Translations under genes and position numbers: made by a program
The notes under the pieces: generated by a model
The model's input: the letters and a program-made list of their open reading frames with translations, nothing else
What the model was told of the DNA's origin: nothing
Databases searched by the model: none
NCBI RefSeq assembly: GCF_963921235.1
Contig: NC_086097.1
Location: 132,930,001 to 132,994,000, forward strand
Source: Mobula hypostoma
Taxonomy: Eukaryota
Length of the DNA stretch: 64,000 bases
Reading direction: 5' to 3'
Part shown: positions 1 to 64,000 of the stretch, in pieces
How the letters are laid out: every line of letters starts with the position of its first letter
How positions within the stretch are numbered: the stretch's first letter is position 1

Positions 1-415
1 CTTCTCTAACTTCTGTTAATGCCCCTCCTCCTCTTCTTACCCCATCCCTTGTTTATTTATTTATTTATTCCCCTTTCTTTCTCTCTCTTTTTTCTCCCTC
101 TGTCCCTCTCACTATATATTCCTTTGGTTCTCCTCTCCCCCTTTCTTTCTCCCTAGGCCTCCCTTCCCATTATCCTCTCCCTTCTCCAGCCTTGTATCCC
201 TTTTGCCAATCAACTTTCCAGCTCTTAGCTCCATCCCTCCCCCTCCTGTCTCCTCCTATCATTTCAGATCCCCCCTCCCTCTCCCACTTTCAAATCTCTT
301 ATTATCTCTTCTTTCAGTTAGTCCTAACAAAGGGTCTCGGCCCGAAATGTCGACTGTACCTCTTCCTATAGATGCTGCCTGGCCTGCTGCGTTCCATCAG
401 CATTTTGTGTGTGCA
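1..415 (+). mobile_element. Penelope-like element 3' end / pLTR with degenerate hammerhead motif
   Basis: 2-19 reads FSNFC* (resembles the PLE GIY-YIG ORF end), then a long CT-rich tract, then agtc-ctaacaa-agggtctcggccc-gaaatgtc-gact (320-355) and the tail tagatgctgcctggcctgctgcgttccatcagcattttgtgtgtg, which recurs degenerate elsewhere in the window. Confidence 0.7.
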
Positions 416-1625
416 GCTTATCCCTGTAATTTTTTCTATCTTTTTCCCACTGTTCTGTAAAATCATCTCCTTTAAGTATTATCCATTTCTTTGTTGAATG
501 TTTCCTGGCACGCTCTCCTTTCAGCCACTGTATATGATTATAAGAACCTGTCATGAAAAAAAATGCTATCTCTTTTTCCGAACTCTGATGTCCTACACCA
601 CTATGTTCAGGAGCAGCTAAGTTCATACAGCCATTGGGTTCTTGAAATGGTCTGTACAACCCCAACCCTACCTCTGCAATGGAACACCACGGATCACTTC
701 TTGCACCACTATGGACTTGTCTCTGAGTGTGTTATTGTAGCACTAGTATCTTGTTTTGCACTCTCTTTTTCTCTTCACTGTCTTGCATATGTTACGTTCT
801 GTGTGTTGTTGTCTGGATGTACGTGTCTGAGATGCTGCTACAAGAATGTTTTCATTGTACCTGTACCTCAATAATCTCAATTTGACTTCGTCGTTACAGA
901 AGAGCATCTGATAGCAGGGTTAGGTTGTGCCTGGTGAAGATTAAATATGTCCATGGCAATCAAACTGACTACTGCCATATTTGATAATGGCTTCATGTTC
1001 AATTCCACCTAGGATCTTGGGAGGTTCTGTCAATATGGCTATGGTGGCATAGTGGCAAAGTCATGGATGTTTAAACTAAAAGGCCGACTAATTAAAACAA
1101 AACAGATTTAGAAATCCTCAAATCTGTTTCCATGGTCATTCCAATACATGTGTCTTTCTGAGCTCATTATCCCTCATTTCCCTTCATCCACCCATCTCAG
1201 CCTTACATCTGCTGAATAGCAGAAGGCAGATAATCTCAAAGATTCTCCAACAAATATATAATGAAGTTCTTAGACCTGAAATGTTAACTATCTGTTTCTC
1301 TCTCTATAGATTCTGCCTACTTGCTGAATGTTTCCAACATTTCCTATTTTTATTTCTGCAGATTTTTTTTTGATTCCCAAAAATTAATTTTTGTCCTTAG
1401 TGGCAATAATCTCATCCCTGTGATGCAGAAATTGGATTTGAATCATGAACCAGCAGATGCAGAATTTCACGTTAGTGAACCTGAAAATTAACATCAGTAA
1501 TGAGACAGTGAGGTTGTAAGAACTACCAAATTGTCAGAAAATTCTGGATCTCTGGAGCCTTCTTGGAAAGGAAGTCAGCCGTCTTTACTGTCCACCCGTT
1601 TTAGGGTTTCTTAACCAGATGCGAC

Positions 1626-1888
1626 CTGGCTGGTGGCGTAGTGGCATCAGTGCCGGACTTTGGGATAAAAGATCCCGAGTTCAAATCCAGCCGGCTCCCC
1701 TGCACGCTTTCCATCCGTGCTGGGTTACGAGCTGGTGATCTCTTTGGAAACTCACCTGGCAGAAGACAATGGCAAAGCACTGCTGTAACTTGCCTCATAT
1801 GCGATTCCCCTCTACAACAGAGAGGCTTGGAGGGAAATCGTCCGCTAACCGGAGAAACTCCAGATGCGACGTACCTTTCCTTTCCTAT
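1626..1888 (+). mobile_element. tRNA-derived SINE with RTE-like tail (copy 1)
   Basis: A box TGGCGTAGTGG (1634), B box GAGTTCAAATCC (1677), (TTTCC) tail, flanked by agatgcgac/agatgcaac; homologous copies at 30.2 kb and 49.3 kb. Confidence 0.8.
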
Positions 1889-1889
1889 C

Positions 1890-2321
1890 TAGATGCAACA
1901 CAGTTTGGTTTGGCTGCTGCTCTACCCAAGACCACAAGAAATTGTTGAGGGTTGGGAATGCAGCCCAGTGTATCATACAAACTATCCTCCCCTCTGTTGA
2001 CACAATCTTCACATCCCACTGCCTCAGGAAAGCAGCAAGGATAATCAAAGATCCCTCCCTCACTTCTCTCTTCTCCCACTCCCATCAGGCAGAAGATACA
2101 AGAGCCAGAGAGCATGCTTCACCAACCTCAAGATCATCTTCTGTTAATAGACACTTGAATAGACCTCTTATATGCTAAAGGAACTTTATTTGTCTACCTG
2201 TACTGTACTTACTCTGTAATACTATACTGTGCATTGTTTTCTTTCTACTGACACAAGGTAATCATGCATGGAATGATGACATGCAAAACTTTTCACTATA
2301 TCTCAGTACATGTGACGATAT
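1890..2321 (+). mobile_element. Rex1/Babar-type LINE 3' fragment
   Basis: ORF 1864-2178: WFGCCSTQDHKKLLRV..AQCII..CLRKAARIIKDPS, the same C-terminal motifs as the other Rex1 copies. Confidence 0.7.
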
Positions 2322-2680
2322 TGTGATGCTTCGGTTGGGGGGTGGCAGGGTCGACAGCCCGCCCCTCCATTTCTAAAGACCAGCACTGTTTATTGTTCTT
2401 GTGTTAAAATGCTTTCCTGGGATTATGCCGGGAAGTTCAAGTTCATTTACTGTCACATGTTACATTTTATCTTGGGTTGCCCAATTATTCACATATGTGT
2501 TTGTGGGGCACCCTGACTGTAACTGGGCTGTGTAATAATCATCTCCCCTGTCTGTATGTGGCTGAACGAGTTCTCTCCCCAGATCATAGTCCCCAGTCTG
2601 TTTTTGTGTTTATCACAGTAAAAACAGATGCTGAGTTGTACAAGCTGTTCTGAACTGTCACGGACCAAATGCTCACCACA
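2322..2680. mobile_element. Solo LTR (359 bp)
   Basis: TGTGA...CCACA termini with a 4-bp TSD ATAT (2318-2321 / 2681-2684); splits a LINE tail (tgtgacgatat|taaaccaatc). Confidence 0.7.
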
Positions 2681-4594
2681 ATATTAAACCAATCTAATCC
2701 AATTAAGCCTATAGCAAGAAGAGTGACTGAAAAGAGCTCCCCAAATGGCAGAGGAAGCTGCTCCATTTAGAAGGCAGAAGCAGTGTCCATCACGTCTGAA
2801 GAAGCAAAATGATCCATACCTTCCTTGGGCAATTAGGAATGGTTCTGCTGAGTATTGTGGGCATGCATTGTTGGTGCCGAAACGTGTAACAACACATCCT
2901 TGGGTTGTGTTGATTGTTAACATGAACTATGTGTTTCACTGTATGTTTTGATGTACATATGATAAATAAATGAATCTGAATCTGAACTACCCATGTACCT
3001 CTTGGGATTGAGTGAAGGCCAGGATGAACTAGACTCAGCTATGTTCTAATTTGGAGTGACAAGAAGTGATTCTTTAATAAGGTCTTGGTTTTTCATGATT
3101 TACGTTTCTTTCCTTTTATGATTCAACATAAAGTCATCAAATGTTCCATTTTATTACCAGGGGAAAGAATGTTTCGGGTGTCAGCAGAAGGACTGTGAAA
3201 TCTTCCTGCACATCTAAAGTAATAATTCAAAACCCTCCTCCCACCCAAGACATAAGGAGCAGGAGTTTATTCACTTAATCATATTAAAACTGGCAATGTA
3301 TGTTATTATTCCACTTCAAGCACAGAAAGTTCCCAAATTCTTCATAAATAACACCTGGTACAGAACAAACGGAAAGCAATTGGGCTGCAATTTAATTTAA
3401 TTTTGATTTCTTCTCTGCCAATACTTCGGTAATTTTTTCTCTTTATTTTCTTCTTTCAGAGTATTGCAGCACAGGTCATACTGAACTGCATGAACAAACT
3501 ATTGCGCACAATGCTGCAGAGAAGTAAATGCTTCTTGGAAGTCTTAAAAATCAGCTGAAAGGATAGAGAATGTGATAAAGCTGGTGTTGTCCTCCTCAGA
3601 ACAGCAAAGCTTCCAAGGAGCATTTCTAATGGAAGTATATGTGATGGAGTGGAGAAAAAGAGAGTAATTACTTCCATGTACAGGCAGATTTAGAATCATA
3701 CAAACACAACCTTAAGGCAATGGTCAAACAAAAATCAAAACTATCTTGACTCGGTGACTTTATAAGCCCGTAGAACATAACGGAAACTGACATATTTCTA
3801 ATGAGCCATCACTACAAACTATGATAATGTGTTGTTATAACCAGGAAGTGGATACAACAGAAGCTTTAAGCTGCAAACTGGACCACTCCTTGTAAATGGA
3901 AAATTTTGTAGGATAAAGACAGAATAGAGAGAAATAATTAATACTTTTATTTTTAGAAGACGGCCATGGACCAGATGAACTGAATGGTTTCCTATTATGC
4001 TTTACAGATCTGTAATTCTAATTTGGGACACCTACCATTATCATTTGTATATTCCATAGAGATTTGTGAAACTGAAAACCATAAATCAATAAAACTAAAT
4101 TTAAATCTCAGAGAATCAATCCTGAAGTCAACACATTGAAGCAATCACAAAGAAGGCACATCAACAGCTCTACTTTGTTCAGAGATTGAGGATGTCCAGC
4201 ATATCATCAACCACTGACCAATTTCTATAGATGTACAATAGAAAGTATTCTGACAGGTTACTCACAGCCTAGCATGGAACTTGCAAAGCATTGGATCACA
4301 GCTTGCTGCAGATTGTCGTAAATTCAGCAAGCTTCAACATGGGTAAAATCAACCCCCCGCCCCCCTCCCACTTAGGACATCTTCAAGAGACAGCTCCTCA
4401 AGTAGGTGGTATTAACACTAAGGACTCTCACCATCCAAGACATGCCCACTTCTCACTACTATTTTCAGAGAGGAGATACAGGAGCCTGAAGATCCACTCT
4501 CAATGATTCAGATATAGCTTCTTCTCCTCTACCATCAAATTTCTGAATAATCCATGAGTTCCATAACCACCACCTCATTATTCATTTTTTTCAA

Positions 4595-5215
4595 TGTTTC
4601 AATGGTTCCATTTAATATCAGAGAATGTATATATCAGTGAATGGACACAAGCTACAACCTGAAATTCTTACTTTTCACAGACATTCGCGAAACAGAAGAA
4701 AACCCCAAAGAATGAATCAGAGAAAAATCATTAGAACCCCAAAGCCCACCCACTCACCTCCCACACACAAACAGCAAAGTATCAACCCTCCCACTTGTTC
4801 CAGCAGGAAGAATCAACACTCACCACTCACTAAGCACAGCACCCAAAGAGCTGATGATTCACAGTCCAACAAAAACTACAGTTCATAACCCAACACTTTG
4901 ACATGCCACAAGCTCTCTCACTAACAAGGGACAGAGAGGTGTCCACATTCTACCACGAGAGAGAGAGACCAACAAACCACTATTTCAATGTTGCAATCTA
5001 AAGCGATGCTTATTTGAGCTCACCTGACTCGAGAACCAGCAGACTGTCCCCCACCCCCAATGAAAGAGAGAGAGAGAGAGAGAGAGTGATCGCCCGAGTG
5101 CAGAGGCCTCCAACAGCTGCACCCCTGTCTCGATGTTCCAATCTCCATGATGTTACAGTTGACAACACCGGTGAGAACCCCAGCCACTTTTTCCCTCTGG
5201 CACTATCTTAGCTCC
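4595..5215 (-). mobile_element. Non-autonomous retroposon with Rex1-like tail (family also at 16.9, 56.3 and 62.2 kb)
   Basis: ttcaatggttccatttaatatcagagaatgtata end shared with 16888-16925 and the reverse complement of 57030-57070; contains (AG)11 at 5065-5086. Confidence 0.55.
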
Positions 5216-5367
5216 TCCGTTTTCACATCATAATATGATTGAATTCATACTACATTTTGAGAGGGAGAAGCTTGTCACATGTATCAGTATTGCAATGGAT
5301 TAAAGGGAATTACAGAGGCATGAGAATGGAACTTGCCCAGGTGGATTGGAGGGAGATACTGGTGGGA

Positions 5368-6298
5368 GTGACCCTACCACCCTAATAGGTATCATATCAG
5401 ACTGTGACGAGACAGCCTATAGGGAGGAGGTACAGCATTTGATAGAATGGTGTTGTCATAATAACCTGGACTTGAACATCACAAAAACCAAGGAGCTGAT
5501 AGTAGACTTCAGGAAATCAAAGCGCGTCGAGCACTCTGCTCTACACATATAGGGGAAAGAGGTGGAGAGGGTGAAGAGTTTCAAGTTCCTCGGTGTCCAC
5601 ATCTCGGCTGACCTCGCCTGGACTGCCCATGTCTCTTATCAGGTGGAGAAGGCCCAACAGAGGCTCTACTTCTTAAGGAAGCTAAAGCACGCTCTCCTCC
5701 CTCATCACCTGCTGATCAACTTCTATCAGACAACTATAGAGAGCCTCCTGATGTATTGCTGTGCAGTATGGTTTGCCAGCTGCACAGAACAGAACAGGAA
5801 GGACTTGCAGCGGGTGTTGAGGGTAGCAGAGCAGGTTATTGGCACAACATTACCCTCCCTTAGAGACATTTATACTGGCAGACTTCAAAAGAAGGCTACT
5901 TGTATTTCAAAGGATCCCACTCATCGTGGACATCATCTGTTTTCCCCTCTACCTTCTGGGAAGAGATACAGAGCATTAAGGATGAAAACAAAGAGACTCC
6001 TTAACAGCTTCTACCCACAAGCAGTGAAATGTATAACACCCCCTACCCTTCTCCTACCCCCCTCTAAGATGGCGGCAGCTAAATGCATCACACTTCCAGG
6101 AATGGCAGGTGTGCAATAGTCCTACCCCCCCCACCCCCATCCATATATTATTAATTTTGGACTGCACTCCTGAGGTATAAGAGTTTATTTTATGTATATA
6201 TTCTTTGTCATGCTGCAAAACCTTGAGCTGCTAAACTGTGTTTCATTGCTCCACAACAATGACAATAAAGATATTCAATTCAATTCAATTCAATTCAA
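5368..6298 (+). mobile_element. 5'-truncated young Rex1/Babar LINE inserted in CR1
   Basis: In-frame ORFs 5346-5552 and 5562-6119 separated by one TAG (LNITKTKELIVDFRK, FKFLGVHIS, KAQQRLYFLRKLK, LPSGKRYR..NSFYPQA); (CAATT)n tail 6272-6298; CR1 sequence resumes on both sides. Confidence 0.9.
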
Positions 6299-6636
6299 TG
6301 ATGGCAGAGCAGAGATGGCTGAAGTTTCTGGAAATAGTTCACAAGGCGGAGGATAGGGATGTCCCACAGAGGAAGAAGTTCTCAAATGGCAAGGGTGGGC
6401 AACAGTGGCTGACAAGAGAAGTTAATGCTGCATAAAAGCCAAGGAAAGGCATATAAGGTAGCAAAAGTGAATGGGAAGTTGGATGATTGGGAAGTTTATA
6501 AAATCCAACAAAAAGCAACTAAAAAGCTATAAGAAGGGAAAAGAGGAAATCTGCAAGATGAAGATGAAGATGCAAACTAGCCAATCATATAAAGCGGGAT
6601 ACTAAAAGTTTTTTCAGCTATATAAAGAGTAAAAGG

Positions 6637-7217
6637 GTGGTTCCTAAGGTTGTCATAGCCAGGGGTGGTAGTGGGGGTAAGTTCCGACGACCCGTAAAGT
6701 GCTCCAAATGGCGTGCTTCTCTAACAGCCTGTGATAACCAAGTCCAATTCTTGGCCTTCACGTGTGGCTCAGCTACTAGGCCCGGCGGAACTGTTTCTAC
6801 TGACAAGAGAAGGGGCAAAGGTGGACAACTGGCACCTCAAAACTGGTTGCGTCAGGCAGTTGGGGCTCGTCAGCCTTGGATGGCAACCCACCTAGGAGAA
6901 AGAAAACTCTGATTTTAAACCTCCACTACCTTGTGGCCATACCCACCCATGGGAAAGGCTTCAGTAGTAAACCCCGAGGAAGAAATCAGGAGCCAGGGTC
7001 CCTAAGGCAGTTTGATGTTGTTTACAACTTCACTCTGGCAACCTCTGCCAAGCTGGTGCCAAACTGTATCAGCACTTTCCCTTCCCTTCAACTACATCAA
7101 TGACACAGAACAGCCGGTTCTTCAAATCTTCCCGCCCAGGCTTGAGCCCTGGAGAGGATGCAGTCCACCAGAGGCGCAAACCCATGATCCCTGGGATCAA
7201 CGGCTGCCTACTACTAC
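6637..7217 (+). mobile_element. Non-autonomous RTE-type retroposon inserted in CR1
   Basis: TSD TAAAAGG (6630-6636 / 7218-7224), (CTA)n tail, no coding frame; body homologous to 14050-14430 (minus). Confidence 0.7.
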
Positions 7218-9271
7218 TAAAAGGAAGGTGAGAGTTGATATTGGACCACTGGGAAATGATGCTGGTGACAGGACAAAGAAATGGCAGATGAACTAAATAA
7301 GTACTTTGCATCAGTCTTCACTATGGAAGACACTAGCAGTGTGCCAGAGGTCCATGAGTGTCAGGGAGCAGGAGTGAGTGCCATTGCTATTACAAAGGAA
7401 AAAGTGCTAGGCAAACTGAAAAGTGCTAGGCAAGTCTTAAAGTGGATAAGTCACCTGGACCAGATGGACTACATCCCAGAGTTCTGAAAGAGGTTGCCGA
7501 AGAGATAGCAGATGCATTGGTTATGATCTTTTAAGAATCACTTGATTTTGGCATGGTTCCGGAAGACTGGAAAATGTCACTTCACTCTTTAAAGAGGGAG
7601 GAAAGCAAGATTATAGGCCAGTTAGCCTAACCTCAGTGGTTGGGAAAGTGTTGGAGTCCATTATTAACTATGAGGTTTCGGGGTACTTGGAGACTAATGA
7701 TAAAATTAAGTCAAAGTCAGCATGGTTTCTGTAAGGGGAAATCTTGCCTGACAGATCTCTTAGAGTTCTTTGAGGAAGTAACAAGCAGGGTGGATAAAGG
7801 AGAGGCAGTGGATGTCATTTACTTTGAATTTCAGAAGGCACATGGGGCTGCATAACAAGATAAAATCCAATGGCATTACTGAAAAGATATTGAAAAGAAA
7901 TAGTTGACAGCCAGGAGGCAATGAGTGGGAATAATGGGGACCTTCTCTGGTTGGCTGCCAATGACTAGTGATGTTCCTCAGGGGTCAGATTGGGACCGCT
8001 ATTTTTTACGTTGTTTGTCAGTGGTTTAGATAACGGAATTGATAGCGTTGTGGCAAAGTTTGCAGATGATACGAAGATAGGTGGAGTATTGTCAACAGTT
8101 TTGGGCCCCATATCTCAGAACGGATATGTTGTCATTGAAGAGAGCCCAGAAGAGGTTCACGAGGATGATTCCGGGAATGAAGGGGTTAACATGTGAGGAA
8201 CTTTCGGCAGCTTTGGGTCTGTACTCATTGGAATTTAGAATCTCATTGAAAACTACCAAATATTGAAATAACTAGATAAGGTGGATGTGGAGAGGATGTA
8301 GCCTATGGTGGGGGTGGCCAGAATTAGAGCACACAGCCTCAAAATTGAGGGGCAACCTTTCAGAACAGAGGTAGGGAGGAATTTTTCTAGCCAGAAAGTA
8401 GTGAATCTGTGAAATGCTCCACCACAGACTGCTGAGGAAGCCAAGTCCGTGGGTATATTTAAATCGAAAGTTAATAGATTCCTGATTGGTCAGGGCGTCA
8501 AGGTTATGGGGAGAAGGTAGGTGTATGGGGTTGAGTGCAATCCGTGATCAGCCCTGATGGAATGACAGAGCAGACTTGACGGGCTGAATGGCCTAATTCT
8601 GCTCCGATGTCTTATGGACTATGGGCTTCACCATTTATTTAATTTAAAATGCATGGTAATTTTATGCATGTCTTTGTACTATACTGCTGTCACAAGACAA
8701 TAAATTTCATATCATGTAAGACAGTGATAATAAGCTGTCTCCGATTCTGATTCTAAAATCACTAACTAGGCATCAGACACAACATATCATGGTTCATTGG
8801 TAATTGATCAGCTCCCAGAATTTGCCATCAGTTTATGAAATCATTTGAGTCAGCGTTGCCTTGCCCTGTGCTAATGTTACCTCTTACTTATTAAATGTTC
8901 TGATATCAAAGGCTGTGTTAGTTTGAAACGGATGAAAAAACATTGCCTCAGTTCATGTTAAGCACAAGGAGTGCTGTCACAGGAAAGCAGCATCCATCAT
9001 CAAGGACCCCCACCATCCAGACCATCCACACTGCTGTCATCATGAAGGAGGTACAGAAGCTTCAGGACCAACACCACCAGATTCAGAAACAGTTATTGCC
9101 CCTCAACCATCAGGCTCTTGAATCAGCGGGGATAACTTCACTCACCCCACCACTGAAATGTTTCCACAACTTATAGGCTCACTTTCAAGGAATCAACAGC
9201 TCATGTTCTCAATATTTATTATTTACTTATTGAATATTATTTTTTTCTGTTTCTTATTGTATTTGCACAGT

Positions 9272-12020
9272 TCAAATTCAGGTTTAATATCTTTGGCATA
9301 TGTCATGAAATATGTTATTATGTGGTAGCAGTACATTGCAATACATAATAATAATAAACTGTAAATTACAGTAAGAAGTATATATATTTTTTAAAAGTTA
9401 GATTAAACACATAGTGCAAAATGATTTTTAGAAAAGTATTGAGATAGTGTTCATGGTTTCAATGTCCATTCAGAAATCTGATTCGAGGGGAAGAAACTGT
9501 TCTTGTATTGTAGAGTGTATGCCTTCTGGCTCCTGTATCTCCTCCCTGATGGTAACAATGAGAAAAGAGTATGTCCTGGATGATGGAGGCCTTTAATTAT
9601 AGATGCTGCCTCTTTGAGGCATTGCTCCTTGAAGAGGTCCTGGATGCTAGGGGTGGGGAGGTTCTAGTTCCCATAATGGAGCTGACTGAGTTTATATCTT
9701 TCTGCAGCTTATTTCAATCCTGTGCAGTGCCACCCTCCCCCCGCCACCCTAATACCAAACACATGATGTGCCGGGCCCAGACTAGATCTTCAGAGACGTT
9801 GACACCCTGGAACTTGAAATCGCTCACCTTTTCCACTTCTGATGTCCCAATGAGGATATGTATGTGTTCCCTCATCTTGCCCTTTCTGAAGTCCACAATC
9901 GATCTTACTGACGTTGAGTGCAAGGTTGTTGCTACGATACCACTCAACTACCTAATCTAGCTCACACCTGTACGCCTTCTCGTCACCATGTGAAATTTTG
10001 CAAACAGTAGTTGTGATATTGGCAAATTTATAGATGGCATTTGAGCTGTGCCTAGCCACATAGTCATGGGTGTAAAGAGAATAGAGCAGTGGGCTAAGCA
10101 CACATCCTTGAGGTGTGGCAGTGTTGATTATCAGTGAGGGGGAGATATTCTTTCTGATCCGCACTGACTGTGCTCTTCCGTTGAGGAAGTTGAGAATCCA
10201 GTTGCAGAGGAAGATGCAGAAGCCCAGGTTTTGAAGCTTTTTGATCAGGACTGTAGGAATGATTGCGTTAAACTCTGAGCTGTAGTCAACAAGCAGCAGC
10301 CTGTTGTAAGTATTGGTATTGTTCTGGTGATACAAGGCCACATAAAAAGCCAATGAGATCACATGCACCGTAGACCTATTGTAGTGATTGTGGTGCATTC
10401 ACGTCCTTGCTAGGGAGGAGTTGATTCTAGCCATAACCAACCTCTCAAATCTCTTCATCTCCATAGATTTGAGTGCTACTGGACAATAGTTGTTAAGGCA
10501 GCTCACTGTGCTTTTCGTGGGCACTGGTATGATTGTTGCCCTTTAAAACAGGTGGGAACTTCCGATCGTAATAATGAGAAATTTAAGGTGTCTTTGAAAA
10601 CCATCAGCAGTTGGTTGGCACAGGTGTTCAGAGGACACCATTGGGGCCTGTCGCCTTGTGAGGGTTCACCTTCTTGAAAGACATTCTGACGTCAGCCTCT
10701 GAGACAGAGATCACAGGGACATCGGGTGCTGCAGGTATCTTCATAGCTGTAGTTTTATTCTCCCTTTCAAAGCGTGCATAAAAAGTGCTGAGTTCATCTG
10801 GGAGTGAAGCATCACTGCCATTCATGATGTTAAGTTTTGCTGTAGAGTAAGTAATGGGATGCAAACCCACCTGAGTGGCCCTCAGCAGATTATGAATCTC
10901 CTGGTTCATCCACAGCTTTTGATTCAGGTATTCCACACAGAGTTTAATGAAGTCAGTGACAGCTGTGGTGCATTCGTTCAAGCTCGAAGATGAATCCCTG
11001 AATAATGTCCAGTCCACCAACTCAAAGCAGTTCTTTAAAAACTTCTTCGACTCTCTTGTCCATAGTTTCTTGGTCCACTCTACTGGTGCTGCAGTCTTCA
11101 GTCTCTGCATATATCCTGGAAGTAGAAGTGCAGCCAGTGGTCAGACTTTCCAATGTGTGAGTGTGGGATGGCAAGATAAGAGTTCTTGATGATAGTGTAA
11201 CACTAGTCCAGTGTACCGGCTCCTCTAGTTCCACAAGTGATATATTGGTGATAATTATCTGGAGACTTTTTCAAACTGGCCTGCTTAAAATCCCCCCAAA
11301 ATGACGGAGAAGATTGTTTCAACCCTGTTGATTACATCGCTCAGTTCGTCTAGAGCAGCGATTCCCAACCTGAGGTCCAAGGGCCCCTTGCTTAATGTTG
11401 GTGGTTTATAGCATAAAAAAGGTGGGAAACTCTGGTCTACAGCCTGTTCAACATGGACCTGAGGTGGGCTATACACCAGTACCGAGATGATGGCTGAAAA
11501 CTCCCACAGTAGATAAAATGGATGACACGTAATCGCCAGATGTTTTAAGTCAAGTGAGCAGGACTGGGCCAGAACCACCACATCTGTGCACCAAAGGGAG
11601 TTAATCATAAAGCATATTCCATCTTCTCTGCCTTTGAAAGAATCAGTGGTTCTATCTTGGCGGTGAATCATGTATTGCTGCATCCAGATTGGCAGGGGAT
11701 AGCCAAGACTCCATGAAACAAAATACACAGCAGTCCCTCATGTCCTTCTGGTACTGCAACCTCGCTCTGAGGTCTTTGATTTTATTATCCTAGAGACTGT
11801 GTGTTTGCCAACAGAATAGATGATAGTGGAGATTGGAACACACTTCTCCATCATGGCATCCTCTCTTCCACTGTCTTAAAGAGGAACCCCACTTGCGACC
11901 AGAGACTGCCATCCAAGATTTGATGCACTTTGAGTAGCTATAGAGTCTTTTAAACACCTTAAAACAATGTTGCTTACTGTAATGTCTACAGCTGTAACGG
12001 TGGATCTCAGCTGTAGTACT
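9272..12020 (-). mobile_element. Rex1/Babar LINE, long decayed copy (APE + RT)
   Basis: Fragments GICFMINSLWC..CHPFYL..VYSPPQ (APE), [56 protein letters not shown]. Confidence 0.9.
11356..11434. mobile_element. hAT/Charlie-type micro-MITE (copy 1)
   Basis: TIR cagcgattcccaacc...ggtgggaaactctg; 8-bp TSD gtctagag/gtctacag (NTCTAGAN-like). Confidence 0.75.
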
Positions 12021-14049
12021 GTAAAACAGGGATATTTGAAGATATTTTCAGTTTGTTGGTTTTTGTTGTCCATCCTGTTGGATGCAGCTTTTCACTCGTT
12101 CTATTGTGTTTCTTTGTATTTACTGTGACTAGCCACAAGAAATTGAATCTTAGGGTAGCATATATATACTTTGATAATAAATTTACTTTGAAATGTGATG
12201 AATCACTGGAGAAGGAACAAGGCCTCGAATGCAACGTGCCCCTACATGTCATATTACTGCATCTACTCGAGAGGAGCTGAAGATCACTGTTGTGCATTTC
12301 TGGGTGTGACACAGGGATGTGACACTTACCAATCACAGATGATGCAGTCAATATTAACCCATTTTTAAAATTTATTCTCCCCATGTGGCTGTCGTTAATA
12401 AAACCAACTTGCATTAACCATCTCTAACTGCCCTTGAGAATGTGATGGGTGACCCACTGCTGTACCTCTGATGAAGGCCCTTGCACCTTACTGTTGACAT
12501 GAGAGAATTCCAGGATTTAGACCCAGTGACGTTGAAGGAGCAGCGATGGAGCAGAGGAATATTACTGGGGTGCAGAGCAGGCAAATACGATAGAGGTATA
12601 TAAAAAGCTCCTTTCAAACAGGCAAGTAAATGTGCTGAAAATGGAAGGATATCGGCAATGTGCTGGCAGAAAGAATTGGTTTAGTTGGGCATATAATTAC
12701 TAGTTTAGTTAGCTTACCACAACATCATGTGCTGAAGTACCAGTTCCTTGTTATGTATCGTCCTATGTTCTTAGTTCTATAAGAAGGCTCTTGAAATCCA
12801 TATTCATACCCACCAATCTAATCATTCAATTCCCCACCATCTCATTTGTAAAACATGCTGAAGGTACTCAGCCCATCTTCTCCAGCTGCACCTCCCAAAC
12901 CCATGACTGCCACTCCCAAGATTAGCCATGGCAGTCGGTGCAAAGGAACACTACGTTGTGGCCTTCTCTTCATTTGTCTACCTGCACTGCACTTCCTCTG
13001 TAACTGAAACAGAATATTCTGATTTCTGCTTTCTTTTTGCTACCTCAGTGTAATTTTGTACAGCATCATCAGTATGGATGGCACACAAAATATAAGCTTT
13101 TCACTGTATCTCGCTACCAGTTATCAATGCACTTGTAGATTCCAACTTGCACACCATCGATTTGGAAATAAATCACTGGTCTGTCATCATCATTGGTTCT
13201 AACTCTTCGAACTCTACGGGACTAGAACTATAACAGGTTAGGAAAGCAGATTACCCCCGCCTTCTCAAGTGGATTTAAGAATGGGTGGACTTGCAGTTGT
13301 TACCCAGATCCATACAAATGAAACAAAGTAAAGACCTTCTTGTGATTTTAATGTCCAACATTTGTGCCAGCAAACTTTTGCTTCAAAGAGGTCTCAGTTT
13401 CCATCGTTCTTTGCTTCATGTCTGTTTGACAGTCTTGACCATTTATAACTCAAATATAATCACATAGCGTGTGCTTCTGAACAGAGTCTGACAAATTAGA
13501 TCACACAGCTGCTCATGCAGCAAAGAGAGCTACAACTTGCTTTACAGATTTCTGACCTGCACCATTGAATTAAAGTGATTTCAGACATGGACCTGAGCCA
13601 TCAGCGGTGGTGACAAGGTGTTCTTCCTTACAAAATATGTAGCCTTGTTTCCAGACACCAGAGTTTTATGCAGGTCTGAAATTTTCCCCTTAGAATCCTG
13701 TTGGGAAGTTGATCAGCTAACGTGAATTGCTGTTTGTGTGTGTGCTGTTAGTGGCAGAATCTGCAAAAGGTTGATGAGTACATTGCCCTCTGTAGTTTCA
13801 CCCTGACCAGTTGAGTTCATCCAGTACCTTGTGTGTGTTGCTCAAGACTTCCAGCATATATATTACAAAAAGGGATGGCTTTTCGAAGTAGCCTCCTTCT
13901 ATAACATAACTGTGTTGATATTAGTCGGCTGAAACATGCAGAGTTCAGACCATGGGTTGGGTAGTGGGATTGATCTCAGTTCAATCCTTGCTTGCCATGG
14001 ATATTACGTGCAAGATATCCCTCCTGTACCATCACACTCTATGATTCTG

Positions 14050-14430
14050 TGGCCTCTATTGGTCAGGGTTAACCGTGGAAGTTGTGTCCTAGCTGTCTAG
14101 ATACACAAGCCTGGGCAGTACGATATGGAGAGCAAGCTGTTGTCCATGTAGCAGACTCCCTCTCTTCACACATCTGATGAACCCAAAGGAATGGCAGCAA
14201 CCGGTGCAGTTTGGCACCAGCTGCGTCGCAGGAGTTTGAAGACAGTGTTGAACTCAGTGTAGGACTCCAGCTCCCTCAGGATTTATACCTGAAGGCTTCC
14301 CCATGAGGGGGTATAGCCTAAGGCACAGCAGGTTTGAGATCAGAGTTTTCTTTCTCCTAGATGAGCTGCCAACCACAGCTGATGAGCCCCATTTTCCCAA
14401 AGAGATTGGCTTTAAGGAGCTAGCAACCGC
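14050..14430 (-). mobile_element. Non-autonomous RTE-type retroposon (relative of 6637-7217)
   Basis: Reverse complement shares ctaggagaaagaaaactctgat and ctggtgccaaactg with 6637-7217 but has a different 3' end. Confidence 0.6.
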
Positions 14431-15234
14431 TAGCCAGTCTCTTCCTCATGTACAGAGTAGTTGACAACACAAGGGATTTCAAATGCTGGAAACTAGAGCA
14501 ACACTCAAAACGCTGGAGGAACTCAGCAGGTTAGGCAGCATCTATGGAAGAAAACTTTTAAAGTTGCAATCCTGAAGATCTCAACGGTGTAGTTAGGTCT
14601 ACAATGGGAAGTGAGCACCACCTTCTGATGTATCAAGTTGATTTATCTCTCATTCCCCATTTTGGTTGTGCCTCAAATAAGTGATGTTGGCAGAATTGAC
14701 CTCCCTCACACCTTCCTCCATCACAGATGACCCACAACTCTTTAGCTTTGTTGGCACAATCTCTTCTTGCCTCTAGATACCAGCTAGGAAATAAAGTGGA
14801 AATAATTTTTCCCAATAAACGTTATGACTAATTTGTGTTTCTGTCAAAGACAAATAAAACTGATTGTAAATGAGCCATACTGCAGAAGATTTCATTCTTT
14901 TGTGCGTTAATCATTTCCAACACTAAACTCCAGGCACTTGTTCCGGTTTTGTTGCATTTGATATTTTTACAAAGTAACACAAACAAATTTGAGAAATCAT
15001 TGGTTATTTGAAACTCAGCATGTTCTTCTTTTCTGGAGCTGAGCAAGACATGATTACTTTGTGATTTAATTGCTTGAAAGTCTGAGTAATTATTTACTTT
15101 CCACTTCAGTTCTACAGCTGGAAGCTTTCCTGCAAGCATAGAAAATTCTAGAGAATTATCACACTCCCCACCCCACCCCCCCAATTCTCTGTTGCATCTT
15201 TCTCTCTGCGGAAGGCAGCATTTGAGATGACTAG

Positions 15235-15832
15235 AATGTAAGAAACAGGATGTATTGCTGAGGCTTCACAGGGCATTGGTCAGATCACATTTGTAGTATT
15301 GTGAGTAGTTTTGGGCCCCTTGTCTAAGAAAAGACGTACTGGCTTTGCAGAGGGTCATAAGAATGATTCCAAGAATGAAAAGGTTAATGAATGGGGAGCA
15401 TTTGGTTGCTCTAGGCCTCTACTCACTGAAGTTTAGAAGAATAATGGATATCTTATTAAAATCTATCAAATATTGAAAGGCCTAGATAGAGAGGACATGT
15501 AGAGGATATTTTTCTATAATGGAAGAGTCTAGGACTAGAGGGCACAGCCTCAGAATAGAGAGCTATCCTTTAGAACAGAGATGAGGATGAATTTATTTAG
15601 CCAGAGAGTGGTGAATCTGTGAAATTCATTGCCACAAATGACTGTGGAGGCCAAGGCGCTGAGTATATTTAAAATAGAAGTCGATAGGTTCTTGATTAGT
15701 GAGGATATCAAAGGTTACAGGAAGAAGGCAAGAGAATGGGTTTGAGGGGATAATAAATCAGCAATGATAGAATGATGAAGCAGACTTGATGGGCCAAATG
15801 GCCTCATTCTCCTGTGTCCTATGGTCTTATGC
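15235..15832 (+). mobile_element. CR1 3' fragment
   Basis: Homologous to 8080-8625 (gggcacagcctcagaatagag, tttagccagagagtggtgaatctgt, ggccaaatggcct). Confidence 0.85.
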
Positions 15833-15859
15833 TATCTTATGACAAAGCGCAAGAGCTGA

Positions 15860-16240
15860 CAGATGGATCCAGGTGGAGACAGGAGAGGAAAGTGGGAGTG
15901 GTGACAGAAGATTGGAGGTGATAGGTGAAAGCAGTGACTCCCTCACTGCAGGAAACATCCTCTCTATCTAAGCCTTTAATGTTTGGCAGATGGAAGAGGG
16001 AAGAGTGGGATGGTGACAGGAAAGTGGGAGTAGTTGCAGAAGCTAGGAGGTAATGGGTGGATCCAGGTGAGGAGAGGCAATAGGCAGATGGAGGAGGGGA
16101 AAGTGGGAATGGTGACAGCTGGGTGATGATGGGTGGATCCAGGTGAGGAGGGGTGATAGGCAGATGGAGGAGGGGAGAGTGGGAATGGTGACAGAAGCTG
16201 GGAGGTGATGGGTGGATGCAGGTGAGGAGTGGTGATAGGC
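15860..16240. repeat. ~80-bp purine-rich tandem array (4-5 degenerate units), Penelope UTR-like
   Basis: Recurring gatgggtggatccaggtgaggag...taggcagatggaggagggga.agtgggaatggtgacagaagctgggaggt; interrupted by a short CR1 piece at about 15930-15985. Confidence 0.75.
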
Positions 16241-16884
16241 ATGTTATGTATGCACAGAGCAAGACCAACAATAGAAATTCCTCCTCATCTCTTCAAAAGG
16301 GACACCATTCTACTCTGAGGCTGTGCCCTATGGTCCTTCTCCCGTAACCTTGGACACCCTGACTAATCAAGAACCTATCAACCTCTGCTTTAAATATACC
16401 CAATGAGCTGGCCACAGTCATCTCTGCTGATGAATCCACTAATACACCCCACCTTCTGGCTCAGGAGATTCCTCCTCATCTCTATTCTAAAGGAACATTC
16501 CTATAATCTGAGGCTGTGCTCTCTGGTCCTAGGCTCCCTCACTGCGGGAAACATCCTCTCTACGTCCACTCTATCTAAGACTTTAATGTTTGTTAGGTTT
16601 CAGTGAGATTCCCTCCTCAGTCTTTTGAACTCCAGCAAGTACAGGCCCAGAGCCATCAAATGCTCCTTTCATTCTTTCACTAACTCTTTCACTCCCAGCA
16701 TTATTCAAAGTTTGAAGTAAATTTATTATCAAGGTAATATATGTCACCATATACAAACCTGCAATTTATTTTTCTTGCGGGCAGACTTAATAAATCCAAT
16801 AACCATAATTGAATCAGTGAAAGACAGCAGCAGCAGCACGGCAGACAAACAGTGCAAATACAGAAAGAACGAAAGAAAGTTATG

Positions 16885-17670
16885 ATTTCAATGGTACATT
16901 TAATGTCAAAGAAATGTGTACAATATACATCCTAAAATTCTTTTTCTTCGCAACCATCCACAAAATGACAGCTAGATGTTAGAACCCCAAAGTACCCCCA
17001 GCTCCCCTCCCACGCATAAGCAGCAGCAAAGCAATAACCCACCCCACCAGCAAAAAAGTATCTGCACCCCCCCCCACTGAACACTCAAGCGTGCAGCAAA
17101 GCATCAATAAAGACACAGGCTTGCAGTACCCCAAGGACTACTCGTTCACCCAGTAATTCAACATACCACAGGCTCTCCCTCTCTCCCTAATAAGGGAAAA
17201 AGGGATGTCCCCATTTCACAGTGAGCGGGGAGACATAATGAACAACTCGCTGATTTATTTTGTTAGAAGTCCGTTGGGTCACTTTTACTGAGCTCTGTGC
17301 CCAAAGAACCCAGGTCTCTGGGCGCACAGCCAGCTCGCTGCTTTCGATCTTCTTTGTACTCCCACGACACATCAGATTCCTGCAGAGGCACTGACCTCAA
17401 GTCTGCCTGCCTCCAGAGCCATGACATCCTGAAACTCTGATGGCACGCTGGCCTTCTCGGCCACATCCTTGGTATATCGAATAGCAGCCGGTTGTAAGGC
17501 CCTGGGAGCGGGTTCCATTCCCGCAAAGAACCAAAGTCAGTGTGTAACTCCAGGTCAGGGTCTTCAAAAGAACCCTGAAAGGAAAAAATAGAGATGGTAA
17601 AGATAGAAATAGAACTGTTTCAGAAGATGCAAACAAAGGAGTTGCCGTTAGGTGCCATTGTCTCCTAAGC
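16885..17670 (-). mobile_element. ~780-bp non-autonomous retroposon
   Basis: Reverse complement of 17510-17660 matches 56330-56480; 3' end matches 56990-57070. Confidence 0.75.
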
Positions 17671-17868
17671 TTATTTATTATTAATGATAATAAATAATCA
17701 AAAACATGAGATTAAGAGTCCTTGAATGTGAATCCATGGATAGCAAGAACAATTCAGCGATGGGGCAAGTGAAGTTGAGTGAAGTCGACATCCCTTTCTC
17801 CTTAATTATGTTGACAAAGTTCCTTCTAATTGAATCTTCCTTTAGGCATCTTCAGTCGAAGGAGAATA

Positions 17869-20800
17869 ATCCCCGTCTCTTCTAAACTTCTGTTTTCTTG
17901 AAATAGCAGATGGCCATTAGAGTCAACCAGATTAAGAGACATACAAGAGCCAGATTGTGGCAGGTTAACATGGCAAAATTTTTTGCTGAGGAAAATTAAT
18001 GAATCAGACAGGTTTCAAATACTCAGCTGGCACCTAGACAAGCCTTAGGTCCGGATTCATATGATTATGATTAATTCCCCAGTTTCTATGATGGGCTTGA
18101 ACTTCGTTTCATAATCAATAGCCCAGAAATGTCAACAGCTAGTTTAATAGCTTAACCACTGCACTGCCATTCACCAGCAGCATTGGCTTTGCAGTATCCC
18201 TCTTGTTACAGGCTTATTAGTGAATTGTTCTGCTCGGAATACAGAATGAATAAAGAAATTACTTAATCCTGAAATTTAAATCTCAAAATCAGATATCATA
18301 CAAAGATACAGTATGTTATATGCAAGCATAGTCTTACTTAATCTTTACTGGTTAGATGCTATCTCATACAATTACAATGGAACACACTGAAGCATTAGAT
18401 AATGAATATCAAATCATAACTTCAGTCACAGAGCAATATGTTAAACACCGCAATTGCCAAATCTCTTCGATAAAATAGGCTTAAAGCCTTTCCTGGAAAG
18501 GATTGGGGGATTTTCAATCCAACTTATCAATATTCAAACCAAATCTATCTTCATCTGCCATTGATTAATGATTAATATATGTGGCATTAATGATTAATAT
18601 ATGTGGCATTGATTGTATATCCCATAATAAGCCTGAATGAGGAAATAGTTAAAAGTGAACCTCATTGGTGTGTTAGGAGTCCAAAGGTGGTCATATCAGG
18701 TAAAGACAGCAAATTTCCCCAAAGGATAACAGTGAATTAGATGGACTCTTATACCCATCTACTTTAATCTATTGAACTAGAAGCTGCAAATTCTGGGCTA
18801 CTGATCAAGGCATGTTGTTCAAACCCCCTGGAAGCAGAGGAATCTAATTCATAATCAAGTAAATCTGGAATTAAGGTTTGCCAATGGAGCAGCTGGGTCT
18901 TTGAAACCTGTATGATTTATTAAAGTTCTTCAGGACAGTAATCTACCATGTTTACCTGCCCCAGTATTGCTTTTATGTGACTCCAAATCTGTGCTTGTAT
19001 CTACTTACTGAGGGTAGATACAAAAGCTTGGGGACACAGACCACCAGCTTCTATCCTGCTGTTGCCAGATACTTGAACAATCTTCTTATACAATAAGATG
19101 AACTCTTCATCTTTCAATCTAGCTCAGAGTGGGGCTTGCCCTTTATTTATCCACCTGCACTTCACTTTCTCTGTCACTGTAATGCCATATTCTATTTTTC
19201 CCCTTTTGTACCACCATGATGTTCTTTAGTGAAAGCATCATCCGTGAAGTAAAACCATGTGAGCAGATACTGTTGTCCGCAACTGTGTTCTGCATACTGC
19301 AGCTGGACTACTAAACTGGGTCTATTTTAAATCCCCGTCTCTTCTAAATTTCTGGTTTCTTGGAATAGCAGATAGCCATTATCCTTTGTATAATTACAAT
19401 AGTTCTTCATCTCAAGGATATTAAGTTGAGCCTATTGTCATGTGCACAAATATGGTGAGATAGAGGTACAATCAGAAACTTGTTTGGAGCAACATCACAG
19501 ACACATAGATTTAGGCAAAAATACAACCTAAATATACATAAATTATACAAGATAGTGAAGAGAAAAAGACACATGTACAAAAACACACGCAATCAGAAAC
19601 AAATCCATCTTAGTGCAAGAGGTAGTCATTAGTGTTTCATTGCTAGGGTAGGGTTAGAGTTGTGCAAGTTGGTTCAGGAGCTGAATGGTTGTAGAAAAGT
19701 AACTGTTCCTGAACCTGGTGCCCTAGGACTTCAGACCTCTGTATTGCCGCCCAAGAATAGCAGTGAAAGGAGGGCATGACCTGGATAGTGCGAACTCTTA
19801 ATGATAGTTGGTGCCTATCGTGAGTGATGGGGCTCTTATAGGTGCTGTCAATGCCGGGGTAGGCTCAGCCCCTGCTGGACAGGCTGTGTTCATAACTCTT
19901 TGGAGCCTCCTGTATTACTGTGCATTGGAATTGCTGTACCAGGCCACGATATAACAAGTTAGGACACTTTCAACAGTTCACCTGTAGCAGCTTGTTAGAG
20001 TGTTTAGTGACACACCAATTCACCTTAAACTTCTTAGGAAATAGAGGTCCTTCCTGACTGGGGTACCTGAGCTAGACCCAATATCCCACAACTACCACTA
20101 GTTCATTTGTTGATGGAAGGGCTTTGTGATGAAGGACTCAAAGAGATTTAGGTTACACTTTTCTCATATTTACTCATAGGATCAGGCATTGTCATTGTGA
20201 ATCTCTGATCAGAGGAGACACTTCAGAGTGAACTAGATTAAGAGACATACAAAAGCCAGACTGGGGTAGGTTAACATTTCAAAATTCTTTCCTGAGGAAA
20301 ATTAATGAATCAGACAGGTTTCAAAAACTCAGCTGGCACCTAGACAAGCCTTAAGTCCAGAATCATTTGATTTCCCAGTTTCTATGATGGGCTTGAACTT
20401 CTGTTTCATGATCAATAGTCCAGAAATGTCAGCTGCTAGTTCAATAGTTTAACCACTACACTGCCATCCACCAGCGGCATTGGCTTCACTGTACACTCCT
20501 GTTTGAAGCTTGTTAGTGAATTGTTCTACTCAGAGTACAGAATGAATAAAAAAGTTAATTAATCCTGAAATTTAAATCTCAAAATCAGATATCATACAAA
20601 GATACAGTATATTATATGCAAGTATAGTCTTACTTAATCTGTACTGGTTAGGTGCTATCTCATACAATTACAATGGAACACACTGAAGCATTAGATAATG
20701 AATATAAAATTATAACTTCAGTTGCAGAGCGATATGTCAAACACCGCAATTGCCAAATCACTCTGATAAAATAGGCTTAAAGCCCTTCCTGGAAAGGATT

Positions 20801-21585
20801 GTTGGATTTTCAATATAGTTTTCCAATATTCAAACCAAATCCATCTTCATCTTGACATTATTTCTCTACAATTAATATATATGGCATTGATTGTATATCC
20901 CATAATGTCTGAATGAGGAAATGGTTAAAAGTGAATCTCATTGGTGTGTTAGGAGTCTCAAGGTGGTCATATCAGGTAAAAACAGCAGCTTTCCCCACAG
21001 GATAACAGTGAACTAGATGGACTCTTATACCCATCTATTTTAAGCTATTGAAATAGCAGCTTCATATTCTAGGCTACTGATCAAGGCACGTTGTTCAAAC
21101 CCCCATGGAACCAGAGGAATCTAATTCATAATCAAATAAATCTGGAATTAAACTTTGTCATGGGGGCAGCTAGGTCTTTGAAACCTGTATGATTCATTAA
21201 AGTTCTCTAGGAAAGAAATCTACCATTTTTACCTGCCCCAGTCTTGCTTTCAAGTGACTCCTAATCTGTTTTTGTATCTGCTTACTGAGGGTAGACACAA
21301 AAGCTTGATAACACAGACCACCAGCTTCTATCTTGCTGTTGTCAGATACTTGAACAATCTTCTTATACAATAAAGATGAACTCCTCATCTTTCAATCTAC
21401 CTCATTGTGGGCCTTGCACTTTATTTGTCTACCTGTACTTCACTTTCTCTGTCACTGTAATGCTATATTCTATTTTTCCCCTTTTGTACCACCATGATGT
21501 TCTTTAGTGAAAGCATCATCTGTGAAGTAAAATGATGTGAGCAGATACTGTTGTCCACAACTGTGTTCTGCATATTGCAGTTGGA
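17869..21585 (+). repeat. Tandem duplication of a ~1.45-kb unit
   Basis: Copy 1 about 17869-19305; copy 2 is 19331-19381 plus about 20226-21585. Long shared strings include gaggaaaattaatgaatcagacaggtttcaaa, ttaatcctgaaatttaaatctcaaaatcagatatcatacaaagatacagtat and gagcagatactgttgtcc. Confidence 0.92.
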
Positions 21586-21834
21586 ACTGCAGAGCCCTTG
21601 TTCTGGCATATAGTTGAACAGCTTCTCATTAGGTCTGAAGAGTAGCTACTCCCTTGCCTGAAACTTGTTGAAGTGAGGTGGCATTGGGAAGGAGGTACAG
21701 GAACCTTAGGCCCCAAACCACCAGGTTCAGGAACAGTTATTACTCTTCAAACATTACGCTTCTAAACCAACATGGACAACTTCATTCATCCCAACATTGA
21801 ACTGATTCCACAACCTATGGATTCACTTTCAAGG

Positions 21835-22150
21835 ACAAAAGGGCACAGCCTCAGGATAGAGTGGCACCCTTTCAGAACAGAGATGCAGAGGAATTTCTTT
21901 AGGCAAAGGGTGATGAATTTCTGGAATTTGTTGCCACATGCAGCCATGGAGGCCAGCTCGTTGGGTGTATTTAAGGCGGAGATTGATAGGTTCTTGATTG
22001 GACATGACATCAAAGGTTACAGGAAGAAGGCTGGGAACTGGGGTTGAGGAGGAGAAAAAAAAAAGGATCAGCCATGATTGAGTGGCGGAGCAGACTCTAT
22101 GGGTCAGATGGCCTAATTCTGCTTCTATGTCTGATGGTCTTATGGTCTAA
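21835..22150 (+). mobile_element. CR1 3' fragment inserted in a Rex1 tail
   Basis: RTKGHSL..RNFFRQRVMNFWNLLP..FKAEIDRFL; tail tggtcttatggtct. Confidence 0.8.
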
Positions 22151-22599
22151 TAGTCTTATGGACTCTACAACTCATATTCTGAATATTACTTATTACTTTT
22201 TTTGTATTTGTTCCATTTGTCTTCTTTTGCACAAAGGTTGTTTGTCCTGCTTTGTGTGTAATTTTTATTGATCTTATTGTGTTTCTTTGCATGTACTGTG
22301 AATACCAACAAGTAAATAAATCTCAGGGTAGTATATGGTGACATGTACGTATTTGAATAATAAATTTAATTTGAACTTAGAACGTTGCAACAAGAAATAT
22401 TCAGAAAGGTGCTGTAGAAATGGCAAAGCCCTGTTTGACACCATTCTACTATTGAAGATTAATTAGTCAAAAACAATACTGCAGTTTAATTAGTTAGACT
22501 CACTCTCCTTTGCTATGTTCTCTTGAGCAAACCAAGCCAAACTCAACGCAAGTTACTCTGACTCAACATCCTGATTCACCATCCTCTCCACTCACCACC

Positions 22600-23297
22600 A
22601 ACACATGGTGCAGAACTGGGAAAAAAAAAACTCCCTGCAAGAGGACGTACAAGTCAATTGGGTGGTAAAGAAGGCGTTTGGCATGCATGTTTTCCTTAAG
22701 CATGAAATTGACTTTGAATCAGGAAGCTGCAGTATATGCAGCTTGATAAAACTTTGAATAAGCCACATCTGGAGGTTCATATTCAATTCCGTTTGTCCCT
22801 TTGTAGGAAGGATGTGAAATCTACAGAGAGGATGCAGAAAAGGTTGACCAGGATGCTGTCTGAAATAAAGATTATTTCCTATAAGGGGAGGATGGGCAAA
22901 ATGAGGTGGTTTTCTCTGGAGTGGCATAGACTGTGTGGAGACCTGAAAGAAGTGTATAAAAACATGAGAGTTATTGAGTGGACAGTTGGTATCTCTTTCT
23001 GAGGTCAAAATGTCTATTACTAGAGGACATGCATTTAAGGAGATGGGGGATAGTTCAAAGGAGATGTGCAGGCAGATGTTGCTTTTTATGCAGTCACTGG
23101 AATTGGCAGCCACAGGTGGTGGTGGATGCATATACAATAAAAGCATTTAAAAGGCTCTTAGGTAGACACATGAATATTCAGGAAATGGAGGGATATGAAT
23201 CATGTGCAGGTAGAAGTGATTAGGTGTCATTAGCTTAATTAGTTGGAACAACATTGTGAGCTGAAGGACCATTCCTGTGCTGTGTTCTATGTTCTAC
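22600..23297 (+). mobile_element. CR1 3' fragment
   Basis: KTLNKPHLE..ERMQKRLTRML..FSLEWHRLCGDL; tail ctgtgttctatgttcta. Confidence 0.8.
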
Positions 23298-24871
23298 TTT
23301 TAAGGGGTTAAGTTGGGAGTCACATAACAACATCTCATCAAGATATTACAAACATCCTCCTATAAATATAAATCTCTGATCTTAGTTTCATACACATTCT
23401 CTACCCAGTGGAAAAAGTGGTTTCTCTTCGAAGTGTCCAGGAATTGTGGCTGGAGTAAATAAAGCCAATTTATCTGCACCCCTGCTTTCTGAAGTCCTGG
23501 CCTCCACATGGATACATCACTTGTTGTCATGGAAACCTGAAGTACAGGTGGAGTTTGTGAAGGCTGGCTTCCGTAATGGCTAGGCTGCATTCACAACTCT
23601 CTGCAGTTTCTTGTGATCTTGTGGAGAGCAGTTACTATACCAAGCTGTAATGCATCCAGTTAGGATGTTTCCTATGGTGCATCTATAAAAGTTAGTGAGA
23701 GTCATCAGGACATGCTGAATTTCATTAGCCTTCTCAGGAAATAGAGCCATAGTTGTGCTTTATGAACCGGAGATATGAATGCATTCATATCATCACTAAT
23801 ATCCTACAAGAAGCACATGTGGACTACTCCAGCTAGTGCCGCTGAGTCAGTTAATACCTGTTCCCTTTTGCAGGTCAACTTTCCTACCTAATTCCCAGAG
23901 TTTTGACTCCCTGGATTCTAAAATTCCATCAATTTTATCTTTCATTATACTCAACAAAGGGACATTCAGAGTTTTCTGAGGAAGAAAATTCTGAACATTA
24001 GGGTTGGGTGTAGGAGTCCGAAATGCAGGTCTAATTTCAAGTTAGTTTAATGTTATGTCTTATAACTTCAACACATTAAACTAACTCAAAGTTAGACATG
24101 CATATTGGACTCCTGTGTCTTCTTTTGAATTAGTTTAATGTTTTGGAGTTATAAAACTTAACAACTAGCACTCCAGACAAAGAAATGCTTTCTCAGCCCA
24201 GCCCTTAATGGTCACTTTCTAACAAAAACTGTGAATTTGCCCTGCATCAACTCTTATTCTCTGCTCTTGTAATCTAACTATACAATAGTGTTGTATTTTA
24301 AGGGAATGTATCAATGTAAAAGTTTGATAAGTCACTAATATTCTGTGCTTTCAGGCTTCTACTTCTCTCCTTTCTTAAGAAAATCTAACAAAAACTGCAC
24401 ATCTAAAATCAGAGCTAAAAATTCTGAGAAGACTCCGCATGTGTGAAGGAGAAATAGAGTTTCCCTTTAGCAATATTCTTCAATCTGAAACATTAACTCT
24501 GTTTCTCTCTCCACGGAAGCAATATTAATGAGAACATTTAAAAGACCTCTCACTGAGTACTTGGAGAGGAAAGGTTGAGAGGGATATGGGCCAAATGCAG
24601 GCAAATGAAACTTGATTGGTAGGCATAGATGAGTTCAGATGAAAGACCTATTTCTATGCTGTTCTACTCTGTGCTGCCTGACCAACTGAGTGCTACTAGC
24701 AACTTTTATTTACCTCCAGCAATCAAAATCAATCAGTTCCTGTAACCTGCCCTTTAATCAAATGGGCAAGTCCCTCAGAAGTTGCTATTAGACTTGATGG
24801 CTCTCTCTGTCATTCAGTCAGTATGCATCACTGCAGCACTGAGGCTGGACTTAGTCGGTTCTATTCGGCAG

Positions 24872-25190
24872 TGATGTACTGTCAATAACTCCAAAAGACT
24901 GGAAGTAGAGTAAATACTGAAAGGCTTTTATTAGCAGTAAAATGTGACCTCCACCATGTTGAGTATCTGCCCCTGGACTGAGAGGAGGAGCAATGGCACA
25001 ATCGCCTTTATTCAGGGATCTGTGGGAGGAGCCACAGGAGCAGTCAGCAGAGGGGCATGTCCAGACAGGTAACCCAGTTACAACATATATATATGGTTTA
25101 CCACATTCACCCCTCCTTTATTTAAAAAAGAGTCCCGCGGGGTGAAGTGACTGACAATATTTAAAACAAGTATATTTACAGGTCAAGTCA
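24872..25190 (-). mobile_element. Gypsy-type 3' LTR (24872-25105) with polypurine tract and short internal remnant
   Basis: Minus strand: PPT aaaggaggggtgaa directly followed by TGTGGTAAACC...AATAAA...gtacatCA. Confidence 0.7.
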
Positions 25191-25194
25191 ATAT

Positions 25195-25700
25195 ATTGTA
25201 TTGGATTCTCTTTCACCACCTTCAGCATTGCACCTTGTGCTCTTGGTGTGATCTTTGCAGGATGCTCAGTCCTAGGGAGAATAGCAGCATGACTGATTTT
25301 CCTCCATTTGTAGTCAATTTCTCTTACTGTGGACCGATGAGTACTCCGGCCTTTAGAAATGCTTTTGTAGCCTTTTCCAGCTTTATGCATCTTTACAATT
25401 CTTCTTCTAAAGTCCTCTGAAAGTTGTTTTGATCAAAGCATTGAAGCATAAACAGATTTTTCTTAAGAAGAGCAGGCTCTGTCAGTAACCTGACTTTGTG
25501 TGTCTTTTTATAGGGCAGGGCACCTCTACAACGCACACCTCCAATCTCATCTCATTGATTGGGACATCTGACTCCAAATAGCTTTTGTAGAAGACATCAC
25601 CCAGAGGTTCACATAATTTTTCCAAGAAATACATGTAATATTGGATCATTTTTCTCAATAAATAAATGAACATGTAAATTGTTTTGGTATTATTTATTTA
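25195..25700 (-). mobile_element. Tc1-like transposon 5' fragment
   Basis: MHKAGKGYKSISK..RSTVREI.YKWRK..LPR..HPAKITPRAQ..VKENP, the Tc1 transposase paired-like HTH. Confidence 0.85.
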
Positions 25701-25719
25701 ATTGCACCCAAAATGGATA

Positions 25720-27331
25720 CAACAGGGCTGCACCTGAAGACCCTGTGATCTCTGTCTCAGGGTCCGATGTTAGACTGTCTTTAAAGAGAGTGAACCCTCG
25801 CAAGGCAGAAGGTCCCGATGGAATACCTGGTATGGCTCTGAAAACCTGTGCCAGCCAACGGGCGGGAGTATTCGAAGACATTTTCAACCTCTCACTGCTA
25901 TGGACAGAAGTTCCCACTTGCTTTAAAAAGCAACAATTATACCAGTGCCAAAGAAGAATAATGTGGGCTGCCTAAACGACTATCACCCAGTAGCACTCAC
26001 ATCGACAGTGATGAAATGCTTTGAGAGGTTGGTTATGACGAGACTGAACTCCTGCCTCAGCAAGGACCTGGACCCATTGCATTTTGCCTATCGCCACAAT
26101 AGGTCAACGGCAGACGCAATCTCAATGGCTTTTCACACGGTTTTAGACCACCTAGACAACACAAACACCTACATCAGGATGCTGTTCATCGACTATAGCT
26201 CAGCATTTAATACCATCATTCCCACAATCCTAATTGAGAAGTTGCAGAACCTGGGCCTCTCTACCTCCCTCTGCAATTGGATCCTCAACTTCCTAACAGG
26301 AAGACCACAGTCTGTGCGGATTGGTGATAACATCTCCTCTTTGCTGACAATCAACACTGGCGCACCTCAGGGGTGTGTGCTTAGCCCACTGCTCTACTCT
26401 CTGTATACACAAGACTGTGTGGCTAGGCATAGCTCAAATACTATCTACAGATTTGCTGATGCTACAACTATTGTTGGTAGAATCTCAGGTGGTGACGAGA
26501 GGGCGTAGAAGAGTGAGATATGCCAACTAGTGGAGTGGTGTTGCAGCAACAACCTGGCACTCAACGTCAGTAAGGCGAAAGAGCTGATTGTGGACTTCAG
26601 GAAGGGTAAGATGAAGGAACACATACCAATCCTCACAGAGGGATCAGAAGTGGAGAGAGTGAGCAGTTTCAAGTTTCTGGGTGTCGGGATCGCTGAGGAT
26701 CTAACCTGGTCCCAGCATACTGATGTAGTCATAAAGAAGGCAAGACAACGGCAATACTTTATTCGGACTTTGAAGAGATTTGGCATGTCAACAAATACGC
26801 TCAAAAACTTCTATAGTTGCACCGTGGAGAGCATTCCGACGGGCTGCATCACTATCTGCTATGGGGATGGGGGCTACTGCACAGGACCGAAAGAAGCTGC
26901 AGAAGGATGTAAATCTAGTCAGCTTCATCTTGGGTACTAGCCTACAAAGTACCCAGGACATCGTTAGGAAGCCGTGTCTCAGTAAGGCAGCATCCATTAT
27001 TAAGGACCTCCAGCACCGAGGGCAAGCACTTTTCTCACTGTTGCCATCAGGTAGGAGATACAGAAGCCTGAAGGCACACACTCAGCGATTCAGGAACAGC
27101 TTCTTCCCCTCTGCCATGCAATTCCTAAATGAATTTTGAAGCTTTGGACGCTACCTCTCTTTTTTTAATATACAGTATTTCTGTTTTTGCACTTTTTTAA
27201 ATAATCTGTTTTGATTTACTTGTTTATTTATTATTTTTTTTCTCTCTCCCTCTGCTAGATTATGTATTGCATTGAACTGCTGCTGAGTTAACAAATTTCA
27301 CGTCACATGATAATAAATCTAACTCTGATTT
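25720..27331 (+). mobile_element. Rex1/Babar LINE (RT to 3' UTR), lightly decayed
   Basis: ORFs 25679-27139: [87 protein letters not shown]. Confidence 0.93.
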
Positions 27332-27499
27332 TAAGAACCTCTTAGATGGGTACATGGAGCTTAGAAAAATAGAGGCCTATGTGTTAGGGAAATTCTAGGC
27401 AGTCTCTAGAGTAGAACACGTGGTCAGCACAACATTGTGGGCCGAAGGGCCTGTAATGTGCTGTAAATTTCTATGTTCTATGTTCAGAGCTTTTCAGGT

Positions 27500-29060
27500 C
27501 CCCAGAGGGACGGATAATTCAAACACATATAGAATTTCCCTCTAAAAGGGATTCTCTACCTCAAGTAGGGTGGATTTTTGACTGCATGACAGCAGTTGAG
27601 TACTGAAAAAGCAGAATTCTGGGAGGTAATCCAGTGACTGCAGTGTGAGTTGGCCTCTTTGTGTTCTCAGAACACCATGTGAGGTGAAACAGTGCGGGCA
27701 GCAGAGGAACGTGCTGAGCACTCTGAAGTTCAACAAATTATTGTGGCATGTAGATTGCCTGCCATTATGCAGAAGTGTTATATACAGCGCAGGACTGTAA
27801 AGGTCCAATCTGTGGTCCTGCAGGATGTTTGGGACCCAGATTCTTGGGATGGGGATATCTGCTATGATGATGATTTGGATGGGAATGAAAACAATGTAGA
27901 GGCACACGTCCTTCCGGCATGTAAAAGTTAAAGAGGATCACACAAGTGCTAGCTAACAAAACCAAGCTGTACTGGCTGTCCCTACCACCACCAAGACCAT
28001 TATCTGCAACTACACTATCACTGAGTTACACTATATAGCCCAGCGGCTGTGTCAATCCTTGTCCACTGGCTCACCCACCTATGGGATTCAGAAGTGTCCC
28101 AACTGATTTCAATGTGCATGAGCTTATTCAGTTAGGGTCATTAAAGACAGATCCATTAATCCTGGCCTAAGTGCAAGCCAGTCAGGCTGACGGAGCTGAA
28201 AGCTCCCTATGGGCAGTGGTTATACATGTTGTCTGTGCTCACTACCCTACCCCTTTGAAGTGAAATGCGTCTCCTCATCACTGGAACCCCCACCCCCACC
28301 CCCGGAGGCTATTTCATGCCTCCATGATATGGCAATGCAATCTGCCATTTATAATAACAACTCCTTTAACTGCCCTGAGGCTGTCCCCTTTTCCATTGGT
28401 ATGTGCACCTGATTGAAGGAATCAGGGCCTTACAGTGGAAGGGAGACTTGCTAACTTTATTCAGGCCAGCTGAGTGTCGGACTGCTGCAGGGACTAGCAG
28501 TCTATTGGGCCAACTTGAAGGGTCAGACCTAGATTGGGAATGGGTGCAGTTTAAGGGTGCTTATACATCCTGGAAGCAGCAGGGGCATATTGGGCGCAAG
28601 ATGAATGGAACTAGGAATACCACAAAGCAACTGATGACTGTGCCCCAGCAGTCAGTATCAAAGAGCCCCTCTTCCCATCTTAGTAGAAAAGATTTTTTCT
28701 GTTTGTACTGACGGCAGGACTAGATAAGGAAAAAAATTGATGGTGCACCTATTGGCATTTTTTATCTCTTATACAATGAGCATAGTGACCCAGGTGGGTT
28801 GTATTCTATAGCTCGTACAAAGGGACCAGTCACTCTACCTGCATGTAATGTTAATCCCAAAAAGAAGGACATTCCCCAGTTACATCTGGACTTGCATGAA
28901 TTGGACCCTGGTTGGCTCTGCATTACTGAACCTGTTGCCTAGGGATATGGCTGGGTCTCTGGGTCTGCCGCAATTGCTATAAGGGCAATTCATATTCCCA
29001 GTGTTCCAGAGGGAGACCTGACGTCATATGTGGTCTATGATATGCAGCAATCAAGTGGTA
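27500..29060 (+). mobile_element. Decayed ERV-L/Fv1-like (class III endogenous retrovirus) gag relic
   Basis: Collinear motifs VGWI..(coiled coil)..EERAEHSE..TVKVQSVVLQDVWDPDSWDGDIC (27830-27859), YTITELHYIAQRL, HWLTHLWD, ELIQLGSLKTDP, EAISCLHDMAMQSAIY..PEAVPF; several stops and frameshifts. Confidence 0.72.
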
Positions 29061-29224
29061 ACTAAGAGTCATTTATCCAGTAGTCTTTGTGCCTTGCGGA
29101 AATCTTTGTGACTTGCTATGTAGCATATTGTATGATTTGTCGTGCTTGTACGCTTATTACTACATCTCCTGGACACTTAAAAAGTTGGATATGATTAACC
29201 CAGCCCATTACTGCTGAGGACTAA

Positions 29225-29712
29225 AGACCAGTGCTGATCAGCAGGCTGGAGTGCTCACCAATATCTTCAACTTCTCACTTTGGCAGTCTCAAGTACCCAC
29301 CTGCTTCAAGTAGGCTTCAATTATACTGGTGCCTAAGAAGAATGTGGTAACCTGCCTCGATGACTATCATCCAGTTGCACTTACATCCACTGTAACGAAG
29401 TGCATTGAGAGGTTGGTGGTGAATCATGCCAAATACTGCCTGAGAAGCAACTTGGATCTGCTCCATTTTGCCTACAATTACGACAGGTCAACAGGAGATG
29501 CTATCTCATTGGCTCTGGAACTCTGGAACAGCTGGACGGTGACGATGCATACATCAGGATGCTCTTCACTGACTAACGTTTGGCAATCAGTACTACCATT
29601 CCTTCAAATCTAATTAATAAGCTTCGAGACCCAGGCCTCAGTACCTCATTGTGCAACTGGATCCTCAATTTCCTCACTGTCAGACCCTAGTCACTTCAAA
29701 TTACCAACAACA
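29225..29712 (+). mobile_element. Rex1/Babar RT fragment
   Basis: [40 protein letters not shown]. Confidence 0.85.
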
Positions 29713-29799
29713 TTGGCAATTGATAAGAGTCCATAAGACATTGACACGTGGCAGTTTGATGTTTTGAGCAGCGGCCAATTGGAAATCCAAAGCATGAGA

Positions 29800-32530
29800 A
29801 GATGTAGCTAACTCATCTATGTTTTTCCTTCTTTATATTTGCTCATTTAGAACAGTAGGAATGCCAGGCAGGATAGTTGAAGGCTCTTCTTGCTGGATGT
29901 GTGAAGGCAGGGAGACCTCCAGCGACCATGATGACTACAATTGCGAGAAGTGCAACTAGCTGCAGCTTCTAACACACCACATTAAGGAGTTGGTGCGAGA
30001 ACTGGTTGGACTCCAAATCATTTGGGAGACCGAGGGCATGGATCAACACATGAAGTTATCATATTTTGGGCATTAGTGAGACTTGATCGCAGAAGGGACA
30101 GGACTGACAGCTCAGTATTCTGGTGTTCCGTTGTTTCAGATGCAACGGAGTGGGAGGGATTGAGGAAGGAGGCGTAGTATTATTAGTCAGGGAAAATGTC
30201 ACAGAACTGTTCCGTCAGGACAGACAGGAGAACCTGACTGGCAAGGCAAGGTATGTCACATCCGGAATTATTTCCAGTTAGCGGACGATTTCCTTCCACG
30301 CTGCTCTGACGTACTGGGAAATCACGTATGAGGCAAGTTACAGCAGTGGTTTGCCATTGCCTTCTGCCAGGTGAGTTTTTTTTAAGAGATCACCAGCTCT
30401 TACCAGGAGCTGGCTGGATTCAAACTCGGGACCTCTCGCCCCGAAGTCCAGCGCTGATGCCACTATGCCAGCAGCCGGCCAGAACTTGACTAGTGAGGTG
30501 TAATGGGTGGAACCGAGAATAAAAATGTACGACCATGTTAATGGGGCTATACTACATGCCACCCAACAGTCTATGGGATTTAGAGGAACAAATTTGTAAA
30601 GAGATCACAGACTGTTGCATGAAACGTAAGGTTGTTTTTGTAGGTGGTTTTAACTTTCCACATATTGACTGGCACTGTCATCCAAAGAACTGGATGAGAT
30701 AGATTTTGTCAAGTGGGTTCAGGAATGTTTTCTTAACAAGTACGTAGATGTCCCGATGACAGAGTGTGCTATACTTGGTCTGCTATTAGGAAATGAAACC
30801 AGGGTAGGTGACAGAATTTTGTGATGGGGAACACTTTGCACTTAGTGATCATTATGACATTGGTTTCAAAGTAAATATGGAAAAAGAGATAGGTCTGGTC
30901 CATGGGTTGAGATTCTAAATTGGAGAAAGGCCAATTTTGATGGAATCAAAAAGGATTTGGCACTTGTGAAATAAAACAGGCTATTTTCTGGCAAGGATGT
31001 ACATGGTAAGGAGAAGGCCTCCAAAAGTGAAATTTTGAGAGTACAAAGCTTGTATGTGCCTGCCAGCATAAAAGGTAAAGATAACTGGTTTAGCGAACCT
31101 TGGTTTTCAAGAGATATTGATGCTCTGAATAAGAAAAAAAAAAGGAGGTGCATAGCAGGCATAGGCAAGTAGCAACAAATGAGGCACTTACGGAGTACAA
31201 GAAATGCACTTCACTTAACAAAGAGATCTGGATAGCTAAAAGAAGGCATGAGGTTGCCTTAGCAGACAAGATGAAGGGGAATCGTAATGGGTTCTGCAGA
31301 TATATTAAGAGCAAAAGTATTGCTAGGGACAAAATTGGTCCCCTGGAATATCAGAATGGTAATCCATGTGTGGAGCCAAAAGAGATGGAGGAGATCTTAA
31401 ATGGATTTCTTGAATCTAAATTTACTCAGGACATGGACACAGAGTCTATAGAAGTGAGGCAAAGCATCATCAACTTCATGGACCCTATACAGATTACAGA
31501 GGAAGAGGTGTTTGCTGTCTTGAGGCAAATTAGGGTGAATAAATCCCCAGGGCCTGACAAGGTGTACTCTTGGACCCTCTGGGATTCAACTGCAGAAGTT
31601 ACAGGGCCCTAGCAGATATATTTCAATCATCCTTATCAACAAGTGAGGTATTGGAGGATTGGGGGATAGTTAATATTGTTCTCCTGTTTAAGATAAACCA
31701 GGAAATTATCAGCCAGTGAGCCTGACATCAGTAGCGGGAAAGTTATTGGTAGTTATTCTAAGGGACCGGTTATATGAATATTTGGATAAACAATGATTGA
31801 TTCGGGATAGTCAGCATAGCATGTCTAACCAATCTTATAGAGTTTCATGAGGAAGTTACTGGGAAAGTTGATGAAGTCAAGGCAGTGGATGTTGTCTACA
31901 TGGACTTTAGTCAGGCATTTGACAAGGCCCCGCATGGCCAAGAAGGTTCAGTCACTCAGCGTTCATGATGAGGTAGTAAATTGGATTAGACATTGGCTTT
32001 GTGAGTGAAGCCAAAAAGTGATAGTAAATGGTTGCCTCTCTGATGGGAGTGCTGCAGGGATCAGTGCTGGGTCCATTGTTGTTTGTCATCTATATCAATG
32101 ATCTAGATGATAATGTGGTTAACTGGATCTGAAAATTCGCAAATGATACCAAGATTGGGGGCGTAGTGGACATTGAGGAAAACTATCAGAGCTTGCACTA
32201 GGATCTGGACCACCCGGGAAAAGGTCTGAAAAATGGCAGATGGAATTTAATGCAGAGAAGTGCAAGGTGTTGCACTTCAGTAGGTCCAAATAGGTCCACT
32301 TCGGTAGGTTGGTCTTATACGGTGAACGGAGTGCTGTAGAACAAAGGGATCCTGGAATACAGGTCCATAACTCCTTGAAGCAGGGTCACAGGTAGACAGG
32401 GTCATAAAGAAAGCTTTTGGCACATAGGCCCTCATAAATCAAAGTATTGGGTACAGGAGTTGGGACATTCTGTTGAAGTTGTATGAGACCTTGGTGAGGC
32501 CTAATTTGGAGTACTGTGTGCAATTTTAGT
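29800..32530 (+). mobile_element. CR1 LINE (ORF1 zinc-finger remnant, APE, RT), decayed
   Basis: DDYNCEKC (about 29930), GGFNFPHIDW (about 30640), WIAKRRHEVALADKMK.N..FCRYIKSK, KSPGPD, AVDVVYMDFSQAFDK, QGSVLGPLLFVIYINDL, KFANDTKIG. Confidence 0.9.
30240..30480 (-). mobile_element. tRNA-derived SINE with RTE-like tail (copy 2, internally deleted)
   Basis: Reverse complement matches 1626-1880 (tggcatagtggcatcagcgctggacttcggg..gagtttgaatccagcc..cctggcagaaggcaatggcaaaccactgctgtaacttgcctc). Confidence 0.8.
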
Positions 32531-33896
32531 CATTACCTCTGGCCAATTTTCCCATCATTCCTTCCTAAATTTTTATGACACCTAAATTGAGCAAATTACA
32601 ATTTTTTCCAATTGTTTTGGAGATTCCATCTTCAGTTCTGGACTGGACAGAGCGCAAACATATATCTGGAAAATTACTGCAGTCAATTCATGGTTATGGA
32701 GTCATAGCATCATTCAGCAGAAACAGCCCCTTTGGCCCATTACATATATGCTGACTATCAAGTACCCATCTGTACTCATCCACTTACCTGCATTTAGATA
32801 ATCTCCAGACATAAACTCCACAGGAATGAGCCAGAGGAGCTGTGAGTATCCAGTGCATTTGGCACAGTGTCTGGATGTTTGTGACCTACTGGCTCCAAGA
32901 GACTCTAAGCAACTTTCTGTGATAAGTTGAAAGAAGAGCATTTAACCTCTGTTCGCGCACCAGATGTTGCAAAAATACCATGGGCTCAGGCCTGATAGCA
33001 ACCAGCAATCTACTGGAAGAACTTAGTAGGCTGAGCAGTTTCTGTGGGAGGAAGGAATTGCCAATGCTTCAACTCAAAGCCCTGTATTTGGACCCCATGA
33101 GAATTCCTTTCTTCCCACAGATGCAGCTCATCCTCATTTGTTAGAGTTCCTTGATCAAATTATTTATTGCTCCAATTTCCAATGTCAGCAGTCTGTCTCC
33201 ATACTAGCCTGATAGATGGATGGTAGCAACAGATCCATCTGGTATCAGCTACTACCAGGCACAGAAGACATGCAATTGTCCATCCTTCCAAGGAGGAAGA
33301 GTGAGCACATTCAAGACAGATCATCTGTCGGAAAATGTGGCCAGGAATAAAGTAGTCTAGAACCTGACTGTGCAATTCATCCAATTGAACTTGCACTGAA
33401 TCACCAAGGTTTATGTAGAAGTCAACAGGCCAAGTGTTATTAAGTGGGGATAGTACAGATGGGTACTTAATGGTCAGCACAGACAGGCGGGCAATAGGGT
33501 CTGCTTCTGTGCTCAGTAGTTCCTTGAATCTACCAATTGCCCACAGTGATTTTTCAAATCCTGAGTTGCTACTTGTTCAGAACAAGTTAGAACCTCAGCA
33601 GTCTTACTTTTTCCTGGCTTTTGACATTTTCCATACATAATCTGATACTGATACTGGAAATCCAAAATAAAAACAGAAAATGCAGGAAATATTCAGCAAG
33701 TGAAGGAGAATCAAATGACTTACTAAAAGTTTTCTACATCTTGTTTTTAATTCTGATCTTAACATAGTTAGTTGATCCAAATGTGGCACTAGGGCCTTTA
33801 ACTATATAATCATGGGATAATTTGGCTGACGGAAATTCAGCCTATCAAGGTTGTACTGTCACTTTTTAAGAGGAAACTCTTTCACCTTCGAATGTT

Positions 33897-34428
33897 TAGT
33901 CATAGTCATAGTCATACTTTATTGATCCCGGGGGAAATTGGTTTTCGTTACAATTGCACCATAAATAATTAAATAGTAATAAAACCATAAATAGTTAAAT
34001 AGTAATATGTAAATTATGCCAGGAAATAAGTCCAGGATCAGCCTATTGGCTCAGAGTGTCTGACCCTCCAAGGGAGGAGTTGTAAAGTTTGATGGCCACA
34101 GGCAGGAATGACTTCCTATGACACTCTGTGCTGCATCTCGGTGGAATGAGCCTCTGGCTGAATGTACTCCTGTGCCCAACCAGGACATTATGTAGTGGAT
34201 GGGAGACATTGTCCAAGATGGCATGCAACTTGGACAGCATCCTCTTTTCAGACACCACCGTCAGAGAGTCCAGTTCCATCCCCACAACATCACTGGCCTT
34301 ACGAATGAGTTTGTTGATTCTGTTGGTGTCTGCTACCTTCAGCCTGCTGCCCCAGCACACAACAGCAAACATGATTGCACTGGCCACCACAGACACGTAG
34401 AACATCCTCAGCATCGTCCGGCAGATGT
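33897..34428 (-). mobile_element. Young 5'-truncated Rex1-related LINE (distinct subfamily)
   Basis: Intact frame ICRTMLRMFYVSVVASAIMFAVVCWG..RINKLIRKA..HPLH..SFLPVAIKLYN; AATAAA and (ACTATG)n tail at 33897-33925. Confidence 0.88.
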
Positions 34429-36759
34429 TAGCAAGTTTCTTTTGAATGTTACAACTAAATCTGTTTTCATCAGCCATTTAGTCATTGGGTTCCAAGTCAA
34501 AACACCTCAGTGTTCAAGGGTAAACTCTCCCCAAGAATTTTGTTTTGAAAATTTTCATAAATCTGTGGTTGCTAATAATTCTGTTTCTGGACATATACAG
34601 TTTTTAAACTCCAAATGACTTCAATATGATTTTTAAGTATTTAAATATATGCAATTAATATCCAACTTTATTATAACAAGAAGGGAAAACTTGTGGAGAA
34701 ACATACAAATTGATAATTAAATGCAAAACTTTGTCAGATTCAATATGCATTTATTAACACATCTAAAGAAAGCAACTTTTTATCTAATCAACACAAGAGA
34801 CTGCAGCATCTTCTGCACAAAACTAGACAAATTCATAGCTCCAAATTACATTAAGGACACATTACAGACTGAACAAAGGCACAGAAAAGCAAGCAGAGTC
34901 CTTGCAATAATGAAAGTACATACAATATTGATGCATTATAAACAGGAATATTTATTTAAACACTATTCATTCTGCATTTTCCTCCAAGCAACGAATGTTC
35001 AGTTTTGTTGATGAATGCATATTGTCTCCCAGGTTACCGATGCTGTAAACATTTACAGATTACATGAAAGCATGCAAAGACGTGGGAGCTTGTCTCAAAA
35101 GGCATCCACTGCCAACAAGGAAGAGGTCTTAGCTGATCTGAGGAATATATTTTTCCAGGAACCTGACGGGTTCAAGTGAGAGGCCCCGTAGCAATGAATG
35201 ACACTGAAATCAACTTATAGCACTGTTATGCCTACACTTCCAAAATGACATACTTGGAAAGAATTTTTGTCTCTTTACATATGTGTTGAAATCTCAGGCC
35301 ATTTTTGTTTCAGTGGATCATTTCTAAGGGAAGTGTTACAAGGCTTGGTGGTGCAACAATATGAAGTGATGTTCTTGGATAACTTCGCTCTGCTGTACAT
35401 CCAGTGTCATGTAGTTTAGCTGAATTATGGAGTTTCAACCTATAGCTCAGCGAACTACATGACACTGGTTGAAATTAGTCCAGCATTCTTTGGTCTAGCT
35501 TCCCCTGCCTGGCTTGTTTTAAGTCTGTAGTACAGATCTGTGCTAATTAACTCATTCTAACTGTGATCTAATGAAGAGCAAAAATTAACTAACATCTATA
35601 CTAATTTATAGCTCAGTAAATTATGATTTCAGCCAACAGTGTTTCCAATTTTTGGAAACTTCAGGTTACAGACAATTCGCAGAACCCTGATGAGACTGGG
35701 GAGTGCCCCCGCATAAAATGATCTGTTCTCCTACTCAGATGATCAGGGGCGATTTCTATGGTACAAATTTTCTGTGGTCTAACAGCAGACATATCCCAGG
35801 GATTCTGTATCAGAGAGTTTCAGCCCACAGTAGTGAGCAAGATTTCTTACTGAGAGTTTAGCTTTGCTAAGTGTTCCCTTGCAAATAATTTAGTGTGCAA
35901 AGGCAAAACACAAGAGTCAGTAACTGGACTCGAGTTGCTGAGTTTTATACTGCATACAATCTGTCTCATCTTTTCATCTCAACCACCAATAAATCCTTCC
36001 ATTCTTTTCTCCTTTTTAAAATCCCTTCGTGTATTCTCCTTTCAAAGATCAGCTCTGCCAGAGGCCTTCCCTCTGATCCAGGAGAACTCAGAGCCAGGTG
36101 CTGATCTCTGCCCAAGTTTCTCAGCAGCAAAAGCAACAGAGTGTATGAGGCTGAGGGGAGTGACCTTATAGAGGTTTATAAAACTCTGAGAGGCATGGAT
36201 GTGGGAAATTTGTCACAGTCTTTTCCCAAGGGTATGAGACTCTGAAGTTCAAAGTTCAAAGTACATTTTAGGTTTAAAGTGACAGGGGAAGATTTAAAAT
36301 GGACATAAGGGAAAACATTTTTCAGCCCGAGGCTGGTGGATTATGGAATGAGCTGCCACAAAAAATAGTTATGACAGGTACAATTACAATGTTTAAAGTC
36401 CACTTGGACAGGTAAATGGATAGGAAATCTTTAGAGGGATATGGGCCAATCACAGGCGAATGTCCTCTGTCCCCCAGTAGTATGATCAGCATCGACTTTC
36501 TACTCAAGATGTGGGTGAGAAGCTTGACCCAAAGACTTTTGTTTTACAAGGGAACTACACCAAACTTGTGTGACTCCACACTATCTCAGCTGAACACCTC
36601 ACTGGGGTCCTGTAAATCCTTCCCTTTTCACAGAAGTATTTACAATGTGATTACATGAAATGATTACATGAAATGATTCATGGGACTATTTTCAATTTCA
36701 GGTAAGAGAGACCTCTGGTGTGTTTTTCTCTTATATATATATATATCACTCTCTCTCTT

Positions 36760-37190
36760 TTCCAACATTTCATCCACCAGCTCTCTCCTTCCCTCATCAA
36801 GATTTGGTTCTCTTCACCCTTTTAATTATCATATTCCTTACTCATCCACTTCCAGCACTGGGAGCCTTTGTGCTGCTGCTTCGCAGCCTCCCAGCTATCT
36901 CCACCTTCACTCTCCCCTCACTATCAATTCCCCTTTGCTTGTCTCTGTCTATAATCAACCTGCCACAGTCTTCCAACTCCACTCTTCCACCTCTCCTACC
37001 TGGCTCCTTCTGCTCATCATCCTTCACTCCACCTCGGTCACCTTGGAGTTCCTGTCTCACCACTCTCTCTCTCCTCATTATACTGACTGTCTCTCCTCTC
37101 CACCCTCAGCCCGGATGCAAGGTTTTAATGCAAAACATCAACGATTTCCCCCACAGATGCTACTTGACCTACTGAGTGCTTTGTGAGTGC
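36760..37190 (+). mobile_element. Old Penelope-like 3' UTR/pLTR fragment
   Basis: Pyrimidine-rich tract ending cccacagatgctacttgacctactgagtgc, like the 360-400 tail. Confidence 0.55.
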
Positions 37191-40100
37191 TGCTAAAGAA
37201 CTGTTTAAAAGGCAACTATTCAAAAGGCAACACTTTATACAGAAATAACCAAGTATAACTGCATATGAAGACCATTGGAGCATCAATAAAATAAAAATCT
37301 TTTCTGGGTGACTGTAGAAATTGGCTGAATCTCACAGAACTACTGACATGCTGTACTGTACTGTAGTGTGTGATTAAAGCATTATTTAATGCCTAACATT
37401 CAGATAATGGAATAGAAAGGATTAAGTTGATCAGAATCTTACAGCTGATGTCTACGTACATTATAGGAGACAACATTTTCAAATTATCTTAAAATTACCA
37501 ATAATATTCTAAATTTCAAATAGATAGCAGTAATTTTCCCAGTGAGTAGTCCCCATTTGTTATAATAACCATTAGGTAGGAGTCATAGAAGCCTCAAGTC
37601 CCACACCAGCAGAATCAAGGACAGTTACATCTCTTTAACTATTCAGTTTTTGGACCAATTGGAAAAACCCTAATCATTACAGTTTAGCATCACTATAACC
37701 ACGTTCTATTAAAATGGACTTAGTGTTTTTTTAATCTAATTGTATACTTTTCTTGTAAAGCTTGTGCATATCTATGTTCAATTTATGTTTTTTTCTTTTT
37801 ATGCTGCTTATATGATGCCATATACTTTTGTATGGTGCTGCATGTAAATTTTTCATTTCACCTGTGCAGACATGTACTTGTGCATATGACACTAAACTTG
37901 GCTTTAACTGCAGCAGGACATTGTCTTAAGCTTTGTTTCCATAATTATCTCACTGGTTACATCATATGTTTTTCAGACTTTTGGTATCACTGACAAGCCC
38001 AGTATTTATTACCATCCGTAACTAGACTCGAACTGAGTGATTTGCTAGGTTCAGCAGGCATTAAATAGACAGATGGTGGACAGGGACTCATATTTAGGTT
38101 GCCCAGAAGAAGGCAAACAGATTTTATTTCTTGAAAGACATATGTGGACAGATGTTTTTTTTTTAACCCAAGGAAACTATTCTGATCCTTCATTACAAAT
38201 TAGCAAACTTCATTTAGACATGGCAGGTTTGAAGTCTGATCTCTTGATTGCTAGTTTGGATGTTTTAAAAATTGCACTACACCATATATCCATAGAGAAA
38301 CCTCCATGATTCCTGGCATTATACACAAGCCTCTGCCTAAATTGATTCTGGTCTTGATTAGAGTCTCTGATCAAGTTTCTTTCATTTTCCAACATGCTAG
38401 TACAAGTGGGGCAGAGCACGAGTACTTATCACATTTATCTGATGAATAATAAAGCTCATCTGAGCTTCAGATCTGCTTTAGAGTGGGCAAGATGTGGTTT
38501 CATCCAGTGCTGGGAAGGCCAGCACAGAAAACTGGACCAACCGAAAGAACTTCCGATTTCTGAGGGAAGGTGACGCAAGGATCCCCTGCCAGTGGCCTCG
38601 GGTTTACTGTATCTCCAGATATGACTTCTACAGAGAGCCCGCATAATTCAATTCATCTGCTTCACAATTTAATGAGTCTACACTGTAATACTTAATCCTA
38701 ACTTCTAGTTATGCTTCACAAAACAACTGTATAGCTACATGGTCTCTTGAAAAGCAACAAATTGGAGAAGCACATGTCATATATAGTTAAGGGAAGGTTG
38801 AACAATTTCCACTTTTGCTACTAACTACAAATTGAGACAGAAGATTAACTTGCCTTTATATAGCACCCTTCATGTCCCTTTTCAGAACAATAACATTGCC
38901 ATGCATTATTTTTTCCAGTATTAAACCAGAAATTCAGAAAATAATTGTGTTTATAAAGTGCCTTCCATGATGCACAAGTGCCTTGTGGATAAAGAAGTAC
39001 TTTTGAAGACTAGTGTTGGAAATTCAGGATTCCTTCAAACAGCATTGTACAGCACTGGGTGCAAAGCCTAGTGCCTTGTTCCCAAGTCTGAGTTGAGCTA
39101 ATGGGGTAGTGGAGGTATAATTTGTCCATCTGTGCTGATCACCCCATCCTTGACTAAGCTGTTCCACCGTGAACACGATCTGTTATGAGTCAACATGATG
39201 CTTTCAGATCAGGTCATGCATAGCACATACCTCCGCCACACTGCTCAGGTGTGTTTCTGGGGTACAGGGGCTAGTGACTCTTGTGCCTGTTATCGCTGAG
39301 CAGCAGTGAACCATCTGATTGGCCTATCAGAATTCTCGTTGGGAACTAGTTGACTTGATCAGCATTTCTGATCTGGCTATTGTTCACGATTGTACTTAAC
39401 AAAAAAAGAGCTTAAATTCTCATCATTTAGAGACATTCATGGGTCTGCTTTCTTACACGAAGACCTGTCTTCCAGTTTGAAGCTCCTTCTGTAGCTATGA
39501 ACCAATGCTACAACAGTGCTGTCCATTTTTTGGCATCATTATTGCTGGCCAAGTTTCATTCATGCACTGGTGGTTCTCTCGTATCATCCACAGTTACATT
39601 AAGGCAAGAATTGGGGTTTCAAGAGATTTAAGGAATAACTTTTCCACCCAGATGTTGGTTGGAACCTGAGACTCACTACCTGGGAATGGTGGGGACTTCA
39701 CCGCCAAAAATTAAGTTGTGCTCTTGAAACACCATGGTATAGAAGGCCATGGGCCAGCTGCTGGAAAATGGGAATTGTGTGCCTTTTCACCACCTCAGAA
39801 AAGCAGCCAATATAATCAATGATCCTCCCACCCTCTCATTCTCTCTTCTTCCTTTTTCCATCAAGCAGAAAATACAAAAGGCTGAGACCATAAGCCACCT
39901 GAAGGACAGTTTCTATCCCACTGTTATCAGACTCTTCAACGGCCCTCTCGTATGCTAAAAAATGAACTCCAAGACTCTTGATCTCCCAATCTACCTCCCC
40001 GTGTCCTTTCAACTTATTTGTTTTTCTGCACTACACATTTTATGCATATATATAAAAATTAAGGTTTTTCCACTGTATCTGGTTAATGTGACAATTATAA

Positions 40101-40333
40101 ACCAATTATCAATATGAAATACTTAACAGCAAGCATAGATACCAGTGCACAAGAAAACAGAGCAGGCCTCAGGAATGAATCCTGGCCTCTCAAGCCTGTT
40201 CCTCCATTCAACAGGATCATGCTGACCTGCCTTAGGCCTCAACCCCTTCACTGTGCCAAGTGAGTCACCAGAGAAAGTTGTAGGGGTTATTAAAATACAT
40301 TTGAATGGGTACCTGGATAGCACAGACTTAGAG

Positions 40334-40414
40334 CAGGAAGTTTCCAACTGTTTTTTTTGCCAGTGAGCCTTACCATTATCCAAGGGTGCATGGAGCCTAC
40401 GTTGGAAACCCCTG
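40334..40414. mobile_element. hAT micro-MITE (copy 2, opposite orientation)
   Basis: caggaagtttccaac...gttggaaacccctg; flanks acttagag/gtttagag; inserted in a CR1 tail. Confidence 0.7.
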
Positions 40415-42879
40415 GTTTAGAGGGATATAGGCCAAGTACAGGAAATTGCATTAGCTTAGATAGACAACTTGGTTGGCATGGACTTGTTGAGGTAAGGGGC
40501 CATTTTCCGTTCTGCTTAACTCTACGAATCTAAGTTTAAGCACGAGACAGAGCAGGATGTTCCAACTGCTTCTGCCCGTAATCCCATCAAGAAAAACCTC
40601 TGAACAGTTGGATTTGTATGCTCCTATCTTTTGATCATAATGCCACTCCAATAACAACAATGATAATAGTGAACCCTTAGACAATGGGACAATTGTACAG
40701 CCTGCAACCCCTTTATCCACAAAACTGTTTGGATTCAAGGGATATTCTGAAAAACTCATAGATTTAAACTCAGCAAGCAATTTAAATGTTAGTTCCATCT
40801 ATAATTCCATGGATTCTGCCTGGTCTGCTAAGTATTTCCAGCATTTTCCATTTTTGTTTAAGATTTCCAGCCTCTGCAGTTTATTTTTCATCTTCCTCCT
40901 GGAGTTACCAATGCTTATGGATACCCTGTGGATATGTCAGTGTTTGGGAGACCAGTGGGTTGGAAGGGGATGTGTGTGCCAGCTGCTGCAGGGCACCATT
41001 TTCTGCCAGTTGGGAATGTGGGAATGGGGCATTTCCATGTGCCTTCTCTATCCATTCTGCCACCACCTCCCCCCCGCCCCCCCGCTTCCCGCTTCATCTC
41101 CTGTAACAGTGAGGGACCTGGAAGAGCTGAGCAGAGCTGGAAGCACAGAGCAGAATAACTCGCTCACACACTGACTCACTGTGGCCAGCTGGTGGCTGTT
41201 CTTCCTGCACACTGTTTCTATTCATTTCCGGCAGTTCTTGAACATTTCAGGCTACAAGCAGTTCTCAGGAATAAACCCTGTCGTAACTTGTGACTCCCTG
41301 TACTATGCAAGCCAATCAATAAAAAAGCCATTTCCACTTTCCAAGTATTGTACAGCCTTCGAATGTTTAAACCATCTGCTCATTTTTTTTCCCTCCCAAA
41401 CCAGAGTTAAGAGTGTGACCAGTTGATATTTTTTCCCCAAGAAGTTAATTGCCAGGTGCAGTGCTGTATCCAAATTTTACAAGCATTATTTAATGATGAC
41501 AATTTTTTTAACAGTGAAGATGAAGATCTGGGTCTCCAAGACTCAGGACATTGATTGTGTCAGGCCTGCACGTGCAACTCCTCCCATTCCCCACCCAGCT
41601 AATAGAAGTCACTTGTCACTCATTTCTAACTCATCAGTACAGCCCACTTAAACCCAGCTCTCATCCACTGTCCTTGTTCACTCATCCAACTAGCCAGCCT
41701 CAACCACTTGCTCCTAGCTTTCAGTTACCTTATTGTGTTTAGCACCTGTTCGCTCTTGTTTTGAGGCTGCTCGTAGCTTGCTATTTTGCAGTTTATAATT
41801 AAAGATATTGTTCACTGATAAATCATCTCCCCTGCTCTGCTTTTGGGTCAAGCCTCCTCTACGTTTCCCAACGGGATGAATGAACCCTTGGTTGATCCAG
41901 AGGAGTATGATCATCCAAAGCAAGTTGTCCTCCAACATGAGTCCACCATGCAGGAACAGCAGGGGACCATTGACCATCATCTCAACCAACTCTCTGTCTC
42001 GATACTGCGGCCCCACGCCAGTCAAACTCCGCCTTCACAACCCTAGATTCCAGTGCCTGAGGGAGCTCCAACCCAATTCTGCAACTTCCTGCCCCAGTGC
42101 ATCTTATGCTTTGAGCTCCATCCACCACTGTGTTCAACAGACTTAGCCAAGATTGCCTTTGTCTGAGCGATCTTTCCCTTGACTGAGCGAGCTCTGACCT
42201 CTGCCGCCGCTAACTGGGGAATAAATGCACCATTTGCAATAAATATGAGTATATCACCACCGAGGTATGCTTGGCTTTCAGATACATGGGAAGTGGAAGG
42301 TAAGCAGCGGATCGGTTACTTCACCTGCGTCCTGGCTCCCGCTCAGTGCTGGATTATGCCATGGAATTCCAGACCCTCACGGTAGAGTGTAGTTGGAATG
42401 CGGAAGCACTGCTGGCATGTTGGAGTGTTTGAAGGAAGAGCTGTCTACCCGAAGGATGCCCACCGACCTCAGAAGCCTCATCACTCAGGCCCTCTGTATT
42501 GACAAGCATCTTATGGAATGACCCTTCACATCATCAGCCAGAACCCAATTCCATTCCTGCAGGACCCTCATCAACAGCACCTCCAGAACCCATGCAGTTG
42601 GGGAGAGCTCTCTTAAAACCCCCAAAATTATGAGCGTCAATGGAGAACCAGCTTGTTTCTGAGGAGCAGTCAATCACCCATGTATCAAATAAGACCCATA
42701 AAACAAAAGAGCAGAATTAGGCCACTTGGGTCTGCTCCGCCATTCCATCATGGCTGATTTATTATCCCTCTCAACCTCATTCTCCTGCCTTCTCCCCGTA
42801 ACATTTGGCACCCTGACTAATCAAGAACCTATCAACTTCCACTTTAAATATATTGAATGACTTGGCCTCCACAGCTGTA

Positions 42880-45625
42880 CTGTCTAGGTACCACATCCGA
42901 TGCGGACGTTGGTGACCATAGTTTTCCATATAGATCTACCCCTCGTTCTTTGGATGACTTCCATTTCCTCGATGTGTAGCCACCTGGCTAGGCTTTTGAT
43001 GTACATATGCCAAGGCCTTCCTCTAGGTTTGCTCCCCTCAATCTTTCCAGAGAGTATGAGTTTTTCCAGTTCATCTTTCCGCATGATGTGTCCTAGGAAT
43101 CTGAGTTGTCTTTCTCTTATTGTTGGTATGAGTGATCGAACTGCTTGGGCTCTTCTGAGAACTTCTTCATTTGACGTGTGTGTGATCCATGATATTTTTA
43201 ACATTCTCCTGTAGAACCATAATTCAGCTGCTTCTAGTCTCTTTTCTATTACTGGGGAAATGGTCCAGCATTCACTTCCATAAGTCAGGATAGAATAAAT
43301 GTAGCACTGCATTATTCTGTTTTTAGTGTACATGCTCATCTTTTTGTCCGTTAATATGGTCTTCATTTTTTGGAAAGCTTCTTTCGCCATTGCTATTCTG
43401 TATTTGATATCTGTGTCGCACCTGCCATCACTTGTTATTAGGCTGCCAAGATAACTGAATTTGTTGACTTGTTTGATGTTTGTATTTCCAATCTTGATCA
43501 CACATTGTGGGATATTTGTCTCTCTGGAGATGACCATGCTTTCTGTCTTCTTGTGTTGACTGAGAGGCCTCTGCGATTACTTTCTGCTGCCTCTATAGTG
43601 AGTAGTTCTTGAAGTTTTGTTTCTGAGTCAACTATTAGTACGATGTCATCAGCATATCTGATGTTATTTACATTATGGCCTCCAACTGTGAATCCTTTGA
43701 TGTCTTTGATACTTCTCAAGATATTTTCACTATACAGGTTGAATAAGTCTGGTGAAAAGACACAACCTTGCCTGACTCCTCTCATGATATTCACATACTC
43801 ACTCACTTCTCCTTCTATTCTGATGGATGCTGACTGGTCCCAGTATAAGTTTCTTAAGAAACGTATATCTTTCCCATCTATGTCAGGTTCTTGAAGCATT
43901 TCCAGAAGATCTTGGTGTCTGAAGGTGTCAAAAGCTTTTGTACAGTTGATGAAACATAGGTAGGTGTGTTTTTGTACCTGGATGGCTCATTCACAGATCA
44001 TCTGTAGCATAAAAATTGCATTTCTGGTTCCAGCGTTTTCCACAAAACCGTATGGTTCTTTACTGATTTCTGGTTTTATACAGCGTCTTGCTCTCATCAT
44101 GATTACATTGAGAATAATTTTTGCCACGTGGCTCATCAGGCTTATTGTACGATGCAACTCACATTCTGTTGCTCCCTCTTTCTTTGGAAGTGTGATGAAC
44201 ACTGATTTACTTAAATCATCAGGTATGTCCCCATGATCATAGATTTCATTTGCTATTTCTTTTATTTTCTCTATTCCAAAGTCTTCTAAGGCCAGTTTCA
44301 TCTCAACAGCGATGTTGTCTGGACCAGTTGCTCTGTTATGTTTTGTTTCATTTATGGCTGCTCGAATTTCTCATTTTAGAATGCTAGGTCCTTCAAGATT
44401 CTTCTTTATGTTTGGTTTTTCTCCTCTTTGGTCTTCAAAAAGTTCTTTTATATATTCTGTCCATCTGTTTAGGATTTCCTTTTTGCTCACAATTAAGTTG
44501 CCGTCCTTTGCCTTGATGCATCCACTTGCTGAGCAAGGTAATTTCCCCGTTGGTTCTTTAATCTTACTGTGCATCAACTTTGTTCCAGGGTTATGGGTTT
44601 GTAGCATTTTTATCTCTGAGCACTTCTCATTTAGCCATCTGTTTTTAGTTTCTCTGCATTTTCTTTTTATTGTCTTATCAAGTTGTTTGTATTCTTCACT
44701 GTCTCTTGATTTGATGGTCTGTTTTTGTTGCATCAATTGTATTATATCTTCAGTGATCCATTTCTTACTTTTCCATTCTTTTGATGGGATAGTTTCTTTT
44801 GCAGTTTCAACCATGGATTCCTTCAGTATGTCCCAGGAAGGTTTGCCTCCTTCATCCTGCGACAATTGAAAACGGTTTATCACCTTGATTGTGTATTCTG
44901 TTTTCAGATGAGGGTTATTTTGTAGTTGTTGATGATCCAGTGGTTCTGATCTTTTTGGTTTCTTTAATTTTCTCATCTTCATTTTCATTTTGCAAATGAC
45001 TGGTATGTGGTCACTTCCACAGTCTGCTCCAGGGTAGCTTTTAGATTGAGTTATCCAGTTTTTGAATCCGTTATTGATTGTTATGTAGTTCCCATCTGGG
45101 CTTCTCCATGTCTATTTCCTTCTTGGATGTTGTTTAAACCAAGTGTTGGTGATTATCTGATTGTTTGTTTTACACCATGCTATAAGCTTTTCTCTTCTTT
45201 CATTTCTTTCTCCAAATCCCTGGTATCCAACAATATGGTCTTCTCTTCCCTCACCAACTTTTGCATTGAGGTCACTCATGACTATGATGGCTTCTTGTGA
45301 TTTGCATTCTTCTAGTACTTTGTCTAGGGAGTGGTAGAAGGCATCAATATCTTCCTCTGAACTTGCTATTGTGGGTGCATATATTTGGATGATAAAGATG
45401 TTGTTTTGTTGTCCTTTTAGTTTGATTAGCATCATGTTGTCTGAGATATGCCAGTATCCTAGCAGGCTCTTGGATGTTTCTTTGTCTAAGATGATTGCAA
45501 CACCCTTTTCATGTTTATCTCCACCAGAGTATATCATCCTGTAGTCATCTGATTGGAATACTCCAGTGCCTTTCCATCTTATTTCACTGTGGCCTAGGAT
45601 GCTGACTTCTAGCCTCTTCATTTCT
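42880..45625 (-). mobile_element. RTE-clade LINE (APE + RT), few lesions
   Basis: Successive ORFs 45112-45726 (ILGHSEIRWKG, HEKGVAII, IIQIYAPT, MSDLNAKVG, TNTWF), 43987-44301 (LPKK..C..HRTISLMSH..K, GTRNAIF), 43498-43899 ([21 protein letters not shown]) and 42884-43537 (FSYLGS, LTYGSECW, QLRFLGHIMRK, GSKPRGRP). Confidence 0.93.
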
Positions 45626-45680
45626 AACATTGCATTTGCCTTCCTCACCACCAACTCAACCTGCAAGTAATCCTTTAAAT

Positions 45681-45763
45681 CAGGGGTTCCCAAACTGGGG
45701 TCCACGGACACCTTACTTAATGGCATTGATCCTGGACATTAAAAAAAAGATTGGGAACCCCTG
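45681..45763. mobile_element. hAT micro-MITE (copy 3)
   Basis: TIR caggggttcccaa...ttgggaacccctg, 13 bp perfect. Confidence 0.75.
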
Positions 45764-48700
45764 CTCCAGAGAATCATAGAACCATAGAACACTACAGCAC
45801 AGAAAACGGGCCATTCGGCCCTTCTAGTCTGTGCCAAAACTTTATTCCGCTAGTCCCATTGACCCACACCCAATCCACAACCCTCCAGACCTCTCCCATC
45901 CATGTATCTATCCAATTTGTTCTTAAAACCTAAGAGCGAGCCTGCATTTACCACACTCGTGGTACACTCCCACCACTCTCTGAGTGAAGAAGTTCCCCCT
46001 AAATCTTTCCCCTTTCACCCTAAAGCCATGTCCTCTCGTGTTTATCTCTCCTAATCTAAGTGGAAAGAATCCTGCACAAAGATTCCCGAGTCCTTTTGCA
46101 CTTCATGCAAATGGCCACTGTGTCTGAGAAATGGCACAACCACGTAGAGGAGCCTTCTCTCTGGCAAGCTCCCCCAACCCCTCAATCCAGCACTATAGTC
46201 AGACTCACTCTCCACACCCCAATGGCTCTGTGCGCACGGGAGACTCTGATGGACTCCAGCGCCGCCCGCAACTTTCTGGACCAGGATCTGTGTGTGCAGC
46301 TTGGACTCCTACCAAGCCTATCTCTTACTTCTTCATCATAGCCATTGATGGACATCGCTTGGGGTCTGGGATGGTCAGAGCGTGCCCACAGCCTCTGCTT
46401 CAGACCACCATGAGTCCATCCAATTCCTCCTGATTGACTCACCCAACACTCTTCTCACCTAAGGTTACCCCTGGCTCTCAACTCACATCGCTCATTTCAT
46501 GTGGTCACCCCACTCACTGCCTAATTGGGGGCCCACCTGCCTGCAACTTCAGTTGACTTCACCCTGTGAGATAGAGATGGAGGAAATCTTCGACATCAAC
46601 AAACTCCCACAGGAATACCACAACCTAGCCATTGCCTTCAGTAAAAGGGAAAGACAGAACCCTGCTTCCTACAGCCTACACGACTGCACGATCGACCTCC
46701 ACCTGGGCACCACACCTCCTTGATGTTGTCTGCACTCCCTCTCCCCTCCTGAGATGCAAGCCATGAATGAACACATCGCTGAGGCACTACACCACAGCTT
46801 CATTCGAACATCACAGTCCGTATCCAGTGCAGGACGCTTCTTTGTCTAAGAGAAAGATGTGGGTCTTCTTCTCCTGTATTGACTACCATGGACTCAACAA
46901 TATCACCATATAAGAACCGATACCCTCTCACTTGATGGATAACAGATTCAAGACATGCTAGTGGGACCAGATCTTCATGAAACTGCATATATCCTGATCT
47001 ACATCCTCCAGGGAGGTGAGTGGAAGACAGCGATCATAGCACCCACTGGCAACTATAAATGCTTGGTGATGCCTTTCAGACTTTCCAACAGTCCAACAGT
47101 TTTCTAAGCCTTCATTAATGAGACCCTCTGAGACATGCAACACAAGTATGTGTTCATCTACCTCAACGACATCCTCATCTTCTCCAAGAAACCCCAAGAC
47201 CACGTCTGTCACATCATTCAGTCCTTCAGCATCTCCTTAAAAACAAACTGTATGACAAGTTAGAAAAATGCCAGTTCCACACCCCAGCCATTTCCTTCCT
47301 GTGAAATATCCATAACCATGGGCACAGAGAAAGTGCATATCATCATTGAATGGCCACAAACAGATGTGGTGCTTCTTCAGCTTCCACAACTTCTACTGCT
47401 GATCAGAAGCAGCTGCCAAATCACCAGTTCTCTCACCTACCCCACAGGTAACCTGGCCTGCTGCCGTAGACCACACTTTCAAAGAGCTCAAGAAGTGCTT
47501 CACCACCCCTCCCAATCTCTGCCATCCAAGCCCCTCCAGACACCTTGTGATAGAGACGGACACATCAGACATGGGAGCCAGGGCCATCTACTCCAGGCGA
47601 GAAATGTCCTGGATGACATACCATTGTGCCTCCTCCTTGCATAAGTTCAAATCTACAGAATGCCATTGTGGAGTAGGAAACAGGGAGCTACTCTCCATTT
47701 AATGAGCCTTGGAGGAATGGAGACTTTGGCTGATGGGAACACTGGGCCCTTCTGATCTGGACTGATAGCCAGAACCTGCCAATAGACCTGCCAACTCAAC
47801 CCACATCAAGCTTGCTTGGCCCTCTTCTTCAAGCAATTCAACTTCACCATCTCCTACTGACCCGGTTCCAAGTACACTAAGGCAGACACCCCATCATGAC
47901 AGCTCGACCCAGTTGAAACAGGGATCATTCCATCCTCTCAGATCCTCACCCTGGAAACCAGATACGCCAGACCCTACAGCAGGTGCACGCTCGGGCTGAC
48001 ACACCTGACATCCACATATACATGTTGGCAGCCATGCACTTTGAGGTCATCCAGTTACGCACTCCTCACCCTTCTCTGGCCATCCAGGCACACAACAGAC
48101 TCTGGATTTTCTGCAATTCCTGTTCCGGTGGCCTGCGATGATTACAGATGAATGTCTGTTCATTGCTCTCTGCCTTTAATGTGCCCAGTCCAATTTCCCC
48201 AACCAGCAGCCCTCTGGGCTCCTACGGCCCCTACCAATCCCTTGACACCCGTGGTCCTACAACACCATGAATTTCATCACAGTTTTCCACATTTCACTGG
48301 GGCCTCAGTGGTCATGAGAGTGGCAGACGAACTCTCCAAGGTGGCCCAAATCATTGCCCCTCCCAAACTTACGTCAGCCACTGAGATAGTGGCCCTGATT
48401 CTCTAATAGGCAGATTACCTCCACTGCTTCACTCAGGTCATTATGTCGGACTGGGGTCCACAATTCGTCTCCCACTTCCGGTGAGTCTTCTCCCTCCTCC
48501 ACATCTCAGTGAGGTTGTCCTCCGGCCATCATCCACAGACCAACAGTCAGTCAGAAAGAGACAATCAGCCAGTGGAGTTTTTACGATGCTTCACCACCTC
48601 CAGATCGAAAAGGTATCTGCCCTGGGCTGAGCTGTCCCATGATCTGCACACTTCCTCTGCCAGAGGTACGCAACCTTTTAAGGTGCTTCTTGGTTACCGA

Positions 48701-49254
48701 TCCCCGTTGTAACCTGCGGAGGGCAGTCCACCAGGGCTCTGATTCACCCATGCCAGAATGCTTGGAAGAGGACGTGGAGAGCCACTGTTTCACTGGGCAG
48801 AGAATTCCACAGATTCACCACTCTCTGGGTAAAGCAGTTCCTCCTCATCTCCGACCTAAGTCTACTCGCCCAAATTTTGAGGCTGTCAGAATGAACTGCA
48901 TGAACAAACATGAAGTTTTCTGATGTCAGAAACAAGTGACAAGCTAAGCATACGTCAAACACACATACAGTGGTAACTTGCTTTTAACACATGCTTATCA
49001 CTAGTCCAAAACATGTCAAAATAATTTTGCTACACTCCAAATCTGTTGAAGGACACTTATTCCAAAAAAGAATTCTTATAATATTAGTTATTATCATTCA
49101 CAATAATTATGCTGGGCAACATGATGTCGAGGAACAGGGAAGGTAAGAGCTCTTCATGCGACATTTTATTGGAGGTGGATCATTGTTTCATCTGAAGCGC
49201 CGTAGACTGAGCAGAGACCTGACAGGTGTATACGATTTTGCGAGGTATAGCTAG

Positions 49255-49512
49255 AGTAGGAAAGGTACGTCGCAACCAGTTTCTCCGGTTAGTGGACGAT
49301 TTCCCTCCACGCCTCTCTGACGTAGAGGGGAACCGCATACAAGGCAAGTTACAGCAGTGGTTTGTCATTGTCTTCTGCCGGGTGAGTTTCCAAAGGGATC
49401 ACCAGCTCGTAACCCAGCATGGATGGAAAGCGTGCAGGAGAGCCGGTTGGATTTGAACTTAGGACCCTTCATCCTGAAGTCCGGCACTGATGCCACTACG
49501 CCACCAGCCGGG
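49255..49512 (-). mobile_element. tRNA-derived SINE with RTE-like tail (copy 3)
   Basis: Near full-length reverse complement of 1626-1880; spurious ORFs in both copies read GDLF/GDPFGNSPGRRQ. Confidence 0.85.
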
Positions 49513-49889
49513 TCATAGATAGAGCAGACACTCAAAATTATTGTTCTACTGGGGTTGAAATTGATAATACTAGAGAGCAAAGCTTTAAGATGAGAGGGCA
49601 AAGTTTACTAGGGATGTGCAGGGTGAGTTTTCTTTAAGCACAAAGAGTGATAGGAGCCGGGAACAGGCAGCCAGAGGTGGTCGTGGAAACTGACATGATA
49701 CTGTAGTGTTGTTCTAAAGTCTTTCAGGTAGATACATAAATATGCAGTGAGTGGAGGGATATGGATCATACACAGGCAGAAGGGATCATTTAAATCTGGC
49801 AACGTGCTCTGTACAGACATGAAGGGCCTGCTGTCCTTCTGCTGTCCTGGAAGTTTCCATGTTCTAGGTCCATGAAAGAAGGAGACAAA

Positions 49890-50020
49890 CCACAGAGACA
49901 CAGAAAAAACAGATTGGGGGGGGAGTAAAGAAAAGGGAGGGAGAGGGAGAGAGGGGGAGAGGGGGGAGGTGAGGGGGAGAGGGAGAGAAAAAAAGAGGAA
50001 GAGGAAAAAAAGAGGAATTA
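49890..50020. repeat. Polypurine low-complexity tract
   Basis: Nearly pure G/A run (gagagggagagagggggagaggggg...). Confidence 0.8.
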
Positions 50021-51089
50021 GCTTCAGAGCTTTGGACCCAAGCAACAAAAGAGAGGCAGGTGCACGAGTCTTACACCTTTGGGCCTGGGGAACTGAAGAG
50101 AGAATCAGACAAGGAGTGGAGAGACAGGCATAAGTGATCAGAGTACGAGGGAGCATGAGTTTCAAAACAGAATGCTAGTGGGATGATGGAAGTGGAATAT
50201 TCCGAAGGGCCAGAGGTAATAGTATTTATAGCATTGGAGGAGGTTGACAGGAAATTACAAAAGAATAAGCATAGATTATGAAAAATACCTTCCAGCCCTG
50301 GCTTATCTTGGTTTCTGTTTGTACCACTGCTGCTTGGCAAGGCTACACCAACATCTTGCAATCACTGGCACGTGTACAAGAATGCCACTGTCTTTGGTTC
50401 CATGGCTTCCTGACTCAGAATATACGGTCATTCCTTCCCTGTCACTGAACCAACATCCTAAAACTTCCCACTGCTGGAGTCTTTTCTCCACAGCTTCTAC
50501 ATGGATTTGAGGAGGCATCGCTGAACCATTGTCAAGGGCAAGTTGAGATGGGCAATGAATGACAGCCTTGCCAATGGTAGCTGGTACCAAGGAAAAACTT
50601 TTCATTCAACTGTACGTTTGTAGGCTGCACAGTATTTCAGAACTCCAATACTTGACTCAGCATTACTCTTCTTACTAAAATATTAAAAGTCCCTTTCACT
50701 GTTCCAGTCCGAGAATGATCACAATGAAATTCCTCATATCTAGTACCATTCATGACCATAAGACATAGGAGCAGAATTAGGCCATTCAGCCCATCAAGTC
50801 TGCTCTGATATTCCATCATGGTTGATCCCGGATCCTACCCAACCCCATGCACCTGCTTCGATGTACAGGTGACAAATAAAGCTAATCTCATTCTTCTTCT
50901 TAATCTTCTTACTGAAGCAGCTTGCATTAACCTGGTGAATGCAACTTGTAGTGTGGTGATAAATGATAAATTATAACCCTGGTCTTGCTTGAAATATGAT
51001 CACAGCCGAACTAAGGCCTCAGGTTCACCTGTCAAACCAATCTATATAACTCCCGTTTCCTGTCACATCCAACAATTTATCACAGCCTT

Positions 51090-51350
51090 GAGGTTGGCAG
51101 CACACAGGGTCCAGCAAGTGCTGCCTCCCAGCGCCAGTGACCGTACTCAATCTTGTCTGTGTGGAGTCTGCACGTTCTCCCTGTGACAACACTGATTTCA
51201 CCCAGGCACTTTGGTTTCCTCCCACAGACATGAGAGTTGTTAGGTTAATTCATGGTTGTAGATTGTCTGTCATGCAGGCAAGTGATAGAATATGAGTGGG
51301 GTGGGGACATGTGGAGAGAAACAAAAATGGATTCAGCATAAATGCATGCA
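51090..51350 (+). mobile_element. HE1/V-SINE-like element
   Basis: gctgcctcccagcgccag..tgtctgtgtggagtctgcacgttctccctgtgac..ggtttcctcccaca; related copy at about 55485-55610. Confidence 0.65.
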
Positions 51351-52841
51351 TGATATTTTCTGCTGATTCAGGGGACTGCATAACTCTACGAGCATCCTCA
51401 GACTTCTGGGATAGAGACAGTCCCAAATATTTAGGATGCTCTGCTGACAGAAGTGCTCCGCATCTCAGGACTAAGCTGCTGATCCATTAAATCAAAGCAT
51501 ATGCCTTATAACACCAGTCCTGCCAATCCCTCCCGGACTTCTCTTCAGGCCAATCTTCCTCATTGTTTCTTCACAGGAGAAGTCCCTCAATTCAGGGACC
51601 AATCCATAGGAGCCAAAGCAACTCTAAGGCAAGTCGATTATTTTTTACTAATAGAACCTGAAACTGCCTATGACATTATGCCAATATCCACAGCAAAACT
51701 CTGAATCCTGTGTTCCAGCCCACATGATATTCATCTCACAGTCCTTGCAATTTAAAATACACTAATGCTAATTGACTCATAGGGCTGGCAAAAGAACATA
51801 ATAAAAAGATCAGATGTTCTGACCTCTACCTTTAAATTGATCTCAAGAGGCTACAAATTGGATTGAGTGTCCATTTTCAGGTGCAGTCCCTCCTCTAAAC
51901 AATGTAGTGATGTTAGAAAGCACAATTTATTTCTGCCCAAAATTACAGCCATTGGTAAATTGTCTCCGGAACCTTTGTGCATGATTCCCCTTAGTGCTTT
52001 GATGTTTCCCAGTGTCATTACCAGATGCAAATTTCATGTTTCTTCCCTCAGAAACATTAGTTGGAACTTAAAGGTACAAGCTACAAACTTCAGTCAATAG
52101 CCACAATATATTTAGGACCACATCTGTCAAAGAGTTGCTTCTATGCCTTTTTAAAGGTAAGTTCTGTTGACATCAAGCCTGACTGATGGGTTTCAGAGCT
52201 CAGTACAGGCTGCTCATACAAGGCCCAAAGTTCGCAGAGTGTTTACTTCCCCAAAAATTCTGCCAGCATTTAGTTTTTATTACAGTCAGCCAGAGGCACC
52301 ACAGAGGCTGGATAAAGTTCATCAGCAGTGATAATCATGAACCCACTGAACTGTTGTTTCAAAAAAAATCTAGTAGATGGAAATATGCCATCTTAATGAA
52401 GCCTCACTGTATCAATGATATTCCCTTTGGCTAATCAATTCCTCCCATCGCTTTCTTTGTAGGTTAAAATTACTCTTTTGTTGTCTTTCTTTTTCCTTTC
52501 TGCAAAGGGTCTCTGATCTAAAAAGGTTATTTCTTTCTCCTTCCACTGCATAACCTGCTGAGTGTTTCCCGCACATTCTCAATCAGCGTCTTTATATCCA
52601 GCATACATGCAAATGCAAACCGCACCAGAACATCTGTCTTCTCAACTATTTGAGCAAACCATTCCATCTCGCAGCAGTTAGTGACAGGTAATCAATACTG
52701 GCATATCTGGCAATGCTGGTGAAAGATTAGTAATACTACTGTGTGCTGTTATCTCATTTCCATTGCCACTTTGTTCATTACTAAAGTGTGATCACTGTAT
52801 TGATCAGTGAAACTTTATATATCGAAGAGTTTGCAAATTAA

Positions 52842-53730
52842 TACTTTCCATTTATATGGTGCCTTTCACAACCTTTTCAGAACATCCCAGTTAGTTTATA
52901 TTTATTGAAATAAATCTCCATCATAATGAAGGGAACAAGTCAGCCAACTGCATTCAGGTATCGTGCCTATAAAAGGTATTCACCACCCCCTCCCTTGGAA
53001 GTTTTCATGTTTTATTATTTTCTAACTTGGAAGCACAATGGATATAATTTGGTTTCTTTGACACTGATCAACAGGAAAAAGACCCTTGTGTTAAAGTGAA
53101 AACATCTCTACAAAGTGATCTAAATTAATTACAAAAATAGTGTTGCAAGACCTATCCACATAGCCTCAAGGCTGTAATTGCTGCCAAAGGTGCATCCACT
53201 AAATACCAACTTGAAGGGGGTGAATACTTATGCAATCAATTATTTTCTGTATTATATTTGTAATTAATTTAGATCATTTTGTAGAGATCTGTTTTCACTT
53301 TGACACGAAAGAGTCTTTTTCTGTTGATCAGTGTCAAATAAGCCAAATTAAATCACAGTGATACAATATTGTAAAACAATAAATCATGAAAACTTCCAAA
53401 GGGCATGAAAACTTTTTATAGACACTGTAGCTCCTGTATGTAAAGAAATATAATTACGAACATGTCTGTTCCCCAATGTTGAATGTTGATTGAATGACTA
53501 ACACTGTCCAGGATATAACCCCCCCCCCCCGCAACTCTTTCAAAATACTCCCATTGGATCTTCATTCATACCCAATAAAGTAGAGGGAATTCAATTTAGC
53601 AACTAACTGAATAAACAAGTCCTACACTTCCTCAACACTGCACTAAAAGTTCAAATCTACATTGTGCGCACTTGCGTCTCAAGTGGAAAATAACACACAC
53701 CATTTGAATCCAGAGTCAATGGTGCTGCCA
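52842..53730 (-). mobile_element. Ancient Deu-domain SINE (SacSINE1/AmnSINE-like), split by a Tc1 MITE
   Basis: Reverse complement resembles the Deu core (agtgcagtgttgaggaagtg..aagatccaatgggagtattttgaaagag..tcctggacagtgttag) and an L2-type tail (gtgaaaggcaccatataaatg). Confidence 0.6.
52961..53427 (+). mobile_element. Tc1-derived non-autonomous element with ~190-bp TIRs
   Basis: TA TSD (52959-60 / 53428-29); left arm ..ttggaagttttcatg..tttgacactgatcaacag..aaagtgaaaaca..gatctaaattaattacaaa mirrored on the right; central YPHSLKAVIAAKGASTKY is the Tc1 transposase C-terminus. Confidence 0.9.
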
Positions 53731-53941
53731 GAACATTTTGGAACGAACAGCCTACAATGACATGTCTCTAAACTGTTATCCCATTGGGTTCCTGTGCACT
53801 AGTACAACTTCAACCAAAATTCCTTGCACCCAAAAATGATTAATGATCTCCAACAAAACAGACTGCTTAACGCTAAAATGGATGACTGGTGTGAATGTTA
53901 CAGTATTACCATTAGCCTCACTGATCCAGTTTTAATTCAGA

Positions 53942-54259
53942 TCACATATCAGTGCTGCAATTAGATGACACAACGTCTGTTGTAGTCCGAAGTTCCTTGA
54001 CTTGATTCGGAGGAGAGGTGTTTCGGACTTTGCACCTGAATACCTGCTTGTAGGATTTCCTGAAGTTTTCTGACAGGAAGGCGTAGATGATGGGGTTGAT
54101 GGAGGAGTTGCTGTAGGCTAGGCAGTGGGCGGTTATCCTGAAGATGTAGGAGGCATTGTTCAGCGGGAAGCTGCCGAACTCTGTCCACAGAGCAATCACA
54201 TGGCTGGGGAGCCAGGAGATGCAGAAAACCACGATCACCACCAGTACCGTCTGTGTAGT
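53942..54259 (-). CDS. GALR1: Galanin receptor type 1, terminal coding exon (TM6-ECL3-TM7-helix 8-C tail)
   Basis: Translation [76 protein letters not shown]...STDM* closely matches GALR1 exon 3 as I recall it ([47 protein letters not shown]) and includes NPxxY. Preceded on the minus strand by a polypyrimidine tract plus CAG (ttgttcccctctccccag, AG at 54261-54260), phase 0. 105 codons plus stop, the same as human exon 3. Paralog (1a vs 1b) not certain. Confidence 0.92.
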   Translation of the reverse strand, partial: [105 protein letters not shown]

Positions 54260-54290
54260 CTGGGGAGAGGGGAACAAGCAAAAAAGCAAC
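54260..54290 (-). promoter_or_regulatory. 3' splice acceptor of the GALR1 last exon
   Basis: Minus strand gttgcttttttgcttgttcccctctccccAG|ACTACACAG. Confidence 0.88.
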
Positions 54291-55619
54291 ATTAGGTCAA
54301 GTCAGGGTGGGATTACTGTCATACACATAAGTGCAGTGAGGTACAGGTATAATAAAAGGTTGTTTGCTGCAGCATCACAGCCAAATGGACAATGCACAGA
54401 CATAGGCAGTATGCATAAACGATATTAGATGATGAAGAAACAAAAAGATTGCATGAAACAAAACATCAGTGCAAAGAGCAGACAATCATAGACAAAATCA
54501 AAGTTGAGTTTATTGTCCTGCGTACAAGTGCATTTATACACAGGTGTGATGTAAAACTTACCTGCAGCAGCATCACAGGCACATAGCATCAGGGACACAA
54601 CATTCACAAAGGAAACATAAGTTCAACATAATTTACATACACAAATAGGAAAAATGAAAGCTTCATTGTAGTGCAAAGTGCTTGAGTGGTCACTGAGTTT
54701 CTACACTGAGGTAGTGATTAGGATTGTACCACTGGTTCAAGAATGTCATGGTTGAAGGGAAGTATTTGCTCTTGAACCTGGTGGTGTGGGAGTTCAGGCT
54801 TCTATACCTCCTGCCCAATGGTAGCTGCAGGAAGATGGCATGTTCTGGATGAAGGGGATGTTTGACAACAGTTGCTGCCTTCTTGAGGCAGTAGCTCATT
54901 TAGAAAACACCCAAAGTGAGGAGCGATCGATCAATCATGTGTTGGACTGGATCTATTACTGTCTGCAGCTTCTTACATTGCTGCACATTTAAATAGCCAT
55001 ACCAGACTATGATGCTAGCAGTCAGATACTATGCCCATGGTAGTACAAGAGGTGTTCCTATGCTGAGAAAGCATTATGGTTGTGCAGGTCGGTTCAAGAA
55101 CCTGTTCATAACCAGGCGTCCATGCTTGCTCCCACTTTCAGCTGCATAGACCCTGTCTCCTTCATCCTGCCACTGGAAGCCATGGCTTACGTAAAGATCC
55201 ATCATACCAATGTCTGCTGATATCTCATTTGCATTGGCGTTGCTCAGTAAATATATACTAGAAAGGGTTCCAAGTAGTAACTTGCATTTGTATAGTGCCT
55301 TTCACATCTCTTTTAGGACATCCCAACTCGCTTTTCAATTTGCATTTATGCAAGATCTTTCATATGAAAAAATATTCCAAGGACTTTTCTCGAAACCCAG
55401 CTAACAAAATCCGGTCCTATTTACTGGAACTACCTCTTCTTTTAGACGCTCCTTTAGCCTCTTGCATGCTTAAACCTTTGGTAAACCGTGGCACAGTTGG
55501 TAGAGCTGCTGCCTCACATCTCCAGCTGTCAGCGTGGTGTTTGCATGTTCTGTCTGTGACTGTATCTTTCTCCTCCAGGTGCTCTCCTTTCCTCCCTACT
55601 GTAAGTTCCACCTAGAGTG

Positions 55620-56275
55620 TAGATGGAATAATACCACACTGAACAGGCTATTCAGCCTACAATGTTGTGGTAATCCTGATACCAATTTATACTAAGTTCC
55701 CTCCTCTGTTATCATCTATATCCCACCATTCCCTTCAGATTCTAAAAGCCTCTTAAACTCCACCAAACTGCTTCTGCTATGGCCCCTGGTGATCTACTCC
55801 AGGCACCTGCCAATCTCTGTGTAAAGAACTTACAATTCAGATTGCTTTTAACCCTACCCCCCACCAACCTTAAGAGAATATCCTCGGTCTTTGATACATC
55901 TGCTCTGGAGAAATGATTCTGACTGTCTACCTTCTATGTCTCTCGTAGTTTTATAAACTTCTATCAAGTCTCCCCTCAGCCTCCGACACTGTAGGGAGAA
56001 CAACCCAACATTGTCTAACCTTACTTTACGGCTCATACTCTCTAATCCAAGCAGCATCCTGGTAAACGCTGCATCCTCTCCATAGTCTTCACATCCTTCC
56101 TATACTGCACACAATACTCCAAGTGCAGTCTGACTGAATTTTTATAGACTGTAGATGCAGCATGACTTCTTTACTCTTGTACTCAACACCTCTACCAATG
56201 AAAGCAAGCATTCCATGTGCTTTCTTTACCACTTTACCCACTTGCATTGCCACTTTCAATGAGCTATGGATCTAC
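55620..56275 (-). mobile_element. CR1 3' fragment
   Basis: RLDNVGLFSLQCRRLRGDLIEVYK. Confidence 0.8.
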
Positions 56276-56319
56276 GGTTACTTATATACTTTCTCATTTC
56301 ATTTGATGGAGGCGGAGCA

Positions 56320-57072
56320 AGCTAGGTTAAGATGGCGCTAAATGGTGACTCCTTTGCTTGTATCTTTGGAAACAGCTCTATTTCCATCTTTAATATCTTT
56401 ATTTTTCCCTTTCAGGGTTCTTTTGAAGACCCTAACCTGGAATTACACGCTAACTTCGGTTCTTTGTGGGAATGGGACCTGTTCTCGGGGTTTCAGGACT
56501 GGCCGTTGTTTGGCATGCCAGGGGTTCAGCCTGAGAGTCCGGCTCGTATTTGGAAGCCTAAGGTCTCGGGGTTCTGGAGACGGGTGGATCGAGGGTCGGT
56601 GTCATGGCAGGAGACCCATGTGTCGGGATATCTGCTGTGTGCCCACAGACCCGGGATCTTTGAGATCTTGGAGAACAGAGATTGGAAAAAACAACGTAAT
56701 GGACTTATAACACCGTAAACCAGTGAGTTGTTTGCTATGTCACCCCGCTCGCTGGGAAAATGGAGACATCTTTTTCTCCTTATTAGGGAGAGAGAGAACC
56801 TGCGGTATGTTGAATGCGAGTCTTTGGGGTAACTGCAAGTCTGTGTCTTTGCTCACGCTGAGTGCTGGGTGGTGGGACCGATGCTTGCTTTTATCTTCCG
56901 GTGGGGGGAGGGGGATTGTTGCTCACTGCCACTACACTGGGAGGGAGGGGAACTGGGGGGGACTGGGGTTCATTCTTTGGGGCACTTCTCTGTTTTCATG
57001 GATGTTGGCGAAGTAAAAGCATTTCAGGATGTACATTGTATGCATTTTTCTGACATAAAATTGGACCTTTGA
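56320..57072 (+). mobile_element. ~750-bp non-autonomous retroposon
   Basis: Starts aagatggcg; homologous to 16885-17670 (minus); inserted between CR1 pieces. Confidence 0.75.
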
Positions 57073-57074
57073 AC

Positions 57075-57525
57075 CTCCCAAAGTGCAACACCTCACACTT
57101 GCCCAGATTAAACTCTATCTTCCATCTCTCTGCCCATGTCTATATCCCACTGTGTTCCTTGATAGCCCTTTGCAGTGTCCATAACTCCACCAAACTTGGT
57201 GTCATCCACAAACTTACTAATCCACTCATCTACATTTTCATCCAAATCATTATATGTATCACAAACAACAGAGGTCCCAGCATTGATCCTCGTGGAATGT
57301 CAGTGGTCATGAACCTGCAGAGAGAATATTGTCCTTCCACCTCTACACTCTCTCTTCTGTAGATGAGCCAGTTGTGAATCTGAACTTGCATTTCACCCTG
57401 GATCACATGCACTTTTATCTTCTGAATCAACCTAGCATAAGGAACCTTACTAAATCCTTACTAACATCAATGGAGATACCATCCATGCCATACCCATATC
57501 TAGCCCCTTGTCACTTCCTCAAACA
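57075..57525 (-). mobile_element. CR1 RT fragment
   Basis: IHNWL..IPRGSMLGPLLFVI; KFVDDTKFG. Confidence 0.8.
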
Positions 57526-57649
57526 AGTCAAAAGCATTGGTGTTCCTATTCCAGGCCATAATGTAGCCGGTCTACCACACATCTATAGAAGATTGTCAAA
57601 GTTTTTGATGGCATGGCGAATCTCCGAAGACTCCTAAGGAAGCAGAGGC

Positions 57650-57675
57650 TATATATATATATATATATATATATA
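57650..57675. repeat. (TA)13 microsatellite
   Basis: Direct read. Confidence 0.9.
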
Positions 57676-58180
57676 AAAGGGCAATGATACAATAGTCATG
57701 GGGGATTTCAATATGTTAGTAGATTAGGAAAATCAAGTTGGTGTGGGATTCCAAGAGGGGAAAATTCTAGAATGCCTATGAGATAGGTTTTTAGAGCAGC
57801 TCATGGTTGAGCCCACTGAGGGATCAGCTATTCTGGATTGGGTGTTGTGCAATGATTCGGAATTGATTAGAGAGCTTAAGATAAAGGGCCCTTGAGGTGA
57901 AAGTGATCATAATATGATAGAATTCATCTTGAAATTTGAGAAGGGCAAGCCAAAGTCAGGTGTATCAATGTTACAGTGGAGTAAGGAGAATTACAGAGGC
58001 ATGAGAGAGGAGCTGGCGAAAATTGATTGGAAAGGAACACTGGCAGGGATGACAGCAGAACAGCATTGGCTGGAATTTCTAGAAGCAATTTGGAAGGTAC
58101 AGGATATATATAACCCAAAGAGGAAGAAGTTTTCTAAAGGCTAGATGACACGACTGTGACTACCAAGAGAATCCAAAGCC
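57676..58180 (+). mobile_element. CR1 APE-region fragment
   Basis: IVMGDFN, SAILDWVLCN, SDHNMIEF..NYRGMREELAKIDW; homologous to 5235-5365 and 6300-6440. Confidence 0.85.
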
Positions 58181-58846
58181 CTATCACCTGTTGCCCTGCT
58201 GCTGTGGTTTCCATCCTACTTGCACTCTATCTAAACCCTCCCAAATACCCCGGCTAACCTTCCAGATAATGCTTCCCCTCCAGTGAGGTGAAACATCATA
58301 TTTGTATAGTTCCCACCTGCACCTGGAGGAGAGCCCGTATGAGGTAGAACCCCGGGAGATTTAATGAAAACGTGGGGAGAATAAACATTAGATTAGTGTT
58401 CCAAAAGAACTGCTTCATGTCCATAACTCCATCATTCTTGTTTGGGGAAGGTCTTATTTTCCATCTGAACACACCCCTGAAGTGCTTTGGGACATTTCAC
58501 CATACTGACCTTTTAGATGTTTATAAAATCATGAGGGACAGAGATACAGTGAATTTTCACAGTATTTTCCCTAGAGTAGGGGAGCTTAAAACTAGAGACT
58601 ATAGGTTTAAGATTAGGGAGGAGTGATTTAAAATGGACCTTAGCAGCAACTTCTTCACACAGAGGGCAGGGGGTATGGAGCAAGCTGCCAAAAGTGGTAG
58701 AGGCAGGTACATTAAAAGATATTCAAGCAAGTACTTGGAGAGGAAAGGGTTAACAGATTATGGACCAAAGGCAAATGGGAACAGCTCAGATAGGCACCTT
58801 GGTGGATGTGGATGAGTTGGGCCAAAAGCCTGTTTTTCATGCTGTA

Positions 58847-59343
58847 CAACAGTGGCCACTTTATTAGATACATAAGTGGAACCCAGTGTGACCTTCTGCT
58901 GTGATAGCCCACCCACATCAAGTTTTGACATGCTGTGCATTCATAGATGTTCTCCTGCCTTGGGACATTGTAACATGTGGTTATTTGAGTTACTGTCTCC
59001 TTCCTGTCAGCTTGAACCAGTCTGGCCATTCTTCTCTGATGTCCCTTATTAACAAGGCATTTTCGCCCACAGAACTGCTGCTAACTGGATTTTAAAAACT
59101 TTTTCGTAATATTCTCTGTAAATCTAGAGACTGTTGTGCATGAAAATCATAGAAGATCAGCAGTTTCTGAGATATTCAAACCACCCCTTGACTTTGCTCT
59201 GATGTTTGGTCTGAATAACAACTGAACATCTTGACCATGTCTGCATGCTTTTATACAATGAGTTACTAATGCATGATTGTCTAATTAGATATTTGATTGA
59301 CAAGCAGATGTACAGGTGTAGCTATTAAAGTGGCCACTGTGTG
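58847..59343 (-). mobile_element. Tc1-derived non-autonomous element with short TIRs
   Basis: TA-flanked cagtggccactttattag...ctattaaagtggccactg; internal RLVQADRKETVTQITT is a Tc1 transposase remnant. Confidence 0.85.
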
Positions 59344-61704
59344 TATATCTCTATTAGGGCCATAAATTGTTATCATCTTTCCACTTTCTGTCTTTTACTG
59401 TTCATAAAGTTACATTCTGCTCCTCTTCAGCCAAAATACTTTGTCCCTCTAAATAAAGGTGTCCTTTTATGTAACACCTTTAATAACTGTGAGATAGCCT
59501 AAAGCCTCTGCAATGAAGATCATTTGGAATTGAAACAATTTTGATGCATTGCAAAAAAAAATTTAATTGATTTATTATTTTAACTATAAGAATATTCATA
59601 GAGTAAGAGGCAATGACTTAGCTGCACAATATTCCATTTGAGCCTTTAAGTTGAGGGTAGTCAGACATGATAATAAGAGAGTCAATGGATCCTCTTCCAC
59701 ACAACGGAATATGATTTAGAAATGGCATGGTGACAAGGTGACAAGTGCACAATTTAATGCATATGAACTGGTTCAATAGACTGAGCATTTCTGGCAAAGA
59801 CTCAAAGAGAAAAGCCACAATAAGTCAAGTATAGGAAAAGCTTCTCACTTATGTGCTCTCTGGCTACTACTTAAAGGGGTGATCGCAGCCAGTGTTTGAT
59901 TGGTTACAATTCAGTGGTAAGGGTGACTGTTAATCCCATCAGTAAATTGCTTTGGATTAACTGTTGTCATAACCTTCCCACAAGATGCAGATGCAGAGCC
60001 AAAAGTTAAATTCAGAGTCTAAATTTAACACCTGTGATATAAGAATATTACATCCGGGGAAGAATAGTCTATTCATCAGATGGGCCCATGCTGGAGTTTA
60101 GTTTGCACCCCTATCACCTCCCACACCCTCAGCATACGTACTTAGCCCTTTCTCCCTCTCATAGCTAACTTTTAACTGCCCCCTCATATCAGAGGAAATT
60201 AGATATGCTCAATAAATTCTATGGCATACAACTGCTGTGAATGAATAGATGAAAAGATCAGGTCAGCTTTCTCTTAAACGTTTCTCTGCCAATTATCTTA
60301 ACCGCTCCATCCACATTTTCCATCAGAGTCCATTTGTCCCTCACTCTGCGCTTGGGGCTCTTTTTATCACCCAGTTAAATATTGCATCTTAAAAACTCTT
60401 TATTCACACCCTTCCATATCTTTGTAACCTATATTATGTATTTTGTTTTTTTTCTACCCCACTGTACTTGTGTATGGTAGATCTAAAAAAAATATTTTTC
60501 ACTGCGCCTCAGTACATGTGACAGCGTAGGGGCGTAAACTTCTTGCAAATAAAAGAAAAACACATGGAGCTGATACATTTCTGGCATGTTCTGCCTTTAA
60601 CTTTTAGAATTTAGAATTTTTGTTTTATTTTTGATGATTTAGTTCATCTCATTATTTGGCTTGGTATTTTGCAGAAGCACAGAATCAATATGCTTTGGTA
60701 AAAAGATTCTTTATCAACTGCAATTTTTGTTGCTGTGGTGAGCTCCACGTTTTCTGGGTAAATTCACTCCAAAAGAACTTTAATCTGCTGCAAAACACAC
60801 TGTTCTGGAGCCAAACTGAGTATAACAGGGATCTGGAAGTGAACGAGTATTGGAGGAAGTAGCTGTCATGTAAAAACATCTGAACATATACAGTGCATGA
60901 GGAGATAGGGGATAGGATTGACCTGCTCTTGGGTGGTGAGATTAGGCTAAATGGCACTTCTTCCAATGTCACAGATAAGATGGCACAAATGGCCTCTTAT
61001 GTGTAAATTTTCTCCAATTTATTGTTCTTGTGGATATATTTGGATCTTAAGGAGATATCAATGAGATAAGAGAACCTGACTACCTGGGAGCTCGGCAATT
61101 CTTTCCATTAGATATCTCCACACTGGCCCCATCCTTGCATGCAGCAAGTCTCCAGGATACTTCTAAAGCCTCTATGGATGGAAAATTTGAATACTAGTAT
61201 CCTGGAGCAATCAATCAATGAGACTCTTAATGTAATGGACTAGTCATTTTAATCTTCTTTAGGAGCAGAGAAAGTAGAAGTACAAGCAGACTGTTTGCTA
61301 AAGCCCACTCCACCATTTAGTAGGAACTTGGCTGACCCAATGTCTTAATCCCAAGTTCCATTCAGTCCTCATATCTCCTCAATTTCCTCAGTATCTAAAA
61401 ACCTAACAATTTCAGTCCTTCATATGCACAATCTCTGAGTACTCAGAGTCTCTGAGCCAGGAATTCTGCTTTTAACTTGGTCTCCATGAAGTTATTAAGA
61501 TCTGAAATAATTTTCATTTGTTGATAGTGCCTTAAATTTCAGAAGATTGTACCGCTGTAGTAGCACTTCAAGTAGCAAGTCCATTCTGTTAAACACCAGC
61601 CAACTGTCTGTCAATCTGCTTCAATTAGAATCTAAGGAGATCACCAGAGAGCTTGTTGTTAAGACAAAGCACCAAGCAGATCAAGAAGGCCAAGTTGCAC
61701 TAGC

Positions 61705-62175
61705 ACCATAGAATCATAGAGCAATACAGGAAGGATATAGGCCCTTCTGCCCAACCAGTCCATTCTCACCATGGTCCTCACCCAACTAGTCCCAATTTCC
61801 TGCATTCTATCTGCATCCCTCCAAGACCCATCCTCCCTGTACCTATCCAGGTGCTTCTTAAATAATACTGTACCTGCTCCAAACATTTCTCCCCACAGCT
61901 CATTACATATTCTTCCAACCTTCCATGTCATTAAGTTGTCCCTCAGCTCTCTTTTAATCTTTTCACCTAAGGAATCTTTTCTTCCTATTTTTGGACTCTC
62001 CTACCCTAGGAAAAATACTGTTTCCATATACCTTATTTATGCCTCTCATAATTTTAAACAATTCTGTAAGGTTGCCTTTCATTCTCCAATCTTCTAAGGA
62101 ATAAACATCCACCCCGACCAACCTTTCCCTATAACTCAGGCCTTCTAGTCCTAGCAACACCCTCATAAATTCTTT
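61705..62175 (-). mobile_element. CR1 3' fragment
   Basis: GLEGLSYRERL..YSLE..RMKGNL.ELFKIMRG; FKKHLDRY. Confidence 0.8.
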
Positions 62176-62289
62176 ATGCATTCTTTCAAAGGTCTAAAGG
62201 TTCGTTTATTATCAAAGTATACAACTCCAAAATTCTTCAATTCTCTGAGTAGCCATGAATCCAAGAAAGAAATGAAAGGCAATATGATC

Positions 62290-62570
62290 ATCAACCCACA
62301 AACCTCACCTCCCTGCAAAAAAAAAATGAACAAAATCGGAACAGGCACATCATCATCCAAGCCCCTCCTCCTGCACAAAAACTGAGCAAAATAGATCAGG
62401 CACATCAACACCCAAATCCCTCCTCTTGCACAAAAAAAAATGAACAAAACAGATCAGGTACATCGACACCCAAATCTCTCTCCCACACAAAGGCAAACAA
62501 AATGGATCAGGCACGTCAACCTTCAAAATTCCCCTCCTTGCACAAAAAGGCGAGAAGATCGGGCAAAAAA
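62290..62570. repeat. ~55-59-bp tandem array (about 5 units) inside a non-autonomous retroposon (about 62185-63020, minus)
   Basis: Unit approximates caacacccaaatccctcctcttgcacaaaaa..tgaacaaaa.agatcaggcacat. Confidence 0.8.
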
Positions 62571-64000
62571 ACACAAAATATAAAAACTATAAGACTGAAA
62601 AACAAAGAGTCTATAATCCAAGTCCACATCTAAAACGCAGAAAAAAACCTGGGCACCACTCTTCAGGCCCAGCAGCAACCTCTCCCTTCTCTGGTACAGA
62701 GCAACTGATCAAAAGGCAAGCAGCCAGCACTCAACCTTTGCGCTTCCTTCGATGCTTCAAACTCCCTCATCACTTTAATCAGCAAACAATGGAAGCTTTA
62801 ATCGGCAAAATAGAGCCAAACATCAACTTGCACCCATCCCGCAGCCTGCCTGCTACAAGGTTCGTGCTTGCTACCTCAGCCGCTCAGTGACTGCAGAGCG
62901 CTGGAGCATCCAACAACCTCCAATCTTCAGTACTCGCCTTGATGTTTCAGACACCCTCATCACATTACATGGTGAACAATGGAAGCTATAATCAGCAAAA
63001 TGGAGTCAAACATTGGCTTTCCAGTATAACCACATCTTTCCTATAAAACTATACACAGTTCACCAACTGTGACATCACCAATAAATTCTCCAACTGCAAC
63101 ATAATGGTCCAGCTGCTTTCTTCAATGCCCTGACTGATGAAGACCAGCCTGCTAAATACCCTTTTCACCACCCTATCTACATATGACACCGATGGTGGGT
63201 TTTAGCTACTGACAGCCTGTACAGCCTATAGAACCTTTAATCTCTTGCAACACCTCATTTTTTGTCTGTAGTACTGTATTTTATGAGCAATAATAATAAT
63301 TCCAAATAATAACCTCAAATTTCCTGTTTCAGATGTTGTGGCGACTCCCTCAATGAGCCCTTTTGTGGGCTAGCATGGAGGAAACTGGTGTCTTCCAGTC
63401 CAGGAGCAGACCGAATAAGATTGGCCCATAAACTGAGAGCAAAAATGCCTTCAATTCTTCAGTTTTGTGTTTTAATTTGCATCAAAAAAACTGCATTGTG
63501 CATGATTTGACGTCACCATCTGCAGACATGCAACATATGGGGATTCAGGCTAAAGATATATAAATATGCTACCCAGGCAGACTTTAGCCACGAACATTGT
63601 CAGGACCGTGGGAAAGAACATTTATAACAATGTTGGGCTATTATGAAGCTGTTAGTGTTTCAACTGGATCATAGCTGATCTGTACCTACCACCTCTGATT
63701 CGGTAATTATTTATATCTTTACCTATTAAAAGTCTATGAATTTCAGTTATGAAGTTTTAAGTGGCCTAATTGCATGATTTTTAGATAAATTTGCTCACAT
63801 ATATTATACTGCACAAAAGAAATTCCTCTCTCATAGATTCTAGAGTTGAAAGTAATAATGAATATTTTGCCATAGTTTATGACATTTATCAATAATTCTT
63901 CTGAATCCATTTGAAGTAACAAAGCCTTTACATCGGACATTGTGCATTGGCCTGTTAGCACCATGCCAACATAATCTGTAACCAAGGAAACATCACTATT

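Follow-up and report, generated by a model that had tools for sequence, protein, structure and literature searches.

The window analysed here, a stretch of 64,000 nucleotides from the ray Mobula hypostoma, holds at 27486-29060 (+) a 1.6 kb locus with a broken retroviral gag and a likely start of pro, set between other repeats, which we read with a probability of about 0.9 as the neutral fossil of an ERV-L-related germ-line infection that spread to several copies, was truncated by repeats and decayed. In the history that we propose, a class III retrovirus of the ERV-L-related branch would have inserted into the germ line in ancient times and then multiplied to several genomic copies; LINEs and other repeats would later have cut both sides of the present copy, which would have decayed without constraint. 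Both the order of these events and the neutrality are what we infer from the locus as it stands. Judged by its sequence, the gag likely belongs to class III (clade Huo), within the ERV-L-related branch and as a relative of the whale-shark family Rh_ty_ERV3, and it is likely without protein product or function.

Layout and decay of the gag locus

The peptide strings from which the locus had initially been recognised are real: all 12 occur in the + strand translation, in the order given, between 27562 and 29032 and distributed over frames 1, 2 and 3, and 5 extra blocks were seen in the 3' half of the fossil (28439-28774). The locus and its flanks are organised as follows:

25670..27310 (+): upstream flank, a non-retroviral LINE reverse transcriptase (RVT_1 at 25927-26505, E 3e-26, with ALKBH8_N matches)
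27320..27485 (+): 5' flank, the 3' tail of a very high-copy repeat, which cuts the element short on its 5' side
27562..27931 (+): front of the fossil gag, interrupted by 4 stops and 1 frame change, with a coiled-coil region like the N-terminal half of Fv1 that closes at its 3' end with a WDP-x-x-WDGD block and an acidic stretch
27932..28400 (+): a linker plus a capsid-like region, interrupted by 2 more stops and by several frame changes
28401..28939 (+): rear of gag, in which the frame changes 2 times near 28700-28735; it carries LLGQLE and KIDG-x-P blocks but no Cys-His zinc knuckle
28940..28942 (+): in-frame TAG, where gag likely ends naturally, ahead of pro
28943..29060 (+): likely start of pro, ending before the catalytic motif; frame open to 29059
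29068..29720 (+): 3' flank, a short higher-copy repeat (about 29068-29220) followed by a second fragment of the upstream LINE type

Along the gag blocks we counted 8 frame changes and 7 in-frame stops; gag probably terminates naturally at the last of these stops (TAG 28940), which leaves at least 6 that are disabling. With both ends cut by other repeats as well, the copy is not intact, in agreement with the preliminary description. That description had also placed the gag-pro boundary near 29010, at the string EGDLTSYV, which is indeed present on the + strand; but gag more likely ends at TAG 28940, and EGDLTSYV (29009) then lies already inside the start of pro. The pro-like sequence that follows this TAG resembles, by eye, the stretch 3' of the gag stop in a bullfrog provirus. 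The equivalent of the major homology region (MHR) falls within 27932..28400 (+), where it is interrupted by a frame change near 28056. A zinc knuckle of the form CX2CX4HX4C is absent from the gag locus, the one match in the window being at 4880 (-), and decay could also have erased one. Neither blastn nor tblastx detected a second copy of the gag in the 64-kb window.

Relationship to class III Gag proteins

When the frame starting at 27578 (stops written as X) was searched by phmmer against 1,835,955,588 proteins (cluster representatives), a single match was returned, the whale-shark protein P0001 (XP_020392837.2, RefSeq name SDCCAG8), with E 1.6e-5 and 32% identity over query positions 21-123; tblastn of P0001 on the window matched 27638-27892 (E 7e-10). 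A frameshift-tolerant local score of P0001 residues 1-130 against 27451-29250 reached 137, the highest values in the controls being 48 (60 shuffles) and 45 (68 other 1.8-kb stretches). For residues 131-256 the same score was a weak 50, with control maxima of 42 and 47. The front half of gag is thus computationally established and the capsid half weakly so by P0001 alone.

In a whole-length protein search with P0001, at least 120 matches were listed and all of those listed were SDCCAG8; the SDCCAG8 proteins among them cover 52-61% of P0001, and the SDCCAG8 Pfam family begins only at residue 297. Residues ~117-250, for their part, are near-identical by eye to the rh_ty_ERV3 protein that Xu et al. 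2018 give in their consensus file (PMC6001957, supplement 7, in its accessible part). On the strength of this likeness and this coverage, the first ~255 residues are not SDCCAG8 but, by eye, a gag copy of the published ERV family Rh_ty_ERV3, probably caught within a chimeric gene model. Residues 1-296 comprise these ~255 residues of gag followed by a short piece with weak likeness to a LINE reverse transcriptase (E about 1), and they provide the Gag front that is missing from the published consensus. We considered a real gag-SDCCAG8 fusion, that is an exaptation, and rejected it: the gag part is found in no other shark SDCCAG8 among the matches listed, which, together with the LINE-like piece between the two parts, points to an automated chimeric model.

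Other searches with P0001 gave little. Pfam returned SDCCAG8-related and weak matches and nothing else, and a word-index search with residues 5-255 recovered P0001 itself alone among 1071 candidates (lengths 352-1120). With residues 4-252, a PDB sequence search found one coiled-coil match (E 1.2); the ESM Atlas (residues 5-255) yielded coiled-coil clusters below 0.9 and no named retroviral match. In a single-sequence AlphaFold model of residues 4-252 (mean pLDDT 46) the coiled coil alone was confident, and Foldseek with this low-confidence model gave 0 matches at E <=0.001, which is uninformative. As for the gag fossil itself, its front frame had 0 matches in a PDB sequence search, a word-index protein search retained 0 of 3173 candidates, and IMG/VR scans found no relative. 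Of 199 stretches in a metagenome scan, L001 alone passed; this GC-rich bacterial contig shares one short motif and was set aside as a chance match.

Comparisons with Rh_ty_ERV3, Fv1 and the frog elements were made by manual counts over hand-picked blocks, without E-values. Rh_ty_ERV3 is a whale-shark ERV family from Xu et al. 2018 (PMC6001957, S2 Fig and consensus file). Against its protein, 8 ungapped blocks of the fossil between 28011 and 28774 show 52/120 identities, a proportion biased upward by the choice of blocks by eye; those in the capsid region (27932..28400) score 5/15, 5/11, 6/12, 7/17 and 7/16, and those of the rear part 12/26 (28442-28519) and 6/14 (from 28733). LGQLE and KIDG each occur at least once in the consensus file, and the occurrences found both fall in Rh_ty_ERV3. 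From the coiled coil through to KIDG-x-P, the two Gags carry the same blocks in one and the same order, for the most part equally spaced; neither has a Cys-His box and both hosts are cartilaginous fishes. They differ in that the fossil has no pol and in their level of identity, which stands at 32% in the front part and about 43% in the hand-picked blocks. At about 30-45% identity, the ray gag therefore represents a lineage of its own and does not belong among the copies of Rh_ty_ERV3.

The resemblance extends to mouse Fv1. Positions 27683-27757 align ungapped with Fv1 residues 120-144 at 9/25 identities by eye, the WDP block matches residues 172-184 at 8/13, and the capsid blocks then follow in the same order (PMC3948346, supplement 1, in its accessible part); the Fv1 motifs cited in the preliminary description agree, on a by-eye reading, with this published protein. 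Collinearity by eye also holds with the MuERV-L/HERV-L Gag, in the portions available of Yap et al. 2014 (PMC3948346) and Yedavalli et al. 2021 (PMC8278194, Fig. S6), the blocks in common being a coiled coil ending in RL, WDP-x-x-WDGD, W-x-x-x-x-WD, LG-x-L-x-x-D, SL...PT and PE-x-VP. Fv1 is nevertheless intact, exists as a single host gene and stops behind the capsid part, whereas the fossil is broken, continues to a gag stop and pro, and is multi-copy.

Among aquatic hosts, the African bullfrog class III ERV and XtERV-S (PMC8278194) have an ERV-L-related Gag like that of the fossil: a by-eye translation of the bullfrog provirus (supplement 5) shares QVGW, LLGQLE and IDG-x-P with it. In XtERV-S, gag and pol lie in one frame split by a stop, and the pro of ERV-L lies in the pol frame (PMC8278194); the frog class III ERVs have gag and pro in one frame across a stop, and in the fossil the in-frame TAG at 28940 with the putative pro start behind it would fit this layout. 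ERV-L and XtERV-S Gags have no Cys-His box (PMC8278194, Table 2). The fossil is a truncated piece, whereas the elements from frogs are close to full length and carry LTRs, pol and a class I-like env. The WDP block is not clear in the bullfrog Gag but is common to the fossil, Fv1, the whale-shark copy and the killifish element No_fu_ERV1, which, in the accessible part of the same 2018 data set, has the same Gag layout as Rh_ty_ERV3 (PMC6001957).

The initial identification of a class III gag fossil of ERV-L/Fv1 type is thus upheld by the phmmer match to an Rh_ty_ERV3 copy, by the frameshift-tolerant score and by collinearity, by eye, with Fv1 and a frog Gag. Could the locus instead be the gag of another LTR element, Gypsy, epsilon-like or snakehead-like, whose likeness to ERV-L is coincidental? 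Gag is poorly conserved, the locus offers no pol anchor and no library gave a named match, all of which would suit such an origin. Set against it are the collinear ungapped blocks shared with three independent class III Gags, and the MHR: in a published alignment (PMC8278194, supplement 6) the ending W-x-x-R/C-x-W-D/E appears in 7/7 class III rows and 0/16 class I/II rows, and the fossil retains the W..WD half at 28067, with H for R. The full consensus Q-x3-E-x4-hydrophobic-x2-R had no match in the window, its first half being broken by the frame change. Two patterns picked post hoc have a single occurrence each across all six frames of the window, in both cases at the gag locus: WDPxxWDG, expected 0.0 times per shuffled window, and W-h-h-[RHC]-x-W-[DE], expected 0.05 times (20 shuffles). 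Further, rh_ty_ERV2, printed beside snakehead retrovirus, has, in the available part of the consensus file, a Gag that differs from this one and bears a Cys-His knuckle (PMC6001957), and Pfam found nothing under E 0.16 in the three frames of the locus, with no Gypsy or class I Gag match. We consider a coincidental likeness very improbable. Returning to the class III assignment, the locus has no pol, so membership of the ERV-L-related branch is drawn from the published tree position of Rh_ty_ERV3; in S2 Fig the labels at the head of the clade Huo block read, in order, Rh_ty_ERV3, No_fu_ERV1, HERVL, Nan_par_ERV9/Murine_ERVL and HERVS (PMC6001957), a sequence of labels and not a topology. The branch is defined by a reverse transcriptase that groups with HERV-L, MuERV-L and HERV-S, and ERV-L in the strict sense by a dUTPase behind integrase and no env; our assignment of the fossil goes no further than the branch.

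Flanking repeats and the missing remainder of the element

Where pro-pol would be expected stand the repeat and the LINE of 29068..29720. No DTG/DSG protease motif occurs in the six frames of the window, nor do catalytic motifs of a retroviral protease, reverse transcriptase, RNase H or dUTPase, the sole YxDD lying within a LINE, and loose integrase patterns match outside the gag locus only. Pfam detected no retroviral pol, integrase, protease or dUTPase in the 103 stop-free frames of at least 55 aa between 21 and 38 kb (386 in the whole window), a search that short broken pieces could escape, and no protease or retroviral pol domain in 28990-30000 with stops as X. A flanking direct repeat (LTR pair) was absent among the 20 largest of the 31 repeat families in the window, and a Leu-type primer motif was matched 2 times against 5.4 expected by chance, both ends of the element being cut by other repeats. 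On the 5' side, the tail at 27320..27485, which we take to be that of a CR1-type LINE, reaches a summed depth of 1e5-1e6 in three runs, with loose ends behind 27485. The LINE at 25670..27310 is presumably Rex1/Babar-like; its second fragment, at 29263-29692, is 69% identical to 25880-26312 (blastn).

The repeat at 29068-29220 is present as a single copy in the window, with a summed depth above that of gag in three large runs, and may either belong to the element as its 3' part or be a repeat unrelated to it. The latter would make the locus a variant of the fossil reading, in which a gag-only, non-autonomous, MaLR-like derivative of an ERV-L-type virus carries from about 29068 its own 3' part or LTR. 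Such a derivative would account for a pro sequence that ends before the catalytic motif and for the excess depth over 29068-29270, as solo LTRs would give; the same 3' junction is also bridged by one contig from another organism (organism B below, 28660-29138). But 29060-29230 has no second copy in the window, no obvious purine tract precedes the repeat, and the stepwise climb of depth into the LINE fits nested unrelated repeats, depth not being equal to copy number. We hold this variant to be unlikely, though the least so of the alternatives, and retain truncation of an ERV-L-type element by unrelated repeats.

The window contains further elements. A rhodopsin-family GPCR (7tm_1, E 7e-11), which we assume from its resemblance to be galanin receptor 1-like, has its last coding exon at 53942-54301 (-); the gag fossil lies about 25 kb downstream of this exon. 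A Tc1/Sleeping Beauty-type transposase fragment (HTH_SB, E 1.6e-13) is found at 25118-25432 (-), and sequence is locally duplicated between 17919-19307 and 20225-21585 (87-92% identity, period about 2.3 kb). Judged by its translation, 41700-42700 (-) may hold the decayed gag of a different LTR retrotransposon, presumably Gypsy-like and unrelated to the ERV-L-like gag, and at 42884-45738 (-) a near full-length RTE-type LINE extends over several frames, with an endonuclease and a reverse transcriptase bearing YADD.

Copies in other organisms and place among known families

Sequencing reads were compared for 4 of at least 18 runs matching the stretch, over 27300-29330 and at a likeness threshold of 80%. 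None of the runs listed as matching was of RNA, which is no evidence on expression. Among the contigs listed, three organisms yielded a close copy, 0.8-2.6% different in organism B (e.g. 12/875), 5-6% in organism C (22/379) and 7-9% in organism D (67 differences plus 19 gap letters over 941). The same three runs hold a second class of contigs, 15-20% different, an upper end set by the 80% threshold; up to 9 (B), 16 (C) and 13 (D) contigs lie over a single site. Organism H (X15) matches gag at 27497-27668 and over a short stretch near 28300, and organisms E-G and I had small word shares with the stretch. One near copy per organism together with several copies at 15-20% indicates an old multi-copy family, and we read the close class (1-9%), from its sequence, as the putative orthologous insertion and the 15-20% class as probable paralogues. 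Contigs of B and D enter the 5' flanking repeat by 26-27 letters, below the bar of 31 letters, so that a common 5' junction is suggestive at most. If the copy in D is orthologous, a divergence of 7% would make the insertion at least about 16 million years old at a mammalian rate, or about 160 at the shark rate of Han 2015 as given in the part of that paper available (PMC4422223). The spread of the family is older than this minimum age of the insertion.

Near-identical copies in three other organisms might also be expected of a host gene, and Gag co-option is frequent in vertebrates, with 177 gag and env events given in the accessible text of one survey (PMC8922424). Could the locus then be a once-domesticated, Fv1-like gene that is now a pseudogene? 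The disabling stops and frame changes run over the full length of gag, where an intact frame at a single locus was not found; a gag stop and a pro start are retained, the family is multi-copy, and CpG is as depleted at the locus as in the remaining window (0.19 vs 0.25). Past domestication is hence, in our estimate, highly unlikely, and a neutral fossil of a multi-copy retrovirus stays the preferred reading. A bolder scenario, in which the ray family and Rh_ty_ERV3 are two ERV-L-type arms predating the shark-ray split and an intact, antiviral gag copy elsewhere in the ray would be a convergent Fv1, seems to us improbable.

The preliminary description had further supposed a deep or undescribed aquatic class III lineage. 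This supposition is not supported: the sole relative in the databases is one copy of Rh_ty_ERV3, a family already published, No_fu_ERV1 comes from the same 2018 data set, and, in the available part of Blanco-Melo et al. 2024 (PMC11089739), clade III accounts for 2843 RT loci across 6 genomes of chondrichthyans, the majority of the ERV RT loci reported. Since a related whale-shark family was published in 2018, the ray gag adds a member and not a new kind; ERV-L-type Gag in sharks and fish is already in print, and the ray lineage is likely a new member of this known group. Clade Huo is described, in the parts available, as infecting all major vertebrate lineages (PMC6001957, section 7; PMC8922424). 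The accessible text of the 2018 screen names whale shark, elephant shark and little skate among its hosts (PMC6001957); Le_er_ERV5, the sole legible skate label in the S2 tree text, stands among the clade Mu labels, four further skate families being unreadable there. Epsilon-, snakehead- and foamy-like elements have been reported from these fishes (Naville and Volff 2016; Han 2015, PMC4422223; PMC10699275), with no ERV-L-like one in the available portions of these papers. The literature, as far as it was accessible in full or in part, held no description of an ERV-L-like family in rays; Repbase, Dfam, Wang and Han 2020 and the mobulid genome preprint lay outside its scope and could hold the family.

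The published picture, with clade Huo in all major vertebrate lineages, is unchanged by the ray locus. Pfam has no model that catches a Gag of this kind, and screens based on reverse transcriptase would miss copies that lack pol. Should the copies found elsewhere prove truly orthologous, the locus would set a minimum age for the infection. With this locus the known range of the ERV-L-related branch likely grows beyond sharks to include rays, whose lineage would be the second in cartilaginous fishes and well diverged, and the Fv1-type layout of its Gag has been kept, block by block, from sharks to mice.
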